The translations under genes and the position numbers were made by a program. From Octopus bimaculoides (lineage: Eukaryota): DNA of 64,000 nt. The stretch spans positions 107,773,874 to 107,837,873 of the forward strand of contig NC_068982.1 of NCBI RefSeq assembly GCF_001194135.2, given 5' to 3'. Within the stretch, counting starts at the first letter, position 1. Each line of letters begins with the position of its first letter. The notes beneath the pieces were generated by a model. It had not been told where the DNA came from. It did not search any database and worked only from the letters and a program-made list of their open reading frames with translations. This document shows, piece by piece, positions 1-64,000 of this stretch.

Positions 1-387
1 ATCTCATCTAAATTGATTCGCTCCCTAATTAGTTGGGCTATGACCCTCTCTGTAACTTTCATAACCTGATCTAACAGCTTGATGCCTCTGTAATTATTTG
101 TATCTAAAGCGTCCCCTTTACCTTTGTAGCAGTTGACTATGATGCTGCTACACCAGTCATAGGGTATGACTCCTTCGTGTATCACCTGGTTCGTAATACG
201 GGTGACTAGGCTATAGCCAACACTGCCAGATATTTTGAGCATCTCTGCAGTGATTCCTGATGGGCCGGGGGCTTTCCCGGTCTTCATACTCTTAATTGCT
301 TTATCTACCCTGGTACTATCAACTCGGATAGCTGGTCCCTCTATTGGGTCGACATAAGGCAGGCTCTCTTTCTCCCATTCATTCTCT
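1..387 (-). mobile_element. RTE-clade LINE fragment (RT N-terminal region), 5'-truncated, runs off the window edge
   Basis: Stop-free frame ENEWEKESLPYVDPIEGPAIRVDSTRVDKAIKSMKTGKAPGPSGITAEMLK...CYKGKGDALDTNNYRGIKLLDQVMKVTERVIAQLIRERINLDE, collinear with the copy at 39052-39430. Confidence 0.9.
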
Positions 388-788
388 TTATTAAGCAATC
401 TATTATATTACATCTATTAAATATATTACATCTATTAAATTAAATAAAAATAAGAACGAAGAACATTTTGGAAAAGCTTCTAATGTTTCCACATAGAGCG
501 AACTCAAGCAAAATCTCAAATACTTGTTCAACATATAAATCTCAGAAAATAAACTAAAGTATAAAAAATGAATTTAAGAGGTGAAAGCTTCCAAATAAAT
601 GTAAAATAGCTTTTAAATATACAACAAATATATTAGATATATCCAGCAAAACATATAAAGCTCCAGTGAAAGCGTATTCAAAAAAAGCCGGATTAATAAT
701 GAACAATAAAAATACAAAAAATTACAATAACTGAAAATTTGTAATAATGTCAAAATGAAAAAAATGAGCCAACCTTTTTCATGTATAT

Positions 789-1030
789 CATGCTGGTAAC
801 TGACTCCTCGCTGACCACACCCTAAGTTAATAAACAGATTACATGCCAAAAGTTAGATAACATGCAAGCTGCAGTGTAAGCGTGTTGCCTTCCACACATG
901 TGCCACAAAATAAAAATATTAGCTGTGAGAACTACAATAAAAACCAAAGTATACTTACAAGATTCAGCTCCTTGCTCTATAAGATGACAATAAAGAGAGG
1001 AATTGAGTTAAACATGCAAACAATCATGCA
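789..1030 (-). promoter_or_regulatory. Cluster of Rbfox-type (U)GCAUG splicing elements around the microexon
   Basis: Plus-strand CATGCA (UGCAUG in the pre-mRNA) at 861-866, 1013-1018 and 1025-1030; additional GCAUG at 842-846 and 789-793. Confidence 0.55.
959..976 (-). CDS. MYH10-like: Probable 18-nt loop-1 microexon of the myosin (SKELNL)
   Basis: Minus strand reads ttcctctctttattgtcatcttatag|AGCAAGGAGCTGAATCTT|GTAAGT. Strong pyrimidine tract, perfect donor, frame-preserving phase 0/0, and located where loop 1 falls between the P-loop exon and the expected GELE exon. Confidence 0.75.
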
Positions 1031-2041
1031 TACAACTGACGCTAACTGGCTGTTAGCACATGGAATTCATTGTGAATGATACATCCAGTTGTACTGTGCA
1101 TGTGAACAGTTTATTGGAGTGATATACAGACAGTGCATACTGGAGCAATACTATGCACTACGACTGATGTGCAGTAATCAATCAGCTGGTGTGAAACGGG
1201 TGAGAATGTTCTCTGCATACAACTAGATCAAACGTAATCAGAACTACTGAGTGATGTAGAATTTAATGCCAAGTTCTTTAAAATAATAGCATTTAAGATC
1301 ATTCATCTGAATGGATTTTAGATACTACTCAAAGATTTAAATTATTTTAACATACATATTGCTAACAACTGATTAAACTGAATTTTAATTTTAAACTTTG
1401 TCTTGCATCTAAAATCTCACTGAATTAAAATCTGGCTGAGTATTCCACAGTTACTTGTACCTTCAATGTAATCAGGCATAATCAGTAAGATATGAATGGG
1501 ACCCTGATCCACAGGCTCAGTCTATCCATCAGGACTCTGCAGCTTTCATTCACTCAATTTCATCACTCAGAGTCTTAGGTTAACCAAAGGCTATGGTAAA
1601 TGATACTTGCACAGAGTACCGCATTATAAGTATTGGCAAGAAAAATAAATGTTTTACTAGGTGTAGGCAAGTAAAATAGATATTTAATGGATCCCAAGTT
1701 GACAGTGGGACTTAAAAATATAGGTGATCTATTAGAAACTGCAGATCTAAATAATCAGACTGGAAACTGAACCAGATGTTCATGCTGATTCTAAAATGAT
1801 GCCTGGATTCACTGTTTTCATTGAATTACACAACTACAATTTGTAGTTGACCACTAGATATTTTTTTTTTTAATGTTTAACAAAAGGAGAATTGGTTTGA
1901 TTTTAAGTTGATCAGAAAATTTAAGCTAGAAATATCAAAATAGCTGAAACCTAGAATCGAGCTGACAAGATTATCATACTCTTTTGTATTAGATGCTAAC
2001 ATAAGAATGTTTCATACACTAATTAAATATATATATATATA

Positions 2042-2076
<35 letters not shown>

Positions 2077-2507
2077 ACTCATACATACAACGGTTCGTCA
2101 AGCAAGATTAACATACAAAATTGCAATTAATCAACATTTTCAAGTTTAAGTTCCATATTTATTTTTTATATCATATATATTTATGTATAATAAGCACTAA
2201 CTTTTCAATATTTTGATGTATGAATAAAATGAGTTTAGTCAAATGTATTATAATTGCAGTATAAAATACATTGAAAATATTTTCAAATCCTTAGCAGTGC
2301 AGGCCACAAGAGGTGTCTGATGCCCTACTAGCACAGGTCCCATAGAATTACTACTGTCAACCTTCAGCATGAAACACCAGAATGTAATTCTTTCATTATT
2401 AATTAATGTAAATATTTTCATTATTCTGAACAGGAGTTTAATTGAAATACTTTTGCTTTTTAAATACTTTACTAAAAGTAAAATACTTCCATTATCAAAA
2501 ATACTAT

Positions 2508-2776
2508 TCATCATCATCATTTAACGTCCACTTTCCATGTTGGCATGGGCTGGACGGTGTGACTGAGGTCTGGAGAGCCAGCGGCTGCACCAGGCGGCTA
2601 TGTTTCTATAGCTGGATGCCCTTCCTAATGTCACCCACTTCGAGAGTGTAGTGGGTGCTTTTTATGTGCCACTAGCACAGGAGTCAGTCAGGTGGGCCTG
2701 ACATCGATCACGTTCGTATAGTGCTTTTTACATGCCACCGGCATGGGTGGCCAGTCAGGGGGTACTGGCACCAGCC
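2508..2776 (-). mobile_element. 3' tail fragment of the RTE LINE family with (GAT)n end
   Basis: Reverse complement of the ggcgttaggaagggcatccagct...catggaaagtggacgttaaatgatgatgatga terminus also seen at 24240-24387 and 56445-56586. Confidence 0.8.
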
Positions 2777-2967
2777 TGGGAAGATTAAATTAAATAATCA
2801 TAAACATTTTACATAAATACTGTCATTATCAAAATGTGTGCATTTACTGAAAGAAGTTAATTCTTGTTTCTCATACAGCAGTATTCAATGTGCTGAAGAT
2901 GAAAGAAAATAAGCACATAGTATGTATATGTATAAGTATTTGCATTCATAATGAAAATATTTAAATA

Positions 2968-3130
2968 GGCGCAGGAGTAGCTGTGTGGTAAATAGCTTGC
3001 TTACCAACCACATGGTTCCGGGTTCATTCCCACTGCATGGCACCTTGGGAAAGTGTCTTCTACTATAGCCTCAGGCCAACCAAAGCCTTGTGAGTGGATT
3101 TGGTAGACGGAAGCTGAAAGAAGCCTGTCG

Positions 3131-3162
<32 letters not shown>

Positions 3163-3405
3163 GACACACACACATGTGTGTGTGTGTGTGTGTGTATATG
3201 TTTGTGTCTCTGTTTGTCCCCCCCAACATCGCTTGACAACCGATGGTGGTGTGTTTACATCCCCGTAATTTAGCGGTTCAGCAAAAGAGACCGATAGAAT
3301 AAGTACTAGGCTTACAAAGAATAAGTCCTGGGGTCGATTTGCTCGACTAAAGGCAGTGCTTCAGCATGGCCACAGTCAAATGACTGAAACAAGTAAAAGA
3401 GTAAA
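2968..3405 (+). mobile_element. tRNA-derived SINE, family A, with internal (TA)/(CA)/(TG) microsatellite
   Basis: tRNA-like head (GTAGCTGTGTGG A-box-like, GGGTTCATTCCC B-box-like), central microsatellite, tail ...cagcatggccacagtcaaatgactgaaacaagtaaaaga. Related copies near 33690, 43345, 47380 and 57150. Confidence 0.8.
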
Positions 3406-3812
3406 TGTCAGCATTCTAGGTTATATCCTTTATCAGTGTTTCTTGCAAAGAGTGGATTAGGCTTGAAAAGCGAGTGGACAAATTACTGTTTAATAAAGTT
3501 TTTAATTTGTCCAACACCTTGGCAAAGAAAGTAGAATTATATGGGTACATAGACTTTTGCTTGCTAATTAATAAAGAGAGAGGGGGCAAAAATTTTATTT
3601 ATATTTTATTTTTTCTTTAGAATGGAGTTATTTGTTAGTTTGAGAACTGTTGTTTCATATCCTTCGATACTGAAGTTTGACAGCAGAAATTCCATAGATC
3701 CTGTGTTTGCTTCTTGAGCTGATTTAAACAATATATCATATAGTTTATATATTAAACAATATATTAACTGGGTGCTCATGGTTGGAACACCTTTGTGTTT
3801 TCTATTATAGAA

Positions 3813-4030
3813 TCATCATCATCCTTTAATGTCCACTTTCCATGCTGGCATTGGTTGGACAGTTTGATTGGACCTAGCAAGCTGGAGAGCTGCACCAGGT
3901 TCCAGTTTGATTTGGCTTGGTTTCTATAGCTGGATGCCCTTCCTAATGCTAACCACTTTACGAGTGCTGGATGCTTTTAATGTGGCACTGCACGAGCATT
4001 TTTACATGGTACTAGAACAAGTGCTTTTTA
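3813..4030 (-). mobile_element. Degenerate RTE 3' tail fragment
   Basis: atcatcatcatcc...gtccactttccatgctggca...ctggatgcccttcctaatgc matches the reverse complement of the family terminus. Confidence 0.7.
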
Positions 4031-5393
4031 CAAGACACTGGTAAGGGCTCATGCAGGCCAATCCTCCTCACTGGAGGGGGAGGGGTAGATTATTGAAACA
4101 GAATTTTAAGAAATATATGTACTTATAATAGGATATACACACAAAATAAGGTATGCAGCTGTATATAAAACAAAAACTGAGCATACATCATATTTTTTCT
4201 GCTTCCATTTCAGTTTTAAATTTTACTTCTGAATCTTGCATCTGATGAAGACATATTTATTTAATATAATGAACATTTAATGTATTATCACTGTCATAGT
4301 GAAATTTAATCTCATTATAGTATTTAAACATCAGTTAGCCTGGACATGTCACCTCAATTATGGCCATGCACTTAAGACTGGAAAAAATAATCAACGGCTC
4401 TTGTATCTAATGCACAATCCTAATTTTTAGGTTTAAGTGTCTGGGGAAAAGTTTGTGTAATACACAAATAGGATATATTTGTTATACTAAACAGACATCA
4501 TGAGTAATAATTCTTAAAACTAAATTGTACTTTGCCACTACTCCTTTACATTTCCAGACCTTATTTAATGACATTGAAAAGATATTCAGATATTTAACAG
4601 GATTATAGTAGCATTTTAGCCAGAATATTCCTCATCAAACTGTAAAAATACAAAAAATGAAATTGAATAAGTGATAACAAAAAAATCTAATAATTTCCAA
4701 AATATTGAAATATAGATTTTACTTTTTATTCAACTAAGGTAGATCATAATATTTTAACAAGATGATTTGAATGAAACCACATTATGGACTTAGATGTTAC
4801 TGCAAATAAAACAGGACCACATGACCTTAAACTGCATGTATTGAACTTGGTTATGATAGCATATGAAATCTATATTCCAAGAAAATCTGGAATATGAGTT
4901 GGCCAAAATGGTACACGCTGTAAGCCAATATACTGTATTGCTGCTTGTGCAATACAAGCAACTATATTAACTCTTAAACAGAGGCAGTCAAATAGTAGTG
5001 GCAGTCTCAAGAAAAGAATAACATTGATCAATAATACAATGTTGCCTACTCATGTCCACTGAAGCAGTGGAATATCACATATAGTCTTAGTGTCCAACAT
5101 ATGATATACAGCTTATTACATTAGAATTTAGTCTTCATCGAATTATTTCGATGAAATAAGATAGGCTACTCAATCAAGTTGAGAACCATTAACCATTGAT
5201 GAATATTTTTTTTAATTCCTCATAGCATGATTATTTCTAGTTAGCTTTTTAATACGAACACTAACTTAACAATTAATTTTCATATGGATGGAGGCTCCAA
5301 GTTATTTATTCTTTAAACTATGCACCTTTTCTACACCAGCTAATGTATAATCTCATACATTTACTTAGAAAATGCTTCTGCAAATATAGTGAA

Positions 5394-5429
<36 letters not shown>

Positions 5430-6299
5430 CTTCATCAATGAGGCAATAACAAGGGTAAGCATGTTCAAAGTTGTCTTCCGACCTTGCTGAAAAATTTTAC
5501 TTTAAAAATCAGGAATATTAGTTTTTGACTAATGATTTTTTTTCTCTCAGTACATTAATGTTTTAATAATTCCTACATTAAATATGTTAATACTAACATA
5601 ACTATAAGTTAACAATAGCTTGTTGAACATATAACAGCATGGAAAACAAGGTTGTAAAGTGATGATATTCATCTTCTCAGATTTCTTTTAAATATTTTTT
5701 CTGCTGAAGAATACAAAAATCATATATAAATTGCAATATTTAAATATCAACACTACAAAAAATACAATACAACCAGTTTTAGTACGTTTCAACTAGATTA
5801 GTTATGTTTGTAAGTGTATAAGTGTATAATATGTAGTTATGCCAGTCAAACTAATTAAAGGTTTTATATATAAACTACGGGAAAATGTGTAAGTGCAGTG
5901 CACCAAAAAAGGTGACCAGCTAGTAGTAGTTTAGGGCTGTAGATTTGACAAAACAACACAAGTTACAAGAAGCAGTAACTCAAGTTACCTATTAAACATT
6001 GCATGCTTATGAAAAACGTTACGACACAACAAACAAAACATTAAAACACAGCAAAAACAAATCTTAAAAAAAAATAAAAAAATTGACAATTGTATTTTAT
6101 AGCAGCTCTCAAAGTTGTATGTCACCAATAAAAAAAATATTAAAAAATAAATCTATATTGCACATTTTTAAGATAAATATTGATATTTTAAAAGAGTTCA
6201 GTAACATTATAGCTTAGAAAAGTAAGCAGTCAAAAAAAAAGAAACCCTAATGATAACTACTAAATCACATGAACTGTTTTTTCATTATTACTTTTGAGA

Positions 6300-6620
6300 A
6301 AGGCGGCAAATGCTTAGTGGCATTTCATCTGTTCTTACATTCCGAGTTCAAATTCCGCCAAGCTCAGCTTTGCCTTTCATCCTTTCAGGGTCAATGAAAT
6401 AAGTCCCCATTATGCACTGGGGTCAATGTAATTATCCCCCCCCCCCAACAACTTCAGGCCTTTTCATCCATCCTTCCATGCCGAGGTCAACTTAGCCTTT
6501 TATTCTTTCGGGGTCAATGAAATAAGTACCAGTTGAACACCAGGGTCAATGTAATCAACTAGCTCCCTCCCCCAAAAAATTCAGGCCCTGTGCCTATCTA
6601 TAATAGAGAGGATTATTATT
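6300..6620 (+). mobile_element. tRNA-derived SINE, family M, with its core domain duplicated in tandem
   Basis: Head with ccgagttcaaattcc B-box. The core gcctttcatcctttcagggtcaatgaaataagt...ggggtcaatgtaat...caggcc occurs twice (about 6355-6460 and 6480-6595); (ATT)n tail. Confidence 0.75.
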
Positions 6621-7046
6621 TTTGAGAATACCACTTATGTGCACACACAGACACAATGCGTATTCAGTAAAATTAAGTACTGTTTCAGTAGCAAAATTTA
6701 AACTCAATAGTATTAACAAGTTTGACTTCTTTACAAAAAACAATCTTTCACTATTCAATAAGATGCTGCCTTTTAAGAGATCATAATTAGCAAGTAGTTT
6801 TATAGCTTCTATTTTCAAATTTGGAGAAAAAAAAAAAAAAAAAAAAAAAAATTTAACCTATAACCTTAGTTTTAGTTTTCTTTAGCTTCATTTTCATAAA
6901 ATTCTTTATATCTAAATAAAAGATTTTGGTGAAATCAACATTTCGAGGCCATAAAATACAAAAGGATTAACCAAATATGAAAATAAAAAAAATAAAAAAA
7001 ATACAAAAAGCAATCAAAGAAAGAATAGAAAAAAAGGGCCAGTTTA

Positions 7047-7262
<216 letters not shown>

Positions 7263-8089
7263 TCAACATTTTCTCTTTAACAGTTCATAAGAATGAAATT
7301 GCAATTCTAAAAATGATTCGATATTGGCAGGTGGAAATTATACTGGGTATTCAATAGTTTGATTATATTTCATTATTATCACTTTATAGATTTCCTGTTT
7401 GATACACAATTACTTTTTCTATTAATGTTTTAATTCTAAGATATTTTAAAACAATTCACAATTTAACATGGGTTGGAGGATTCTGCAGCTTCAGATCTGC
7501 TCCAATTGGATACCTGCTCTAAGCCATACAAGAAATGAGAATGATTATTTAGATTTCAGTAGCTAAAGAAACTGTAATAAACAACTATGTCCGTGAAAAA
7601 CACCACAGTATTTTCCAGTTGATGCAAAGGAATTTCATTTCCCAGACCCAAGAGATATAAATTAATCGAAGAAAAGAGATATGAGAAACTAGAAAGTGAG
7701 ACAATGAGGCAGATCTACAATGAAATGATAGAAATATTTTTTTGTAATGCAGACATAAAAACTAGTAAAAGGAAAGACATGACATCAAAGATGAATTAAA
7801 CAAATAAAAAAAATGGACAACCAGACTTGTGAAGAAAATGGAAGTAAATATAGTAGTGGTATGAGAGAAGGAAAAGACAGCAAAAACTAAAGGCTGGTAC
7901 AAAACAAGGGGCAGGTACACAAGAAGGTAATTGTGGGACAGATACACAAGAAGGTAATTGTGGGACAGGTACAAGGGATGACAAATGCGAAGCAGATACA
8001 AGACAAAGCACATTTGAAGCAGGTGCAAGAGAAGGCAAATTCAAAGCAGTGTGTGTGTGTGTTATCAAGATGGTAACTGTGAAATCTAG

Positions 8090-9060
8090 GGCAGGATGGT
8101 AAGTTGATGAAAGTAATAAAAAAGTTAAGTTGTTTACAAGTAAGGGAGGTGATACCCATACAGTCATTGCTGTAACAACTGTATAGTTCTAGGCTGCAAT
8201 ATGTCCAACAAGCAGAGGTTGGCACAGTTGAATCCATCCCAGTTCTCATTGCCTCTGCATTATATTCTAACAGAAGTCTCCAGAAAGGGAGAAGTAGTTA
8301 AGTAAAAGGTGAGGTTTCAGTAAGCAGAAGATTGTTAGTGTTGAATATGACAGTCAAAAGAGCATTTTAGAGTCAAGAGACTACCATCATGAGGGATGAG
8401 AGTACAGAGGGACTTACTGTTCTTAATGGAGAGGAGCTGGGAAGAGGCAAGATAAGAAGTTGAAGAGTGGAGGATGTGATTGATGATAAGGATGCAAGAT
8501 GGAAGGACTGCAGCTGAAAGTGAGAATGGTTTGTCCAAGAATTTGGAGAGAAATTTGGAGGAGCATTTTCAGATAGAAATGAGTTTTATGCTGTGATAAT
8601 GAAGAGAAAGAGGAGGGGCTAGTGACAAGATTTGTTAGTTGCCAAGGAATGGGTCTATTCAGAAGGCAATTGACAAAAGAATAGGGAACTTGGGAGAATT
8701 TCAACAAGGCAGAAATCAGATCACTACACTATCACAGCACCACTTTTTGTTGGCACGCTAGAAGACAAACTCATGTTGACTTTGAAGGTGGTGGAGCAGA
8801 GTTAATTTAGGACAATGAAAGTGGTTCAATATGTGTTGGCACAAGCTGGTAAATGGGGCCAGGAGTTTGAACTTCACCAGGTTGCACATCCAGTGGCAAA
8901 GATGTTGACAGAGGTCAGAAAGGCAATTGGAGAGGTTGAAACCAGGTAGTCTGTGGTGGAAAAAGGTACATAGTTGAATATGGTACAGGAACCACTTTAT
9001 GACTGGTTTGTTTAAGAACTTGTTAGAGTGAGGAGTATGAAGAAGAAACCTCTATGAAGG
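8090..9060 (-). mobile_element. Highly decayed, internally deleted CR1-like LINE fragment
   Basis: Minus-strand relic peptides such as PWQLTNLVTSPSSFSSL resemble the EN-RT linker (FWHLAKNISNNFTSSSFPPL-type) of invertebrate CR1-group elements; many stops and frameshifts. Confidence 0.45.
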
Positions 9061-10410
9061 AGACTTTGCTCAATATAAGAAAGTGGTATAAAGTTTTCAG
9101 AAATAACGCAATAAATTTACCATTAATTCCATGAAATTGTCACAAGTCCTGCTAGTTAACAAATATTCTTGGGGGTTTTTTTTTTTTTTTCTTTAAAAAT
9201 CAAAGCAAATTATTTAACTTTTATTTCTGAATGTAAAAGTGATTGCATTATGAAAATAAAATTTGGCTAAACCAAATTTGTTTCAATTTGGTTTGTGATC
9301 CAAAGATTACAAAAGAGAACTAAAGTATGTTTAGGCATAGAAAGGAAATGAGACTTCAGTAAATATATAATGTTGGAAAATAGTTTATGAAGAGGAAGCC
9401 AAGAGAGATGAAAAGCTATATGTATACAAACTTCCTGAGAAGTTTGAAAACATGCATCCACACATGTACTTCAGGAAGCAAAAATAAATATAATATATAA
9501 AAATAAGCAACTACTTAGGAAGGTTTGAAATTCGAGATAGACAGCAATTAAATTTCACTCATAGTTACATTCCCATGAGTAGAGCTAATGTAGACTCAAG
9601 CAAAACCACTTCATTAATTTTCTTTCTTCCTTTTCCTACTATAAATCTATAAGAATTTGACCAAGTCCAAAATTTGTCAACCAATTAACTCTGGGAAGTC
9701 AGTTTTCTTTTTAATTCAAAGAAACATGCTATATAATTAATATTTCTAAAATAAGCAATATGAAGCAAAATTGAAAATAAAAAGTTACTCCCACAGATCT
9801 GCTGTTTTTAACAGTAACTCATAAGACTTTGTTCCATTTTCCTCTCTTTTACCAAATTATTCTTTAAAAGCAATGACATTCTTGGAAATAAAAAAAAACA
9901 ATCAGTCTGTTAAATTTTATTACATTTGTACAACAATCTCAATTCTACTCACCATCTAATATGCAAACCACAGAAAATTTTCAATACTGATACAAAATTC
10001 CCTACTATCCCTAACCTACCTATGCTGGTTTCTGTGCTTAGACAAAAATAATTTTCCCAATGACTTACTCACCTTAACCACTAGCACAGACAAATCATCT
10101 ACCATTTTGAACTGTTGTCACTAGTTTTCTCTCTAGACATATCTCACTAGACATAACTCTGGGCAGCTTACCAATTCTCCAAATAACCTTAACCTAACCA
10201 CATCTATTGCTTAAATACTGAGTCATCAAATCAGTGGCCCCCTTCCCTCATGAAAGAAACTCACCTCACAATCTGCTGCACAATCCCCTGCCTCACACCC
10301 AGTCAATTTTCTACTGATTACACTTGACATGATATGTGCTTTACCTTTAACCTATTCAAACAATTAAATGGGTTACTGATAATATTTAGCTTGGTGTGTT
10401 CCTCCATATA

Positions 10411-10620
10411 TAATAATAATGGTTTCAAATTTTGTCACAAAGCCAGCAATTTTTAGGGGAGGAATAAGTCGATTACATTGACACCAGTGCTCTAATGGTA
10501 CTTGTTTAATCAACAAGGAAAAGGCTATCTTGGTAGAATTTGAATTGAGCATATAAAGAGTTGGAAGAGATGCTGTTAAGCATTTTGTATGGCATGTTAA
10601 CAATTCTGCCAACTTGCCAC
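10411..10620 (-). mobile_element. SINE family M copy
   Basis: ataataataatggtttcaaattt...gtcgattacattgacaccagtgctc...ggtactt...gaatttgaatt is the reverse complement of the family M tail, core and head. Confidence 0.7.
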
Positions 10621-10649
10621 AATTTAATAATAGTAATTATAAATCTGAG

Positions 10650-11050
10650 TGCAGAAAGATTCAACCTTATATCTAGCTCTCAGGATTGAGTATTGAGAAA
10701 GTAAGCATAGCTGTGAATGTATTGATCTTTGTATGACATTGTCATTCTTACTGAAGTGGTAGCATAGTTCCAAGTTGTAATTTGTATGCATTTTATAGAG
10801 TACCACAGTTGTAGCAACCTGTCTCCCAAAATGTAGGCAGATGACAATGAGTCTTTGGTAGCTTCTGCCTGATTAGTCAACTGCAGTGATCTTGAGTGCT
10901 TTCCTTTTAGGTTGAGCTCTGTCGGCTCAATATGGTATATAAAATATTCTTTATCCAAGATGGATGTGTACTCCATGATACTTTAGACTTGTGCTTTATA
11001 AACGATGGCTGTTTCTTCCATGCTTCTATAAACATTATTTCAATTATATT
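10650..11050 (-). mobile_element. Old CR1-like LINE ORF2 C-terminal fragment
   Basis: Minus-strand AIVYKAQV*SIMEYTSILD resembles the LYKAQIRPxMEYxSxxW motif of CR1-group ORF2. Confidence 0.4.
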
Positions 11051-11061
11051 TTATAGAGATA

Positions 11062-11449
11062 TTGTAGGTGCAGGTACGGCTGTGTCATTAAAAAGCTTGC
11101 TTCCCAATGTGTGGTCTTTAGCACTGGGCTGACCAAAGCCTTGTGATTGGATTTGGTAGATGGAAACTGAAAGAAGCCTATCATCTCTGTGTGTGTGCAT
11201 ACACATATGTATATATTTCTGTATACCCTTGTCTTGATATGATTGTAAATGAGCTCCACCATCATACAAACAATATTGTTCATTTCCAGTCTTAGGTTGA
11301 AAATATGTTAGGCTATAGGGAAACATTACCTTGCTTAGAAACAAGTGAGAGTTGGTAACAGGAAGGGCATCCATCCATAGAAAGCCTACTTCAACCAATT
11401 CCATCTGACCCATACAAGTATGGAAAAGTGAACATTAAATGATGATGAT
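11062..11449 (+). mobile_element. SINE family B: family-A-like head joined to an RTE-derived 3' tail
   Basis: Head shares caaagccttgtga-tggatttggtaga with family A. The 3' end gagttggtaacaggaagggcatcc...atggaaaagtgaacattaaatgatgatgat matches the RTE LINE terminus. Confidence 0.7.
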
Positions 11450-11859
11450 TTTAGTTTTTCATTATTGTATATATTTGTATGACAACTTTATTGTAGCACC
11501 AGTTTGATGGCTATGAAAATTTAAGTATTTCTGCCAGTTCTTGCTGAAAATGTTTTACAGCTGCATAAATGTTTTAGTGCTTTCTTAAGAGCTTGTTATA
11601 ATGATTATATTAAACTAAGCTTTCCAAGAATTTCTTTAATTGATCTTTGTGAAATAATTCTCTGACGAATGATTACTTAACATATTGTTACTTGCCAAGG
11701 GAAAGCATACTTCTAGCTATTAAATTATTATGGTTAAATTATTTCAGTACTCTATTTGGAATTTTTTTTTTTTTTTTCCAAATGTGTGAGTTCTGTATTT
11801 GCCTTGCTGCATAGCACACTGAAGGGGTTGAACTGTATTTTACACAAGAGGAATTTTTT

Positions 11860-14750
11860 TAGTAGTAGTAGTTTGACCTCAGGGAAGGAGTTGTGGTCAT
11901 GGCCTTTATAGGCACTCCAAAATTGGTGAGATTGATGATGTTTATGTTCTACTTAATCTGTTGCAAGTCAATGATTGCAAAAAAAGAAATGATTAGATGC
12001 AATGGTCTGTATAGGCCCGAGGAGGTTGGACACAATATGGATAACAAGAGAAAGAAAAACAAATATGATGCCTAAGTGGAGCTGGCATGAGACCAGCTAA
12101 TTCCAAGGAGTGAAAACCATTGTCGTAGCAATAGCAAAGGTAGACAAGAGAAGACAGCATGGCCTCAGGCCAGAAGTATTTCTGAGTGATTTTATTGCAG
12201 TTGATCAAATGGCCTTTGTCTGGATGCAATCTACAATGTGTGTGAACGTAGCAGCAGCAGCAGCAGCCCAGATGTGCGAGTAGTAGTTCATTACCTGCTT
12301 CACCTGAGCATTATACGAGAGTATTTGAAGCAGACTGAAGTATTTTCTGTTCCTGAAGAGAAAAGCTAGTCTTTGAGATACAGTCTTTGCTATGTTGGGA
12401 TGTACATTCATTAGGAGAGAATTTCAGTGATTGTAAAGCCTTGCATTTGGAGTAATTGCAAGGGATCTAGTTTGACAATGCTAATATTAAAGGAGTTTGA
12501 GATGTCATAGTGTTTTTCTTCATAAACACAGCACTTTTTTTTTTGTCTGAAGAAAAAGACCCATTGGAGGATGTTTTGAAGGTTTCTATTGATGGAATTA
12601 CTGCAGGTTTGGTATGAGATACCCTTGTGGATGACACTTGGGTTAGGGAGGAATGAAAGGTAATATCATCTGCATAAGGGTAAGCATGATAAGAAGTGAC
12701 AACAATTAGATTGTTAGTGGAGAAGGGGGAAAAGTGTGGGGAATGAAACTGAATCTTGGGTCACAACAGAGTTGATACAGTGTAAGTCAAAGAGAGCTCC
12801 ATCTGTATGAGCTGTGATAGTGTGATCCAACAAAAAGCTCCAATACAAGAAATGAGGGACAGATGGAACTTAAAGAGATTCATGTGGCAAGAGGTTTGTG
12901 AAAGATTTACTGTTGATGTGGAGAGAAACAACACTTCTTTCACTAAATTTCTCAAAGGTGAGAGCCACTGGTGAGTAACATAGGAAAGTAGGTTTCCAGG
13001 AGATCTTCACAAAAACTATATGAAAGAGTCAAGGTGTCAGAGAACTTTGTCAATGGCCATCTTCATTACTTCTGTGATACTGGAAGTATAAGAAGATGAT
13101 AGTTGGCAGGATCAGGGAGATTGGGGGACACAGTAGCGTGCTACCAAAAAGTGGGCTATATCCTTTGGGAGAGATAAACTGAAGGGTGTGGCAAGTATAG
13201 GGGCTAACTCTGGGATGCCTCATATGATAATAAAGAGAAGGACATTATCAGGACCAGTGGCTTTGTTGGTCTGGAGCAACTGGAGGCACTTTTGAACTTC
13301 ACATGTATGTATAGTGGTGAGCTGGTAAGGTTGAAGGGGATATATTTCGAGATTTATTTAATCTTCAACAGAGAAAATTTATTTATGCTGTGTGAAGCTG
13401 GATGAAAATCAAGCAATGAAAGTGGAGCCTTTCTCTGTGGGAGTATTCTTCACAGGAATATCACAGTTGAGAAGTGGAGGAAAGGAGGCTTCTGCAAAGT
13501 TAAAAGACTCTTTTAGTCAGGAACAAACAAAAAGTATTGGCTGCAGTTTGGAAGGTGGGAGATCCTGAGAGTTGTGCAATGCAATGAGGCATTTTTTGTG
13601 GTTCAGAGATAAACTACAAAGTGTTCTAGTGAGAGCCATCCCGTTTATAAAAGTGGTTGATTTTCTTCAATCATTGCACACCATGTATTTTGTCTAAACT
13701 GCTACAGTGCAGCTGTGGGTGATACACTAGGGAGATTTGAAGCTGAATTTTTTTTTCATGTTTTACATATGAAGGGACATGCCTACAAAGAAGGGAGCAG
13801 CAGTCTACCTAACTGTTTCTGATGGGTTAGGGATAAAACACGTGCTATCAGGCAGAGTTACCACAGAATTAGTGGAGATCCAACCAGTTAGTTGGCTTGA
13901 AGTGCCATAAAATCTGATACTGGGGAAAAGGTATCATGTAGTATGTGGATGTGAGAGGTCAGTTGTAGTGATAAGGCAATAGTAGAATGACCCAATACAT
14001 ATAAAGACAGCTATGGTTGGTTGAGGTAGGGTTTGGAGATGTGAAAAAGCTCAAAGGTGTTTGAAACAACAGTATCAGTCAGGGATACATATAGATATTT
14101 TGGTATACAGAGTTGAAGATTGCAAAATAATTTGCCTCTGCAGGAGCAATATCAGTACAGGATAAATGTGGGACCCAAGAAATGCTGTGAGGAATGAAAT
14201 GAAACAGGTATTCTTGATGCAAAGAAGAGATATGACTGAAAAGTTGTCAAGAGCTCAGAGGAAGATAGAAGAAGCAGATATATTTAGAGCCATGAGTATG
14301 GAAGACTGAACAACAGTAACTGGAAATCTTTGTTGGTAACATCCAGGTGAGAAAGGTAGGTGACAGGGAGAGGGGAATTTACATGTGCACAGACAGATTT
14401 CACAGTGAAATTTGAGTAAAGATAGTAGCAAGGACAGCAGAACAGCCTATAGAGGTTGAGAGTTTGTGTTTGAGACATGTGGTTTGCATGACAGAAAAAA
14501 GTGATGTGCAGTCAAGGCTGAGTTGGAGTGCAGGAATGTTAGGAAAGAGAAAGGAGAATGTCAGTAGGTTTAATTTCAGATTTTCTTTTTATGTAGGGGA
14601 GTGTGGAGGGTATTGAGGTGTTGTGAGGTCACCTCATATTGGAAGCCTAATATGAATGCTAGCAAAACAGTGAACACGACTTGCATCTCCATGGATCAGG
14701 TGGTCAAGTTAACCGGGCAAAGTGATTTGCCTGCCACTCAACTAAAATGT
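11860..14750 (-). mobile_element. Long, heavily decayed CR1-like LINE (ORF2 relic)
   Basis: Collinear relic motifs on the minus strand: INSVVTQDSV (INSGVPQGSV-like, about 12755-12775), HAYPYADDI (YADD, about 12663-12688), HPNIAKTVSQRLAFLFRNRKYFS..YNAQVKQVMNYYSHIW (12205-12411) and SSLVYLCYCYDNGFHSLELAGLMPAPL; (ACT)n tail at about 11861-11872. Confidence 0.8.
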
Positions 14751-14973
14751 GAAGTAGTGCTCTACTACTAATATATGGGACACAGTTCTGGGAATAATTG
14801 TTACCACTAACAAAAAAAAAAGGATTACAAGTTGTCAAAATACGAGTATACCAACACCTTGTTACTCTTCTTCAATAATACAGTAAATTAATAATTAACC
14901 AATCTTTGAGTTCAACTGTCCAAGAAAATTTATGGTTCAAAAATATATGTAACCAAGAAAAACCTTTACTCAC

Positions 14974-15001
14974 GTGCATAGAATGGACTGATCTTCTCGA
15001 T
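14974..15001 (-). CDS. MYH10-like: Non-muscle myosin II heavy chain, 28-nt exon (D)REDQSILC(T)
   Basis: Minus strand reads ttttccacag|ATCGAGAAGATCAGTCCATTCTATGCAC|GTGAGT. Phases join the flanking exons to give [21 protein letters not shown]. Absent from the ORF track because it is short. Confidence 0.96.
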
Positions 15002-18000
15002 CTGTGGAAAAGAAAATTTCCATTTAATTTTTTGATACATTATACAAACACTCAAAATTATATACATTATGCAAGTAGAGAAAAAAATAGGAGCTTAAAT
15101 CATGATGAATGCAAAAAGAAAAACAGTATTATAAGTTTTGAGCATGAGATTAATTTCAAATACTAAGAAACTTTTTATATACAATGTCATTAATATGCTT
15201 AAAAAATCAATATTTTTTTAAGGTTAATAATTCTCTGATCAGCATTTAATATAATAAGTGTTAGGGTAAGACTAAGTTTAACAAATTGCTTATGTAGTCT
15301 GTCTAAAAAGGAATTTTCTTAATAACCACAGACACTGTTTTGAAGAACTACCAATATTTAATGAATCTGAGAATAATATTAGATAATTAAGATATAAACA
15401 AAACAAATATTTCTTAATAAAGGAAAAAAAACAATAATGACAAAAACTGTTTCAAATCATTAGTCAAATTCTCTGAAATACTAAGTTTGGGTAAGGAGAG
15501 TCCAGATAATTATCAGAAAATAGAGTATTAATATATAAATTATTATTTTAGTGGAAGGAAATCATTCCAACTGAATCAAGAAATCTGTTTTCATCAACTT
15601 TTCAAACTGCTGATACTATTTGTTGGCTGCAATTCTTAATAGAAATGTTCCCATTTTCCAGTGAGAGCAGGATTTGAGCTCCGAATGCAAACAGCTTGAA
15701 CAAATAGCACAAATTATCCTGTCTGGTGCTCTAACAATTCTGTCAATCTACTACTACTGGACTACTCTGGACTGATAATTTTTGTTTATTAACCTCAACA
15801 GGATGAAAACTGAAGTTGATCTCAGAAGTATTTGACCTCAGTACACAGAGAATCAGTAAATACCACAAAGCATACTATTCTACACTGCCAATTCACTATC
15901 TTACATTAACATATATAACTTGTGAAATAGTGAAGTTAATTCAACTGACTACTAACCATATATATATATANNNNNNNNNNATATATATATATATATAAAA
16001 CTTACTTTATACATACGAAAGAGATCAATACATAAAAAAAAATCAAATTAGTAATATTATACTAATTAAAAATAAAACATTTTACAAAGTATTAAATGTA
16101 GCTCTATATAATGTAAATAAAAAACTTTTATACATTTATTGACAATTTTGGCATCACCTACAACTCATTGCTTAACATCTTATTCACAAACACACACTCA
16201 CTGCAAAATTTTATCTCGTTTTACAAGTGACTCCTAATTACATACTAACTATGAACTACTAACAGACATGAATGGGATTCTGAAATGACACTTAACAGCA
16301 GCACTGGTAGTTGGTTTCAACTGCAAGTTTACAGAATTATATAATGCCTGTTCTCCAAAAATAACATCAGTGTCTACCTACCATTAGTCAACAAAATCAA
16401 GCAGCAAGTGAAGTCATCTACATATACTTATCTAAAGATGTAATTATTATTTAATCAGTATTGTCTCCAATTGTAAGTAATTTTATTTAACTAATCAAGA
16501 ACATTTTAGAATATTTCCTCTATCTGACAATAAAGAGTTATTTTATTTTTTCTTTGAAGTTGAGCTGAAGTTCTTTTTCTTAAAGTCAATACTATAATAG
16601 AGCTAAGTTATTAATAGCAAAGTGCTTGGTGGATAATAACTTTCAATCACAGATTTATCCATTAATTAGCATATTTAGCCCTAGGTCATCTCTGATCAAG
16701 CAGACCTAACCTCAAGGTATTCCAGCATTTACCATCTTTTTATGGGTGACTATATTGAATTACATTAAATAATGTATCTGCTTCTATAAAGACAATAGAG
16801 TATAATATGGAAATTTAGCTGACATTTCCAGCATGTCAAGAACCACATAAAGCCTCCCTTCTGGTTTCACCTATGAACTCTTTAGAAATATTGACAACTG
16901 TTACAAGAATTTAACTTGATGAAATGTTAAATTTGTCTGTGCAACAAACATTAAGTATAAAGCAATTAAATGAAATTACTAAATAATAAAATTATAACAT
17001 TAAATTAAATTCAGCAGAAAAACAAGAATATATGAAGTATGACAATTTATGATTTCTTTTATTATAACAACGGTTTCTGAGATTACAAAATACTATGAAA
17101 TATTGTATTCTATACATAATGAAACAGTATATTTCATACCTTACAGTATAAGACATATTTCATATATGAATATATGCATAAATTTAAGTTTTAAAAATTT
17201 TTGGTTCGAAATACTTGTTCACCAATATAAATTAGCATGTTCCAAAATTTATATTCAGATATAAGATGACTGACACCCAACCTACAGTTTTAAGGTGAGA
17301 CTTTTCTAGAGTTATATGCTAGAATGTCACTGAGTCATTATTGACTACTACTTAGCCTACAGATGAAAGAACTACACAGACTTAGAAAAGCTACCCAAGA
17401 GTGATTTCCAACACTGCTAGCTAATAAAAGAGCTGTTACAATGCACCTCTACTTGCAGCAATAAGCCATACTACCATATGATATCCTATTTAAACTAGGT
17501 GAAATTGGATTATTAAGAACTAACTTTGCTAGGGATGTCAGTGAAAAGATATGAAAAGTTTTCACTTCAAGCAATTTGGTCAATTATCATTATCATCATA
17601 TTATTAAGGTAGAAGGCAAATTTATTGTCTTGAAGGGCAATCCTAACAGTATAAAAGAATTCACTCAATTTATCCCCTATTAACTTATTCAGGTAGTAAA
17701 TTATGCTGTGATAATCTGAATTCTTAAGCATGAAAGAAACAAGGCTATGAAAACAGCCTTTATGAATAAATTACATTTTAAATAACTCAATATATAACTA
17801 ATCTTGTGCTTATTCCTCATACCCACCCAAGAAAATATGCAAGGTGTAACAGATAAAGCTGCTCCCACTTCTCTTTACAACTGAGAAAGGGACAAACACT
17901 TGATATTTTTGTTGTTATTAATATTCTCTTGTCGCAGTGTAACTGAAATATATACTGCCCTGCACTAGCTCTATGATAACTCATCTCTACCTTCATTAAC

Positions 18001-21000
18001 TAGTGTATTAGTTTCAGCTCCCAACAAATTCTCAGTACATCACTACTATAGCAACTGTAGAAATTGACAAGTGATGAGAGATGCATGTTATCTCAAATGA
18101 TAAATGTACAGCACATAACATTTCACTTATATAGACAAAAGTATTACTGCTTACTACAAAATCCAGAGGCTGCTAGATTTTCTACTTTCATAAATCACTT
18201 TTTTTTTTTTTGATACTTTCAATAGCCTTGCTTAACATTTTACTAATATGTACACGGCAGATAAGTAAAATGTTAAGGATCTATTTGTAGCAGCTCTTCT
18301 ACTCCTTCTATACTCTTTATATAGAAACAGAGACTTTCTAAATGTCTTTTTTGATCAGTGAACATTGATTCATTCATAGATTCTTGGGAAGTACTGGGAT
18401 GCTGAGGATTTAAAGCAGATCAGCTTCTTACTGATGAAACATATAAAAAAAAAATGATAAGTTCAAGACTGGAGAGGAATGGCTTGTAAAATTAGAAGTA
18501 ATGAGAAAAAACTGCTGCAGAACTACTAAGTTAATGATTATGATACTAACTAAAGTATAGCTATACATCATGAGTTATTACATCTCACAGAAAAGACTTC
18601 AACCATTGTGACATTCCATGTAATAAATTAGCAACTACAATACAAAGAGATAAGACTTGTAGATATTGTACAGCAATAAGACACCAATTGGTAATGGTAC
18701 ATAATAGAAGTTTAAATTATGAAGCTAATAGAAGAATAGGGAACTTGCATATTTTTTATTAAGGTAACCTACCAATATTATAGAATTGTGCAACTGTTAA
18801 ATAACTTCTCACTTTATTAGAAATAAATTGCAGGATGAGCAGCCAAAGTAATTATGGGAAAATAGTTTTTTTTTTCTCTCTTACAACTTTGCTACAAATA
18901 CTGCATGCCAACTGCATTCATTCAAGTTTTGTAACGATAGAGAGCTAACTAGCATAAAAATTACTATCAGTTTTTTCCCCACTTTTTAATTAACAATGTG
19001 TCCAATAGCAAAGAATTTTCAAAAAGGTCAGAATTAATAAAATATGCTCCCTATTGTAAGCTATGAATTTTTCACTCTTACCATAACTTAGTATATTATG
19101 GCATCTAATTTGTAAATATTTTTGTTAATTACTATTACATTAGTTAGCTAGGCTGATAAAATATTAAAACTGAGGAAGCAGCTACAGTCACAAGATTACT
19201 TTCCTGTTCACTGTTAATGATGTATAACAAAAATACTCTAAAAACATTCAAATGAATCAACAAGTGAAGTTAAATTTTCAAGCATGTAATTAATCTAGGC
19301 TCTACAAGGTTGTTTTGTATCAGTAGCAAAATAAACAAAGACAGTAAGGAAACTAAATACTAATTTTTAAAAGCATCCGCTGATGAATAAAGAACTACCA
19401 TATATTCATGATGGTGTTTCCATTGGTCACTAAAATAGTTTTTATGGCATTTTAAGCAAAAATAAGAAGCATACTATATGCTTCCAATTTTTGTTCAAAA
19501 TGTCATATAAAATTGTTTTATAAAATATGCACCCACATAAAAACTAATGTGAAACTGTTAAATAATGTAAACAGCTTAGTTCTATAGATATGCTAGTAAA
19601 AAAAACATAACTGACGCAAGAATTTTTCTTTCGACTCAAAATAGCCAAACAGGGGGCGCTTTGTATGTAGACAAGCCCAAATCAGTAGGAAATACTTTCT
19701 AGGGAAAGAAAAGAAAAACATGTAATTGGAGTAAGATTAATGTTTTCCTCCTTGTACTCTCATCTTCCTTTTCCCCTAGTGAAGGGATACTCTGTGTGTT
19801 TGGGTTAGATGGAAAAGGAAGAAGTTTTTGAAAAAGCAAAAAGAAAAAAAGTGTCTTCAAAATATCTCAAGAATGTCAAGCAGAAAGGACCATTTTTCTT
19901 CAGTGTATCTCACATTATCAGGAAGTGGCAGGCATTGCACTGTAAATTCTCCATTAGTCATTAAAAATAAAACTAATAAAAGTAAGATTAAGAAATTATT
20001 GTGTGACATATGTCAAAGTTCCCAGAAAGGTTTAAAGTGTGACAGACATTGCCATGCAGAGGAATCAACATTTTATTTATAACTTTTAACTATGACATAC
20101 TAATGAATGAGGTAATGTAGAAAAAGTAGAAACAACATAGTCAAACTCAAAATTCTAGCATGAGTATCATAAAACAAAAAATAGGATTTCTTGTCATTAC
20201 AGAGCTCATAAATGTACATAATCAAAATTTAGTATATGAAAGCAAATGAGTTTTTTTTTTTTCATTTTTTTTTTAATATAGATTGCAATATAATTCTGAT
20301 AGTGACTTATAAATCTATAATTAAACACTAAAATGTATTCCCAAGTGTGCTGATCTAGAGGTTAGCGTTTAAGTATCACACTCTTCCAACTAAGTATTTA
20401 GTTTGAAGACCATTCTCACAAGAAATACTAAGAGAACCAAAGGAAGTAATACGTTCTTTGAGTAAACACACACACAACACTGAAGATCTTAAAATAAAAC
20501 TCAACAACTACAAAAGAAAAAAAAATGAAATAAGATATTTTACATTTTTCTTTTGCGTATTAAATTTTTTATACGAATAAAAATTTTAGAACAAAACTTT
20601 GTGTGTTTTGGTTGTGAAATGACCAAAGAATATTCAAGACTTTACAGACAACTAAACCTAGTTTATTTCAGAGGTTTAAACAAATCCATTAACCAATATA
20701 ACAAAGGTTTTCCACTGACAAAAATGTATCTAGTATTCATCAGAAAATTAATCTTGAGAATAATAATCCTAACAAATTTCTAATTCAAACAGTAACAGTT
20801 AGGCATTTGCCTCTTATTGTAAAGATCTCAGAATTCAAAAATTTAACAATGAAATAACATTTTTTATTCAATGTTATCGATTCCGTTTTACAAATTCTTT
20901 AAACTACTCCTATTATTAACATAGGAGAAAATATGTATCACAGTACAAATGTCAAATTGTAAGTAAAATTAAATTTTGAATGCCAACTGCTAATTCAGGT

Positions 21001-21839
21001 TCAAAGAAAATGCCTAGAAGAAATTAGTATAATCTTGAAATTTTAAAAATAAGGTGGTGCTTTGGCATTTGGTTCAGAAAATATTTCATTATTTTGAGAC
21101 AATAGCAAAGCCAAGTAATTCTTTTTACAAATGGCTACATAGTTTATATTTTTGTATAGAGATGTCAAGAAAATAAGTCTAATATTACTTTCCATGCCAG
21201 ACTTCACTTAATTATCAGGTCCCAAATAATAGTTAAATTGTTAAATCAATGTCAAGACAAGAATGTCACTAAATTTCTTATATAAATTTTTACAGGATAT
21301 TCAAAGAATAATTTCTTGGGTAAGTGTTCTATAGGGGGTTAGAAGGGCTCTAGTAATGTCAAAGAGATAAGCATGATGTAGATCAACTTAAATGAGAACT
21401 ATGCACCATTATAGGGGTCTCAAATGAAACCCTGTGTAATTTAGGGTGTAAATAGTCAGGATTAATGAAATTGTTTTAGTTACTTTTAGTAAGATATTCT
21501 CAGATTTGTTTAACTTTATATGCAAACAAATTCTTATTTCTTTGGTTAAGTATGACACACTTTTAAAGCAATATGATAAATAAGCTATCAATTTTAACTC
21601 CACAGAGAAGTCCAGGTACATAAAATAGAAATGCAGAAGAAATCAAATAGGCTGCAATTGTTAGTGTTGGGTCCAAATGAAAGAACAGTTTAATAAGAGA
21701 CCAAAAAATTTTTAAAAAACAAGGTCTAACACTGATTCCAACAAGACTTGTATAAACATCATTTAACATGTACTCCTCTATGCTTGCATGGACCAAACAG
21801 TTTTTTGAGGCCTTCCTGTTGCAAATCCTCACTTGTTTC

Positions 21840-22110
21840 CAAGCAAGGTAATATTTCCCATGGCCAGATATGTCTTTCATGGAAAACTGGAAACATATTG
21901 CTTGTATAACAATGCTGCTCATTCTACAAGCAACATGTGATGTCAGGACAAAAACACACACACACACACATTTATTTATGAGAGGCTTCTTTCAACTTCC
22001 ATCTACCAAATCCACTCACAAGTCTTTGGTTGGCCTGGGGATATAGTAGAAGACAAAAGTGTCACACAACAGAACAGAACCAGAGACCAGGCTGCAAAGT
22101 AAGTTTCTTA
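21840..22110 (-). mobile_element. SINE family A/B copy (partial)
   Basis: ccatctaccaaatccactcacaagtctttggttggcc..ggatatagtagaagaca is the reverse complement of the shared head; (CA)n core at about 21954-21970. Confidence 0.6.
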
Positions 22111-22705
22111 ATTACAGACTTTTCCAAGCAATTCCAATCAAGCACAAACATTGCATAAAAGAACTAATTATCTATACGATGACTATTACTAATTACTTTA
22201 TGAATTAAGTTGCTTTGACCATAATAAAGTTAAGACTGTGATCAAAAGACAAATATGACATTTGTCAATTAGGGATGTTGTATACAGGGATTTAAAAGAA
22301 GGGACTCCAGGCTGACATCAAACAATACAAGGAGAATTTCATTGCTTGCTCAGAAGTTTCTTCCAGCACACAGATTTCCTCAAGATGGCTGTTTTAATTA
22401 TAGAAACAATTGATAATATACCATTTTTTTTTTCTGCTAAGAAAGGACATGGTCCTGAATATGATAAAATTTGAACTTTATAGGAAACGTGTGAACTGCA
22501 AGACATTTTGAAACTTTTGTACAGTTGAAGATTATGGAAGTGTTTTGTCAAGATTTAAAATATTAATAAATCAATATTTCCAGTTCTCCAAGGTCAATAC
22601 CTACTAACATACTTGGATAAGTGGTCAAACTGGACTATATTTTATGCTCAATTGATTATTCCCCAGCCACAGGTAAGTTTACTCAATAATAGTTGCGACT
22701 ATCCA

Positions 22706-23175
22706 ACAAGAGAGAGAGGAGAGAGAGAAAGGGAAGAAAGGGGGAAAGAGGGGAGAGGGAGGGAGGAGAGAAAGGAGAGGAAGGGGAGAGAGAGGTAAGA
22801 GAAAAGGAGAGAGGGGGAAGAGAAGAGGAGAGGGAGAAGAGGAGAGAGAGAGGAAGAGAAGAGGGGAGAGAGAGGAAGAGAAGAGGGGAGAGAGAGGAAG
22901 AGAAGAGGGGAGAGAGGAAAAGAAGAGGAGAGAGAGGAAAAGAGAGAGAGAGAGGAAGAGGAGAGAGAGGAGAGAGAGAGAGGAGAGAGAGAGAGAGGAA
23001 GAGAAGAGAGAGAGAAGAGAGAGGGAGGAGAGAGAAAGAGAAGAGAGAGGAAGAGAGAAAGAGAAGAGAGAGGAAGAGAGAAAGAGAAGAGAGAGGAAGA
23101 GAGAGAGAGAGAAAGAGAGAAAGAGAAGAGAGAGAGGAAGAGGAGAGAAAGGAAGAAGAGAGAAAGGAAGGGGGA

Positions 23176-23227
<52 letters not shown>

Positions 23228-23236
23228 GAGAGAAGA
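22706..23236 (+). repeat. About 530-bp polypurine (GA-rich) complex microsatellite
   Basis: Almost entirely A/G, with degenerate agagagaggaagagaagagggg units ending in pure (GA)n. Source of the spurious RE-rich and SL-rich ORFs. Confidence 0.95.
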
Positions 23237-23588
23237 AAAGTAGGCCATTTAAATAATTTTATAAATTCAATACAAATTGATTAGTGATATCTACAATGTA
23301 AAAAGGATATTGAATTGTAACCATGTCGACACACAAGACACTAATGAGATTCATTGAGGTATTAACTTAAGTCAAAATGTTTCATTCTAAAAATGATTGG
23401 TAAAAAAGCAAAAGGGGAGAAAATAATACAAAAAAAAATAAGAATGAGTGAGAAAAGTAACCAGAAACATTAGGTAAGATGTGTGGAAAAACTGAAAATA
23501 AAGAAAAACAGATTATACACCCTCTGTATTGTTTCAGTTGGAACTAGCGCTAATATGCTATCTGAAATATATATACATATATATATAA

Positions 23589-24387
23589 AGTGCCACACCC
23601 TAACAGTTGCGGGAACCCGTGGAAGAGGTAGGCCCAGGAAGACCTGGGCTGAGGCAAGACCTTCGAAAATTGGGCCTCACCAAGGTGATGACTTCTGACT
23701 GAGACCTTTGGAAATATGCTGTGCGTGAGAAGACCTGGCAAGCCAAGTGAGACCTAAATCCAAGGCCTCTGCCAGGGGTGTAGCCAGCCCACTTATGCGT
23801 ACCTTTCCTTCTTTGGACACTAAACTCCGCTTGCGAAGACCTGTTGAGGCAAGTGAAATCAAAACCGAACTAAATTTGATGACTGGCACCCATGCCAACG
23901 TTGTCTCCTTCATTGGACACGAAACTCAGCTTGCGAAGACTTATTGGGGCAAGCGAAAGTGAAATCGGGATGGCACCTGTGCCCAGCGTCGCCTTTCTGA
24001 CACTTGTGCCCGTGGCATGTGTAATGGACTTTTGAGCGAGATCGTTGCCAGCACCCCTGGACTAGCTCTTGTGCGGGTGGCACATAAAATACACCATTTG
24101 AGCGTGGCCGTTGCCAGTACCGCCTGACTGCCCTTCGTGCGGGTAGCACGTAAAAGCACCCACTACACTCTCAGAGTGGTTGGCGTTAGGAAGGGCATCC
24201 AGCTGTAGAAACTCTGCCAAATCAGATTGGAGCCTGGTGTAGCCATCCGGTTTCACCAGTCCTCAGTCAAATCNNNNNNNNNNGAGCCTGGTGTAGCCAT
24301 CCGGTTTCACCAGTCCTCAGTCAAATCGTCCACCGCATGCTAGCATGGAAAGCGGACGCTAAACGATGATGATGATGATGATGATGA
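23589..24387 (+). mobile_element. 5'-truncated RTE LINE: ORF C-terminus, 3' UTR and (GAT)n tail
   Basis: KCHTLTVAGTRGRGRPRKTWAE (RTE ORF C-terminal motif) followed by a modular 3' UTR and aaacgatgatgatgatgatgatgat. The 10-N gap at 24274-24283 is flanked by a duplicated segment of about 40 nt. Confidence 0.85.
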
Positions 24388-25189
24388 TATTATATGCCAC
24401 TTCCACAGACCACCTGCCACTTACCTCAACTTTGAATTTTGCCTGTGCTAATTGAAAACCATTACTTAACCAAATCATCACAACACACTTTCAACATAGT
24501 TTCTATTCAAATTCAATTGCTTTATATTTTGAAACAATCTCCCTATCTTTCTAGCCTTTTTAAACTGATAACTGTAGTTCTCAAACACTCATGCTAAGAA
24601 AACATCAGAAACTACCAACACACATACACTCAAATGTAAGTTTGCAATACTTATACACACCCAATGAAATTATATTTTCCCTTCAAAACTGCTGGCTTTT
24701 TATGTAAATCAGAAACTATTTCTAATACAGGCACAAAAGTCATAAATTTAGGAGAGTTTATAGTTATCTACGTTGATCTAAATACATAATTAGAATTTAA
24801 TTCATTGATCATAGAAGGATGAAAGTCTAAGGTAACACCATCAGGGTTTAAACTTTGGAATATCTGCCTATGAGAAAAAGTGAGCTCTTGAGACTTGTCT
24901 TTCACTATAGAAAAGTTTCTGAGAAAATAATTTTCCCATAAGCAGTGTAAATATTTTTTTCACTTAAAGTACCCCAAGCAAGACCTATAAGTTATTCTGG
25001 AGCAAAGGGTTAGGGAAAGGAAGACAATGCCACAAAAACTATACTAACTTACCTATTTAAGATGGTAAATAAAATATCAAAACAAAAGATAAGTTATATG
25101 ATATAAAAAAATATGGGAAACAGGATGACAATAAAGGAGCTAATAAAATGAAATAGAATTATATGCAAATAAAAGAAACAATAAAAATA

Positions 25190-25378
25190 TTAACCCTTTG
25201 TGGGCCAGTGGGGTCCCTTGGTACCCCAGAAGTTATGCAATTTTTACATTTTTTATTTAAATGATTTTATATCTCATGATTTTTATTGTCAATAGTTTAT
25301 TTAGGCACATACAAATTTTGAGTATGGATGCTATAGTATAAAATATGGTAATTGAGGTCCAACTGGACCCCATTGGCC
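25190..25378. mobile_element. piggyBac-like MITE with truncated right terminus
   Basis: TTAA+CCCTTT left end; subterminal inverted repeat ggccagtggggtcccttggtacccca (25203-25228) against tgaggtccaactggaccccattggcc (25353-25378). Confidence 0.55.
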
Positions 25379-25634
25379 TTCTGTGAAATTTTTTTTTGTT
25401 CTTTTTTCAGATATTCTGTCAATTTTCTTCGCATTTGTACTGATATGAATCAATGTACTTTTTTCTTTTTGTTTTATTTTATATTTAGTGCTATATGTAT
25501 AGTTGATAAAACTATAAAAAAAAAGTGCTAAATTTCTTATTCTGTATCCATGCACTCACACATATATACAAGATTAAACAAATATTCAATAATAAATCTG
25601 AGCGAGATGTAAACAGTAGCAACACAATATTGTT

Positions 25635-25826
25635 AAGTATATTTGCCACCTAAATGTGGCCATCCCATATGGGACGATGCTACTGTAGTTTATAGCCCCA
25701 GGAAGACATCTCCTCCAGCTGCAGACAGTGTGTCGTTAGCCAGCTGGGGGAGATGTCTTCCTGGGGCTATAAACTACAGTAGTATCATCCCATATGGGTC
25801 AGCCACATTTAGGTGGCAATATACTT
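25635..25826. mobile_element. Foldback MITE-like element (near-perfect hairpin)
   Basis: An 87-nt arm (25635-25721) and an 86-nt arm (25741-25826) are near-perfect reverse complements around a 19-nt spacer. Related right arms occur near 32735-32826, 33205-33295 and 55906-55930. Confidence 0.8.
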
Positions 25827-27232
25827 CATAAACAAATATTGCTTTATGGATAGTGCAGAAATGTGCAAAAAATAAAAGGGACCCTAATGACCTTTGGTGT
25901 AATTCCAACTCTGCCAGCTCACAAATGGTTAAAATGAAGTAAACTACCAACAAGGTAAGGCATTTCTTAATCCTGAATTTTAAAAGAACAAACAGGAAAA
26001 TAATGGAAAAAGAAGGTATTTCATAATTTAGCTGTTCCTCGACAAAAACATCTTTCATGAAACTTACAGCATGAGATAATTATGAAGTAATGGGACAATT
26101 CATTAAATTTGGCAAACTAAGTTCTTATAGAAAATACTTGGAGTGGGACTGAAGAATGAAGTTTACCTCAATATCTTTGGAAATAATGGTAGTAAAGAGC
26201 TCGACTTGCAACATCAACAGAGTAGTTGCAGTGGTGAAAAGAACTTATCACAAGCTACACTACATATTCAATTCAACACTTTATATAAATGATCAGCAGA
26301 ACCAATCCAAATATGTAAACAGTACTACATTTTATAGCAGATTTGGTTCTTGTAAAGATACAATAGAGCTTCAGATGCTAGAAACATTTTTGAGTGTTTG
26401 AATGACTCCCATTATTCTAAGCACCACCTCAGAAACAAAAATAATGTTAGAGCTCCATCTCAAATCAGGGTTTAAGAACTACAGCTATCTAAACAAGGAA
26501 ACTCTTTCAAAACAGTCGTGGGATGAAGAGGAATTCCACAATAGTGGTAAAGAGAAATGAGGTTGCTATTGGAAGCATTAAATGTAACAAGCAATTTGTC
26601 TATTGCACAAACTCAGCCAGATTACTGGAAAGACCTGCTGCTAGTTTCAAATGTGTGATGTTCTTAGTGATGTACCATCAGCAAATATGTCGATAAAAAA
26701 TTTCATTACTTTACTGGAGCAAAGGGAAAAAAGAACACAGAATTACAGAAAGATTCCAAGGAAATGTTTACATTGATTTCATAAATGTCAGAGAACTGAC
26801 TGCTGATGCTAACTTACAGATTTCTTCTGATCAGAAATGATTTGATGGTGGAAAATATTTACTGTAGCCAGTCAAGCTATGAAGTAATCCTCTATCCCAT
26901 ACCTTGCAAAATTGTTTTAGTGATATCTAAGGCAACAACATACATCAAAGCTGCTATCTAGTGCACCAGTTAACCTATGAGTAATGATTGTCACTATATC
27001 AGCAATCAGGTATGGATTTGAGACCTAAGAGTCTATGCAAACAAAGAGAACTTCAAAGCTGTCAGGAATTCCACAATGATGGCAACATGAAACAAAGTTG
27101 GTTTGGAAGCATTAAATATATAAAATTTCAGTCCTCTGCTTATCATTGAGGAGAATGGCTTTATTCAAGTGGTTAATGATGTGTTTGTTAATGATGAACT
27201 CAAAGAGCTATTTTTGAAGCTTAGTGGTCTAT

Positions 27233-27443
27233 GGTGGTGAGTTGGCAGAATCGTTAGTATGCTGAGCAAAATGCTTAGTAGCATTTCATCCATTTTAATG
27301 TTCTGAGTACAAATTCCACCAAGGTTGACTTTGCCTGCCATTCTTTCAGGGTTGATAAAATAAGTACCAGTTGAGCTATGGGGGTTAATGGAATCAACAA
27401 GCGCCTACCCCAAAATTGCTGGCCTTGTGCAAAAATTTGAAAC
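27233..27443 (+). mobile_element. SINE family M copy
   Basis: ggtggtgagttggcagaatcgttag...caaattccaccaaggttgactttgcc...gggttgataaaataagtaccagttgag...gctggccttgtgc. Confidence 0.75.
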
Positions 27444-28258
27444 GAAGATGCTAAGCGGCCTATATTAAGATGAGAATGAAGGGTAAGATTCTAATATCAA
27501 AGTAAACTACATAAAAAAATTCATATCCTTTTTACATAAATGACTTAATAACATTTATTCAGAGGTGGAATACAAGCAATCTGCATGGTTATACATTAAC
27601 AACTCCAGCTGTTGTATACAAGAAAGACAATAGCACTGGTATGTGACACAAACAACAAAAGTTGAGTGTGGTGACAGTGAAAGAAAATGTAGCAGGAACT
27701 ACCAAGAAAGACACAGAGACAAATGGAGGATCTCCCGATGTTAGGTTGCCAAGATGAGATGATGCAAGATCAAAATTAATAGCAATCTGAAACAATGCAT
27801 ACCTGCTGAACAGATTTCAGAATAAGTAAAAGATATTAAAATGATTAGTCACAATATATATTGTAGATATATAAAATATACATATACACACACAAACACA
27901 TATGTATGTATGTATGTATGTCCCATGTCCTCCTGGGTCTCCCTCTTCCAGAATTTCCCACTACTTAAAGTGGAGGGAAGTTGTAGAAGAGACAGGAGTA
28001 TATGGAACAAAGTATTGAAGTATGCAGTTCTGAAGAAATACAAGAAATATTTACTAACCAGGAAGTGAGATACAGCAAAGATAAACAGAAGGATCAACAG
28101 ATGTAAGAAATAAAAAATATTTGTTTTCTTAATATTTAAAATTATTTTTCTGTATAGCTATTAAGTTTTGAGTTAATGCAGAAAAGTGGATTTTAAATTG
28201 TTAAACATAGTTAAATATTTATAGGATATATTGAATTTTTTTTTATATTCTACTTTAC

Positions 28259-28415
28259 CTTGAAGCATGCTTCTGTAAGCAGTATCTGTGATAGCGAAAA
28301 CATGTGGTGGTACTTCATGCCGTTTCTTGCCACGATAGAGTTCAATAACCTTATCCTGGTAAATAGGTAACCTCTTGTAAGGGTTCACCACAACACAGAA
28401 CAATCCAGAATATGT
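28259..28415 (-). CDS. MYH10-like: Non-muscle myosin II heavy chain, motor-domain exon (157 nt)
   Basis: Encodes [52 protein letters not shown] plus 1 nt. Acceptor ttttacttgcag and donor G|GTAAAG. Classic myosin II motor sequence; splices in frame to the 28-nt exon (G|AT = Asp). Confidence 0.97.
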
Positions 28416-30344
28416 CTGCAAGTAAAAATAGATAAATATTAAAGCATATGGCTTTTTTCATAACATCAAGGATTTTATTTAAACTATTTCAAAAAGTAAA
28501 AACTCAATTCCAGAACTTCTACAACACAATTTTTACAGATAATACTTTTTACTTTAACTAAAAAAAAAAAAAAATGGTGCTCTGCAGAGTATTTTGCATA
28601 TTTTAAAATAAGCCCCACCCCTTTATTTTTTTAGTCACATTTCTGAAACTTAGCCTATGTCCTCAGTCCTCCCCAGGTCACTTAAACTCTTCCCCAAGAA
28701 CTGAGTTTCTGTGTGAATATTTACTTCTATATATAGACAATCTTATAGATTATATTTTAGATAGAGAAGAGATACACACACCCACATTAGTGGCGAACAA
28801 CAAGAACAAGTACTCAACACCACATTGGTCGATTTCTTTTATATGTGGATTTTCAACACTACCTTAGGTTTCATGTACTACAAGTTCATTATTTTTATGC
28901 TTTTCCATTTGGGGATTTGGCTTTGAAACCATACCTTTACCAGAGAAAATACTTGTACACTATAAACATGTTAAGCAAAAATAGTTCTTGTAAAATAACT
29001 AAAACCCAAAATCAGGAATCGCTTTTCTATAAAATCAAGCACTCAAATCAATTTGCAGTAAGCAACTCCTTTCTTTTTTAATCACTACTATACTTTAGCT
29101 TATCAATTCTTTAAGGAACAAAAACCATGTCAGCTCAAGCTCTAAACTTGTTAGTGACAAGAATCACTTTTAGAACACTTTCTACTAATGCTAAATATTA
29201 AGATATACTTTGGTAAATAGTAGATAGTGTTTAATTATGCTGAAAATAATCTGCCAATATTCTTTCCAAAGAAAAAAAAAAATTAGTAGCTTAACAGAAA
29301 ACAAACGCCATATCTGATAACCTATAACTGAAGACAATAAATAAAGCAACCAATTCTCTGGTGGTAAAGAAATGGCTAAGTAACAGGAGGATGGTTTTAA
29401 CAAACAAAACTTTCAGAAAAGATATAATGAATATATTGTTCAAAGACTTTAACTAGTATACACAATTTTGAGTGATGGGCAGAGTGATAAAACTGAATTG
29501 ATAGGAAAGAAATGAAGTTAAAGCAAAAATAAGTAAAGAAGAAATAAAACAGAGACATGAAAGACAATAGAAATGAGATGAAAGCATAAAACTAAAGTAA
29601 CTGAACAAACAAATAAAAGAATTCACCAAGAAACTATTTGGGTTACCCATGGAGCACATTTCAACATAGGTAACCTCTGACACAACAATAATACACACCA
29701 TAAACAATACTGTTTTAACTATCATTAAGATGGAGCAATGTAACAAGCTAATTGCTAACTATAAAGTTTAATGGTTAGTTAGTTGCTTAATTTAAAAATA
29801 AATAAATAAAAAGAAAATATAAACTATCTCATTCTAACAAAAATACATTTGTTGAAATGCACATTTGAAACAGCACAAACCATTCACTGTGAAAACAGTT
29901 AAAGAAACATTTAACTGATAAATAAACAATGTTCACATTATTTCATCTAACATGTTCTCATCAAATTTGAATTTAAATTCATTTCAAGAGGAAAGGTATC
30001 CACACTGTACTGACAAGAAAGTAACACATTTTCCTTCTCTACTTCCATGCTAGAAACTTGAAAATTTCAAATAAAAAAACAGAAAATTGTTGCAAGACTG
30101 AATAAATAGATCTACTGTTCTGCATTGCACTTAACATATGAGAAAAGCCCCAAAGCTTATATCAAAACTCCTTTTATTAACCTAGACAAAACAGACTTAC
30201 AGAATTAAACCTAACCCAAAAGCGAAACTTAAATCAACTTTATTTGCTTAAGTCACATAAATGTATATCTATTTTCTAGAAGCATTGGTTGTACATCCTG
30301 CTAGAAATTGTAACCGATCAGCTGCAAATTTTACCACAGAATCT

Positions 30345-30759
30345 TAAAAAGGAAGGATGTGTTTTTCATAATTTAGTCCCAGATATTGACTGTATGGACA
30401 CAGCCGGGATATTTTTGATCACAAGTCAGCTCAGTCAGAGCTAAAGTGGGCTAAGCAACACCAACAATACTGGTAATCTTTGCGTAAAAATAATTCATAG
30501 GGCATTGTGCTTACAATTGCTAGATTGTGGGTTTGATTCCTGGACTGGGTGGCACATTGTGTTCTTGAGCAAAACCTTTCATTTCATGTTGTATTGTAAG
30601 CACAATACCCTATGAATTATTTTTATACAAAGAGTACCAGTATTGTTGGTGTTGCTTAGCCCACTTTAGCTCTGACTGAGCTGACTTGTGATCAAAAATA
30701 TTCCAGCTGTGTCCACACAGTGTCTGGAACTAAATTATCAAATACATCCTTCCTTTTTA
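30345..30759. repeat. Inverted duplication (arms of about 170 bp) around a SINE-head spacer
   Basis: 30345-30517 is the reverse complement of 30593-30759, including a perfectly matching stretch of about 65 nt (atttttgatcacaagtcagctcagtcagagctaaagtgggctaagcaacaccaacaatactggta). Confidence 0.9.
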
Positions 30760-31950
30760 TGAACAATGAAAATAATTCATAACTTCACTGTTCATTTTAC
30801 ATGACATCTTGTAAATGATAACTCCCTTCCTTCCATTCAATCAGAGTAGAAGAAAAGAGGATCACAACTGCTTAAGATATTTACTATAGACATCCTTGCA
30901 TTATAGAAGATTGCACTACTGAAAATCATGTGGGAAAATAGGTTTTATGTTCATATTACAGCAAAATTTCTAAGAGTGCAATGCTTCTGCAGCATGGGAG
31001 ATGCTGGTATTAACGAAAACTAATTTCTCATAATCAGCATTGACTGAAGGGCCTCTTAATTTGCTCCAGTTCACTAAGTTATCAAATTATTTAGTGGAAA
31101 TACAAGTGAGAGCATTTTGAATCATTAGATAAACTAGCTATACCAAATACGATGTCTAATGCACAGAACTNNNNNNNNNNNNNNNNNNNNNNNNNNNNNN
31201 NNNNNNNNNNNNNNNNNNNNNNNNNNNNNNNNNNNNNNNNNNNNNNNNNNNNNNNNNNNNNNNNNNNNNNNNNNNNNNNNNNNNNNNNNNNNNNNNNNNN
31301 NNNNNNNNNNNNNNNNNNNNNNNNNNNNNNNNNNNNNNNNNNNNNNNNNNNNNNNNNNNNNNNNNNNNNNNNNNNNNNNNNNNNNNNNNNNNNNNNNNNN
31401 NNNNNNNNNNNNNNNNNNNNNNNNNNNNNNNNNNNNNNNNNNNNNNNNNNNNNNNNNNNNNNNNNNNNNNNNNNNNNNNNNNNNNNNNNNNNNNNNNNNN
31501 NNNNNNNNNNNNNNNNNNNNNNNNNNNNNNNNNNNNNNNNNNNNNNNNNNNNNNNNNNNNNNNNNNNNNNNNNNNNNNNNNNNNNNNNNNNNNNNNNNNN
31601 NNNNNNNNNNNNNNNNNNNNNNNNNNNNNNNNNNNNNNNNNNNNNNNNNNNNNNNNNNNNNNNNNNNNNNNNNNNNNNNNNNNNNNNNNNNNNNNNNNNN
31701 NNNNNNNNNNNNNNNNNNNNNNNNNNNNNNNNNNNNNNNNNNNNNNNNNNNNNNNNNNNNNNNNNNNNNNNNNNNNNNNNNNNNNNNNNNNNNNNNNNNN
31801 NNNNNNNNNNNNNNNNNNNNNNNNNNNNNNNNNNNNNNNNNNNNNNNNNNNNNNNNNNNNNNNNNNNNNNNNNNNNNNNNNNNNNNNNNNNNNNNNNNNN
31901 NNNNNNNNNNNNNNNNNNNNNNNNNNNNNNNNNNNNNNNNNNNNNNNNNN

Positions 31951-31993
<43 letters not shown>

Positions 31994-31999
31994 GATAAT

Positions 32000-32189
32000 T
32001 ATCATCAGCATTTAACATTCACTTTTCCACATTTACATAGGTCACATGGAATTGGCTGAGGCAGATTTTCTAGTCAGATGCCCTTCCTATTGCCAACATT
32101 CACCTGTTTCCAAGCAGGCATGTTCATAATGAAAGACTGGAAATGAATAACATTGCAGTACAATGTGTTTAAGAAGTATGTGTTTCTAT

Positions 32190-32227
<38 letters not shown>

Positions 32228-32290
32228 GAATCTCTTGTCAAAGATAACATGAGTGTTGAGCTTATGCTGAATGAGCTGCACAAATGATTC
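32000..32290 (-). mobile_element. SINE family B copy
   Basis: atcatcagcatttaacattcacttttcc...gatgcccttcctattgccaac (RTE-like tail, reversed), with (CA)n core at about 32190-32225. Confidence 0.6.
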
Positions 32291-32485
32291 GTTTATAGTG
32301 ATCAAATGTATGTGTTGTACATCATCTCACTCCCTCCAACAAATTGACATTGTTTGTGCAGGTGCAAAAGTGTTCTACACATCAGATGCCAAAATGATTG
32401 CAGAACAACAGAAAATGAAAGATTTTGCTCAAGAACACAGCGTGCCATCCAGTCTAGGAATCAAACCCACAATCTAGCAATCGTT

Positions 32486-32826
32486 AGCAACAGTAACACC
32501 TCGTTCAGAGATTTAACATTGCTTGTTTTCACTTTTTCGATATCAGTGAATAACTTCACTGGAAAAAGACTTATATATTGCCAAGGGATTGTCATTCTCA
32601 TCAAAGGTCGGCGATTATCGTACGCTGAAGAAGGGAAATAACCCTGAATCTCGGGTCCGTACGTATCGCAGATCAAGATGGGAAGGATAACTTCCCTTGG
32701 CAAAAATAGACAGGACACAGATATGTGTCGATAAGCCATCTGGAGGAGATGTTCTCCTGGGGCTAAAAGCAACAGTAACATCCACCCTTAGGGGTCAGCC
32801 ACATTTAAATGGCAAATATACTTCAC
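32486..32826. mobile_element. Longer relative of the foldback MITE (single arm plus CpG-rich body) abutting (TA)n
   Basis: 32735-32826 matches the right arm and part of the spacer of the 25.6-kb hairpin. The block is repeated at about 32961-33323 across a gap. Confidence 0.6.
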
Positions 32827-33689
32827 TTTATATATATATATATATATATATACACCNNNNNNNNNNNNNNNNNNNNNNNNNNNNNNNNNNNNNNNNNNNN
32901 NNNNNNNNNNNNNNNNNNNNNNNNNNNNNNNNNNNNNNNNNNNNNNNNNNNNNNNNNNNNAGTAACACCTCGTTCAGAGATTTAACATTGCTTGTTTTCA
33001 CTTTTTCGATATCAGTGAATAACTTCACTGGAAAAAGACTTATATATTGCCAAGGGATTGTCATTCTCATCAAAGGTCGGCGATTATCGTACGCTGAAGA
33101 AGGGAAATAACCCTGAATCTCGGGTCCGTACGTATCGCAGATCAAGATGGGAAGGATAACTTCCCTTGGCAAAAATAGACAGGACACAGATATGTGTCGA
33201 TAAGCCATCTGGAGGAGATGTTCTCCTGGGGCTAAAAGCAACAGTAACATCCACCCTTAGGGGTCAGCCACATTTAAATGGCAAATATACTTCACTTTAT
33301 ATATATATATATATATATATACACCTCTATTAACACTATAGTGGATAACAGATCACAGCAAATAAAAGAAATTTAGATGGCTGCATCTTTATTACACTCA
33401 CTAAATTGATAGTTTAATTCAGAAGATTTAGGAGACCTGTATTTAGTTTCAGAGCATACCCTTCTACAACCTGAAACATATTTTAACCCAGTTTTAAACA
33501 GAGATGAGAAACATTTCAGGAATGCTATAATCCATTACTGATAATACTACATTACAACCACCAAGAAGACTTGTCACACTTGAATTCATTTTTCCAGTTA
33601 ACAGGGAGATAGAATTCAGAGCCTATGTACAAACTTAGAAGCTTCACTGACTATCTACCATAGTGCTTATGTCTTGATTTTTATATCAT

Positions 33690-34075
33690 TAATTTTAGCT
33701 TTTACTTGTTCCAGTTGTTGGACTGCAGCTGTGCTGGGGCACTGTTTTTAAGGATTTAATCAAACAAATCAACCCCAGTATTTTTCTTTAAGTCTGCTAC
33801 TTAGTCTATGGGTGTTTTTTTTTTTTTACTAAACTGCTAAGTGAAGGGGGACAAATTATCACTGGTTGCCAATCAGTAGTGGAGGACAAACACATCACAT
33901 ACACATATATACAAATATATGATAGGCTGCCACAAAGTTCCCATCAACCAAATTCACTCACAAGGCATTGGTCAACCCAAGGCTATAGTAAAAGATACTT
34001 GCTCAAGGTGTTGTGCAGTGGGACTGAACCGAAAACCACATTACAAATAGACCTTCTTAATCACACAACCTATAG
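33690..34075 (-). mobile_element. SINE family A copy
   Basis: Reverse-complement tail (tttacttgttccagtt...gctggggcactg), core, (CA/TA) centre and head (caaattcactcacaaggcattggtc...ggctatagtaaaagatacttgctcaagg). Confidence 0.7.
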
Positions 34076-35704
34076 ATGCCTATATCTGATTTATTGTGCT
34101 TGCATGAATTAAGCAACATAGAATTTAGAGACAATTGAAAACTTATGACTCTTATAGCTGGATAAACAACAATTTTTTAAAACTTCAATTTAATATCTGT
34201 GAAATCAATTGTTATACTTATAACCATAGTTACTTTCAAGACTGCACAAACATGATTACCAAGATAGGATATAATAGCTAACAGATTGCAAAACATTTTA
34301 AGGAAATTGCATAAATTGCTTAGCAATTATGACCCCCTTGGCTGGAATTCACTCACAGTATTACACCCTTACTTTATCCCCACTCCTATAAAAAAATTTT
34401 TAAAAACTAAGAATGTATTCCCATGCATCACTTCAGACTTCAGTGATCAGCAAACGGGAGGGAGGTATGGAACCTATCCTTGTACAGAAAAAAAAAAATT
34501 ACAAAAATTATCTTCAGAAATATTTAACTGAACACTCCTGTTCTAATGATAAGAAATGAGTGATAGATTGTGAAGTTTATTTAGAATAAAGAGATTAGTC
34601 ACTGTAGGAAATCTTAACAGATACTAGACACATTTGAAATATAACAAATGTTCAGTTGTCCCTTCCTCTTAACTAAACAAAAAGAAAAGAAAAACTACAT
34701 TCTGTTCCTGATGTCTTTATTTTTTGCATTTTTTTTTAATTTGGAAGACAAATAATGAAAGTCAAAATTCCAATTAATGTATTTGGGACAACAACAAAAA
34801 CCACATTTCTTATTGTAAAATCTTTGAAAGAATACTTTCGAACAGGATAAAGTATTCATAGGTATTCTAGATTAGACAGGACTCGAACATCAAAATATTA
34901 AGAATTACACAGTCTATAAGGAAACTATCTAGAACAGTTATAGCAGATGAAAAACATTAGCTACAAAATGCCACTAAAGTAAATAAAACAAAATTCTTCA
35001 TAAGTTTACACACTTTCAAAATAAAGAACAGAAAGTTATATTGAATGTCTTTTAATGAATCAGGTTTATAGGAAATAAAACATGAAAGATATATACTAAA
35101 CAGAGACAACTGAATTTAGTATATAAGCTTGATGACTTGCCTAAACAAAACCATCACTGTAATTTCACTCCATGAGAGTCAATAAACTACTCCAAGTAGG
35201 CCATTTCTCCTCCAACCACCAACGAAACATACAACACAGACAATGAATATAACAAAAACAACTTGCATAATTGTTTTAAATGCTCAATGTAGCCACTTCC
35301 AGTTAACAGAATCAACAACTAACAATGGCTATGCAATATAATGTGACAATAATTTCAAGTAACATACTCATATTCAAACATAAAACAAACATTTATCAAA
35401 CTCTTTCCCAAATTCAGTCAACACCAAGCAAAAATGGGCATAAAATGAAAAATACACACATTGTGCCTAGACATGGTCCTGAACCTCCTCTCATCAAACA
35501 CCAAAAAAAGAATATGAAAATGCCAAACTCAAAGAGCCTCTGGGATCATCAAAATAAAAAGTAGACAATAACAATAAACCTGGAAATAATTACTGAACTC
35601 GCTATCTTCAACATATCAAAGCGAGAAAGCCTCTATATGGTTGCTCTACTTGCTCAAAACAGACAAATCTCCACCAAATCAGTCCTTACTATCTTTAAAA
35701 AACT

Positions 35705-35747
<43 letters not shown>

Positions 35748-37630
35748 ATAGCAGTTGTACGCACACACGCAAACAAACAATCAATCAAATTAGCTGCAGC
35801 AACAAAAGCTATATCAAGTCCAAATTCTGAGTTGTTTGGCTATCTGCTACCATAGAATCTTAAAAATAAAAAAAATAATAAAATTGAGACTTAATTGAAA
35901 GCTAAAATTCTCCTCAGGAAACACAAGAGTCTCTGAAAATGTAAAAGCCATAGTAGAACAGCTGTCACAAACCCTGTTACATTACACCCTACACAGCAAC
36001 CAAAGATGGTATAATGTTCTACATGGCTCCAAGGAAGAGTAAAGTATGATTTTACTGGTAGTGCCCCAGCATAGTCGCAGCCTCAAGGCTGAAACATATA
36101 AAAGAATAACTCAGGGACTTAGATTGAAGAGCAATTTTCAGTTGGTTTTCACCATAGGTCTGTCCAGAACTCAGCAACAATTAAAAATAATCTACTAAAC
36201 AAAATTACTTGATATGACTTACTATAAATTGCAGTGTCTAAGTAGACTTTTTAAGTCTATGAAAATTGTTATTACACTAAATAATGACCTATATGCTCCA
36301 TATAAACCGCAAACATTTACCACTAAGTGGAACAACCAGCCTTACAGTCATTGCACATCACTTCCTGTAATTCCAGCCAAACTGCCAAAAATATGTTTTA
36401 TTAAAATCTGTTATTAAACTTAAGAGATTGCAGCTTAAATGAACGAAAACTATACTAAACAATGTTTCCAAAAAATAATACACTAGAAACCTCAAGACTA
36501 CAATTTAATATAATTTTTTTAAATGCTTTTTATGCAATTTTATCATAAAACAGTTTCTTTGTAATTAGTCTTCTGTTTTAACATCAAAATCTTTCTTTGT
36601 AAAATCAACACTATTTTACAGAAGCTTTAAATCTTTGCTATTTTTTTTTCCCACTTAAACGTTTGAGTGTGTATGCTAGCTAAGGTAACTGTTTAGTCAT
36701 TGACAATTTTCCTGATGTAATTTTCTAGTTCAAAATAATGACAGTTCTAACAGCACATTTATTCCCAAACATCTTAAAAGAGGTTTCACTTCCAGTCACA
36801 CAACAGTTTTCTTTATTCCATACATATTCACTGCAGCACCAATATTTAAAGAGTTTGAAAATGAAATACTTTTCAGTGTAAAACTAAAGAAATAGTTGGA
36901 GATCGCAGCCAAGAGGAAGAAATTTTGAGCAATTAAAAAAAATTGAATACATGAATATTAAACAGCTACAACTGATTAAGTAAGTCATGCTGGACTTTGG
37001 CTCCATAAAGTGTTCTTAGGATAGAGTGTTAGTAATGAATGGGTGTAAGCAAAATCATTTTCACTGTGGGGGACAGAGATCAGTAACAGATAATTTGTCT
37101 GATAATAGTTTAACACTGATGCTAATGGCATCATATTTGCAATAGCAAATTTCAGACAAGGCATAACAACAATCTATAATCATATATTATATGTAGTGGT
37201 ATGATCAGGGCATAATAACAGTATGCTGTGTATACCATTAACATTTTATTGAAAGTGCTAATTTTGGATTAAAAAGTGTTCACTGAAAGAACTTTACTAT
37301 TATATCTCAAGTCCATAATTTACAGTATAGTAAATGAAGGTTTTTAATAGTTGTTTGGTGACCTACATATAGATGATCCTATTGTCTAATTTACTTTTTG
37401 TAATTTCTTGTTAAATATGTAAGTTACTTTAAACAACAATACTTTAGTAAATGTGTGAGAGTTATGTTAAAGTGTACTATAATGTATCCATAGCCTTAAA
37501 TCTGTTCAAGAAAGGAACGTAGTAGATGAAATTATTGCATAGTTCCAGTTTCAGTTACATTTGGTCATTCATCAGTTCATAGCTTTAAAGTCCTTGGCAA
37601 AAATTTGTTTGGCAGTTCCCTCAACTGTTA

Positions 37631-37902
37631 GTGCCACACCCTAACAGTTGAGGGAACCCGTGGAAGAGGTAGGCCCAGGAAGACCTGGGCTGAGGTGGTG
37701 AGGCAAGACCTTCGTACATTGGGCCTCACCGAGGCGATGACTACTGACTGAGACCTTTGGAAATGTGCTGTGCGTGAGAAGACCCGACAAGCCAAGTAAG
37801 ATCGTTGCCAGTGCCCCTGGACTGGCTCTTGTGCGGGTGGCACATGAGATGCACCATTTTGAGCGTGGCCGTTGCCAGTACCGCCTGACTGGCTCCCGTA
37901 GG
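37631..37902 (+). mobile_element. RTE LINE ORF C-terminus and partial 3' UTR, ending in a gap
   Basis: gtgccacaccctaacagttgagggaacccgtggaagaggtaggcccagg closely matches 23589 onwards and encodes CHTLTVEGTRGRGRPRKTWAEVVRQDL. Confidence 0.85.
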
Positions 37903-38541
37903 NNNNNNNNNNNNNNNNNNNNNNNNNNNNNNNNNNNNNNNNNNNNNNNNNNNNNNNNNNNNNNNNNNNNNNNNNNNNNNNNNNNNNNNNNNNNNNNNNN
38001 NNNNNNNNNNNNNNNNNNNNNNNNNNNNNNNNNNNNNNNNNNNNNNNNNNNNNNNNNNNNNNNNNNNNNNNNNNNNNNNNNNNNNNNNNNNNNNNNNNNN
38101 NNNNNNNNNNNNNNNNNNNNNNNNNNNNNNNNNNNNNNNNNNNNNNNNNNNNNNNNNNNNNNNNNNNNNNNNNNNNNNNNNNNNNNNNNNNNNNNNNNNN
38201 NNNNNNNNNNNNNNNNNNNNNNNNNNNNNNNNNNNNNNNNNNNNNNNNNNNNNNNNNNNNNNNNNNNNNNNNNNNNNNNNNNNNNNNNNNNNNNNNNNNN
38301 NNNNNNNNNNNNNNNNNNNNNNNNNNNNNNNNNNNNNNNNNNNNNNNNNNNNNNNNNNNNNNNNNNNNNNNNNNNNNNNNNNNNNNNNNNNNNNNNNNNN
38401 NNNNNNNNNNNNNNNNNNNNNNNNNNNNNNNNNNNNNNNNNNNNNNNNNNNNNNNNNNNNNNNNNNNNNNNNNNNNNNNNNNNNNNNNNNNNNNNNNNNN
38501 NNNNNNNNNNNNNNNNNNNNNNNNNNNNNNNNNNNNNNNNN

Positions 38542-39878
38542 GAAAAGAAGGATTTGGAAGCTTAAGAACCCTTATCATGGTCAGAAATTTAGGGATATCC
38601 TTACCGAGAAATTTGATGACAGGGAGAAAGAGCTACAGTCCTGTGACATAAAAGGCAGCTGGGAATTCCTGTGAGACAGCTTGCTGAGTGCCACAGACCA
38701 AATCTGTAGGTGGTTCAAAGTCCCTTCCAGACCTAGAGTAACATGGTGGTGGAACAATACTGTAGATAGGGCCATTAGAGCAAAGAAACAGGTTTGGAAG
38801 GCCTGGAAGAGTGGGGGTAGCAAGGAACTGTATCAGACAGTGAAAAGGGAAGCTAGGAGACAGGTATATATAGCCAAGGGAGTAGCAGAAAAGAAGTTTG
38901 CCGGTGTTCTTTGGGGACCAAAGAACTGAAATATTTCAGATTCCTATGATGTCATAGGAGAGAAATGTGTCCGCATGGATGATGGTGCCCTTGTGTTAAT
39001 GATTCTGCAAAGAAAGAGGCTTGGAAATGCTGTTATGAAAAACTGCTGAATGTGGAGAATGAATGGGAAGAGAGGAGTCTGCCAAAGATTGACCCAATTG
39101 AGAAACCAGCTACCCAAATCGACAGTACCCTGGTAGATAAAGCAATTAAGGATATGAAGACAGGGAAAGCACTTGACCCATCAGGAATCACAGCTGAGAT
39201 GCTTAAAATATCGGGTGGTATGGGTTATGGTCTTATCATCCGCATCATAAATCAGGTAGTTCATGAAGGGGTCATATCCAATGACTGGTGTAGCAGCACC
39301 ATAGTCAACTGCTACAAGAGTAAAGGTAATGCTTTAGGTAGAAATAACTATAGGGGTATCAAATTATTGGATCAGGTGATGAAAGTTACAGAGAGGGTCA
39401 TAGCTCAACTAATTAGGGAGAGAGTTAACCTAGATGAGATACAGTTTGGTTTTGTGCCAGGCAGAAGCACCACTGATGCTTTAATTCTGATAAGGCAACT
39501 GCAGAAGAAATATCTAGCCAAAGATAAACCTCTGTACTTGGCTTTTGCTGACTTGGAGAAAGCCTATGACAGGGTCCCCGATCCCTTATCTGGTGGTCAA
39601 TGCAGAAACTGGGGATAGACGAGTGGTTGGTAAGAGCTGTACAAGCCCTGTACAGGGATGCTGTCAGTAAGGTGAGGGTTGGCAACAAGTATATTGAAGA
39701 ATTCCGAGTAGAAGTATGGGTTCACCAAAAATCAGTCCTCAGCCCCCTCTTATTCATTATAGTCCTCTTGGCAATCACAGAAGAATTCAAGACAGGCTGC
39801 CCCTGGGAGCTTCTCTATGCTGATGACCTTGCCCTAATAGCCGAGTCACTGCCAGTACTAGAGACAAAGTTTAGGGTG
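38542..39878 (+). mobile_element. RTE-clade LINE reverse transcriptase region, frameshifted and truncated
   Basis: ORFs 38681-38929, 39052-39618 (NYRGIKLL, QFGFVPGRSTTD, AFADLEKAYDRVP) and 39600 onward (VHQKSVLSPLLF, LLYADDLALIAES). Ends at a Tc1/mariner insertion. Confidence 0.92.
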
Positions 39879-39880
39879 TA

Positions 39881-40674
39881 CATAGTGCTATGGGTAAAAT
39901 GTTGCCATTTTATATTTTTAATTTCGCACATGTGCATTATTTGTTTTTGATTTTGTTGACTACACAGTATAGTAGGGTCAGTTGGGTACTGCTTGTGAGA
40001 AAAACAGCACCTTGATGCAATTTACTCAGCCAGAAATTTGGAAACATGCTGTACTGCTAGGCATTCGCACCAGAAGCTCCAAAACGAACATTTCAGAGTG
40101 TTCGGGTGTCAATTTGAGGACATGTACCAAAAGTGATAAAAATCAAACATCCACTCAGCATCATGGTGTTTGGAGTGAACACTAGTGATGCCGATGTCAT
40201 GCATCCATTCATCTTCTCACATGGCCTCAGACTCAACACGGAAGCCTTTATCAAGTGCCTGGATGAGGTAGTGCTGCCCTGGGTCAAGAGGGTGGCTGCT
40301 GGAAGACCATATATCTGGCAACAGGACACTGCACCATGCCCCACAAGGAGAACCTATTCATGGCTGTCAGGCAATTTCTGCATCCACATCACCCCTAACA
40401 TCTGGCCACCTAATTCCCCAGATTGCACCCCAGAAGGCAAGGATTATGGCAGCATTCACCAACTTACACGAGGAGACAGTCCAGAAGAGTTGCAGGAGAT
40501 TCTGAAGTCGTCTGGAAACCATGGTTGAAGCAAATGGCAATTTTATTGAATAAATTTACTGTTTAGTATTTCAAGATATTTTTATGTAATTTTGGTAAAT
40601 ATCTGTTAAAATGAGATCTCAATTTTATTTTCATTTTTGCGTAATTTAGACAACAGTTTATTCACCACACCCTG
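39881..40674 (+). mobile_element. Internally deleted Tc1/mariner-superfamily (maT/DD37D-like) transposon
   Basis: Catalytic-domain relic IMVFGVNTSDADVMHPFIF...LPWVKRVAAGRPYIWQQDTAPC...WPPNSPDC and C-terminus RLETMVEANGNFIE*. TA at both ends (39879-39880, 40675-40676); imperfect TIRs match at 18 of 26 nt including the TA. Confidence 0.8.
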
Positions 40675-42293
40675 TATATAATGAACTTCCACATTATTTC
40701 TGTCAACCAAACTCACAAAGCATAAAAATAGAACTCCACACCTTTGCTTTTGTCTAGTGACCATACCCATGTGCCCACTCAAATTGTACTTATATGACAA
40801 TTTCCTCAGTCCAGTTTAGTTACAAATGCATTAAATCCAACTTAATTTCTGCATTCCTATTGCCTAGTGAACAGCACTTTATCCAGTATAAAAAAAAAGT
40901 GGTTCACGTCACCCTTATATATTCAATTTTCTAGGTTATATTTTTTCTTTTTCCAAAGCAAAGCAGTGACAAATGCCAAAATTTCAGACTGCTCAAAGTT
41001 CTCTCTTTAAAACCTCCGAAAACTTTCTAAGTTAAAAACAATAGAGATCTGTGACCTAGTGTAAAAAGCTTTTCTTGATCCATCTTCAAACAACATTTTA
41101 AAAATAGTCATTAGTCATCAATATCAAAATCTGAAGGCATGTACAGAAGAGGGCTGTAACTACTTACACTCCTCTCCCCTTTATTATCTTACAACTTCAC
41201 CCTCTTTCCACCTCTTGTATATAAACCCTCCATTCATTGTCTTATATGTCTACACCTCCTTTGCTCAGGCACTCTTTGTCTGTTCTCAAACTACATTCCT
41301 TTTTCACACACACACCCTAAATTAGTCAGACATTGTCCATAATCTTAGCAAGGTCTTCTAGACAGGAGATGTTGCAGTTAATACTCAGTTTGAACATCTG
41401 TAGTCTGTTAATCTGTGTAGCAGTCAAATTTCCCTCAAATCACACCTATAATCTTAAAAATAGAAAATAAAAAGTATGCTGGATACAGCTATTCAGAATT
41501 CTTTGCACACACAAAAAAAAAATTAAGATGGCCATAGCTGTAATGCCCCTTGATGATAGGCATGTTAAATTTGAGTAACTTGAGATTACACACCACCATT
41601 GCCACAAGAAGATAACAGACTAAGGCTTGAAATGTTTTGAGAATATCTGTATTTTAGAGTATTCAACTATATTTCAGAGAAATATAGCTTAGAATAATAT
41701 AAATTATAAATTTTGCAAAGAGTTATCAATGAATTGAAATAAAAATATCTGAAAATACCAAAATAGGGGAAAAAAAATATCTCAGACTAATATAAGAGCA
41801 GAAATGAAAGAACAATACCCTTGACTTTTGCAGGTCATATCAATGCAGATAATGCCCACTTAATTGAAGAGAGGTAAATCAAAGGGTTTTAATGATTTAA
41901 GTAAAAATGATTGGACAAACCATTAAGTACTAGATTAAAGGAAGAAGGGCAGTAGGGATGATGAGAGATGTAATGGCCAGACTGAAGGTGATCAGCAGCT
42001 TGCTAGCTCAAAAGAGCAGAGGACAGTGTAGTAACACTATGCCTGTGAGCAAGCATAGTACATTGGTGACTGAATCCTTGCCAATTGGCCCGATGGACTT
42101 CTAGATGCTGTATGAGATGCAAGTGTGTAATAACAGCAACATTCCAGATATATAAGCAAATATTCCAAGAAAGTTCATAAATTTTTTTTGCACAGTATCA
42201 AGTGATCAGAGATTGGTTATGAAAAAACCTAGTCTTTGAGATGCAATTTTGAGAATATGCCACAAGAGATAATCAGTAATAATGTGCCCTTAA

Positions 42294-42505
42294 CCCTTTA
42301 GCATATAAACCAGTCATATCCAGTCCAAAGAGTGTACATGGTTTATGTCCAAACTAGCCAGATCCAGCCTCTCACACCTACCCTACGATGTTATTCTAAA
42401 AATAACAAACACATCATTAAAAACCAGAAGCTAATGCACAATTAATTCAAAACATTGTAAATAAATAAGCATTACATTTGACAGAGTGATCTGGATACTA
42501 AAAGG
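42294..42505. mobile_element. piggyBac-like MITE with TTAA target duplications
   Basis: TTAA|CCCTTTAG ... CTAAAAGG|TTAA (TTAA at 42290-42293 and 42506-42509). A second, interrupted copy lies at about 56100-56640. Confidence 0.75.
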
Positions 42506-42557
42506 TTAAGCTAATTTTATTGATTCCCAAAGTTTTAGTTTGTCAAGTAAATCAATC

Positions 42558-42595
<38 letters not shown>

Positions 42596-43512
42596 AGTGA
42601 ATTGAAAATGAACTTTGAATTGTCATCAAAATATGAAAACTGATGATAAACTGATCATTTTGATTCATGAACACAAATTTGAAAGGTATAACTTTTCTAG
42701 GCTTGTTCAGCTGTTACACCAGTCTTAATAAACTTATTAGAAATATGCCAAAAATATTCATATTACAGGTGTCACACTAAATGTAGTTTGTTCTAAACCT
42801 CTACATTTGAAAAGATTAACATTTATTTTTTAAATCAATAATAATGAAGAGGAAACTATAAGTCATGCATTTTAAAATTTCTAATACTAACAATATTTAT
42901 TTTATCATAATTATTTCACAGATAAAAGCTGTTTCTTTCTTTCATATTTTATAATAAACATTTATTATGGCATTATTCTTGATTACTCTTCAGCTATTTT
43001 ATATCTTGTCATCTTGTCCCAACCCAAACATTCCTAATCATTTGTTGTGAGAACATAAACAGCTTATTGATTGCATGTCCACATCTGCTAATTACTACAT
43101 GTCATCTTTGACAACTCAAATTCATATTTGTTTCCAGCTTCTGCTTTTCCTGCTCGCATTTCATAATCAAAAAGAAACAAAAAAAAAAAAGTAATCATTT
43201 TATGTTACCTTATAAATAAATGGTCGTCATCAATTGTAAACAACGTAAATTCCCAAAATTAATTTCCATAAGATAAGCTGAAGTTGAGAAACTGATAAAT
43301 TCACATAAAGAGAAATTATCTAAAACTTATAAAATTACTTGAAGATAAGCATGGTTGTGTTGTTAAGAAATCACTTTACAGCTATGTGGTTTCAGGTTCA
43401 CTCCCATTGTACACCTTTAGCAGGTATCATCTATAGCTTCAAACTAGCAAATACCTTGCAAGTGAATTAAGCAAACAGAAATTGTGGAAGCCCTTTGTGC
43501 ACACACCCACAC

Positions 43513-43543
<31 letters not shown>

Positions 43544-43674
43544 CTCACATGTGTATATGTCTGTGTTTGCTCCCTCATCACCATACAATCAGTGGTGGCT
43601 TAATTTAGCAGTTCAGCAAAAGAGATAGATAGAATAAATACCAGACTTTCAAAAATAAGTACTAAGATCAATTT

Positions 43675-44500
43675 AATACAGTTCTATATTTAAGAGATGA
43701 GGAATTATGTACATTATTTACATTTGACGGATATTTGTCCTCATCTTGTTTGTTTCGGCTGATATACCCTCCAGCCTTTATCAGGGTTCTTGGAGAAATA
43801 TCGAACCCGGGTTCTCATTCCTAAGGTATCTTTTGATGTTATTATTCAGGTTACTGCCAGAGCTGCATGGGATGGAGTACACAGTTTTTGGTCATATTCT
43901 CTTCTATTGGTGGTTTTACTCGAAGGAGATATTTGCATCTCATGCAGCTATGGTAGGTTATACAAAGGCGAAACATTCCGCCCCCTCAAAATAAGGGTAG
44001 AGGAACATCGCAAAGCTGTGACACAAGGAGATATTGATAAATCGGTTATAGCTGATCATGTTTAGAAAAATGGAGACCACCTCCCCCTGTGGGATGAAGT
44101 TAAAATAATAGACAGAGAACACCACTGGAAAATATGAAAACTAAAAGAAGCAGCACATATGCTAGGACACAACAACCTCCTAAGCAGACTGAGTGCAGAT
44201 ATGAATAGCATATGGGAACCAGTATTAAGGAAGGATAGGAAACTATTAAATTTATAAGCCCTAAAATTCACTCTATAATTGCCCACGGGCAAATGGCATA
44301 GTGGTTAAGAGCGTGGGCTACTAACTCCAAGATTCCAAGTTCGATTCCAATAATAATTACATCAAAAAATACCTTAAGAATGAGAACCCAGGTTCAAAAT
44401 TTCCCCAAGACACCTGATGAAGGCTGGAGGGTATATGAACTGAAACGCTGTGTTAACAACAAACAAGATGAGGACAAATATCCGTCAAATGTAAATAATG
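43675..44500 (+). mobile_element. Penelope-like element fragment: GIY-YIG endonuclease C-terminus with inverted pseudo-LTRs
   Basis: SCSYGRLYKGETFRPLKIRVEEHRKAVTQGDIDKSVIADHV is the YIGET.R.L..R..EH part of GIY-YIG. About 43708-43850 is an inverted copy of about 44352-44500. A 12-bp TSD taagatcaattt lies at 43663-43674 and 44501-44512. Confidence 0.85.
44409..44454 (+). ncRNA. Degenerate minimal type I hammerhead ribozyme in the PLE pseudo-LTR
   Basis: gacac-CTGATGA-aggctggagggtatatgaact-GAAAC-gct-gtgtt. The inverted copy (43752-43785, minus strand) reads CTGATAA-aGGCTG-gagggtatat-CAGCC-GAAAC with stem II intact. Confidence 0.6.
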
Positions 44501-45919
44501 TAAGATCAATTTGTTCAACTAAACCCTTTAAAGTGGTGTCCCAGTATGGCCATAGCCTAATGACTGAAATACATAAAAGGTATATACATATTGTAAGGAA
44601 CATCAACAACTCAATCAGTAAATGTCAATTCTTTTTCATTTCTAAAATGGTCAGCAATGCAAATAAATCTATTAAAAGAAAAAATAATAAAATTTCCTTG
44701 TCATAATCTCAGTCTGTGTTTCTTGAAGGTAGGGGGACTCTGAAGATTGAAAAGAGGTGGACTATGTTTGATAAAATTAAAGTGGTTTTAAACATTTTAA
44801 GCTTGTGCAACACCATTGTGAAGAAAATATGATAAGAATGAAAACTATTTTGTGGCCTCATTAATAAAGAGAAATTTTGTTAATTTTTTTCAGCGTAGGG
44901 TTAGTCAGTTTGATTGCCATTGATCTAAGTACAAATGTAAACCATCAACAATGTCTTCCGTGCATGAGTAACATCTAAAATGCTTCAAAACACTTCCCAG
45001 GAAATTTGTTGAACTTTTTTTTTACACAATGTGACTTCTTTGTGAAATTGACTTTTTCTTGCATTTCTTTTTAATAGATTGTTATTTAGCTCCAGGACAG
45101 CACTGATTCAACAGACTATTTCAGATATTGTATATTTAAGATTAATTCAACCAATGTAGCTTTAAGGCTACAGGCTATTAATAAAAGAGTAGTTTGGCTG
45201 TTATGTCTAGCAGACTGAACAACATGAACTCTTTTGTTGGCTCATCTTTTTTTAAATAGAGGAACTGAATTGTAGAGATATTTGTGCTTTGTCTATTATG
45301 TTTTTAAATTGAAGTTCTTACTTTTCAAAAATGTGTAGAGATATCCAATTCAAAGTCAACTAGTCACATGTCATAGATTTGTGAATAACTGAACAAATAG
45401 AGCTGCTTTTTTTCATCAGTTTCAGTTTGTCATCAGCAACAACTACAATGATAATTGCAATAGAAATGGTTCAGATAGTCCTGTTGTCATCCTACCTATT
45501 TGTAAGAAATTACATAAAACTCATCATTTATAAAGATAATCTATGTCGGTTTTTTTTTCCCCCCCCACCTTTGGCAACAAACATTATGAACACAGCAGGA
45601 AGACTACAAAAATACCCAAAATATCTACTTGTATAAAAAATACTTCACAGACATTACATATCAGTAAAAAATAAGGATGGGATTCATGAAGAAACAACGG
45701 GAATTGCAATATTGACAAATACCAAAACAAATTAAAAAGCAAAAGCTTTTTGGATAAAAACCAAACTACAGAAAGAATATTAATCTGGAAGGAGTAATTG
45801 CTGAATAAGCTTTCTGAACAAAATGAGTCGTAGCCTACCTAATCAGTCAGTGCATTCAACTAGTAATCAATAAGTTTCAGATCCGTTTTAATATTTTCCA
45901 CTAAACAAAACCCGATAAA

Positions 45920-46120
45920 TGGCAAAATTGGTAGAGCACCAGATAAAATTTTACAGTATTTAGCTATGTCTCTTTACATTTAGACTTCAAATCCTGTCAG
46001 AGTGGACTTTGCCTTCCATCAACCTAGGCTTGGTAAAATAAGATCCAGTTAAATACTGGTGTCAAATCAACTACATCCCTTCCCAATAAAAAATGTGGTC
46101 TTCTACCAATGTTGGAAATT
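45920..46120 (+). mobile_element. SINE family M copy (degenerate)
   Basis: ggcaaaattggtagagc...cttcaaatcctgtcagagtggactttgccttccatc...ggtaaaataagatccagtt...ggtcttctaccaatgttggaaatt. Confidence 0.6.
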
Positions 46121-46984
46121 AATATTTACCACTAAACAGTTAAATGATTTACAAAGCTAATGATTTGGGCAGTGCAGACATAATTCCAACTGGCAGGTAA
46201 AATTGTTAATAAATGTACACATTGAATTTAGATTTTTTAATTAAATTTAAAACAATATTACTAACAAACCTTAAATTAGATAAATATTAAGGTTAAATTC
46301 ATTAGCCTCTAATGTGATTCTTTACAATGAAAATTGCAATAATGAAGCAGTCAATAAAAGTCAAACTAGATTGCTTGAAATTACATTGGAAATGACTAAA
46401 CTAATAAACAACATCCAACAGGAACCAACACTTCAGATGTATACAGAATTTTATTAGATAAATATTCTGTTAAAAATAAACCATAACTAAAAAAAATTGG
46501 TTTATATGTTAAATACCCTGAGTTAAGTTAGATACTGGAACATTACTGATCCATCAAAATATTAACCTGATATTATTCGCTAATATAACATGAAATCATA
46601 AAAGTTTTGACCTTAGTTTGAATTTAATGTACAAGTCTTAAAAAGTATAAGACAATGAAAAGTAGGAGTAAAAATTAATTTGTTTCTAGACAATAGGAAT
46701 TATACTTTGCAAATAAAACTGAAGTCCTCACCAAAAACTATTTGGCACTTAAAAAAAAAAGAAAATGTTCCAAATGTTTGCATTATATAATTTGTATGTA
46801 ACTATTTCAAGTTCCTAAAATAAATTTTATGAAATTGTAATACTGCAGAAAACACTATTTTTCACAGTATGAATGAGATAACTTTTATGATAGGTATTAC
46901 TGAGATTTATTCTATGTCTGGTTTCTTTGCTCTTTTGTATACATAAACCAAATATATATATATATTAATTCACATTGAGAATTT

Positions 46985-46992
46985 CTTATAAA

Positions 46993-47066
<74 letters not shown>
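46985..47066 (+). repeat. Long (TG)n microsatellite of about 80 bp
   Basis: Uninterrupted TG run. Other runs include (TA)n at about 2026-2072, 5395-5428, 31951-31991 and 35709-35742, (TG)n at about 42560-42592 and (GA)n at about 49728-49772. Confidence 0.95.
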
Positions 47067-47070
<4 letters not shown>

Positions 47071-47379
47071 AATATCTCCATGAGCATGTATGTGTGAGTG
47101 AGTTTGTATATCCCCCTCCGCTACATGTATGTTCACTGTTTGTAAACAAAAGCATTGCTGTTCATACAGGCTGTGTTGTATGCTTGCAGTCCACTGCAAA
47201 AGCACATCAGGGTTTGACAAGTCTCAACAAGTTGCACGCTCTTTATAAAAAAATGGAGCATTCAAACAAGAATGTTTGCTTCCAGTTTTCCTTGAAACTA
47301 TGTCCGGGTTGTTCATTGTTTAATAGACTAGGATATTATTACCATGCTGGGAATCAGGTGAGGGTTGGCACCAAGAAGA

Positions 47380-47705
47380 GTTTTGCAACCACATGGTTCT
47401 GGTTTACATTGCACAGTATCTTGGGCAAGTATCTTCTACTATAGCCCCTAAGCTGAACAATATCTTGTGAGTGAATTCGGTAGGCAGAAACTGTTTGGAA
47501 TCCCATCATGTGTGTATTTCTCTGTTTGTCCCCCACCTCCTGCAAAACAACCAGAGTTGGTTTCTTTAAGAGTTCAACTAAAGAAATTGACAGAATAAGC
47601 ACCAGACTTAAGTACTGGGGTTGATTTGTTTAACTAATTATTTCATGGGAATGCCCTAGAATGGCCACAGCCGATTACTGAAACAAGTAAAAGCATAAAA
47701 GAATA
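47380..47705 (+). mobile_element. SINE family A copy, preceded by a family-B-like segment
   Basis: gcaaccacatggttc...gggcaagtatcttctactatagcc...gtactggggttgatttg...atggccacagccgattactgaaacaagtaaaag. Confidence 0.65.
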
Positions 47706-48857
47706 ATGTTTACAGCAAAGTATTGTAAACAGAAGCAAACAGAGAGTTGTGGGTGTCAGTTGTAATGTGATAAAATTTTAGTATTTTGATGTCCTTACAA
47801 CAAAACGCAACATAGCTATATTTAGAAGAACTTTTTGAAAAACTCTAAAATGAGAACATTTTCCAAAATTTCATTTGTAAAAAAAATTTAAATATTTTGA
47901 AAATCCTGTTATTTTCTTGGTCCTAAAAAAATCATTTTCACATCAAAAGAAAAGAATTCCATTCATGCTAAATGACTACATGAGTACAGTGAAGTGAATG
48001 TTATCTATTAATCTCTCTCCTTTTATCACTCATCTTTTTATTACTGTTGCTATTTTAAATATAATTATCTTCACCATTGTTCAATCTAGAGCAATAAAAT
48101 AACTATTATATATANNNNNNNNNNTAAAAAAGCTGAAGCTTCTCGAATCATAATTTTTCATAATTTTTACTGATTATTCAAACACTTGAAGTTGGGAAGT
48201 AGTATACAAGTACAGATATATAGAGATTTTGACTGGTTGCCAGGATAATTTAATAAATGTGCTGCACATACATCTAAACAACTGCACACACAGAACATGC
48301 TATTTTCACATCTTTGGCATCATGTGTATAAAACACACTTAAGCAAGAAAAGAAGGTGCTCTTAATGAAATTTTAGAGTTTTTTAAAAATTATATGACTA
48401 TCTTTTAGTATATGGCAAATCTATTATGTAGGAAATAAACTGTTTTAACTAGTTGATAGTTGGAAATTCCTTAACAGCAATAGATGTGCTTACAGAGATT
48501 CACCAATTCCCATTTTTTGTTCAAAATTGCAACAAGCAAAGAGACAAAGTTCACACTTGGAACAAAGAATGTGAAAGGACATATGCTCCATTTGATTTTG
48601 TAAATGTTAATAATTATGATCAATTAAACTGAAGATATATTTGGATAATTTAGTGATAAGATGTCTTGTGGTGTAAGGATCTTTTAAAAAAAAATTTCCA
48701 GGAAACTCTATATAGCTTTTGTTTCATGATTACTTGAAAGGGAAACCTTAGCTTAATAAAGACACATAACATTAAGAGGGCAGATATGAAGGTTGTTACA
48801 ATTACATACATTATCTTCTAACTGCAGTTTTCATTTATGAAACTATTTTTAGAAGTA

Positions 48858-48989
48858 ACTTGGCGTTAGGAAGTACATCCAACCATAGAAACCATGCCAA
48901 ATCAAACTAAAACTTGGTGCAGCTCTCCAGCTCTGGTGAAGCCATCCAACCCATGCCAGCATGGACAACAGATAGATGATGATGATGAA
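48858..48989 (+). mobile_element. RTE 3' tail fragment
   Basis: ttggcgttaggaagtacatcc...catccaacccatgccagcatgga...gatgatgatga. Confidence 0.7.
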
Positions 48990-49149
48990 GACAATGAGAG
49001 AGAGAGTGGGGGGGGGGGGTAAATTTAATATTAAAAATTTGAATTTTTTTTCACATTGGTAACAAAATGTGAAGTATTTACTGAAAATATAAGCTTCAAA
49101 ATAATGATTAATAAATGCCTACCTCTAACATGACCAGAAACTGCATTAC

Positions 49150-49560
49150 AATAGACCAGCCTTCCTTTTCAGAGCTAGAAAATACTTCAACCTCAGCAAC
49201 TACATACACACAAGCATCCTAGACCACATAAAAAGGTGTTGGGTGACTACTGAACGGAAAATAGCATGAAGTTGCTCATCAACACATGGCCACAACTATG
49301 GCACAAAAACATTATTTCCTCTCAGTGCATTTTTTATTGCTACAACAGTGGCTTTGCTCTTTAAAGCAGACCTGATTTTGTACTACCTCCATTCATGCAC
49401 CTGACTCATTTTACTTCCTTTTATCACCCATATTGTGAACACCAAGGCCCCAGAATGTAAGATCTCTGAAATTTCTTCCCTGCACAAGTCTTTCCAGCTG
49501 TCATCAACTTGAAAATGTTCAAGAGGAATGTTAATCATGTTGTCTCACTAATATTGGGCA
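49150..49560 (+). mobile_element. CR1-like LINE 3' end fragment
   Basis: Relic FRARKYFN... and ...QVFPAVINLKMFKRNVNHVVSL* resemble the CR1-group ORF2 C-terminus. Confidence 0.45.
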
Positions 49561-49717
49561 TGTGAAGCTTATGAAGCAAAACATCTTCCTCCAGACTAAC
49601 CCGATGAGAGAAAAGAGAACTTAGAAAGAAATTCTCTGACCTTCAGTTACATTCGCTCAGCACAATTTGAGAGAGGAGGGGATAGAGATATAGAGATAGA
49701 CATATATATATATATAT

Positions 49718-49772
<55 letters not shown>

Positions 49773-52099
49773 NNNNNNNNNNNNNNNNNNNNNNNNNNNN
49801 NNNNNNNNNNNNNNNNNNNNNNNNNNNNNNNNNNNNNNNNNNNNNNNNNNNNNNNNNNNNNNNNNNNNNNNNNNNNNNNNNNNNNNNNNNNNNNNNNNNN
49901 NNNNNNNNNNNNNNNNNNNNNNNNNNNNNNNNNNNNNNNNNNNNNNNNNNNNNNCAATTTTTTTTTTTTTTTTTTTTCATCCAGCAGTATTTCTAATTAT
50001 ATGATGTTAGTTTTGACAATTATATATTTAGAGTTGTCATCCACTTTACACCACATAAATCTAGCTTTATGAACCATCTTGGTTGGTAAAGAATTTAATA
50101 ATAGATAAAAGAACTTAATAGAAATTTCTAATACAGTAATTTATATGTGAAAAATTTTCAAAGAAAAAAAATCTCAAGAAATCTTGATTAATAACCAAAT
50201 CATAAGGAAAAAATATCAAATACTTTTAACAGACTTTTTATATTGACCAAAAGACAGTTTAAAAACTTCTACACTTAAGCTAAGTGTTCACTATTTTAGT
50301 TATTACTAGGTCAAACTGCTTTTGCTTTATTTCATTGTATTTTTAGCTTACACTAAATTGCCTATGTGTGACTGCATTGTGACTAACAAAATGCTATTAC
50401 ACTCACAAATTGAAATATTTTACATTATAAATTATAGAAACCTATTAACAAGAGATTTGATTTTAAAAACCAATATTAAGAATTCATTAATTAATAAAAG
50501 TAAACTTCAAAAAAATGTATTTCATTTACGTATGAAACAATATTAACAGTTGACAATATTAATAACAGAAATTCAGATTATTTTTATATCTAACCATTGT
50601 TTAAAATGGAGCCCAGTACTATTTGGTCATAATTTAAGACAATTTCATAACCACCAAACAAATGAGTATGGAAATGTTTAGAAAAAGTAGAATTGTGTTA
50701 AATTATACAAAGAAATAAATAACATTACATTTTTTACTGAGCAAACAACATATATCTCCATGAAGGGGTGACATTAGTATTAATGAGTCCAGTTAGTAAG
50801 CTAATAGTTGAAGGTCTGTTGGTATTTAAAAACTGACAAGCTACATCTTGGTTTCAAATGGAATGAATGTACAATTTTTATGAAGACATTAATACTAATG
50901 AATGATGAGAATTAGCTTGGTAGAAAAACATTGAAATGGCAATCACAAAGTACCTCATTTTAAACTTATGTCTGTAGTTGGTCTTACTGGGGTAGGTATG
51001 AATAAAGCCTGTGAATATTTAACACATCAAGCACAGAATTTATTTATAGACAAACAATGCTATATATTAAATTTTTTTCTATTCTGCCAAGTATAACAGC
51101 ACACTTAAAATTAAGGTAATATTTGAGTAAATGAATGGGAGAGAGAGGGAGGAACAAAAGGAAGAGGAGGCCAAATAAATATGAGAAATATTTGTCAAGT
51201 CTGACAACTTGATGGCATGCAAGTAGTCAATGAAATGTCAGCTATTAAGTCACTCCCTACAGCAACTATGTAGGAAATACACTGTAGAGGTGAGTATGTC
51301 AAATTTAAACTTGAAACAAACATAAGCATCTAGTAATTATTATTTAATAAAATTTTCACTTCTATTTTGAAAACTGATAAAACACCAATTACATTATTCT
51401 AATAATTACATTCATACCAAATGGTAGACATATCTTACACTGTCCTATATGTTTATAACAAAAACTATAAAATCAGCAAATTAAAATACTTTTAACTGTA
51501 AGTTAGTGAATAAGGCTTAATAATAAGTTGCATGGCATAAATAAATTTCCTCAAGCTACAAAAAAAGTGTATGTAGAGTAATATATGTATATACTTTTGT
51601 ACACTTAGATAATATATATTACTCATCACTTCAAGGTCTCCCCTCTAAGCAACAATGATTAAACATTTGCACAATGTATTTCCATTGGTCTCCTATTTCA
51701 TATAATCAATATGGCCCAAGTTTCTGTAAAAGTTATTTTAATCACAATAAAGAATAAGTATCAAAATTCATATGGCACTTGATCAAATGGAGTAGCGAAT
51801 GGTTTGAACTCAGTTAAATACAAGCAAAACTCCGAGTCTAGTTCATTCATGACAACACAGTAAATACGTCATCCATATGTACATCACACATCTTCACTAA
51901 ATTCATCATCAAGCCAAATACATTGTTGGAAAATTTACGTCATACTTTTTGTCTACTGAGTAGGTACACCACTAAATATTAAAGTTTTTATTTGCACAGC
52001 AAATACATTGCATTCCATTACCAATGTTAAAAAATTCAAAGATAAAGCATTATTAAATGTACTCAAATTAAACATTAAAAAAAGTCATATCCAAAAATG

Positions 52100-54035
52100 G
52101 AATCCATAAAAAAAAAGCAATGACAAAACTATTTTCATTTAGGGGAAGAATAAAACATTCCTAAAAGAGAAATTATGAGCAATGCATCTTAAATAAGCCA
52201 GTATTTTGCAATTTTGATACTCCTTGATGCTGCATGCATTATATTGATATTTCTTTTCACTAAGTGTAATTTCTGCACTGGCAATATGGCTTTTGAATAT
52301 TATGTCATTTCTTGAGGTACCATTTTCAAGATTACTTAAAATGTTCTAATTTGTATGATGGATTTTCTATCACTGAATTTCTTTTCTTAATGAAATTACA
52401 TATTTACTATGTAAATAATGTTAAGCACTGTTTTTGCTCCATGGATTAAAAAAGAAGACAATGAATTTACCAATGATGGTATGATGACGTAATTAACTTT
52501 CAATAAAGCTATCATCAGTTGATGGAATTACAAACTATTGAAAACCAAAACAAAAAAATCATTAAAATAGGACATGATGTAAACTTAATTCTTGGCTCAT
52601 ATTCACAAGAATTCCTGGACCTGCACTTTACTTTTTTGAAAGGTTGGAATATAAGTGCAATTTCCTTTTTGACATTGGTATTCCTACAATTCAAAGTTTC
52701 TTTCAAATGCTAAAACATGACCATATATTTCAAGTAAAAGCTCATTTTTTATTCCTTTGACATAGTAAATTCAAGTTATTTAAAAGAGATGTAATATCCA
52801 CAAGGAATTCTAAGGCAGCAGGCCAATCAAGATCATGAAAATGTGTAGCATTCATATTTTTGCTTTCAAGGAATATTGCTGCTACTTCATGGCCCACTTA
52901 ACCTTTTTGTTAAAATGGAGTAAAATGCCTAGGACTACCTCAAGTTGTCTGATACTAGCTTTCTGTTTTGAAGTGAACTAAAAACTTTCCATTGAAATTT
53001 CAAACACCAGATTAATAATGACAATATTATTTTACTAAATTCTTCATTGCAGAAACTAGTCATGACTATATTTTGCCTTCATATCCAACAAAAGCTGATG
53101 AAACTAATAGATTTAATCTACCAAATAAGATCTGATTCACTGTCTTCACAATAATATCTATGATGTTCTCTAGTTTCAAAGACTATGCACATAATACCTC
53201 TTGATGTACAACAAAATAGATTTTAATCAATTTCTATACAATTTGCCCTGGCAGTAAAGTCATGATACATTTTTCTGTCACACCAGTGTTGGTGCCTCAT
53301 CATTTGTAATGCCATTTAGCATCAACATATCATGTTTATTTCTGACATGATTTTCAACAAATATCTGCTTCAGTAACTTAACCTTCCGTAAAAATTATTT
53401 GAATAACCTCTTCAAAAATTCTAAAATTTAAGGTCACTCTCCTCACAAACCCTACAAGTTGAACAGAATCTTAAGTTTGTACTCTCATCAAACACAATTG
53501 AAAAAAAGGAAAAGAAAAAAGAAAATCACAATACATTGTAAGCATGCTTTAAACAAGTTTTAACATCTGCTGACATTTCTCATTTCTTCAACTCATCATG
53601 TGACTGTTCTTGCATATAACCTGATAGATGCAAATAAAGACTTTTCCTTTCTTTTTTATTATTTTTTTATTCTTTGCAGAATAAACTATATTCACTGCTA
53701 CCAGTAAACATCTTTGACAAACTCTCTAGCTGTAAAAAGTTTCATCTTTTCTGCAGCACATTGTAAGATTTTGTGGCTGACATGAATATGCCTTTTTACA
53801 CTTTCTGTCTAACACAAAAAAAAAACAAAACAAAAGCCAGCCTTAAATCGAACAGCATCATTCTTTGCAGTTAAAATATCCATAATGGTGGTTTCATAAT
53901 ATCATCCAATATTTGCCACCTTCTTCATAGCAATATTTTCAGGATAAATGAAACTGATTTCCCAATATGCTCCATGGTGAAGTAATCTAGGATCCAAGTA
54001 TCTCGAAAACAATAGTACTCAGTGTCTGCTTTCCA
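52100..54035 (-). pseudogene. Decayed hAT transposase of the SPIN/GTF2IRD2 (Charlie/Buster) type
   Basis: Collinear relic peptides on the minus strand: YCFRDTWILDYFTMEHIGK (BED-like), LQCAAEKMKLFTAREFVKD, DSVQLVGFV..NFRIFEE, GITNDEAPTLV, FHDLDWPAALEFLVDITSLLNNLNLLCQ and AFERNFEL*EYQCQKGNCTYIPTFK. Many stops and frameshifts. Confidence 0.7.
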
Positions 54036-55712
54036 GCATTTTGCATCCAATGATTTTTTTTTTTTTTTCTTCTAAATTTTATTCCAATATTAACAAGTAT
54101 CATGGCAGATATATCTTGTCCATCCGATATCCCGTTGCTACAAAATTTATGTCAAAAAGTCACATGATAAACCAACTAATGCATTGCCCACCAAATTCAG
54201 CATGCACAGAAAAGGGGGTGATTAGTCCGAAAAATTTCTAGCAAATCATTTGCACATACATTGTACTATTAGAATAAATTACATTTTCTTCTTTTGTCAA
54301 ATATTTATTATAAATGTCTTGTTAAAACAGTAACAGTATTTATATTTGCAGATTTACATGATTCCAACCCCAAATCCTTCACACTCATGGAGATTATCTA
54401 CACATATTTAATAAGTTGATCCTACTTTCTAAGATTTTAATTAACTAGTATTTTGTTTGGAACAAACAGAACCTTGCACCAATCTAACTATGCACCATTC
54501 ATGATCAATCAATGTGGCTGTATGAAACAGGTGCAATGTATCCCAATATTTGCTTAGAGGTTGATCACAATTCTTTTGCAAACCTGCTACAAAGTAATCA
54601 AAAAGTGTCAAGTTTTTGGAGAATCAAGTCTGTCAGTCTAAAATATTTGTGTCGTGATTATTAAATTACATTTGTAAACATTTGTTTAGTTTATATTAGT
54701 GATTTTACATTAGTGAAACCATACAAAGTAAATAATTTGTAGTAGGTCATAAGATAGAAAACTAAACTCTGACAAATGTTATCTAAAAGTTCCACCAATT
54801 GGGTCATATTGACATTCATTATTACACAGAAAGAATACTTGAAAATCAGTTGATTGGGGTTATAAACAAGATTAAAATCAATTTGTGAATCCAGCTATCT
54901 ACATAGTTGACTTAGTTTATAGTTTCTATGCCAATGATACTATTCAGGTCCTATATTATAGCAGCATAATGTATTAGATAGGCAGATCAGATGTTTAAAG
55001 ACATGTGGTAAATCATTTCAGAAATGACATCACGAACGTAGTAAAACAAATTTTATAATGAGTAAGGAAATATAGTTTAAAATAGGCCAGAAAATGTATA
55101 GTATTTGCTAAAAGCAGCAGAGTTTCATTCAGAAAACCAATTTTTCAGTGAACTATAATGTCAAATCAATCCCTTTGAAGCATAAACATGAATTTCAAAG
55201 ACAATATACCAAGTAGAAGCAGCAGATTCACAATCAGAAAACAAACCAAAATGTTATTTTAACTAAAGCAATATACTCAGAAAACAAAGATGAGAACATG
55301 GTTCATACTTATGTTTAATGACTCATAGAACTGAGTTCAATAAGAAAGCTTTCCATTACCAAATAGTATAGCAGGAGAGCTACTCCTGTACATGGATTAA
55401 CAGCAGATGCTCTAAGAACTATCCATTAATAGTAAATACTTCATGAGAATGGATATTTATAAACAACAAAAGTATGCTTTCTCTAGTAACACACATCCAA
55501 TTAATCTAAAAATGAACATTTTACAATGAACATCTCATTTGAATCAACAAAGAATAAAAATAAATGTTTCAGTTTTCTCTTTTTCAAAATGGATTTACCC
55601 CAAAATATACATATATATATATGGGAGAATGTACGAAAAATCAACAACGGACGAGGACAGGTGGTGTAAACAACAAAAGGATGTATTAGCATGACGCTCG
55701 GGAATACGGAAA

Positions 55713-55742
55713 GTCTTTAACGTTTCGAGCTACGCTCTTCAA
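55713..55742 (-). ncRNA. Truncated minimal hammerhead-like motif in a probable PLE pLTR fragment
   Basis: Minus strand reads ttgaa-GAGC-gta-GCTC-GAAACGTT-aaagac: a 4-bp stem II and palindromic AACGTT stem III, with the 5' core replaced by a TA/CATA microsatellite. Confidence 0.4.
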
Positions 55743-56249
55743 TATATTTATATACATATACATATACATATATATATATACATACATACATACATACATA
55801 TATACNNNNNNNNNNNNNNNNNNNNNNNNNNNNNNNNNNNNNNNNNNNNNNNNNNNNNNNNNNNNNNNNNNNNNNNNNNNNNNNNNNNNNNNNNNNNNNN
55901 NNNNNGCCACACTTAAGTGGCAATATACTACACTATATATATATATATATATATTTATATTTATTCATATTTTTTTCATTTTATCTAGTTTTAGCTCATG
56001 ATGATCTATTGTTACAGTCATCTGAAAATAGCATTTTTAGTTTTGTATGCACAGAATCATGTCAAGAAATTGTACTAACGCATCAATCATAGAAATGATT
56101 TAACCCTTCAGAATTTATACCAGCAACCCAAATATGCTAACCAACCAGATCTAGCCTCTCGTGCCTATCCTACAATATCATTCTAAAAATAATCATATCA
56201 TTGAAGTCTTGAAGCTGCAAGATAATGCAGGATTAATTTAAAATAATTG

Positions 56250-56586
56250 TGGCCGTTGCCAGTACCGCCTGGCTGGCCTCCGTAGGATTTTTGAGCAAGA
56301 TCGCTGCCAGTGCCCCTGGACTGGTTCTTGTGTGGGTGGCACATAAAATGCACCATTTTGAGCGTGGCCGTTGCCAGTACCGCCTGACTGGCCTTCGTGC
56401 GGGTGACACGTAAAAGCACCCACTACACTCTCTGAGTGGTTGGCGTTAGGAAGGGCATCCAGCTGTAGAAACTCTGCCAAATCAGATTGGAGCCTGGTGT
56501 TGCCATCCGGTTTCACCAGTCCTCAGTCAAATCGTCCAACCCATGCTAGAATGGAAAGCGGATGTTAAACGATGATGATGATGATG
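56250..56586 (+). mobile_element. Short RTE 3' fragment inserted into a piggyBac-like MITE
   Basis: ggccgttgccagtaccgcc...gatgttaaacgatgatgatgatgatg interrupts the MITE, which begins ttaacccttcag at about 56100 and resumes ...ataagcattagatctgacagagtaatc. Confidence 0.8.
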
Positions 56587-57783
56587 AATGTGGATAGATA
56601 AGCATTAGATCTGACAGAGTAATCGGAATGATAAAGAATTAGTTCTGAAAATTTCAGTTCATCTCCAGGACAGTGTCACACTGACAAGCAGAGGGTTACA
56701 CTGACAGGTGTGCAATGCACTGGGTCACATTGATAGCAAGTGTGTAGTGTCACACTGATGAAAAGAAGTCAGTCAAGCAGAAATGCATATATCTGTAGAT
56801 AAAGGTTAAATTCAGGTAAGTATTCTATAGTAAATTTTAAAATAACATCAGAACACTATCCTGAGTCCTTAAGCTAATAACAAGGTTTTGAAATGCTAAA
56901 GAAACGAACCTAATAATAGCTGCAAAACACAGTTTTTTTTTTAACAGATAGAAGATATAAGCCATTACCAAATGTTTTTCAACCTGCAACGCTAGTGCCA
57001 GTGTCATATTTACAACACTCAGACAAACTTTCAAAAGCAAGATTATTACAGATGAAGCTATAAGATTTTGGATTGTTGCCATTTGAAAAATATTAAAGAC
57101 ACTGCCTCAATCAAATGACAGTCATTGCAAATGTCATACGTTAAATATGGACTCAAGCACAATGATGTGATCATGAAGTTTACTTTGAAAGTATGTCATC
57201 TCAGGTTCAATCCACCGTGTAGCATCTTAGACAAGTGTTTTCTATCCATAACTGCAAGTGCACCAAAGCCTTTTGACAAACATTTGGTCAACAGAAATTG
57301 TGTGGGAGTACATAAGAAGGAATGTTCCTGTTCTTTAGAGGCAGTCTTAATCCATCACCAGATCTAATCACACACAACCTTGGGTACTCTAAAAGTTGAG
57401 TCCACTATCTTGCAAGTATACGGGCCAGTTCTCCAGTTAGAGTTTGGCTTCCTCTTTTCTTTCCCGTCGTAACTTAATGAACAACTTAGTCCTGAGATAA
57501 TTCTCCAATAAGACAAAACAAAGTGGTTGGACTGCATACTTATTTTAAAGTATGAAAATTTAGTATAAATAGTACTAGTTTTAATAAACCCACAATATTT
57601 CTAGCTTCAAAATACTAACGCAAGTTTGCAAATTAGAATGTACTTCATGATTTTTATGGTAATTATTACGGATTCAGAAAATAAACCCTCAGACTAAAAA
57701 CAGCGGATTTCTGCTAAGTGTTATCTGACATTAAAACAAAGAAAATATTTTTTTAAACCGCTAAAGTACAAAAAATAGTGTTT

Positions 57784-57823
<40 letters not shown>

Positions 57824-59161
57824 NNNNNNNNNNNNNNNNNNNNNNNNNNNNNNNNNNNNNNNNNNNNNNNNNNNNNNNNNNNNNNNNNNNNNNNNNNNNN
57901 NNNNNNNNNNNNNNNNNNNNNNNNNNNNNNNNNNNNNNNNNNNNNNNNNNNNNNNNNNNNNNNNNNNNNNNNNNNNNNNNNNNNNNNNNNNNNNNNNNNN
58001 NNNNNNNNNNNNNNNNNNNNNNNNNNNNNNNNNNNNNNNNNNNNNNNNNNNNNNNNNNNNNNNNNNNNNNNNNNNNNNNNNNNNNNNNNNNNNNNNNNNN
58101 NNNNNNNNNNNNNNNNNNNNNNNNNNNNNNNNNNNNNNNNNNNNNNNNNNNNNNNNNNNNNNNNNNNNNNNNNNNNNNNNNNNNNNNNNNNNNNNNNNNN
58201 NNNNNNNNNNNNNNNNNNNNNNNNNNNNNNNNNNNNNNNNNNNNNNNNNNNNNNNNNNNNNNNNNNNNNNNNNNNNNNNNNNNNNNNNNNNNNNNNNNNN
58301 NNNNNNNNNNNNNNNNNNNNNNNNNNNNNNNNNNNNNNNNNNNNNNNNNNNNNNNNNNNNNNNNNNNNNNNNNNNNNNNNNNNNNNNNNNNNNNNNNNNN
58401 NNNNNNNNNNNNNNNNNNNNNNNNNNNNNNNNNNNNNNNNNNNNNNNNNNNNNNNNNNNNNNNNNNNNNNNNNNNNNNNNNNNNNNNNNNNNNNNNNNNN
58501 NNNNNNNNNNNNNNNNNNNNNNNNNNNNNNNNNNNNNNNNNNNNNNNNNNNNNNNNNNNNNNNNNNNNNNNNNNNNNNNNNNNNNNNNNNNNNNNNNNNN
58601 NNNAGAGACTAATTGTTGTTTTTTTACTTTTTTAAAATTTCGTTATGAAAGAAGCCTTCCTGACAATCATTGGTTAAGCATATTTTTGTCTTTTTTTTTT
58701 TTAGAATTGCATACCATTAAGAGAGAGAGAGAGAGAGAGAGATTAAATAACAATTTCTTATCAAATTTCGCTTAAGACTGTGACAGCCGTTAAATAACTG
58801 AAGAAAAACGGTATACAATATTACAATATAATAAATAAAAATAAACATATACAACGTCAGTGATACGATATTTTCGCAAAATAGTGTAATGCAGTAGACA
58901 AAGACTACAAGAGTGAACAAGTAAAACACGTGAACCATCGTAGACAAAGCATTGAGGCAGCATGGAAGGCTAGACATAAGCAGTTGTAGAAATAACGTGA
59001 AGGCACAACAGTGGCAATGCACAATTTTTCATGTACTCCATACAATGCATGTGAACTTGGGTTCAACTATGAACACACGCAAATCAACGAATAAGGCGTT
59101 AAGAAAAAGATTATATTGATATTTTTATATATATTTATTATAATGTTATTTTAACAGTATG

Positions 59162-59198
<37 letters not shown>

Positions 59199-59612
59199 NN
59201 NNNNNNNNNNNNNNNNNNNNNNNNNNNNNNNNNNNNNNNNNNNNNNNNNNNNNNNNNNNNNNNNNNNNNNNNNNNNNNNNNNNNNNNNNNNNNNNNNNNN
59301 NNNNNNNNNNNNNNNNNNNNNNNNNNNNNNNNNNNNNNNNNNNNNNNNNNNNNNNNNNNNNNNNNNNNNNNNNNNNNNNNNNNNNNNNNNNNNNNNNNNN
59401 NNNNNNNNNNNNNNNNNNNNNNNNNNNNNNNNNNNNNNNNNNNNNNNNNNNNNNNNNNNNNNNNNNNNNNNNNNNNNNNNNNNNNNNNNNNNNNNNNNNN
59501 NNNNNNNNNNNNNNNNNNNNNNNNNNNNNNNNNNNNNNNNNNNNNNNNNNNNNNNNNNNNNNNNNNNNNNNNNNNNNNNNNNNNNNNNNNNNNNNNNNNN
59601 NNNNNNNNNNNN

Positions 59613-59649
<37 letters not shown>

Positions 59650-60949
59650 GTCGTTGTCGTGGTTTTACTTCCGCTTCCATGCTGGATGTGATGGACAGTT
59701 CATTGCAACTTTCCTAGAAGAGTACATCTTGCTACAAGTTTCATTTTTGGTTCGATTTCTACGGCTGGGTGTCCTTCCTAACGCCAAACCATTTCGCAGA
59801 GTGTACTGGGTGCATTTTATCGGGGCCTCAGTAGTAGAGAAGATAGGGGCGAGAGAGTGAATGGATAGCAAGAATGAATAAATAGCGAGTGAATGATGGC
59901 TGTCGATACTAAATCGCCAATGGAAGGGAGGGTAGGAGAGTATCAGACGTATATTTATCTGATGGAGTCCCTTAAGATGGTGATACATTAGGGATAATGA
60001 TGAGAGAGAGGCTGGAGCACTGGAGAGAGGGACAGATGGGTCCCTGGGAATCTTAGTTACACTAGAAGAAATATATTTGAACCGAAGAGATCTACTGCTA
60101 TTCTCACTCACATCAGTACCATAGTACAGTGACAGTCATCAAGAGATGAGCAATAGGAACAGGAGAGCTAGAGACAAACGTGTTAAAAGCAAAAGCGTTA
60201 GACAAAGGTGACAGTGACATAGATTATAGACAGGTCAGTGATAAGAGGGGTGTGCGATAGATATGTAATATTACAGAGATGAGAGGCTATGAAAGAGACC
60301 AAAGATGCAGCCTTGGCTTTATGAGTATATATGCAAATACATATGCATATACATGTGTGTGTGAATGCATACATGTTTATACATATACACAAAATGTGAA
60401 CATGCTTCACCTTATATATTACACACACACATCCACCCATAAACAGATGGATGGACTACTCGTTTCAGTGGTGAGAATTTGGTTGTTTAATCAAATAGTT
60501 CACCTGCTCATTAAATTAACTTATAAGTAGCTGTAAGCATTTAACAAATATGAATATCTCTGGTATAATTTTCAAGCAGAGACAGCATGACACAAGACCA
60601 AACCTTTGAATTACAATCCCTCCAATAGGTTTCTATACAATTTCTATCTATTCAGTTTCACTCACAAAGTAGGAATCAGCCCAAGGCTGTAGAAAGTGAC
60701 ATTTGCCAGAGATGTCACAAATGAGAGTGAACCCAGGATCTCATGGTTGCAAAGCAAACTTCTAAACCATTCAAATATACTGCATCTATACACATGCACG
60801 CGTGCGCACACACACACACCTATATTTGTACATAAATTTATATTTTTAATTGCTGGATCTGAAAAGGCAATGAAGCTGATGCCATGAATGTTCCTATTAA
60901 GCCTCTGTATGTCAAAGCCTGCAGGAAAAGTATGGGCAAGGAGTTATTG

Positions 60950-62570
60950 AGGGCCAGTGTTCAGGTAAGGAAGGACTGTGCATAGTGATTAGTGTAAGAC
61001 CTGGAGGCATGGACACAAAGATAAGAGGAGAGATGAATAGGAGAATACTTGAGTGGAGGAATATGAACCATCCAGCTCCTATGAGTAGAGGCCATTATAG
61101 AAGTGATAGAAAAGGCAGAGAGAGAAGACAGTGTGTCAGTGGATCAGAGGTTGGGGTCTGTAAGTGGTTTCATGCCGATCAGACAAGTGACCCTTTTCTA
61201 AACATGGTTTAAGATGTCATCCCAGATGTAAGAGCAATACTCCATTGTGTGCCTCTCCTATGATAATTGTAGGGGGATGAAGTCTTCCTGCCCCAAAGAA
61301 AAGAAGCAGTCCTAAATATGCTAAGGACGTGCTCTCCCAAAAGAAACATCCTTAGTAGTAGTGGGACGCAACAACTGGAACAATTTTGAGAGCTCTGAGT
61401 GCTGCTCATGATTAAGAAGAGAGTGGTCTGGTGGTATTTTCTTGACTTGAGTAGTATTGGTGCGGTTTTGTTGAAAGAGACAAGACTTGCCTATTCCCAT
61501 TGGGGGATACTTCTGAAGTCTCTGTTCATGGTGTCAGTGTTGGTTTGATCCTGTAGATTTAGAGGTTATGAGTGGATAATAAATGATTGAAGAATGTTAG
61601 GTAGGAAAGCAAAGGTAGTGTCTTCTGTGAAAGAGAGTGTATTGTTGCATGGAAAAGAGTGAGGGATAAAACTGAACCCAAGGGTACACCAGAGTTGATA
61701 GAAAGTGAACAGAAAAAGCATGTGTGAATAGTGCAATTTAATAGGAAGCTACCTATCCAAGAGATGAGGGAAGAGTGGAATCCCTAGATAGGCCGTTTCA
61801 GCAGGAGATTCACATGCCAGATATAGTCAGAAGTTTTGATGATATCAAGGGTCAACATTATGATCAGCAAATTTCTCCAAAGTAAAAGTCTACCGATGGG
61901 TGACAAAGGAGAGTAGGTCACCAGTGAATATGGCCTAACAGAAACCATACTGGTGGCCATCAAAGTGGGGAGATAGATTCAAAGTGTTGGATGATGTTGC
62001 AACGGCTGGGAGATATTACAAGTGAATGTGATAGAGCAATAGCTGGCAGGGTTAAAGGGGTCACCTTTCCCAGGAAAAAGATACACTAGTGTTTCCAAAG
62101 ATTCTTGTAGAGAAAGAAAAATTGAAGAACTCAGTGAAATTAGGGTCTGGCTCAGCCTTGTTAGTTTGAAAGTAGTACTAAAAGGTATTTTCACACTTGG
62201 CATGTGCATGCAAGGTAGGGGTCCTTGAAGGATGGAAGGGGATAGAATTGGAAATTTGCCAAGTGTGTTAAGTGTGTGGTTGGACGCAAAGCAAATAGTG
62301 AATATGGAGGCTTTTTCAACAGTGTTCATGAGCCATTATTGTTGTGAAGTGGAAGGGAAGATTCTGGAAAACTGGTAGAAATCCTTTTGATAAGGGACCC
62401 AAATGGATTGGCTACTGTTCGCATGGTAGAATAGCTTGAGGGCTGTATGATGCATAAAGAAATTGTTATGGTTCAGATAGTGTCCTTGCAGATTGAGTTT
62501 TACCAGAAACTGTGCACCTTGCTTTTTGCCATTTACAGCTTTAGGCAAAAACAGCTTCAAGCACAACTAT
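60950..62570 (-). mobile_element. Decayed CR1-like LINE RT region
   Basis: Relics FPGKGDPFNPASYCSI, LTLDIIKTSDYIWH, INSGVPLGSVLSLTLFH, FTEDTT and EHVLSIFRTASFLWG. Confidence 0.75.
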
Positions 62571-63359
62571 GAATGAACCACTTGAGGGACTTTAGGCTCT
62601 ATATTTTAATGTGGAAGAAGAAGCCTCAAAAGAATACTTTTGGTCACCCACTTTTAGTTGTTTGGATCAAACTACTTCCTTCACTCCACCAACTTTATAG
62701 ACTCCTAAGTCCTTAAACCACCAATAATTTCTTCCAACATATCTCCTCTTGCACTGAAGTTATTGTTCCTGTTCTAACACTCACAACTCCTCATGGCTCT
62801 CTCACTTATCCTACAAGTGTGCTGCCAGTGCCAAAGCTAAATCTGTTGCACTCCTCATCTCTCTTCATTAACTTGTTTCAGCCCCCCCACCTATTGAGAT
62901 GATATTCTAAACACTCTTGATTTCTTTTTCATCTCCAAACCTAATACATACCAAAGTAAAACTGTTTTGGCATTTATCAGGTCAGGTCAAGAACATCCTG
63001 TTACTGGTACTATGAACCCAATACTACCCGTTTCATAATTGGGTGGTCAATAACTAAACCAGCGTCCCCACCTGACTTGCCTTGCAGGACTAAAAACAAG
63101 ACCTGTCAAACAATGGATGAGCTCACTGTGAGCCAACTGCCATCCACACAAGGAGTATATTGTGAAAATATCCTGCATATGGACAGGCAAAATGTGCAGC
63201 TGGTCCAAAACCATGGCCACAAAAACTCTAATGAAAGCATCCAACCATAAAAACCATGCCAAAACTGAGTCATTAAAGCACAATGCAATACTCTGATACA
63301 TCAGATCTTGCTGAATCATCCAACCCATGTCAGCCTGGAAAATGGACATACACAAACAC

Positions 63360-63835
63360 AAATATCATCACCATAAGACCATTTTTCCATACTTGCATGG
63401 ATTGGACAGGTCTCTGCAACATTCTTTCACATCTTCTTTATGAGGTTCAACATTCAGAGATCAGCTTTCATAATTTCTGCTCATGTTTTTGAAGGTCTTC
63501 CTATTGTACTGGTCCCCTCCACATGGATCTCCCGGCACTTCTTGATCCAACAGACATCATCCATACTCAATATACATGCATATGGATGATAACAGATGGG
63601 TAAAGTGACAGTCATCTCTCTTGCACACAACGGTTAATTCCTCTTATATCTTGTTTTCCTCTGTGCCTCATTATAACATGCACACTCACATAACACAACC
63701 AGGAGATCGTGCTTGCTTTGTTTCTTTCCAACTTCTGTATTCGTTGCCCACATCTCACAACCATGAAGCATTGCAGTTCATACACAAGCATCTTAGAATC
63801 TACCCTTCCCTCAGAAAGAGAATTCCCTTTAATGG
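63360..63835 (-). mobile_element. Old RTE LINE ORF C-terminal fragment with tail
   Basis: KLERNKASTISWLCYVSVH...VQER and WIKKCREIHVEGTSTIGRPSKT*AEIMKADL; tail reversed at about 63362-63410. A plus-strand tail fragment lies at about 63200-63350. Confidence 0.65.
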
Positions 63836-64000
63836 CCATTTTTGACCATACAACTGTCTACTGCAATAGTAGCAGTTCTAAGACTTTTGTTTGTCTGATT
63901 TGATTTGATTTTTTTTTTTCTTTTACCTGATAAAAAAAATATGTTCTACAGTCAAAGGGTTGATGCTTAAAATTTTCTTGTAGAAGAATGTACTTCAGCT

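Follow-up and report, generated by a model that had tools for sequence, protein, structure and literature searches.

Loop 1 of the myosin II motor domain, situated next to the nucleotide pocket at the 25/50-kDa junction, is among the few sites at which alternative splicing tunes these motors. In the 64-kb stretch of Octopus bimaculoides DNA analyzed here, referred to as the window, a candidate 18-nt exon lies downstream of a myosin P-loop exon and amid several copies of (U)GCAUG. This raises the questions of whether the exon is a genuine loop 1 cassette, how widely it and the neighboring motifs are conserved, and whether Rbfox proteins might control its inclusion, and in which direction. An earlier note on this DNA had proposed an unannotated-looking microexon of a non-muscle myosin II under regulation resembling that of vertebrate MYH10. 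Here, we show that this microexon is genuine and is contained in existing annotation, that it is one of two alternative exons of loop 1, and that the UGCAUG conserved across phyla is located upstream of it.

Gene identity and the SKELNL microexon

Three constitutive myosin II exons were located by tblastn on the minus strand of the window (Table 1). The exon preceding the 52-residue exon, upstream of TYSGLF, and the exon following the loop 1 intron (GELENQLLQANPILE; GELENQ) both lie outside the window, the latter beyond position 1. The P-loop exon, which encodes GESGAGKT...SSMSSFHSS and provides the splice donor of every loop 1 variant, is identical to the corresponding part of the O. bimaculoides isoforms, whereas SSMSSFHSS is replaced by SSMSNFHSS in O. 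sinensis and O. vulgaris. The best protein match, at 96% identity, was the non-muscle myosin heavy chain isoform X3 of O. bimaculoides (P0121). This protein contains the domains Myosin_N (PF02736), Myosin_head (PF00063), and Myosin_tail_1 (PF01576), and the closest relatives all bear the name non-muscle myosin or myosin-10-like. The P-loop GESGAGKT and this match identify the gene as one for non-muscle myosin II, as the earlier note had held. A reverse-transcriptase-like open reading frame at 3-407 and two other long open reading frames gave no Pfam match.

The microexon, termed exon a here, is embedded in the minus-strand context ttatag/AGCAAGGAGCTGAATCTT/gtaagt (slashes mark exon boundaries), which extends to ctctctttattgtcatcttatag/AGCAAGGAGCTGAATCTT/gtaagtat and tcctctctttattgtcatcttatag/AGCAAGGAGCTGAATCTT/gtaagtatac. 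It contains no internal stop codon, is followed by a strong 5' splice site (gtaagtat), and starts 6,095 nt downstream of the P-loop exon. Because the P-loop exon ends at a codon boundary (...AGT TCG/gtatgt) and exon a is 18 nt long, SKELNL is added in frame. The frame-preserving layout between ttatag and GTAAGT and the distance of about 6 kb to the P-loop exon, both read from the letters previously, were thereby borne out. So was the assignment to loop 1, as the exon is inserted immediately before GELExQLL, the position of the vertebrate B1, C1, and SM-B inserts. The impression that the microexon was unannotated is contradicted by the O. bimaculoides RefSeq isoforms X3 (XP_052834540.1) and X4 (XP_052834541.1), which contain SKELNL, while isoforms X5 and X6 skip it. 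Gene models of O. sinensis and O. vulgaris also carry exon a, and in these two species, too, the exon is included in some models and skipped in others.

By itself, the splice-like pattern is weak evidence for an exon. Across the 64-kb window, the minus strand holds 9 candidates of the form YAG/3n without stop/GTRAGT (about 1 per 7 kb) and the plus strand holds 14, and a good pyrimidine tract was present in only 2 of the 9 minus-strand candidates. The use of exon a is known from gene models, those of RefSeq Gnomon among them, and we conclude that it is a genuine frame-preserving loop 1 cassette, modeled correctly in RefSeq already.

Table 1. Features of the loop 1 region in the octopus window and orthologous exons at other loci. 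Putative branch points are inferred from sequence; positions of upstream TGCATG and extra GCATG are starts relative to exon a.
Feature	Position	Strand	Sequence or peptide	Remarks
Constitutive exon	28415-28259	minus		52 residues
Constitutive 28-nt exon	15001-14974	minus	(D)REDQSILC(T)	upstream of P-loop exon
Constitutive P-loop exon	7191-7071	minus	A/GGA GAA TCT GGA GCT GGT AAA ACA ... AGT TCG/gtatgt	phase 0 end
UGCAUG no. 1	1030-1025	minus		starts 54 nt before exon a; inside block conserved with cuttlefish
UGCAUG no. 2	1018-1013	minus		starts 42 nt before exon a; putative branch point directly after
Putative branch point, exon a	1012-1007	minus	uuuAAc	A at 1008, -32 from exon a
Alternative microexon a	976-959	minus	AGCAAGGAGCTGAATCTT = SKELNL	18 nt, phase 0-0; upstream TGCATG -54, -42; extra GCATG none
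UGCAUG between exons a and b	866-861	minus		starts 93 nt past exon a, 45 nt before exon b
Putative branch point, exon b	857-852	minus	ucuAAc	A at 853, -32
GCAUG	846-842	minus		starts 25 nt before exon b, 113 nt past exon a
Alternative exon b	821-774	minus	ttaacttag/GGTGTGGTCAGCGAGGAGTCAGTTACCAGCATGATATACATGAAAAAG/gttggc = GVVSEESVTSMIYMKK	48 nt, phase 0-0
GCAUG	793-789	minus		exon b coding sequence
Exon a orthologue, cuttlefish	L002 15563-15580		TKELNL	upstream TGCATG -46, -35; extra GCATG none
Exon b orthologue, cuttlefish	L002 15748-15795		AVTKEEFSNMALFLKK	
Exon a orthologue, abalone	L001 35274-35291		NKEFNL	upstream TGCATG -58; extra GCATG -69
Exon a orthologue, chiton	L003 25098-25115		QKELNL	upstream TGCATG -186 only, no proximal motif; extra GCATG none
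Exon a orthologue, oyster	L006 22271-22288		SKDINL	upstream TGCATG -103; extra GCATG -78
Exon a orthologue, nemertean	L004 14339-14356		YKDINL	upstream TGCATG -52; extra GCATG -89

A second alternative exon and three loop 1 states

Within the interval that the earlier note had described, a second alternative exon, GVVSEESVTSMIYMKK, went unnoticed. This exon b is located 137 nt downstream of exon a, encodes 16 residues, and is present in RefSeq isoforms X1 and X2. Its ends read ttaacttag/GGTGTGGTC...ATGAAAAAG/gttggc, the 5' splice site being weak. The six O. bimaculoides isoforms therefore represent three states of loop 1, with no insert in X5 and X6, SKELNL in X3 and X4, and GVVSEESVTSMIYMKK in X1 and X2, which extends the loop by 0, 6, or 16 residues. 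In the annotated proteins, both inserts directly precede GELENQ. The reading frame is kept when both exons are included; this combination occurs in none of the octopus models and in one cuttlefish model (P0255), which has TKELNL together with AVTKEEFSNMALFLKK.

The sequence units comprising exon a and exon b share UGCAUG, a branch point-like sequence at -32, and AGC[A/G]AGGAG or ACCAAGGAG codons. When the two units were aligned locally, 4 to 49 of 500 shuffles scored at least as high. Exon b may have originated from a duplication of the motif-branch point-exon unit in cephalopods, a weakly supported possibility.

(U)GCAUG motifs and putative branch points

Within 100 nt of the two alternative exons lie three UGCAUG copies and one intronic GCAUG. 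The earlier note had counted three UGCAUG and two GCAUG between 1030 and 789 as motifs flanking the microexon. The counts were correct, and the GCAUG at 793-789 turned out not to be intronic, as it belongs to the coding sequence of exon b. Because exon b lies among the motifs, their arrangement needs a new reading. UGCAUG at 866-861 and GCAUG at 846-842, both situated in the 137-nt intron between the two exons, had been regarded as downstream activating elements of exon a and are better read as upstream motifs of exon b, at -45 and -25. Each exon is thus accompanied by two (U)GCAUG copies about 25-55 nt from its 3' splice site, one of which adjoins a branch point-like sequence. In each pair, the 3' UGCAUG is followed within 0-4 nt by this sequence, which is placed 32 nt before the exon.

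The putative branch point of exon a, uuuAAc, fits yUnAy, and its cuttlefish counterpart at the same place is uuuAAu; the TCTAAC preceding exon b is unchanged between the two species. In cuttlefish, the counterpart of the octopus UGCAUG at 866-861 is GCAUG rather than the complete hexamer and is shifted by 3 nt, and GCATGT at 846-842 is conserved in register.

Conservation of exon a in Lophotrochozoa

We compared six loci, from octopus, cuttlefish, abalone, chiton, oyster, and nemertean, with O. bimaculoides as the sole octopod. An 18-nt exon in the same intron, encoding a peptide of the type x-K/R-D/E-h-N-L and ending in /gtaagt, was present at every lophotrochozoan locus retrieved, and orthologues of exon a were located in six other genomes. 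The mussel counterpart of SKELNL is HKDVNL, encoded by an exon of the same length that also ends in /gtaagt. An orthologous 6-residue exon at the equivalent place was found in Aplysia and bivalves too, the protein P0164 from the annelid Owenia fusiformis contains YKDLNL, and the same type of peptide occurs in proteins from transcript records. Models with and without exon a exist in Haliotis, Mytilus, Ostrea, Saccostrea, pectinids, Aplysia, Mercenaria, and Dreissena. In mollusc models, exon a is often combined with extra lineage-specific loop 1 microexons, such as PHIVQQ, QPSFSF, DDKFSK, and GIDERSHIM. Given its presence at all lophotrochozoan loci retrieved, exon a is ancestral at least to Lophotrochozoa.

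Outside this group, a collembolan possesses a 42-nt exon at the equivalent place, which ends in ...PLFNI/gtaagt. Exon a shares with the vertebrate inserts its position, its phase, and a C-terminal h-x-h pattern, and the shortness and divergence of the peptides preclude an alignment. Orthology of exon a with the vertebrate B1, C1, and SM-B exons is therefore possible, not demonstrable.

Conservation of the upstream UGCAUG

Octopus and cuttlefish align near-perfectly over TGCATGAnTG(T)TTGCATGTTTAA, and the intron farther upstream is unalignable. At the position orthologous to octopus UGCAUG no. 2, UGCAUG is present in cuttlefish (-35), abalone (-58), and nemertean (-52). In a scan of all hexamers from -110 to -25, TGCATG alone was found in five of the six species, and the other hexamers found in at least four species were solely variants overlapping it. 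The same scan over +7 to +100 yielded no shared hexamer. The recurrence of TGCATG upstream of the exon corresponds to a Poisson-binomial P of ~1e-6, or 6e-5 with the cephalopods counted once, for a position window that was picked post hoc.

On the downstream side, (U)GCAUG within 300 nt of exon a is restricted to the two cephalopods, where it coincides with the region upstream of exon b. More distal UGCAUG copies, at 0.6-3 kb, occur in six of six species, and close pairs are found 1.3-1.7 kb downstream in abalone and chiton. In four of six species, sense-strand TGCATG was enriched about twofold or more over the whole loop 1 intron. The combined P was 5.5e-4, and the reverse-complement control gave P<0.05 in one of six (Ostrea, P=0.046).

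The earlier note had suggested a search for the microexon and its UGCAUG motifs in further molluscs. Both are conserved beyond octopus: an orthologue of the exon is present in cuttlefish, chiton, abalone, bivalves, and Aplysia, and the upstream motif in cuttlefish, abalone, nemertean, and oyster, with the chiton having the distant copy only. Between the convergent and the ancestral origin of the switch that the note had left side by side, the conservation of UGCAUG in five of six species therefore favors the latter, at least within Lophotrochozoa.

A predicted Rbfox-responsive switch

We propose, with moderate confidence, that the gene carries an ancient kinetic-tuning cassette of loop 1 under predicted Rbfox control, in which the upstream motifs predict Rbfox-dependent skipping. 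According to this model, Rbfox would occupy the two tandem UGCAUG copies that precede exon a by 35-60 nt, the 3' one of which abuts the probable branch point, and in the same way the (U)GCAUG pair in front of exon b. Its occupancy would impede recognition of the branch point and the 3' splice site. Cells expressing Rbfox would then tend to skip the exons and make the motor with the short loop, and in other cells exon a or b would be included. Distal downstream UGCAUG clusters might add an opposing, activating input.

Rbfox is assumed to be present in octopus on the grounds of its pan-metazoan conservation: the Fox-1 family is a conserved metazoan regulator, with the RNA-contacting surface of its RRM kept down to C. 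elegans (PMC2777236). The predicted polarity is modeled on the rule that (U)GCAUG in the upstream flank represses and in the downstream flank activates (PMC2777236). Both egl-15 exon 5B and calcitonin/CGRP exon 4 are repressed in this manner, the latter through a -34 element that blocks SF1 at the branch point (PMC2777236). For the octopus exons, we regard repression by the upstream motifs as having about even chances of being the actual direction of regulation, since the distal downstream UGCAUG copies could activate. Under the same position rule, the octopus UGCAUG 93 nt downstream of exon a would be activating, which counts against the model, and the chiton without a proximal motif as well as the oyster with its hexamer at -103 also point against it.

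Since loop 1 length tunes ADP release and motor speed, the loop 1 variants are probably kinetic isoforms. The insertion of B1 and C1 at loop 1 of vertebrate NM-2B and NM-2C, respectively, gives rise to kinetically distinct variants (PMC3535348). By extrapolation from vertebrate smooth-muscle and non-muscle myosins, the inserts encoded by exons a and b may have a comparable kinetic effect.

Alternative explanations

The arrangement might instead represent an Rbfox-activated, neuron-enriched insert as in MYH10 B1/N30, with a downstream enhancer driving inclusion and the upstream copies merely dampening it, corresponding to the "graded inclusion" proposed earlier. The octopus UGCAUG and GCAUG 93 and 113 nt past exon a would suit such a scheme, as would the enrichment of the motif across the whole intron and the distal downstream UGCAUG in every species, of which the abalone and chiton pairs at 1.3-1.7 kb resemble the N30 enhancer (PMC3082911). 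However, the proximal downstream motifs are confined to cephalopods, where they lie at -45 and -25 of exon b and beside its branch point, and the element conserved across phyla is the upstream one, with no shared hexamer at +7 to +100. Moreover, the cloned squid non-muscle myosin II cDNA (Q8SWQ7, P0125), which presumably originates from nervous tissue, is without any insert. We therefore consider activation of the N30 type unlikely. The motif cluster surrounding a genuine alternative exon could also be fortuitous or neutral and play no regulatory part, considering that the splice-like pattern is frequent in the window, that TGCATG on both of its strands is no more abundant than in shuffled sequence (39 observed versus 44 expected), and that the chiton is without a proximal motif. 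Yet the motif cluster is not chance-like. With 20 sense-strand TGCATG in 64 kb, 46-nt windows holding two copies make up merely 0.045%, the site itself included, and upstream copies of the motif are present in five of six lineages that are hundreds of millions of years apart, in an otherwise unalignable intron. This makes a chance origin hardly credible.

UGCAUG might also act as a non-Rbfox element, be it an SRRM-type (eMIC) UGC microexon enhancer, an RNA structure, or the site of another factor, which we regard as quite improbable. UGC is contained in UGCAUG, and exon a, like SRRM3/4-dependent microexons, combines small size with a strong 5' splice site (bioRxiv 10.1101/2024.09.17.613571). 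In SRRM3/4 targets, though, UGC is located between the branch point/pyrimidine tract and the AG (bioRxiv 10.1101/2024.09.17.613571), whereas the last ~35 nt of the intron are devoid of TGC in the two cephalopods, abalone, chiton, and oyster, where the motif instead precedes the tract. The conserved unit, moreover, is the full hexamer rather than UGC alone. Regulation of the SRRM/eMIC type was rejected on account of this motif position. RNA structure was likewise rejected, as shuffled sequence folds just as well as the 286-nt region (z = -0.07). A search for other features on either strand of this region gave no Rfam match and just short chance open reading frames.

Age and significance of the proposed Rbfox-loop 1 link

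Returning to predicted control by Rbfox, molluscs and one nemertean or more have kept the 18-nt exon with adjacent UGCAUG, which suggests a great age for the association of Rbfox with this motor loop. It is tempting to speculate that the link is ancestral to bilaterians, with the lophotrochozoan exon being orthologous to the B1, C1, and SM-B exons and to the collembolan PLFNI exon, the polarity having switched in MYH10, and exon b having been duplicated; we consider this scenario possible but doubtful. If true, the Rbfox-loop 1 link would be more than 500 million years old, and an upstream silencer would have turned into a downstream enhancer in the MYH10 lineage. Three loop lengths combined with two motif pairs provide a simple invertebrate system for relating motif position to the direction of regulation. 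As for annotation, the microexon is correct in RefSeq, and mollusc non-muscle myosin II genes hold a combinatorial set of loop 1 microexons. Our literature searches returned nothing on loop 1 splicing of non-muscle myosin II in molluscs, cephalopods included, nor on deep conservation of a SKELNL-type exon, its association with upstream UGCAUG, or combinatorial loop 1 microexons in molluscs.

Comparison with known systems

The N30 exon of MYH10 is a textbook Rbfox target. Its neuronal inclusion requires two UGCAUG copies 1.5 kb downstream together with Fox-3 and PSF (PMC3082911). Octopus exon a resembles N30/B1 in belonging to the same gene family, in its insertion point before GELExQLL, and in being flanked by the same two constitutive exons. 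Both are small phase-0 cassettes with two associated UGCAUG copies (PMC3082911; PMC3535348). However, N30 comprises 30 nt and encodes an unrelated peptide, whereas octopus exon a has 18 nt and is accompanied by a second exon, b. The N30 pair 1.5 kb downstream activates in neurons, and the conserved octopus pair 35-60 nt upstream predicts repression. The MYH10-like arrangement seen by the earlier note is thus not upheld, the conserved octopus motif being located opposite to the downstream enhancer of N30 (PMC2777236, PMC3082911).

With respect to size and position, the 7-residue SM-B insert of MYH11 and the 8-residue C1 insert of MYH14 are similar, each being encoded by a loop 1 cassette microexon at the same place. 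SM-B and C1 raise actin-activated ATPase activity and motility, and the kinetic effects of B1 are only modest. The effects of SM-B and C1 are the reason to suppose that the octopus inserts might tune motor kinetics. Bilaterian inserts often end in a hydrophobic-small-hydrophobic/aromatic pattern before GELE, as in ..ELNL, ..GLNF, ..SFSF, ..SLAY, and ..PVSY (including P0015). Sequence homology of SM-B and C1 to x-K-D/E-h-N-L is, however, not demonstrable, and the bivalve microexons of the QPSFSF/QNTFSF type are closer to the SM-B peptide than the KDINL exon is.

In an invertebrate non-muscle myosin II, a spliced insert at the loop 1 position has a precedent in Drosophila zipper, for which Mansfield et al. 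reportedly described an alternative exon at the 25/50-kDa junction in 1996 (J Mol Biol 255:98). That insert is said to be much longer, at ~40 residues, and unrelated in sequence to SKELNL, and we know of no link of it to Rbfox. Because of the zipper case, loop 1 splicing in invertebrate non-muscle myosin II is not new in principle.

In motif geometry, the closest likeness is to calcitonin/CGRP exon 4 and egl-15 exon 5B, which have UGCAUG tens of nucleotides upstream, at or beside the branch point. There, Rbfox/ASD-1 blocks SF1/branch point recognition, resulting in skipping or use of an alternative exon (PMC2777236). Octopus exon a is preceded by a 3' UGCAUG whose end falls 5 nt ahead of the putative branch A (-32), and exon b is similar. 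The differences are that these are other genes, that binding and repression at the octopus site are predicted, and that no co-factor motif such as the GUGUG of SUP-12 was identified there. Overall, the octopus case reveals no new kind of mechanism; it is a loop 1 cassette of the B1/C1/SM-B kind.

Loop-1 variants and the P-loop exon donor

Further loop-1 microexons were present in bivalve and gastropod NMII genes, where the gene models use them combinatorially (P0128, P0148, P0320-P0347, P0147, and P0275-P0306). They comprise PHIVQQ in oyster; GIDERSHIM, QNTFSF, and DDKFSK in Mercenaria; ESSSFSK, QPSFSF, and DDRGHIT in Dreissena; PSTDRQNALTL and GSNVFTQ in scallop; and (Q)DGGKNVDALKQ in Aplysia. 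The bivalve microexons of the QPSFSF/QNTFSF type are similar to the vertebrate smooth-muscle SM-B insert (QGPSFAY). At the gene-model level, only one protein, P0255 of the cuttlefish Acanthosepion pharaonis (L002), included both the 18-nt microexon (exon a) and the 48-nt alternative loop-1 exon (exon b), a combination that is provisional. This model and its companion P0123 probably incorporate transposon-derived sequence, because they are 2,061 to 2,077 amino acids long and contain a faint RVT_1 (reverse transcriptase) match.

In octopus, a second GT (gtgagc) lies 9 nt beyond the donor of the P-loop exon, and the intervening stretch, GTA TGT TTG, is in frame and encodes VCL. One O. vulgaris model (P0249) carries a three-residue insert, VCS, at exactly this position. 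These observations point to alternative use of tandem 5' splice sites, or else to an artefact of annotation.

Presumed intronic repeats and the upstream motor exon

Judged by eye, the open frame downstream of exon b resembles the beginning of a reverse transcriptase from a non-LTR retrotransposon, lying in sense orientation in the myosin intron; a Pfam search of this frame returned no match at E<=0.01. Two further open frames, near-identical to each other, presumably represent two copies of a single dispersed repeat in the myosin introns. The motor exon preceding exon 28415-28259 (...MNPPK...LTCLNEASVLHN...YSGLIY) was not found in the 35 kb upstream (window 28416-64000). The window contains numerous microsatellites and 3,029 N in several gaps, and therefore either the intron exceeds 35 kb or the exon falls inside a gap.

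Features in the octopus window and in the abalone (L001) and chiton (L003) NMII loci
Feature	Position	Strand	Remark
Second GT at P-loop exon	7061-7060 (window 7060-7070)	minus	
Open frame ...NYRGIKLLDQVMKVTERVIAQLIRERINLDE	3-407	minus	135 codons, running off window end; intron downstream of exon b
Near-identical open frames (…GTGNGH…/…YWQRPRSK…)	23600-24200 and 56200-56520	minus	
N gaps	about 49.7-49.9, 55.8, 57.8-58.6, 59.2-59.6 kb		
Abalone UGCAUG triplet	L001 32624-32715		
Abalone UGCAUG pair	L001 36990-37021		+1699 and +1725 from microexon
Chiton UGCAUG pair	L003 about 26465-26505		+1350 and +1384 from microexon

Distal UGCAUG motifs

In abalone, three UGCAUG motifs occur within ~100 nt downstream of the P-loop exon 5' splice site, and octopus lacks a counterpart to this triplet near position 7070. 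Both abalone and chiton additionally possess a close pair of UGCAUG motifs 1.3 to 1.7 kb downstream of the microexon; an octopus equivalent, if any, would lie outside the window. These pairs are similar in arrangement to the two-copy enhancer located 1.5 kb downstream of the vertebrate MYH10 loop-1 exon N30.
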